A DNA stretch of 23,531 bases from Catajapyx aquilonaris (lineage: Eukaryota): positions 62,001 to 85,531 of the forward strand of contig KZ538297.1 of NCBI GenBank assembly GCA_000934665.2, in the 5' to 3' direction. The notes below the pieces were generated by a model. The model was given only the letters and a program-made list of their open reading frames with translations. It ran no database searches and had not been told where the DNA came from. Made by a program: the position numbers and the translations under genes. Positions 1-23,531 of this stretch are shown in pieces (positions within the stretch are counted from its first letter, which is position 1; the number at the start of each line of letters is the position of its first letter).

Positions 1-999
1 CCAGGGCATGGATCACCACTCCCGCCGCTTTGACCAGCATCCTAACGCCGCTCTCCTCTGCTCATGGAGAGAACCAGCTTCTCTCAGCCAGCCGCAGACT
101 CTCTCGCTTCAACACTGCGCTACCCTGCAATAAAAAGACGGCACACAATAAAAAGCCAGATCCCCCGCCAACAATAGGGCAGGAAACATGCGCCAGTCAT
201 CACATGCACATTGCGAAACAGGGGATGGCATTTACATCCTGTACCGTGATCATTGACTGAAAATATGCGAACGAGTTGCGAATTTTGTGCAGCTCACGAC
301 AATTTTTTTTCCAACGAAAAACAAATTGGACCGATCCATACATGTTGCAGATCCAGCCACTTTAATGCGACCGCAATGTGACGTCACCCAAGTTTTTTGA
401 GGTTAGTGAAAGTAAAAACCTCAATTGCTTGGTCCACTGAATAACACACATGCTATTCTTGTAAATACACCATATGTTCCCCCGACGTCCGCCTGTCCTT
501 TTTTTTCCGTGTTTACGTTTGCCAGGTACCATTTTTTTGAACCGACTGACCGACTTTCAGTGACTCAGTTCATCGGCTAACTTGGCCCCCCTGTTTACCT
601 TCAGGCTCATGGCAATTGGAGCCTAACAGTTGTAATTGCAACTCAACGGTCGTGTTGATTTGCCGACCATTTGGAATCAAGTTGGGGGGGGGAAACAAAA
701 GGGGACCTCGCACCCTGTTTGTTCAAGCCCCGATTCCAATTAAGCCGTGCACTGGCCATACACAGCCAATCAATAAACATGTGAGGTAGAAACAGATTAA
801 AAAGCTCCATATCCGTCAGGCATAATTTTAATATCGCCATCTCACCACCTGAACAGTCATGAAACTATTTGCAGGCATGAGTTACTGTAATTAACACACC
901 TTGAAATACAGTCACCCAAGGTCGCACATCTCACGGAACAATTATTGCGACTTATTCATCGCCACATAATCGCCGAAATATTTCGCACTCATAAATTTA

Positions 1000-1790
1000 C
1001 ATGTGGCGTACATTTTGTACGGAAATATTCAAGTGCAAACACTTCAATTGTTGTCGACTAATCTTCGCTTCAGACTCTTAAATTTTACATATAAAGATAT
1101 TGTGCTTTGTGGAGTACAGGCAATGTATCACTCTGTACTTTCGCAACGGGTAAAAATTCAGCGCCAAGTACCGCACTCATTCTGCGTAACTCGCTGCAAT
1201 ATTTGGCAGTATAAATGTACATTTTTGGCGTACATACAATCATTATGTACATTTTGCAACTGGAAAAATTAAGCACAAGTACCGCAATTATTCTGATCAG
1301 CACACACCATATCTTCGCTGCGATATTTGGCAGCATTTTACATGCATCATTCCGTACTTTTGCATCGGAAAAAAAATTCAGCGCAAGTACCGCAATTACT
1401 CTGACAAATTCACACCGTTATCATTGCTGCAATATTTGACAGCATTTTACATTTGTGGGGTACATGCAATGTACGTTCGCATCTGAAAAAATTCCGCGCA
1501 AGTACCGCAATTGTTTTGAACTCACAAGTTGTACTACAAGCCTCATTACCAACCGATAATACATGTCGACTGCAAAACTACGTGCACTCCACTATTATCC
1601 GACTGCCATCAGCAATTATTGTGCCGTTATCATCGCTGCAATATTTGACAGCATAAATTCGCATACATTCTTCCAACTTGCGGCGTACATGCATTGTATT
1701 AATCCGTACTTTTGCGACTGATCTGTGCCGGTTGCAATTACAAGCCTCGTTACCAACCTATTAATTAATACATGTCGGCTTGTGCGCTCA
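1000..1790. repeat. Degenerate ~110-bp tandem repeat array
   Basis: aagtaccgca recurs at 1166, 1277, 1385 and 1500 (spacings 111, 108, 115). gctgc(a/g)atatttg(g/a)cag recurs near 1193, 1317, 1426 and 1635. Confidence 0.8.
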
Positions 1791-2700
1791 ACTTGGGGTT
1801 CACACCACAAAAAATTATCTGCGGGTAATTCCAGATTGCGCTAAGCCATTACTTGGTACTGGAATGTTCAGCGGAACATGTCCCTCATGCGACAATGTCA
1901 GATAAAAAAAGGTTGGCGCATTAAAATTCCATAACACTTTCCCCCCCTATTAATGAATGGAATGACATTTTTTTTTTTAAAGAATATTGTTCTAGATATT
2001 ATCATGCTGTGTGTGTGTGTGTGTGGGCCAAGCTTACCCTCGCCCTTGTGTCCCATCTGGAGGTGGTGTGGGCCGCCCCGGGGCCGTTCTAATCCAGCAC
2101 ATCACTCCCGCCTTATTATTTTCCAAGTGTTCGAATAGTGTTCGATGGAATGGAACGGGGGCAGCTAGGGAAGGGGGGGGTTATGACCGCAAGGGGGGAG
2201 AAGAGGGGGGGCCGCCCCTATGTCCGCCCCTGTATCTGCCCCTAGTACCTTCCCGCCCGCCCTTCCTTCTCTTCCTGCGGGAACAGGAGAGAAAGATGCA
2301 GCCTCCTCCTCCCCCTCTCTCTCCTCCAGAGAACCTCCCTCCCACAGGATCACATCGATACATTCCAATACCTGCCGGGTGTCCACCTCAACACGCATGC
2401 GCAACACCGAATCCCGAACGCTGATTGGTCCACCAGCCCACCCACAATATCGATACTACCACATCGATACACACTATGGGAATTTCCCCCCTCCCCCCTT
2501 CCCTACCCCCCCACCCCTAATTTACCAAAAAAAAAAGAAGAAAAAATGCCATCTGGTGAGCATCAGCCGAAGTTGAAGCGATGTTGCCACATTTTGAAAG
2601 CGGGAAGTACGAAAATGTCAAATGTTTTTAATTGCAATTAAAAATTGCGGGGGAGATTAACAATAAGTAGATGCGTTTACGGGGGGGAGGTTGGGCCTAA

Positions 2701-3912
2701 TGTAGCCGCGTCTGGAACGCGTCAGAAAAACCGCGGATTGTAGGTGTCCTGTCAGCTGCAGTTCGAGACGCGGCTACAAACGCGGTCTTGTAAACAGCAA
2801 AACAGCTGGTTTGTATGTCATGTCAAGCTGTGGTTGAATAACAAGACGCGTTCGAGACGCGGTCACAGGGACAGGACACACAAAACCGCGGTTTTGCTGT
2901 TTACAAGACCACGTTTGTAGCCGCGTCTCGAACGCGTCTTGTAATTAAACCACAGCTGAGAGGACACACAAAACCGCGGTTTTGCTGTTTACAAGACCGC
3001 GTTTGTAGCCGCGTCTGGAACGCGTCTTGTATTCAACCGCAGCTGACAGGACACCACAATCCGCGGTTTTTCTGACGCGTTCCAGACGCGGCTACAAACG
3101 CGGTCTTGTAAACAGCAAAACCGCGGTTTTGTGTGTCCTGTCCCTGTGACCGCGTTTGTAGCCGCGTCTCGAACGCGTCTTTGTTATTCAACCAACAGCT
3201 TGACAGGACACACAAAACCGCGGTTTTTCTGTTTACATGACCGCGTTTGTAGCCGCGTCTGGAACGCGTCAGAAAAACCGCGGATTGTGGTGTCCTGTCA
3301 GCTGCGGTTGAATAACAAGACGCGTTCCAGACGCGGCTACAAACATGGTCACAGGGACAGGACACACAAAACCGCGGTTTTGCTGTTTACAAGACCGCGT
3401 TTGCAGCCGCGTCTCGAACGCGTCTTGTTATTAAACCACAGGACACACAAAACCGCGGTTTTGCTGTTTACAAGACCGCGTTTGCAGCCGCGTCTCGAAC
3501 GCGTCTTGTTATTAAACCACAGGACACACAAAACCGCGGTTTTGCTGTTTACAAGACCGCGTTTGTAGCCGCGTCTCGAACGCGTCTTGTTATTAAACCA
3601 CAGGACACACAAAACCGCGGTTTTGCTGTTTACAAGACCGCGTTTGTAGCCGCGTCTCGAACGCGTCTTGTTATTCAACCGCATATGACACAGGACACCA
3701 CAGGTTTTTCTGACGCGTTCGAGACGCGGCTACAAACGCGGTCTTGTAAACAGCATAACCGCTGGTTTGTGTGTCCTGTCAAGCTGTGGGTGAATAACGA
3801 GACGCGTCCGAGACGCGGCTACAAACGCGGTCTTGTAAACAGCAAAACCGCTGGTTTGTATGTCCTGTCAAGCTGCCGTTGAATAACAAGACGCGTTCGA
3901 GACGCGGCTACA
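2701..3912. repeat. CpG-rich foldback/satellite array of ~81-bp palindrome-containing units in mixed orientation
   Basis: Near-identical tandem units start at 3360, 3441, 3522 and 3603 (period 81). Each carries the palindrome aaaaccgcggtttt and an acgcgt site. Inverted copies lie at ~2760-2860, ~3075-3140 and ~3715-3912. The array begins tgtagccgcgtctggaacgcgtc and ends gacgcgttcgagacgcggctaca. Confidence 0.92.
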
Positions 3913-6900
3913 CACACACACCGCAACTTTCCCGATTTGACGTCAAATATTGCAGGAAAAATGCGAATCACGCGAAATTGTAGTGACGTCGCAAATTTCA
4001 CATACCGCAACTTAAAAAAAATTCGCAGAACACTGCGCAAATTGCTGATAACGTCGACATGATATGCATTGAACAAACTGATGCCCTGGTTATAACTGTT
4101 GTAGTTTTTATATATAAAAAAAGGGTGATATAATGAGACTAATAAAAGCACAGCCACATTGTATTCGCAAATTGGTACTCACTATTTTTGCGACGTCAAT
4201 AGCGATGATGACCCCCTTGTGATGACCTACAATGACGTCACTGCACTTGAACACACACACAATCGGTACGCCCAAGACCGGTACTGCACGTGTCCAATGT
4301 ATGTTCGAGACTGATCGACCTTTCCTCCCCCCCTCCTCAGTCACTCCTCCTGATGACCTTATCTTACTGCCCTCCTACCACATACAGCTGATTAGGCCTT
4401 TTTTCCCCCTCTCCCCACCATTTGACAACTGGACATCACGGAGGGAAGTGCACTAGTGACAAAAGCTGATAAAATGGAAAGGAAGCATTTTTGACAGTCA
4501 AATCGGACCGTCCTTGCCAAGTTATCTTCCAGTTTCCTGCTGTGCTTGTTCACACAAAATATTTTCTCAGCTGCCACTATGTTTCACTATAGTAGCAGCA
4601 ACAATAGTATAGCAACAATAGCAACAACAATGGGGCTTACCTCAATGACGCACACATTTCAGTTATTGTTGACAGCGGTTGTGAATGAAATGTTTTTGCG
4701 AGTAAATAGCGGCCTGATATTATTCTCTGTGATCGCTCTCGCTCCCTTTCCAATGATGCCTGCATATTCAATCGAGCTGGGTTTGGTAATCCCCCATAGA
4801 AAAACAAACAAACAATAGAGGCTATTTCCAGCAAAAAGGGGCAGCGGCGGTACAGTACCTGCCAATAGCAATAACTCATAAGTCGCATGCAAGCTTTAAA
4901 AAAAAATCATACAGGACCAAAATAATGGCAAAATATAATTACTGTAGTAAACATAGATGTACTTACGCACAAACGAGGGAAACCCGCGCATGCCAGACAC
5001 GTCTAGACGGTCAGTCTGCAGTTGCTTGATCCTCAAAAGTCTAGACTCCCAATTACTTTTTTTTTGTGTGTGTTGATGCAGGATGGACCACTCTCCCAGT
5101 GTACTTGACGGGGGTTTTAACTTCTGGGGTAAATGTCCTGCTAATTCACTTACGGGGTGATTGGCCGTTCTCCAAGAAATATGCAAATTATTATTCTGAA
5201 GATGAATCCGCATTATTATGAAATCATTTTTGCATTCAATTTGAATAGTACAATACAGCTGTTGTTTTCATTCGGGTGCGGTTGCCAGAATGCACGGCAA
5301 TGAATGCTCTGTGCAGTACTGAAGGTCACCAAGTTCAGCTCCACTTTTATCACGACGACGTGTACAAATAAAAATTTATCAGCCCTGTTTACAATAATGT
5401 GGGAGATCATACGGACAGTTAGGTCTGATAGGCATCTGCTATACGGTAGCTGAAGATATAAATATGTTTAAAAGTTTACCTCGGTGTATGTATACACAAT
5501 GTAAATATTTACAAAACATGAAGTTAGTGCCACAATCTTTGCCGCAATTTTCCATCGCATACTTGTGATGCACGTAAGCTAATATTTGAACTGTACTCGG
5601 GAATGTATATGAAAATTTCCAACCTTCGCGAGTTCTCAGAAAATTAATTATTTGACTGCAATTTTTTGCACGTACTGATTTCGCCAACATTAAAAAAAAT
5701 AAATACCGTTCAATTGATGTACAGTCACATTCTGACTGAAAAGGTTTCCGCTACATCCTAAAAAAATGCACAAAAGTAGAAAGAGCATAATCGGCATTAA
5801 ATACTGAAAAAATGTTACTAGGAATGAGCATGACCTTGAACACTTGCTGCTAGAAATATCCGCAATGACATATCTGCACTAAGCCCTTAAGCTTGTCTTT
5901 TATAGCACCCCATAAAACCGAAGGTTTAGTGCAAACATGACAGCTATAAAAATTTGTCTTGTAGTAAAAAAGCACTGCACAAGTAGCTACAAAGGAGATT
6001 GCAGCAGCAGTTGAAAAACCTCGATCAATTTGCCTGAGTTGGTTTACATTAAATGGTACAGTAAACTCCTCTCAAAAGTTCAAAAAATTCTTTTTATTTA
6101 CTTCTTGAGTATAACACATGTTATGTCAAACATTACACATTGCGACTGACCAGTAATTAACTTGAGATGACATTCATGACATTCGAGATTATGAAGTACA
6201 ATCTTTGGAAGGAAAAGAAAAAAATGACAGGATCCAGAAACATTACAGCACGTTAAGTCCAGGACAATAAGTTCAGATTAAAAAGAAATAGCAACAACTG
6301 CTAAGCAAATACTGGCTGGGACCGGATATGTCAGATCGAAGCAATGAAAAATACGGATCAATAAAGTATGATCATCTTACAGCTGTTTCAAAATTTTGGT
6401 AGTTAGGAAGCAGGTAGGAGCAGTAGATGCAGCGTACTCCTAATTATCAGACGACACATGGCACTTGATCTTAACGACTGTTAATTAATCTGGCTCACAA
6501 CCTTCGACAGCTTCGCAGGACAAAGTAATCCCAGCTGATTCGCAATCCACTGGGAGCTGATAAAACACTATGATATCCTATGAAATACGCACAATTACGG
6601 TGACTCTACAACTTTCAAGTCACACCGCCATAAATTGAAAGCACACCAGCTCTAATTTCCTTTTGCTGCGGCTTTAGTTATGAGGCAATAACTTATGAAC
6701 ACATGTTACAAACACTCTTACAACTCAGAACTAGTAACGGCAGATCAAGAAAAAACAAAACACGTAACATTGTATCACAGTTCCTCCAGGGGACACCCAG
6801 GCATCTGTTTCCGCACAATGCCCCTGAACATATGCCACTCCTCAACAGTTTTACAATGTACACTAATGCTGAATAAGACTACTTATGACCCTGCTGATCC

Positions 6901-7697
6901 TGCCTGAGAAACTTGTCATTTTTTTAAAATGTAGCAACAAAAATATATGACACACACGGCATCGAGTATTAAACGTCACGCACAGTCTCAAGATCAACTC
7001 CACATATTAGTTACCTAGCTTCAGAATCACAATGTAAATACAGAGAGGGTCTATGAATTATTGTAAAGCTCGGGTGATTGTCAGCCCCTTATACCACAAA
7101 AAATTTAATTAATTTTAAATATGTAAAGACTAATCAGATTCTTCTGTATAATTGGAGAGAAAATTTAAAGCAACACTTCCGCAGTGGCATCACTTTGCAG
7201 GATAAATCCGCTGGCATTTTTTTTTTTTTAAACCTTCCTCTTTTCATATGCGACCGCGATCCTTTCCAAAATTGACTTATTAAGCGTACCACGTTGTTCC
7301 TAATAATATTCGAGAGATTTTTTTAAAAAATCTGACTTCGTGCAATGAATGTCCAAAACTCACATGAAAGTTGCCAATGTACGGATGCATAATAAAGAAG
7401 TGTTGCCCACCGGGATAATAGAATCGGCAAAAAAAAAGCACCTGTATAATAATTTTAAAATAACTGACTCTCTGTTGATGCCTTTAAAAGGCTATACTAT
7501 CTGAATATAAAAAAAAGCAAAGGGGAAAAAAAAACACTATTGTACTTTCGGTCACATGTGAAGAGCTAATATCCAAACGACTCTTGCTCCACTTTACAAC
7601 GCAAGTCTCATCGCATATTTTCAATAACTTAAATTATCATGAGACAAAAAAAAAACAAGCCCTTCATACTTCAAAGTAACGACTAGTAATAATACTA

Positions 7698-10600
7698 CTA
7701 GTGAACATTCCTAGGCGCATACCCATGATGCCCTCCGTAGTGCATGTATCCGCCCCCGTAATCTCCTCTTCCTCTTCCCCTGCCGTACCCCATACCCCGG
7801 ATGGGTCTGCCTTCGAACGGTACAGGAGGAGGACCCATCATGTTCATCGGGGGGATGCGACCAAGGTGAGGAGGAAAACGGTGTGCCATGTGGGGCGGGG
7901 GCATGGGAGGAAGCATCGGAGGGATTGGAGGGGCATTGTCGTGGCCGCGATGAGACGTGTACCTCGGGCGGTTATGCCCAGGATCTGGCATAGGTGTGTG
8001 TTGGTCCCACAGTCGACACAGGGCCTCACCCACACTCGGTTCAAGCTCCTACAAAACACGACGGTATGAACATTTGGATAACCCAAGAAGAGCACACCTT
8101 TGTTACCTGTCCATCTCGACTGATCTGCACTTTCTTGTTCTCATTGTACGGATTCTGGAGATGCCGCGTTAGTTGGAAAGGTAGATTCCCCCTGCGGATC
8201 CACTGCAGCCTGTAAGGGGCACTCATGTTGGGAGAAGCGGACGGCTCGGTGCAGGTTCCTTCAGTCTCCCTGCAGAGATCACGCAGAAGCCGTGCGTAAC
8301 CCTGAAACCAACCCAGATTAACTCCAGAGCGGACGAAAGGTTATTGACGTGACTTACCTGAAAATGGCCACTCCCGTGCACGCTGAACACCAGAAGAATT
8401 ATACGCCTCTCCCGCAGTACACGCTCCATCCTTCTCTCCGTGGCTAACGTAAAGGACCAGTGGCCCTGATCAGCTGACAGGTCGAGGGCGTGCTGGCTGC
8501 TTGCTTTGATCACAAAGTAGCGGGTGTTCAGGTGAAGTTCTTCATCCGGTATCATCATGTCTTCAGGGGGCGGTTCTTCCCCACCTCTGGGCAGATCTCC
8601 TCCGACAGGACGTGGTCTCTGGCCCACGCCTGTCGGTTCCAACAGACCTGACTCTGCCTCCGCATCGGCCAATGTGCGGGAAAGCGTGCTTACAACCTGC
8701 AAACATGTTGGTCGTAACATGAGACGATACTGTTACTAGATTTCAAATTAAAGTGTGAATTACCATGTCGTCAGCAGCAGACCAGGGGCGTTGCGGTGCT
8801 CTCAGGCGTCGCAGCACAAGAGAATGCCACTTTTCACGAAGCGGGACAGCAGCCTGTGCCACCTCAGGTCGCATACGGAACAGAATCCACTCGTCAATCT
8901 TAACCGAAGCGCAGCAGCCGTCTTGGTGTTCCTCCGATTCCGAATCACTATCTGCTAAATTTGCAGCCAAAGTCAACAACTCGTCATGCGTTTTAAAAAT
9001 TCAAGCTCACCCTGCGTGGCGGCAGAAGGTGCATCAAGCTGCTGTGGGTCATGCTCCGTGACAGAGTCCTGTGGAAGCCGCATGGGGCCTCCGAATATGA
9101 AAAGAGTGACGCCAGTGACAACAGTGCACCGTTGCACATGTGCCACGTGACCCACACGGGACAGCTCATCGTATATGACCCACTCGGTCGGGAGGCTCTG
9201 TATGGCACGGGATTGGGCAGCCGCAGCCGTTGCACTGCGATGGGAGTTGCCACCATCCAAAAGTGTTGACGAAGGGTGCAGCCGTACTTTGCTCTCCTTC
9301 CTGTGAAACCGTTAATGAGATTTACACTAATGTAAGTAGCGCAAGTATGCAAACGAACCTTGTACGAAGCTGCATGTGCTCACGGTCAACCCGGACGATG
9401 TTCGGGTACATCCCTGCGCAGAGGGCGGCTTTGACCATGGACCAGTTGTCAGAATTGCGATTGAGGTCCATTATGTCTCCTCCGCCACGGGCACGCACCA
9501 GTCCGGAAGCCCGCAGCTGGCCCAACAGATGGGAACGCATGGACACGATCATCTCCATGGTGGAAGACGACACAAAGTTCTTCTCGCAAAACTGCCTCTC
9601 CCAGCCGTCACTACGGGATTTTTGCCAAGCCTAGGAGGAAAAAAAAGAGGCTCAGACGTCGACGTTGACGTAGACACAACTTAACCAACCTGGAAGACCT
9701 TCAGGAGGGCCATATGATCGCTGAATGCGCCTGCAGAGAACTTCTTCCTCCTAATGTTCACGGTGATCTTCTGGAACGGCTTGTTGGGAAGCAGGAATGG
9801 ATCTCTGTAAGCCACGCAGCTGACGATGGTCAGAACGGGATCCAGGCATCGCAGCACGCAAGCGTACAGCAGTGCCTTTCCAAGCCTGGGCTCCACGGAC
9901 AGCTCCAGAAGATGCATTCCAAGTTCAGTCAGATCCTCCCATGCGTCCAGGGCGTCCATGGTCTTCAGAAGCTGAACCGCGCCACGGGTAACAGCAGACG
10001 GCGGAGGTTCAGGAACCCGTGAGAGGAACTCGGCCACTGGGGTATTTGGCGGTGCCAGCGACTTGCTGTAGAGGCACAGCTCCTGCAGGGGTGTGCGGAG
10101 TATCTCTGCCGTCTGGCGCTCCTGAAATGCGGTGTACCGGAGGCGAGAGAACAGCCGGAAGACAACTCCAGGGCGAAGGCGTCCAGCGCGTCCTGCACGC
10201 TGGATCGCAGAGGCACGGGACAGCCAGCCAGTCTTCAGCATCGACGCGCCACTCAGCGCATCAAACGAGTTCTGCCGAATACATCCACCAATAAGATCCA
10301 ACTTACAATCTAATAATTAAGAACTGACCTCCTTAACCTTTCCCGAATCAATCACAAACACAATGTCATTGATCGTGATGCTTGTCTCTGCGATGTTGGT
10401 GGCCAGCACTATCTTCCTAACCCCTGGCGCTGTGGCCCTGAACACTCTCCGCTGGTCCGACGACTGCATGTGCGAGTGAAGAGTGAACAGAGCGTACTTC
10501 CCCGCCTCCTGCAGCTTCCGGTCTTCCGCCAGAATTCGCTCTCGCAGCTGAACAATCTCATCGTACCCAGGCAGGAACACCAGCACGGCACCTTCTTCCT

Positions 10601-13287
10601 CACCCGAATGTATATTGTGCACGACGGTCATGCAGAGGTCAATGTCAACCCGGTCATCATTAAAGCTCTGGTGGTACAACTCCAGCAGCTCCTTCTCTTC
10701 CGGAGTCAACTCCTTGTCCTCATCAACTAGCTCCTGGGTGCTCGGACACAGGTCAAGGGAACGCCTGGAAACAACCTCATGAGTAATCCACATGTTACGG
10801 AAACGCCAGTTGCACTTACATGTACGCTTGAATGAGCAGCAAAGCCTCCTCTTGGCCTGTATGTTTCGCCCAATCAAGAACCGTCCAGCCGTTGGATGCC
10901 CTGATTGTGGTGCTGGCTCCAAGACTGAGGAGATGCTCCACCGTGGGCAAGTTGCCCCGACCCGCAGCCACCATCAGCCCAGTGGCGGAGGTGCTTCCGT
11001 GCTGGTAGTCCACGGACACATCGTAAGTCAGGATGAGGTGCAGCAGCTGGGAGAAGGCGTCCTCCGAGCCGGTCAGCCAAGCGTCCTCTATGCTGTGGTC
11101 CAGCTGTTCAACCAGCCACGGCTCCAGGTCAGTCTTTTCGGGGACAGGCTCCGAACTCTTACAGGCTCCCAATATCGGCTTTTCCGGTTTGCTACCCTTC
11201 CGTGCAACGATGGGTCGCGGAGGAGCCGCAACATTGGGGGTGCCGCTGGTCCACTCCTCAAGCTGCTTCTGTTGCCGCTTCGTCACCTCAGACTCAGACT
11301 GTGCCTTTTTCATCCCCTCACTCATGTACTTGGTCCTGAACAAAACATGCGATTAGCCAGTTGTCAACACTGCTCAAAACCGGACTTACTCTATGAAGAT
11401 GTCCTCCAAGAACTTCTCCTTCACTGGAAACATCCTGCCGGGTACGGTGACTAGCGGACACCCATGAAAATATCGGGTGAACAAATCAGTGTCCAGCGTT
11501 GCGGACATGAGCACAAGACGCAAGGCTCTGAACTTTGGTAGCTGGTCCCTCAGAACCGAAAGAAGGAAGTCGGCCTGCTTGTTCCGCTCGTGCACCTCGT
11601 CCACCAAAATGTGGGTCATGGACGCCAACACGTTTCCCGCCCCACTGTTGTCGCACCCGCCCATCAGAGTACGCAGCAGGACACCATGAGTGCAATACGT
11701 CAGGAGCGTCCGAGGCGACACGCGACTCTCCAGGCGAATCTGGTAGCCGACAGTGTGACCCACTTTCTCGTCACGTTCCGCAGCAACCCTGTCGGACAAG
11801 CTTAGTGCTGCCAACCTCCGTGGCTGGGTGCAGACAATACGACACGGCCGCTTCTGCTCTTCGCACTGCTCCAATATAAACTGTCCAACCTGCACAAAAC
11901 AACAAGGATAAAAACCGGTGGTCCAAAGTTACGTCAATTACTCACCTGTGTTGTCTTCCCGGACCCAGTTTCGCCCGTAATCATCGTGACAGTGTTTGAA
12001 CCAATCTGCGCCAAAATCTCCTCTCTGAAGGGCCATATCGGAAGCGACTCACGGAACTGCTGAAGATCTAAGTTGCGTCCGCGTTTGGGAGGAATCTGAG
12101 GAACGCCTGAAGTCAATCGGCCCATGACACGACCCGATTCCTTCGCTGACGAGGGCAGAAAAACTTGGGGAGGGCAAAAACCAAGGACAGCATAATTATC
12201 ACAAAATAAATATCAAAAAAATCAGCTGCAATAATCAGGTTATGTCAATGGCTAAACCATAAACCATTAAAAGAGCATCAATACTGATGCCATGGAGCAA
12301 CAATTATTTAAATCTCTTGTAATGCTTTTTTGTAACTTTGTAGCAATAAAAAGCATTAACAAGAGCATAAAAAATGCTGCTGATGTTTCAATGCTCTTGA
12401 AAATGCTTCTTTGTTGTTAAAAAGCATTACAAGAGCATTAAAAGAGTATTACAGTAGTGAAGCGCATTTAATTTTTTTAATGTGCTTGTAATGTTTTTTT
12501 CTTGCTAAAAGGCAACGGAAAAAGCATTACAAGAGCATTAAAAATTGATATTCAATGGGAGACTCCTCAGTGATGCGCTTGTAATGCTTTTCTGATGTTG
12601 AAAAGTAACAAAAACGCTTCATAAGATTAGAAAAGCTGCAATTAAACATTGTGAAGCTCCTTTTCAAGCTTCGGTTTCAATGCATCGGACGTGTACCTTC
12701 TATGCCAAGAGTTCGGTCACGTTCCGTAAGAGGCAGCAAGTCCTGCTTCTCTTTGCTAGTGACCGGAAATTTCTGCAGCAGCGTGCATATCTGATGCCTG
12801 GCTTGTCTAGACAGCTGTATCACCGAGTCCGACTGAACTATAGTCGATCCATCACGCTTGTACACAGTCAGGAAGCGACTTGATCCTTTGCTAAAAAAAC
12901 AGATGGAAAAGTTTAGCAACGATTTCCGCTACGTGAACATCAACGACCAGGAGCGAATCATGCGACGACACCACAACACCAAGCAACTAACTCTACGAGA
13001 ACATGCAATCTGGCCACATTCAGGGGGACTTGCCCACGACTCTTAGACTTGAGCCCCAACTCAGCGGCCAGAGCGTGAATATAAGCCCGCTCTTCAGAGG
13101 TCAGCGACGACGGAAACTCCAGCTCTGAAAGCACAGAATGCGTTAGTCTCAACAACAGTACAACACTAGCGAACAAACCTTTCTTGTCCTCATTGGCCTG
13201 GAAGTCCTTTATGGCCAAATGCAATGCAATCCTCAGCTCCTCACCGATACAAGGCTTCTTCCTCCACTTGCCATTTTTCCGGGGCAT
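7698..13287 (-). CDS. YTHDC2: YTH domain-containing 3'-5' RNA helicase YTHDC2 orthologue (R3H, DExH helicase with ankyrin insert, HA2/OB, YTH), 14 exons, ~1421 aa
   Basis: Hand-spliced exons: 13287-13179, 13124-13034, 12890-12697, 12145-11946, 11889-11390, 11335-10820, 10764-10329, 10271-9690, 9630-9359, 9300-9011, 8954(or 8951)-8764, 8696-8358, 8301-8107, 8048-7698. Total 4266 nt, in frame, ending in TAG. Motifs: R3H ([17 protein letters not shown]), Walker [29 protein letters not shown], ankyrin repeats ([10 protein letters not shown]...NGWTVLDWA), [25 protein letters not shown]2/OB region, YTH (RYFVIKAS...[12 protein letters not shown]...[15 protein letters not shown]). All introns are GT-AG except intron 2 (GC-AG). 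Confidence 0.96.
12265..12600. repeat. Alternating direct/inverted ~20-bp repeat cluster (MITE/foldback-like) in YTHDC2 intron 3
   Basis: aaagcattacaagagcatta at 12421 and 12521, with a variant near 12350. These interleave with the reverse complement cttgtaatg(c/t)tttt near 12316, 12486 and 12578. This intron is 551 bp whereas most others are 54-67 bp. Confidence 0.7.
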
Positions 13288-13829
13288 CTTTTTAAGCTTA
13301 GGGCAACAGCAAAAAAGAACGAGGCCAGCAGTACAATGGTTGTGTGTATATAAATGGCTAACAACACTGTGGGTTAGTCTGATCTGTGTTTTATAGTGTT
13401 TCTACACCGCTTGTGGTTAGTTGAAGTCTATCGGGAATGAGCACCATTAATTACCGGATCAGGAAGACCAGGAATCGTCCACAAAATGACAGGAAAACTG
13501 ATATAGAAACGAAATGGAATTGTTCGAAAAAATAAATAAAAAAAAAGATGGCCGTCTGACCTGTGGGTGCGTTCATAAACCCGAACATGGAGGAATGCAC
13601 ATTTTTTTTCTCTTCAAAACCTGCAATTGTGATGCTGATTTATATTTACATAATATTATTTATGGTATTATGGGGGGAAAAGTACTGAATTATTTTATAC
13701 TATAGCCGGTAAGCTGCCCCCCCCGGAAATTACTGAAAAATGTGGTGCGTTCAGTCGCGATTCGAACAGCATGGCGCCCACGCTCAGATTTCCTTTAGTT
13801 GCTGCTCCGATGGCAGCCACGTCGATTTT

Positions 13830-14030
13830 GTCGGTACTGGATGGCGCCGTGTTCTCTCGTCCTGTGAGCCTTCAGCTAGATTGGATTGCAGACCTGCAGA
13901 AGGTACTTGGAGTAATCTGCGGCCCACTGCAAGGCATGGAGGAGTTGCGTCTTGAGGCGGTGCGAAAAGGTGGACCTGGGGCAGATGAAACAACCTGTTC
14001 CCCCAAATTGAGCAGTCTTGTAATGCTTCC
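13830..14030 (+). pseudogene. Internal fragment of a paralogue of the LRR gene (matches ~21376-21570), with indels
   Basis: gtcggtactggatggcgccgtgttc is identical at 13830 and 21376. SVLDGAVFSRPVSLQLDWIADLQKVLGVICGPLQGMEEL aligns to SVLDGAVFARLESLRLDWV-DVQKLLGLINGPLQGMQEL. DNA similarity continues (caacctgttccc-aa-ttgagcag) after the reading frame shifts. Confidence 0.85.
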
Positions 14031-15105
14031 CATGGTGCACATAAATGTCTAGCGGAAATTCCACCCGAGACGAAGCCAGAGACGACCCAACTCTGCAACG
14101 AGGTTCCACTATAGAATAATTGAACTCGTTTAAGTTTGCGAATGATTTGACTCAAAATTGGGCATTGTAAAAAAAAAAAAAAAAAAAGGATGTCTTCCAG
14201 CTGGATTGATTTTGGAGGTTATTCATTATACTTCATGAAACTGTTTTTGAATGTCCTTTTATAGTGATGAAAACCTGGTCTCGAAAAATATTGACAATTT
14301 GCAATTTTTGCATTTGAAATTGCCATGGCACGCACTGTATAGGAACCTTCCAGAATTCGCAATTTAATTTTTCAGACAACTGTACGACGATTGCCATTTT
14401 GTTGGCCTGAAATATAATTGGCCATTGTCTGAAAAATTGAGAATAATAATTTTGGAAGGTGCCTGTCGTGTGGAATTTTAAATGCAGAAATGGCAACATT
14501 CTCGACTCTTTCAAGCCCAGGTTTTCGCTACTCCACGGGCGTATCATTTAAAAACAGTTTCACTTCATGTATGAAAATTTATCTTGTCACACGGCACAAT
14601 CGATCCTGTAATGCATCCATGTGACCGATTAATAATTTTAAATCCTGATTCTTCAAACTCAGCCAATAAATAATAACAATAAGGGAGAATATTTTGAGGG
14701 AAATCTTAACTGCTTAGAGAACCTAAACTCATTCTATAGTTTATTATAGTGACTTGTTTCCTGACATTTACTGGCATCGGGCGAGTACAGTGGTGACCTG
14801 ATTAATTGGTAAGCAATTTAAATAGCCACTATTAAGACACTGCTAAATTATAAGCAGCACTGGGAGGGAAAGCTGGGGAAAGGCCGGGTTCCACCACCAA
14901 TAGGATGGTCAGGGTCAAACCCTTACATTACCCTCCCTCTTTGAAAACCTCATTTACATACAAAAACAAATTACATCCCAACAATGACAATGGGGGGTAT
15001 AGAGTTAAGCCGGCAGTTATTAAGCCTGCGATTCTTCATGGTTGGTTCAGTGGGCTTGGGGCCATTTACGTTTAGGTCACGTTTCCATTAATCGCTCACG
15101 TTTAC

Positions 15106-15399
15106 ATGCAGATGCAGCAACAGCAGCCAGATGTGCATTGGACGACGGGCCTCGAGGGACCGAAAAAGAAGAGTGTGGTCGCCTCTTCCCTTCCCATCCC
15201 CGCCACCCCCGCTGAAATACCCGAATACAAGGAGCCGACGGCAGCTGCCTCGTCAAGCTCAAGGATACCACGCTACACGGCGGCCATAAGAGCAGCCTTT
15301 CTGGGCGACGACGGCCGGCCAGACTACCACCTGAAGCTCCACCGGAATGACCTGATCGGCTACGCTGTAGTTGCGGAGTGTTACCATTTAGTACTGTAA
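15106..15399 (+). other. GC-rich 97-codon ORF or isolated exon of unknown origin
   Basis: GC-rich island in AT-rich surroundings, preceded by an acceptor-like tttacatgcag. No family recognised. Confidence 0.2.
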
Positions 15400-15449
15400 C
15401 AGATTTTTGCACAACAATTTATTATTGAGAAGTTGCAGTTGCATTAACT

Positions 15450-15783
15450 CAGTGGTACTTAAACTTTTTTGCTGTCACACCTCCCCTTGGGAAAAATCTT
15501 ATATATGACCGACACCTCCCACGTTTCCGGCCTTATTGATGAGGACGGAAGTTACTAATACTTTGTTTGTTGCATATAGTTCTCCATCCCTGGGCATTCC
15601 TAGTATTCCGCCTTGTACCGGCGGAGAGCGAAGTGAAAAAATTAACAGGAAACTGATGGTGGTGGCATAAAAATAATAAATAAAATAAATAAAAATAGTT
15701 TTGTAACAGCTCACACGTACCTCCCCTGGAGGCTGCCTACACCTCCCCAGGTGAGGTGTACCCAGAGTTTAAGAACCCGGCTG
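15450..15783. mobile_element. Non-autonomous hAT-type MITE, 334 bp, with 8-bp target-site duplication
   Basis: Perfect direct repeat cattaact at 15442-15449 and 15784-15791. Imperfect TIRs cagtggtacttaaact ... agtttaagaacccggctg. Subterminal acacctccc motifs near 15478, 15512 and 15739. No coding capacity. Confidence 0.8.
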
Positions 15784-15853
15784 CATTAACTGAAACATAA
15801 ATAGAACTTAGGATGGAAATCGCGTATTGCGATCAAATGAACAGCAATATGAC

Positions 15854-16185
15854 AGAGACTACCAAAGTCAACAATCTGTGGCAAAAAAAAAATAATAAAT
15901 CATCAAGGTCAGGCTTCGGACGGCTGATGGGGTTGTACTATTTAATCAAACGGTTAGTTAAGTTACGACCACTTTGAATTATATAATATTATAGATTGCA
16001 ACACATATTTTGTTGTTACGCATGCAATCGGTCGCAATCTCATTGCTCGTCCTCTCATGGCACCAATAATGCATTCAGTGACATTGTTCAAACCGGCTTC
16101 ATGCGAAGGTGAATGGCAAAATGATTGTGATCCATGACTGTTGTTGTGTCGAGGCAGTTTCGTAATGTTTCACTCTTCCTGTTAG
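15854..16185 (+). repeat. Diverged duplicate of 20044-20396 (LRR gene upstream segment)
   Basis: Shared colinear blocks: agagactaccaaagtcaacaa, caggcttcggac, tgttgttacgcat, caatcggtcgcaatct, aatgcattcag, tgaatggcaaaatgattgtgatccatgactgttgt. Confidence 0.92.
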
Positions 16186-16283
16186 GCCTTGAGCGAGAAT
16201 CATACTCGTTGCCGAGAAGCTCTTTGTGAAGACAACAAGCTGCGAAAATGATGAGTTAACAACTTTCCCTTCCTTCCCGGCAG

Positions 16284-16396
16284 GTGACGTCGTGAAGGGA
16301 AAGATCAGCTGCGGCCCGAAGCGTTTGGACAAGAGATCTCCCGAGGTCAAACTCAGCATCGATGATGGACCAGAGGTGGTCTACTTTGTGCACTGA
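16284..16396 (+). pseudogene. Orphan 3'-terminal exon resembling the C-terminus of a type I protein arginine methyltransferase (PRMT3-like)
   Basis: Strong acceptor ctttcccttccttcccggcag, then a phase-1 exon reading (G)DVVKGKISCGPKRLDKRSPEVKLSIDDGPEVVYFVH*, then AATAAA at 16423-16428. The peptide resembles the last beta-strands of PRMT3 from memory. No upstream PRMT exons were found on this strand. Confidence 0.5.
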
Positions 16397-16658
16397 GCAC
16401 TATGCAAAAGAAAATCACCAGCAATAAACCATCATCCCAGGTTTTTTATATATATAAAATAACGGCTCTCTTATTTATCCCGCTGAACTTGCCAAACAAA
16501 TGGGTGTAGATTAATTTATTGATATAAGTACATGGAAGATGAGCCTAATTCGCAATTAAACTGTACCTTAGGTAATGTAGTTGTCACTTAAAATTCTGTA
16601 GGCGTATTACGGGCAAAGGTCGATTGTTCGGCAGACGCTTGTCAGCAATTGCGGCCTT

Positions 16659-19616
16659 TCAGTAATAGAGCAGCCGTTTCTTAAATTCGTGAATGTCCAT
16701 GATGAACATGTGCGTCCGGGCCTCCTCGGGATTGTCTGCCTCGAGGAACTCCAACGCCAACATCGAACCTGTAAGAGCACTTGGCGCTGTACACTGACGG
16801 TTTCCTGAATCGCAAGCCGCGCACTTACTCGGACGGTGCGGCAGGAGTATTCCGGACGAACTCCTCTTCCGGGAGCAGCACGGAGCCAGGAGATGTGTGC
16901 TGCTGGAGGCCTGGCAGAAGCTGCAGTGGAACGGACGCGGCAGGCACTTCTCCAGCTGAGAGACACCGACAACCTGCAGTCAAATGTACTTAGCAATGTT
17001 AACACGTTACGCGCACAATCGAGTACCTGCACGCTTATCTTCCTCGGCATCTCCTCGTGACTCCCCAAGAAGTACTTCCGTCCCCACGTCGCAAGCACTT
17101 CAGGGCTCGCAGCCGTCCAGTACTGCCTCTTGGGAAGGAAACGGATGCTAAAATTCAGATCGGACAACACGCGAGAAGAAAGTTGCGCTTACTGCTTTCT
17201 TCATATTGGCCCTGGGGAGTTTGCTAGAGAAAAGATTAGGCGCCGCCTTCACCACCAGATCTCGTATGTAATCCAGCTTTCCCTTGGGCATGTGCTCCAG
17301 CTCCTGTACGAAGCAGGTGAGAAGCTCCGTGATGTTGCGGTCAATCTCGGAAGTGGTGAACCACGCTGATGGCGTCTTCACGTACGCGACCAGCGCCAGA
17401 ATCCCTTCCTCGTTCGTAATGTTGAACTCCAGTTCGTACCCGACGAGACGCTGCGTGCGGAGGATCCCGAAGTCCAGGAAGGACAGGGCTGTCTGATACG
17501 GCGAAACGGTGAGCCACATTGAAACTAACTTGCAAAAGAGGCGACGCTTACCTGGAACGTCATGAGGAGCAGGTACTTGATGTGCGTGAAGTATCCGACC
17601 TGGTAGTAGTTCAGCACCACGGAGTTCTGGTCGGAGGGGTTGACGTTCCGCAGCCTGCAGATGCTGGTTCCTCGCGGTATTAAAGCCACTACGCCTGAAG
17701 TCTGCAATTAGATTTTTTTGTATGAGCTTCAAACCAAAGCACTTGAAGCAAATGTGCGGAACCTTGGGAACCAACAGCTTCGTGCACTGGAACTGCTCCT
17801 GGACCAGTCCGCTCATCATCACCTTCTGCTCCTCAGTCACCGGCCCAAAATATTCGGTCTTTACGGAAAACTTGCCGTCGAAGCAGCTGGCGAACTTGTC
17901 CAGCGTCAGGTCCTGGAGGGCCAGGACCTTGTCCAGCGGCGTCCAAGTCTGGCGCATGATTAGGCGGAGGAGAATGTTCCTTGTGAAAAAGAGGGTTGTG
18001 AAAATTAAGAAGCGTTTGAATATTAACGAGGCATTTTCACTGCAGGAAACGTACGTCGCCAGATCCTTCTCCAGACCCAACTTCGTGTGGTAGTCCTTCA
18101 GCACGCATTCCTTTGCGACCTGGAACTCCGCCTGAGCCACGCTTTGAGCAAAGTCCCTCAGGTGGAACGACAGGATGGCGACGAGCAACTGCGGGTCACG
18201 CGGAAAAGCCGGTGAAGGCTCGGTATTCAACTTAAATCAAAGCGGGGCTCACCGGCAAACCTACGCAGAACCCTCCGCAGCTGATGAGGAAGGAATCGTC
18301 CGAGGTGAACTGCAAGTACAGGAATTTTACTGCATCATTGGTTGGTTTGGAATGTTGCGAGGCCTCACTTCATCCGTTTTGGTGACTCCGGATATCCGGT
18401 AGCACCGACAGAACAATGGCTTCAGGAATGGAAACGGATCCGGATCATCGTCAGGCGTTCTGAATCTAGACGAAGGAGGAACGTATCTGAAGGCTTTCGT
18501 CAGCATTTCTTCCTGCTGGTCCAACGGAATGGGAGCGACCAGGGCTACCGTCATTCGAGATCCGACGTAGTACGTACTAATGAACTTTGTGGTCGCTTTT
18601 AGCAGGTTCGCATCGTTACCCAAGGACTCCATGTTTCCCCAAGTGAATCTGTGTCTCGGATGGTCACGTTTGGCAGCCGACCTTAAGAGATGCTGCATTT
18701 TAACCTCTTCCGTCGGCTTCTTCAGAACAAACTCTGCCAAAAGTAGTATTCTATATCATTAACATCAGAGGCTAAGAATGACAGTGTGGACACATTTTTT
18801 GCTCACTAAAAATGTACTGTCGAATATGCAAGGAAATAATAATTGAATAATTGAATAATGCGTTCTCTAAATTTCCGTACCGCGACTAACAATCCTTCTC
18901 TCTCCCGTCACGTATACGTATACGTAGTACATGTGAAGCACATGTACATGTGCACAAGTACATGTGAAGTACATGTGAAGCATCGGCGCTCGAAGCATGT
19001 CGACTACACGATCAAGCGCTTCCTCAAGTCCTTGGGGTTCCACTTTAAAATAATAATTAACGAATTCGTACTCCGTGTTTGCATTGCTTGAGCCTCCATT
19101 TGCCTGCAATTTTTGTTACGACTTGGAGTTAATAGCCGATTTTTAATTATTTTCAAGCGGCCGACAGCTCACCTTCAAGAAACGATCCAGCCCATCAGTT
19201 TTCGGATACGCAGCGCTTCCCATGAACACAAGATGTTCGACCAAGTGAGCCAGACCGGGATAGTCGTCCGGATCATAAAAGTTGCCGGCCCGAATGGTTA
19301 TGCTCATTACAGCCAACTGCGCAAGAAAATATAAGTAATTAGTGAACGATCCGCACGTATTTTTTAGTGCGGTTTGCTATACCGGATTACTAAAGCTTTC
19401 GCACAAGGACACTGCTGCCTCGCAAGGTAGAATTAGATTCCTGCAACAAATTTTTGAAATTTGTGATTGACATTGCGCTACGTTTAATTATAGAGAATTA
19501 TTATTCTGCCGAATACTTCTTTACCTGTATTTGTTGTCGTCGTAAATTGATAGTACGGGGGACTTGTAATAGCCAGGTCTCCTCCCTAAAAATGGTTTGT
19601 CATCATCCACACCCAT
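16659..19616 (-). CDS. Divergent, internally shortened nardilysin/insulysin-like M16A zinc metallopeptidase, 13 exons, ~698 aa
   Basis: Hand-spliced exons: 19616-19525, 19440-19383, 19316-19173, 19103-18881, 18733-18369, 18309-18253, 18188-18055, 17979-17763, 17701-17552, 17492-17193, 17128-17027, 16973-16829, 16768-16659. Total 2097 nt with no internal stop and all GT-AG introns. Motifs: YDPDDYPGLAHLVEHLVFMGS (HxxEH), NGGSSNANT, EALDR, HPRHRFTWGNMESL, NSVVLNYYQVG, ILRTQRLVGY, RKISVQVVG, DIHEFKKRL. FMGS, FxWGN and SVxVVG resemble nardilysin more than IDE. Boundaries of exons 6, 7 and 11 are less certain. AATAAA on the minus strand at 16515-16520. Confidence 0.85.
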
Positions 19617-19945
19617 ATTTGTAATGAGATGTACTTAAGAAAAAAAATTTGTCCGCTAATTTTGATTAAGTTAATTCTAGAAATGATAAATCCATGGTTT
19701 CCAATGGTGCACATTGTTGGAAGTTGACATTTTTGTTGAGGTCAATTTTCAGCTTCGATTGTTGGGATGCAGTGCGTCTGGTACATGGCACCATCAACTT
19801 ATATCCCTTTTTATCTCCCCTATATATGGACCACTCGATTTTATTCAAACAAACGGAAACTTTCACCAAAATCCCTAGTTTACGAATGGCAAACTTTTTT
19901 TTCATTCTCATCCCAGTGTCCTGCCTGTTTGGATTATTTCTATAA

Positions 19946-19991
19946 GACAACGTCAAAGAGCTTAAAAGAGTATAAGCTCTTTGGACAACGT
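19946..19991. mobile_element. 30-bp DNA-transposon remnant/excision footprint (TIR ends only) flanked by 8-bp TSD
   Basis: gacaacgt (19946-19953) + caaagagctta-aaagagta-taagctctttg (19954-19983, perfect 11-bp inverted ends) + gacaacgt (19984-19991). The paralogous segment at 23231 has a single gacaacgt and no insert. Confidence 0.8.
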
Positions 19992-20396
19992 CATGAATAT
20001 TAATTGCACGACGCACGGAAATAATTGTTATAAAGTGTTGCTAAGAGACTACCAAAGTCAACAACAATCTGTTGCAAAAAAAAAAATTATCACGGGCAGG
20101 CTTCGGACTGATGGGCTTGTAGAGTGTTTCATCTTATGTAAGTTTATAGTTATCCACCTTATTTATATTAAACGGAACTGAATATTATTATATAATTTTA
20201 TATCGCAACACATTCTGTTGTTACGCATATACAATCGGTCGCAATCTTATGACCCCTATCACGGCACCAAAATGCATTCAGGGACATTGTTGAAACCGGT
20301 TTCATGCGAAAATGAATGGCAAAATGATTGTGATCCATGACTGTTGTGTACATAGAGACAGTTTTATTGTAAAGTCTTACTCTTCATATGTTATAG
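19984..20396 (+). promoter_or_regulatory. Putative promoter/5'-UTR exon and 5'-UTR intron (20138-20396) of the LRR gene; reference copy of a locally triplicated segment
   Basis: Donor-like gtaagt at 20138 and acceptor-like ttactcttcatatgttatag ending at 20396, 92 nt before the ATG. Donor-like sites recur in both paralogous copies, and the acceptor-like site recurs in the 15854 copy. Confidence 0.5.
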
Positions 20397-20488
20397 ATTC
20401 AAGTTTGAAGGGCCATCATAGTCACAAAAGATTTGCTCTTCAAGATGTTCAAGCCACATTGGCGTGAATTGACATACTCTGTGGAGCC

Positions 20489-22027
20489 ATGCCACGCCCA
20501 TTTGCAATTCCCAGTCTGAAACGACTCAGCCTCGTGTCCTTCGTGGATATGATGGTCCGATGCTGCCAGACACCAGCACAGTCCAGGCGACACAACGAGC
20601 AGATCGAAGCTCTGTCCAGATCCATCCCATGCACCCTGGCCGACGAGTACATGGAGAAGCTCATGTGGCTTAATTGGTCGGGAATGGTCCGTATAGTCAA
20701 CATTCGAGACGCCATGTGTCCCTGGTGCACCCACCTCCAGCTGGAGTCGTCCAAAATGGAACTGAAGGTGGCCAGGAACCTGGAAATACTGACGCACCTC
20801 ACCTCCCTGACGGTGAAGTGGCCGAACACCAAATGCATGATTAAGAAGGTGGTCAAGCGCCTGCCCCATCTCCAGAGGCTGAAGTGTCTCCTACTGGAAT
20901 GGAATAAGGTCACGGACGGCATGAAGCTCGTTGAGAAGGTGGTGGATCACTGCCCCCTTTTGGAAGAGCTGTCGTTCCAGTGGGGGATGTCCCCCATTCA
21001 GTCGATGACACTGGGGAGCTGCCAGAAACTGAGGAAAGTGTGTGTCCAGTACTTCGGTGATTCTGTGAGAGATGTTCTGGCCATCCTGCGGACCGTCCCT
21101 CAGCTGGACACATTGGCGTTCTTGGGGGGCAGCACGAAAATTAATTATATGACGGCGTCATTCCTCAAAGCTTGCCATGGGCCGCATCGCCTCCGGAGAC
21201 TGGAGGTCACTTGTGATGAAGGGGTTGGAATAAATGACCTGGAGTATCTGGCGCGTCACTTCCCGGAACTGCAGGGGTTGCATATGAACCTGGAAGAATG
21301 CGACCTGTCCCCAATCAACAGGATGGTCCACCTGAAGGAACTGGGCTTGTCAGAATGCATCACCTCGGAGCAGGTGTCGGTACTGGATGGCGCCGTGTTC
21401 GCTCGTCTTGAGAGCCTTCGCCTAGATTGGGTAGACGTGCAAAAGTTACTTGGATTAATCAACGGCCCACTACAAGGCATGCAGGAGTTGAGTGTGAGGG
21501 AGGGGTGCTCACAGGTCGACCTCGTTCAGATCAGCAACCTGTTCCCGAATTTGAGCAGAATTTACCTGCATGACTGCCAGTTGACCAGCCTCGTGCGAAA
21601 TGATGGCAAACCTTTCAGTCATCTAGAGAGGCTTGTGATCGAGGATAAATACGACCGTCTGGGTCTACACCATCTGGCTTACCTGCTCTCGCACTCCTGT
21701 GATCTGGAGTTTCTGTCCATAAGGGGCTCCCGCCTGGATGACCCCTGTGTCCACTCCCTGCTTCGGCGTAACCCCCTGATCAAGCTGAAAGAGTTACACT
21801 TGTCCTGCGACCGCCTGACCCCATCTGTCACATCAGTGGTCTTCACCTACTTCGGGGAAGACCTGGAGTCGGTGCGGTTTGAAGGTGAGCAGATGAATGA
21901 TCTACCGGTGGGTTTCCTCAATGCGATGCAGGAGAAGGTGAAGCCCTACCATTTCGACATGTGGATCGGGAACCAGGTGCACACCATTCTCATGCCAAAC
22001 GGACAGATGCGCCTTGATTATTATTAG
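20489..22027 (+). CDS. Leucine-rich-repeat (RNI/FBXL-like) protein, 512 aa, uninterrupted ORF, with N-terminal BC-box-like motif; probable E3 ligase substrate receptor
   Basis: 1539-bp GC-rich ORF in an AT-rich background. Recurrent LxxLxL repeats (HLTSLTV, HLQRLKC, PLLEELSF, QKLRKVCV, PQLDTLAF, RLRRLEV, PELQGLHM, HLKELGL, RLESLRL, PNLSRIYL, HLERLVI, DLEFLSI, KLKELHL). N-terminal PSLKRLSLVSF. AATAAA at 22103 and 22183. Confidence 0.85.
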   Translation: MPRPFAIPSLKRLSLVSFVDMMVRCCQTPAQSRRHNEQIEALSRSIPCTLADEYMEKLMWLNWSGMVRIVNIRDAMCPWCTHLQLESSKMELKVARNLEILTHLTSLTVKWPNTKCMIKKVVKRLPHLQRLKCLLLEWNKVTDGMKLVEKVVDHCPLLEELSFQWGMSPIQSMTLGSCQKLRKVCVQYFGDSVRDVLAILRTVPQLDTLAFLGGSTKINYMTASFLKACHGPHRLRRLEVTCDEGVGINDLEYLARHFPELQGLHMNLEECDLSPINRMVHLKELGLSECITSEQVSVLDGAVFARLESLRLDWVDVQKLLGLINGPLQGMQELSVREGCSQVDLVQISNLFPNLSRIYLHDCQLTSLVRNDGKPFSHLERLVIEDKYDRLGLHHLAYLLSHSCDLEFLSIRGSRLDDPCVHSLLRRNPLIKLKELHLSCDRLTPSVTSVVFTYFGEDLESVRFEGEQMNDLPVGFLNAMQEKVKPYHFDMWIGNQVHTILMPNGQMRLDYY

Positions 22028-22234
22028 CGAGAGTATTAAGCCAAGTGTGAAGATGCGGGAAGGTGCTATGGTGTCTCATAGACGACAAAATTAATTTACT
22101 GTAATAAATTTCAAAGAGAACTAAACCTGTGTCATGTAACTTATGTGGCATTTGAAGTGTATAACCAAAGAGGGAAGAAGTCAATAAAATTTATTATGAA
22201 TAATGCTGCTGTTATTGGTTTGTCGGGTGCGGCT

Positions 22235-22720
22235 TTCGTTTGACCAGTGTGAGTGTTTGACCTTTGTTGGACACTTCCTCCTCCTTCTGTCCATCTGGAT
22301 GGCTCTCCGCGGTTCCACAGTGTGTGTGTTTTTTTAACTGCTTCCCCCATGTTACTTGGTTGGTCTTTAACGTGATAAAGACCCCATGGCATCTGTATGC
22401 ATTGTGTGACATTCTTCAATCAGTTAATGTCTTTAGTCTCTCACTTCAAGATAAAGCAGTAAATGTTTTTGATGTCAGTGATTAAGGACAGGCATTTTAA
22501 AAAGACAATTGAAGTTTTGCCATCAGAATCAATGAAACGTCAAAATCCATAGGCAGCTCCCAAAAATGGCGAAAAAATGGCCGAGATATATCACGCGTTC
22601 ATCAGCTAAATTTACTTGATAATTTATTTCAGCTGTTATACTTTCTAATGGAAGAACTCCATAGAAATTACAGAAAACCCTTGGGGACATAACCCCATCC
22701 TTTTCTGTGGCAGGCATGCC
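22235..22720 (-). pseudogene. Possible heavily decayed PRMT-like (PRMT2-type) coding relic
   Basis: Colinear short peptides needing several frameshifts: EKDGVMSP, FWE-/AYGF/DVSLI, MPVLNH, ILK*ETKDIN*LK, and a HW-/QT stretch near 22245 at about the spacing expected for the THW loop. Many stops; this could be over-reading. Confidence 0.25.
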
Positions 22721-23230
22721 AGCCTGTCAGCATTTTGGTGTCAGTTCAAAGACGAATGTTTAAAGTTGTTTCAGATAAACGAAAACAATCATATTCTGCC
22801 CTTATTTGCAAACAACATATATGAGGGAGAATGAAAGGTATGTGGCACGAATCTTCACTACAGAAACTCAAACTGACATGCACATGTCAAAGGGTAAGTC
22901 TTTCTCTAATTTTAGGCACAGTCAGCATATACACTTTGGTGCACTTATCCCAATAATGGGACACTAATTATTTTTCCATGCCACTGCAGAAAAGAGAGGC
23001 TGAAAATTCAATGGCTGACTCCGGCTTCTTTCACTTCCTCGATGTTGCTCAAGAGTGTTGACAGGTGCTTCTTCATTGCAATTACGAAGGCTGTGCGGCG
23101 CAATCAATTTATTAATTTTTGAATTTTATATTCCTCACTCGACAATGACAACATAAAATTAGAATGGTGAGATAAAAACTGGTTCAATCACTTGAAATCA
23201 AAGGGCTATGAAAAATTGCATTGTTTCAAA

Positions 23231-23433
23231 GACAACGTCATGAATACTATTGCACGACGCACGGAAATAATTGTTACAAAGTGTTGCTAAGAGACTACCA
23301 AAGTCAACAACCTATTTGTTGCAAAAAAAAAAAAAAAAAATTATCAAGGGCAGGCTTCGGACTGATGGGCTTGTAGTAGGCTATTTCATCTTAATCAAAC
23401 GGTAAGTTTAGTTACATATATCCACTTTGAATT
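23231..23433 (+). repeat. Third copy of the LRR gene upstream segment (matches 19984-~20160), ending abruptly near 23433
   Basis: gacaacgtcatgaata...tgcacgacgcacggaaataattgtta...aaagtgttgctaagagactaccaaagtcaacaa...gggcaggcttcggactgatgggcttgtag is near-identical to 19984-20122. Confidence 0.92.
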
Positions 23434-23531
23434 GGTAATTATCTAGTTTAGGGGGCCGCGGCCTACAGCGTTCGCGATGGTACTTACAGCTCTACTGAGT
23501 GCATAGGGTCCTAGTGCTGACTTTCCCGAGT

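Follow-up and report, generated by a model that had tools for sequence, protein, structure and literature searches.

A spliced M16A-type peptidase gene of Catajapyx aquilonaris with its predicted zinc site complete and domain 2 missing

Can an M16A peptidase lose the second of its four domains and still be carried as a gene with an open frame and its active-site residues in place? The question is raised by a locus on contig KZ538297.1 of Catajapyx aquilonaris (GCA_000934665.2), in a stretch of 23,531 nucleotides (positions 62,001 to 85,531, hereafter the window) that was analysed at its full length. An earlier note, written from the letters of the window, had described a streamlined, nardilysin-like peptidase of about 698 aa, spliced from 13 exons without a stop and apparently lacking domain 2. 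The gene model was upheld: on the minus strand, from 19616 to 16659, the 13 exons join into a frame of 2097 nt, or 698 codons with no internal stop, and all 12 introns (53-147 nt) have GT-AG ends. The gene is read on the strand opposite to the tandem array of LRR genes that surrounds it, and the array repeat unit that holds it measures 4187 nt, compared with approximately 3250-3350 nt elsewhere. Domain, NCBIfam and structure searches were run exon by exon, and local profiles were used for the spliced protein. The main reference was a local profile made from 25 four-domain bacterial M16A proteins.

The first five exons encode domain 1. Exon 1 (19525..19616, aa 1-30) begins with an ATG at 19616-19614 that has an in-frame stop just upstream, and its N-terminus shows, by eye, no hydrophobic signal-like stretch; the profile alignment begins at aa 18, profile position 40. 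Exon 2 (19383..19440, aa 31-50) contains the opening strands of domain 1, and exons 1, 2 and 3 were aligned to the profile without a gap. The zinc motif HLVEH (aa 74-78, 19247-19233) lies in exon 3 (19173..19316, aa 51-98), on the invariant reference columns H88, E91 and H92. This exon matched Pfam Peptidase_M16 (E 3.2e-11) and NCBIfam pitrilysin at positions 67-112, as well as the PDB entries for protease III (2.6e-07), PqqF (3.4e-07) and IDE (4.4e-06). Exon 4 (18881..19103) encodes aa 99-172 and the first base of Glu173, and matched Peptidase_M16 at positions 60-100 (E 5.4e-08); a coding microsatellite makes up its 3' part, with tandem repeats at 18910-18980. Exon 5 (18369..18733, aa 173-294) provides the distal Glu, the remainder of domain 1 and a tail of approximately 36 residues that could not be assigned, and matched Pfam M16_C at positions 8-65 (E 3.1e-05), NCBIfam PqqF (8.2e-07) and NCBIfam pitrilysin (2.2e-04). 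Intron 4 interrupts the codon of the distal Glu (aa 173), leaving its G at 18881 and its AG at 18733-18732; the retention of HLVEH and of this split Glu, both claimed previously, agreed with the coordinates. Two Glu residues fall on the invariant columns E162 and E169, which places the distal zinc-binding Glu expected of an M16 member on a helix about 81 residues beyond the first His. As a whole, domain 1 (aa 18-261) covered profile positions 40-267 with 170.6 bits (E 2.4e-54), keeping 33 of the 39 columns that are conserved at 90 % or more, with H, E, H, E and E among these.

After this well-matched front part, profile positions ~268-606 have no counterpart in the spliced protein. The missing block of about 340 positions, roughly a third of the usual protein, comprises domain 2, apparently the hinge, and ~85 residues at the start of domain 3 (three strands with two helices and a fourth strand). 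This leaves domains 1 and 4 with a mostly helical piece of domain 3 between them. The gap is far beyond chance, the flanking alignments having scores of 170.6 bits (front) and 29.8 bits (rear); 14 of the 19 conserved columns in the missing stretch are gaps. Pfam Peptidase_M16_M (PF16187) spans 399-674 in PtrA, and the window protein was aligned only after about 607. This model gave no match at E values up to 10 among the 10 exons scanned, exon 6 being too short for the tool; of the three Pfam models that the earlier note had named for alignment, Peptidase_M16 and M16_C were matched. A six-frame scan of the 23.5-kb window (940 fragments) revealed no exons for the missing domains elsewhere in it, its matches being the exons of the gene itself, and profile positions 268-606 found one chance-level match (E 9.9) inside a helicase gene. 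An M16A enzyme is a single chain of ~100 kDa built from four homologous domains; the chain described here has 698 aa and does not have the four.

These results, together with the Pfam and NCBIfam matches, support the assignment of the gene as an M16A-type peptidase, predicted from sequence to have a full set of zinc-site residues and no domain 2. They also support the prediction that the usual four-domain clamshell could not form from a single chain without the ~340 positions. The label of a three-domain M16A was accurate as to the loss of domain 2, but domain 3 is only a remnant and three intact domains are not present.

The site of the ~340 missing positions is intron 5 (18310..18368, 59 nt), which is flanked by exon ends that are both in phase 0. 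Exon 5 ends at 18369, exon 6 occupies 18309-18253 (aa 295-313, in-frame GC3 0.79), and exon 7 (18055..18188, aa 314-357) starts at 18188. It had been suggested that the protein jumps directly from YRISGVTKTDE into sequence resembling domain 3. A large gap was indeed found in that interval, but the 19-residue exon 6, which lies before LLVAILSF, had been overlooked. The suggested loss of 40-45 further residues within one exon, before FQVAKE, was not seen: exons 6 and 7 are contiguous on profile positions 607-667, with exon 6 aligned to a domain-3 strand (reference 601-609) and exon 7 containing domain-3 helices. Alone, these two exons scored -2.1 bits, which is not significant, and they were placed because they are contiguous with the alignment of exon 8 (17763..17979, aa 358-430), which covers the last part of domain 3, enters domain 4, and scored 6.5 bits alone on profile positions 668-736 and 12.3 bits with exons 6 and 7.

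The exon-5 tail was tried both as the start of domain 2 and as the hinge with the start of domain 3, and fits neither. One multiple alignment put it on the hinge motif, where it scored -2.6 bits; on the boundary of domains 1 and 2 it scored -3.6 bits, and both values were within the range of shuffled sequence. A fusion that keeps domains 2 and 3 in register was also considered, but the junction seems to be out of register by approximately 55 residues, as judged from a weak alignment of the two profiles (E 6.8e-4).

The rear half of the protein (aa 298-561) was aligned to profile positions 607-868 with 29.8 bits (E 8.4e-12). Scored by itself it gave 31.5 bits, compared with a maximum of -0.8 from 200 shuffles, 103 of which gave a score. 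Exon 9 (17552..17701, aa 431-480) contains domain-4 strands and exon 10 (17193..17492, aa 481-580) continues domain 4, the pair scoring 12.6 bits on profile positions 757-868; exon 10 also matched Pfam PqqF-like_C_4 (E 9.5e-4), under the curated cut-off. The domain-4 Arg/Tyr pair is found in exon 10 as R492 (17457-17459) and Y499 (17436-17438), on the invariant columns R792 and Y799. T793 and G798 are also kept, and at the invariant column Q796 the window protein has L. According to a 2025 family review (PMC12731061), HXXEH and the distal Glu have active-site roles in M16, and so does the R/Y pair, which completes the active site. Exon 11 (17027..17128, aa 581-614) is followed by exon 12 (16829..16973, aa 615-662), which is rich in Cys and Ser and has no family match, and by exon 13 (16659..16768, aa 663-698), which ends in a TGA at 16661-16659. 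All three frames of exon 12 are open, and its frame was set by a spliced RNA contig (X5 contig 25) and by a GC3 of 0.77. The last ~137 residues of the protein were unmatched. Domain 4 keeps five of 12 conserved columns, and the ratio of rear to front score is 0.15-0.17, compared with 0.42-0.62 in 14 of 14 intact divergent members. The rear half looks disproportionately eroded, and relaxed rather than optimised, which does not suit the word "streamlined" with its implication of adaptation.

Transcription and assembly were assessed with three DNA runs (X1-X3) and one RNA-like run (X5), the contigs of which are spliced. X5 contig 26 covers 18055-18173 and joins exon 7 to exon 8, skipping introns 7 and 8, and X5 contig 25 skips introns 11 and 12. 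These four introns are skipped exactly, and intron 10 is bridged by a loose end at 17128 that corresponds to the last 10 nt of exon 10. None of these splice joints was seen in X1-X3. At least the 3' half of the gene is transcribed, although X5 contig depth was low (2.2-4.5). Cover by X5 was absent over 17224-17535 and 18264-19700, so that this run is silent on exons 1-6. The RNA check of the junctions proposed in the earlier note was therefore answered for introns 7, 8, 10, 11 and 12, while the joins of exons 5, 6 and 7, which lie outside the X5 cover, depend on splice signals, phase and weak continuity of homology.

To which known enzymes is the predicted protein closest? Pitrilysin, PqqF and IDE are matched by its exons with about the same scores. 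Several features link it to pitrilysin (E. coli PtrA, 962 aa, PDB 1q2l) and IDE (1019 aa): HXXEH, the distal Glu with a second conserved Glu seven residues before it, the Arg and Tyr of domain 4, and the order in which domain-3 helices and domain-4 elements follow one another. The whole of domain 1 aligns with theirs, gap-free for a short allele described below. It differs from both in the absence of the ~340 positions (domain 2 with the exosite, apparently the hinge, and N-terminal domain 3) and in a rear half that is far more diverged than that of intact members. Nardilysin (NRDC) belongs to the same M16A subfamily and has as its hallmark an acidic stretch, an insertion in domain 1. Domain 1 of the window protein has no insertion except the polymorphic microsatellite, and its score on pitrilysin is slightly above that on IDE, which is a lead as to nardilysin and not a test. 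The nardilysin clade is described as closer to prokaryotic M16A in PMC8774118, and the domain limits of IDE, with the exosite in domain 2, follow PMC10604886. In M16B, two-domain subunits of ~50 kDa pair into a clamshell, as in the Bacillus halodurans homodimer (PMC12731061). Such a subunit combines an HXXEH N-type domain with an R/Y C-type domain, the combination that is left intact in the window protein; the latter, by contrast, is a chain of 698 aa with a domain-3 remnant in between, and its rear part is of the M16A domain-3/4 type by sequence.

Searches of individual exons added no useful relatives and yielded no orthologue. Exon 5 had no match among solved structures at E 0.01, and in a word-index collection exon 5 drew 103 candidates and exon 3 two, none of which scored. 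Exon 10 had no match at E 0.001 against 1.84 billion representatives, and against solved structures at E values up to 10 it gave one unrelated match and exon 8 none. The neighbouring helicase had matches across Metazoa of no more than 57-66 % identity, which indicates that these collections hold no close relative of the host; the blanks for the exons are therefore uninformative on lineage specificity. The 2025 review (PMC12731061) contains no mention of a three-domain or truncated M16A, and a full-text search on IDE domain deletions listed reviews only, in a search of titles and abstract openings that was not exhaustive.

It is very unlikely that an assembly collapse at 18050-18400, or a set of missed exons, masks a normal four-domain gene. 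No RNA contig crosses exons 5-7, and the DNA runs may be the window's own assembly reads, hence not independent. Nevertheless, only 180 nt separate exons 5 and 7, where ~1 kb of coding sequence would be required, and no fragment of the window matches profile positions 268-606 beyond chance. The raw-read check for collapse that had been recommended gave DNA contigs over 18000-18310 and 18308-18680, continuous across 18000-18680 with no loose ends, and in all three runs no record aligned only in part or continued into differing sequence over the junction region. Less probable still, to the point that we give it hardly any weight, is that nothing was deleted and that the protein is a compact, complete four-domain M16A of the PqqF kind (~700-800 aa). 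PqqF (~770 aa, PDB 5cio) does resemble the window protein in overall length and in domain 1, the NCBIfam PqqF model has 697 positions and was matched better by exon 5 than was pitrilysin, and Serratia PqqF has 773 aa with four domains (PMC12731061 Table 1). PqqF, however, has all four domains complete, whereas a local profile of 13 PqqF proteins matched only aa 32-259 of the window protein, with 126.3 bits as against 170.6 bits on the pitrilysin type, and found nothing in the rear half, which was aligned to the pitrilysin-type profile. The per-exon scores on PqqF TIGR02110 (45.2, 23.9 and 28.1 bits) are far under the curated cut-off of 320 bits.

Greater weight is due to two accounts of how the gene arose and what became of it. 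The reading that we consider rather unlikely, but credible, is that the gene is a duplicate in decay: a copy of a canonical M16A gene, incomplete or with an internal deletion, that is transcribed and has yet to acquire a stop but makes no useful protein. Consistent with it are the statement, in PMC12731061, that both halves of an M16 enzyme are needed for full function, the few domain-4 columns kept, the lowered score ratio, the low RNA depth, the 18-codon repeat that one haplotype carries beside the catalytic Glu, and an X5 allele with a possible frameshift. That allele is a 1-nt deletion at 17063 (exon 11), which would end the protein after residue 610; it was seen in X5 contig 25 only, at a depth of 4.5 and in a base run, and may be an error. 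Of the 92 differences, 40 were listed, and among these the synonymous and non-synonymous changes number 5 and 3 in the front half as against 4 and about 13 in the rear half, a contrast that is not significant (Fisher p 0.087). Against decay, neutral drift sufficient to bring the rear half to ~0.11 bit per residue would be expected to leave stops and damaged splice sites behind, yet the frame is open over all 698 codons and none of the 12 introns is broken. Domain 1 and the R/Y pair are retained, and the exonic indels in the DNA runs are multiples of three (an in-frame deletion of 3 nt at ~17688 in exon 9, and one of 54 nt), whereas the four non-coding indels are each of 1 nt. In addition GC3, at 0.53-0.79, is above GC2 (0.38-0.39) and intron GC (0.41), so that the codon-position periodicity is strong and intact in every exon. 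As to origin, it is possible, though we would only tentatively propose it, that exons 1-5 of one M16A paralogue came to be joined to exons 6-13 of a second one, through a deletion or an unequal exchange with its ends in phase-0 introns, an event that would fit either functional reading. GC3 is 0.53 (155/294) in exons 1-5 and 0.79 (321/405) in exons 6-13 (p 2e-13), with the step at codons ~286-301, the junction itself, and with GC1 and GC2 equal between the halves. The phase-0 ends at the junction and the strong difference between the halves in family divergence and polymorphism pattern point the same way, and the opposite strand and longer unit within the LRR array suggest a relocated copy. 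Intron GC rises too, however, from 0.36 to 0.46, so the step may in part be a local mutational or biased-conversion boundary, and a simple internal deletion with unequal constraint could yield some of the same contrasts.

The most likely reading, which we favour with some confidence, is that this is a real gene for a derived, expressed and putatively active M16A paralogue, whose catalytic domain is under constraint while its rear half is relaxed. One block of ~340 residues would have been lost between two phase-0 exon ends: domain 2 with its exosite for substrates, the hinge, and domain 3 as far as its middle. What was left would be a complete domain 1, a linker of ~36 residues, the helical domain-3 remnant, and domain 4 with its Arg/Tyr. 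Such a protein would probably still bind zinc and cleave peptides but could not enclose a substrate within a single chain, and it may be an open enzyme with another substrate range, or one that needs a partner. Selection would now act mainly on domain 1 and on the frame staying open. Taken further, to a degree that we regard as decidedly improbable, the protein could be an M16A reduced to its active-site parts (domain 1 and domain 4 with the helical remnant), perhaps fused from paralogue halves, which either pairs in the manner of M16B, with itself or with a canonical paralogue, or serves as an open peptidase for larger or folded substrates. M16 peptidases are defined by a closed four-domain chamber, and a natural, spliced, frame-kept member with every catalytic residue in place would, through its loss of domain 2 together with the hinge and half of domain 3, test which parts of the clamshell serve catalysis and which serve substrate selection, and how a single-chain peptidasome can revert toward a two-domain subunit. 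If the gene is instead a relaxed, decaying duplicate, it would be a case of ordinary partial gene duplication and would matter little beyond genome annotation.

The two zinc-ligand motifs are separated by a length polymorphism. In the window allele the spacing from the His to the distal Glu is 99 residues and not the canonical 81 (PtrA 88..169, IDE 108..189), because of an 18-codon expansion of the coding microsatellite in exon 4. In an alternative DNA haplotype the 56 nt at 18912..18967 (minus strand) are replaced by 2 nt, a net change of -54 nt or -18 aa in frame, and the joint 18911->18968 with AT between was seen in X1, X2 and X3 at a depth of 24-49. The short allele has the 81-residue spacing and aligns gap-free, raising the domain 1 score from 170.6 to 194.4 bits. 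In the window allele the 18 residues encoded by the repeat adjoin the catalytic Glu.

The gene model of the peptidase was rebuilt from stop-to-stop frames and the minus-strand sequence. The resulting eukaryotic-type gene (19616-16659, minus strand) has 13 exons with 2097 coding bases, giving 698 codons and no internal stops, and all 12 introns (53-147 nt) are bounded by GT...AG, in agreement with the 13 exons and approximately 698 residues without stops claimed in an earlier note made from the sequence alone. GC3 is clearly higher than GC2 in 12 of 13 exons, the exception being exon 2 (0.45 vs 0.47), and also exceeds intron GC (0.41), including in the 19-codon exon 6 (0.79) and the Cys/Ser-rich exon 12 (0.77). 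Junctions 1-4 and 9 are backed by the alignment to a local pitrilysin-type profile, which crosses them without gaps, and junction 6 weakly by the same continuity. In X5, a public run from another sample, contig 25 skips introns 12 and 11 and contig 26 skips introns 8 and 7, exactly at the modelled exon ends, and contig 25, at its loose end (17128), reads into the last 10 nt of exon 10. The three DNA runs (X1-X3, one sample) show no such joints. Since the joints are exact and absent from the DNA runs, X5 appears to be RNA-derived or, less likely, to carry a processed copy, and splicing of the 3' half of the gene follows the model. Contig 26 reaches only to 18173, leaving the first 15 nt of exon 7 uncovered, so the RNA contigs cover neither exons 1-6 nor the joins of exon 5 to 6 and exon 6 to 7. 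Over exon 12 (16828-16979) three minus-strand frames are all open, the coding frame being set only by the spliced contig and GC3.

Domain scans (Pfam, NCBIfam) were run exon by exon. Pfam hits are to Peptidase_M16 for exon 3 (E 3.2e-11) and exon 4 (E 5.4e-08), to Peptidase_M16_C positions 8-65 for exon 5 (E 3.1e-05), and to the domain-4 model PqqF-like_C_4 for exon 10 (E 9.5e-4, under the model cut-off); the exon-wise Pfam scan gave no M16 family match for exons 7, 8, 9, 11, 12 and 13. On NCBIfam pitrilysin (961 positions), exons 3, 4 and 5 fall on positions 67-112, 114-156 and 175-256, and exon 3 alone found protease III, PqqF and insulin-degrading enzyme (IDE) among solved structures. Judged by sequence, the gene belongs to the insulinase family.

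A pitrilysin-type profile (963 positions) was made from 25 full-length proteins of at least 940 aa, taken from E. coli ptrA and from a sample of 301 genomes, 31 of which matched the M16A middle-domain model. Residues 18-261 of the spliced protein align to profile positions 40-267 (170.6 bits, E 2.4e-54) and residues 298-561 to positions 607-868 (29.8 bits, E 8.4e-12), while positions ~268-606 of this profile have no counterpart in the spliced protein. The rear half (exons 6-13) scores 31.5 bits vs -0.8 or less across 200 shuffles, and exons 6-8 and exons 9-10 give ~12 bits each alone at collinear positions; the last 137 residues have no significant profile match. From the HXXEH positions listed for PtrA (88) and IDE (108) in Table 1 of PMC12731061, and the IDE limits stated in PMC10604886 (domains 43-285, 286-515, 542-768 and 769-1016, hinge 516-541), the gap corresponds to IDE ~288-626. 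By this alignment the protein has lost the whole of domain 2, which carries the exosite in IDE (PMC10604886), the hinge, and approximately the first 85 residues of domain 3. The absence of domain 2 claimed in the earlier note is thereby upheld, and its details are revised: exon 6 sits between two peptides that had been joined directly, and a further skip of 40-45 residues within exon 7 was not seen, exons 6 and 7 being contiguous on positions 607-667. The LLVAILSF peptide falls on helix 613-626, not on an earlier helix. Exons 6-7 score -2.1 bits by themselves, and their placement therefore depends on their being contiguous with exon 8. The exon 5 tail (~aa 262-297) scores -3.6 bits on the D1/D2 boundary and -2.6 bits on the hinge/D3 start, at neither site better than shuffles, so its earlier label as the start of domain 2 is only a possibility.

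Secondary structure was referred to the predicted fold of a protein 99% identical to PtrA (pLDDT 91.3, pTM 0.87). In the numbering of this fold, the alignment resumes within strand 601-609. This strand is retained in the domain-3 remnant, together with helices 613-696, strand 699-706 and helix 710-724; missing from the remnant are strands 524-529, 532-537, 547-555 and 592-598 and helices 563-589. Domain 4 is aligned as far as helix 848-862. HLVEH, the distal Glu and a second Glu seven residues upstream of it are all on invariant columns of the reference alignment, confirming that HLVEH and the downstream Zn-ligand Glu are intact, and 33 of 39 domain 1 columns conserved at 90% or more are kept. 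Only 5 of 12 conserved columns survive in domain 4, where the pair R492 and Y499 is retained, as are T and G; an Arg/Tyr pair completes the active site in almost all family members (PMC12731061 section 3.2). The window allele has an 18-residue insertion, encoded by a microsatellite, between the Glu pair and the helix preceding it, so that His and the distal Glu are 99 rather than 81 residues apart. The DNA runs also contain, at about half depth, a haplotype with 56 nt replaced by 2 nt, and this short allele aligns without gaps (194.4 bits) at the canonical 81-residue spacing.

That an assembly collapse or other artefact hides a normal gene is very improbable, as exons 5 and 7 are just 180 nt apart, 940 fragments from all six frames of the window yielded no further M16A piece, and contigs from the three DNA runs span 18000-18310 and 18308-18680. 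Across 18050-18400, where collapse had been the concern, the contigs are continuous, and no records were only partly placed on the window or ran on into unlike sequence. This continuity rules out an assembler slip, but the DNA runs may be the assembly's source, so the sampling is not independent. We give even less credence to a compact four-domain M16A of the PqqF kind; a PqqF profile (13 proteins above the curated cut-off, from 401 genomes) matches residues 32-259 only (126.3 bits), and this alternative fails as the profile is blank over the rear half. The DNA runs show two exonic indels, of 3 nt and 54 nt, and four non-coding indels, all of 1 nt. Among the differences listed (40 of 92), 13 are non-coding, 9 synonymous and ~16 non-synonymous, with three adjacent changes scored as one (Lys to Ser, not stop), and pN/pS is near 0.5; the listed differences divide into 5 synonymous and 3 non-synonymous in the front half (exons 1-5) and 4 and ~13 in the rear half (Fisher p 0.087). 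As a calibration, 14 of 14 divergent but intact M16A proteins score 0.42-0.62 times as much over region 607-868 as over region 40-267, and the protein studied here 0.15-0.17 times. Most likely the frame and domain 1 are selected, and the rear half is relaxed or changed in role. One X5 contig has a 1-nt deletion in an exon 11 base run that would truncate the protein past residue 610, but at a depth of 4.5 it may be an error. We regard a decaying duplicate as unlikely, and lean towards a real, expressed and partly constrained M16A paralogue of this build. The DNA sample is highly polymorphic over 16600-19700, with 92 differences in 3.1 kb and two haplotype classes of similar depth; the X5 spliced contigs carry the non-window haplotype at most listed sites.

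GC3 is 0.53 (155/294) in exons 1-5 and 0.79 (321/405) in exons 6-13 (p 2e-13), with GC1 and GC2 equal in both halves and intron GC changing just from 0.36 to 0.46. The step, at codons ~286-301, is at the junction of exons 5 and 6, whose exon ends are both phase 0. The two halves may derive from different paralogues, which would fit either a working paralogue or a decaying duplicate, but a sharp local compositional boundary could explain the step, and we hold such a chimeric origin to be doubtful. The gene lies opposite in strand within a tandem LRR gene array whose upstream module recurs every ~3.25-3.35 kb, and the module spacing of 4187 nt around it suggests a relocated copy.

The encoded protein retains the whole catalytic domain 1, an Arg/Tyr-bearing domain 4 and a helical linker remnant, with domain 2 and the hinge gone. 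From the family mechanism, a single chain of this kind presumably cannot close the chamber, and the exosite anchoring larger substrates would be lost. If active, it may act as an open peptidase whose choice of substrates has changed, or may need a partner. Since what remains intact corresponds in content to a single M16B subunit, self-pairing is conceivable by analogy. A limited literature search found no natural three-domain or truncated M16A, and neither 'three domains' nor 'truncated' occurs in the family review PMC12731061.

Copies of the LRR array module lie in tandem at 12420-12940, 15780-16300, 19960-20480 and 23206-23531, and some copies of this repeated upstream module (~350-400 nt) share 94-98% identity. 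A single-exon LRR ORF of 519 aa (20468-22027, plus strand) matches Pfam LRR_At5g56370 (E 6.5e-08); the module copy at 15850-16200 is followed by no comparable ORF, and that site carries the peptidase gene in the opposite orientation. At ~8200-13400 (minus strand) lies an RNA helicase gene of YTHDC2 type, with R3H at 12958-13401, a helicase core, and YTH at 8223-8732. No protein in the collection exceeds 66% identity to this core, and the best matches are scattered among insects, a barnacle, amphioxus, molluscs and vertebrates, which indicates that the host is an animal whose close relatives are absent from the protein collection. Dense tandem repeats of 79-81 nt occupy 2700-3912 and include numerous long inverted arms, of up to 113 nt and 98% complementarity; the block resembles a satellite or a cluster of nested foldback elements.
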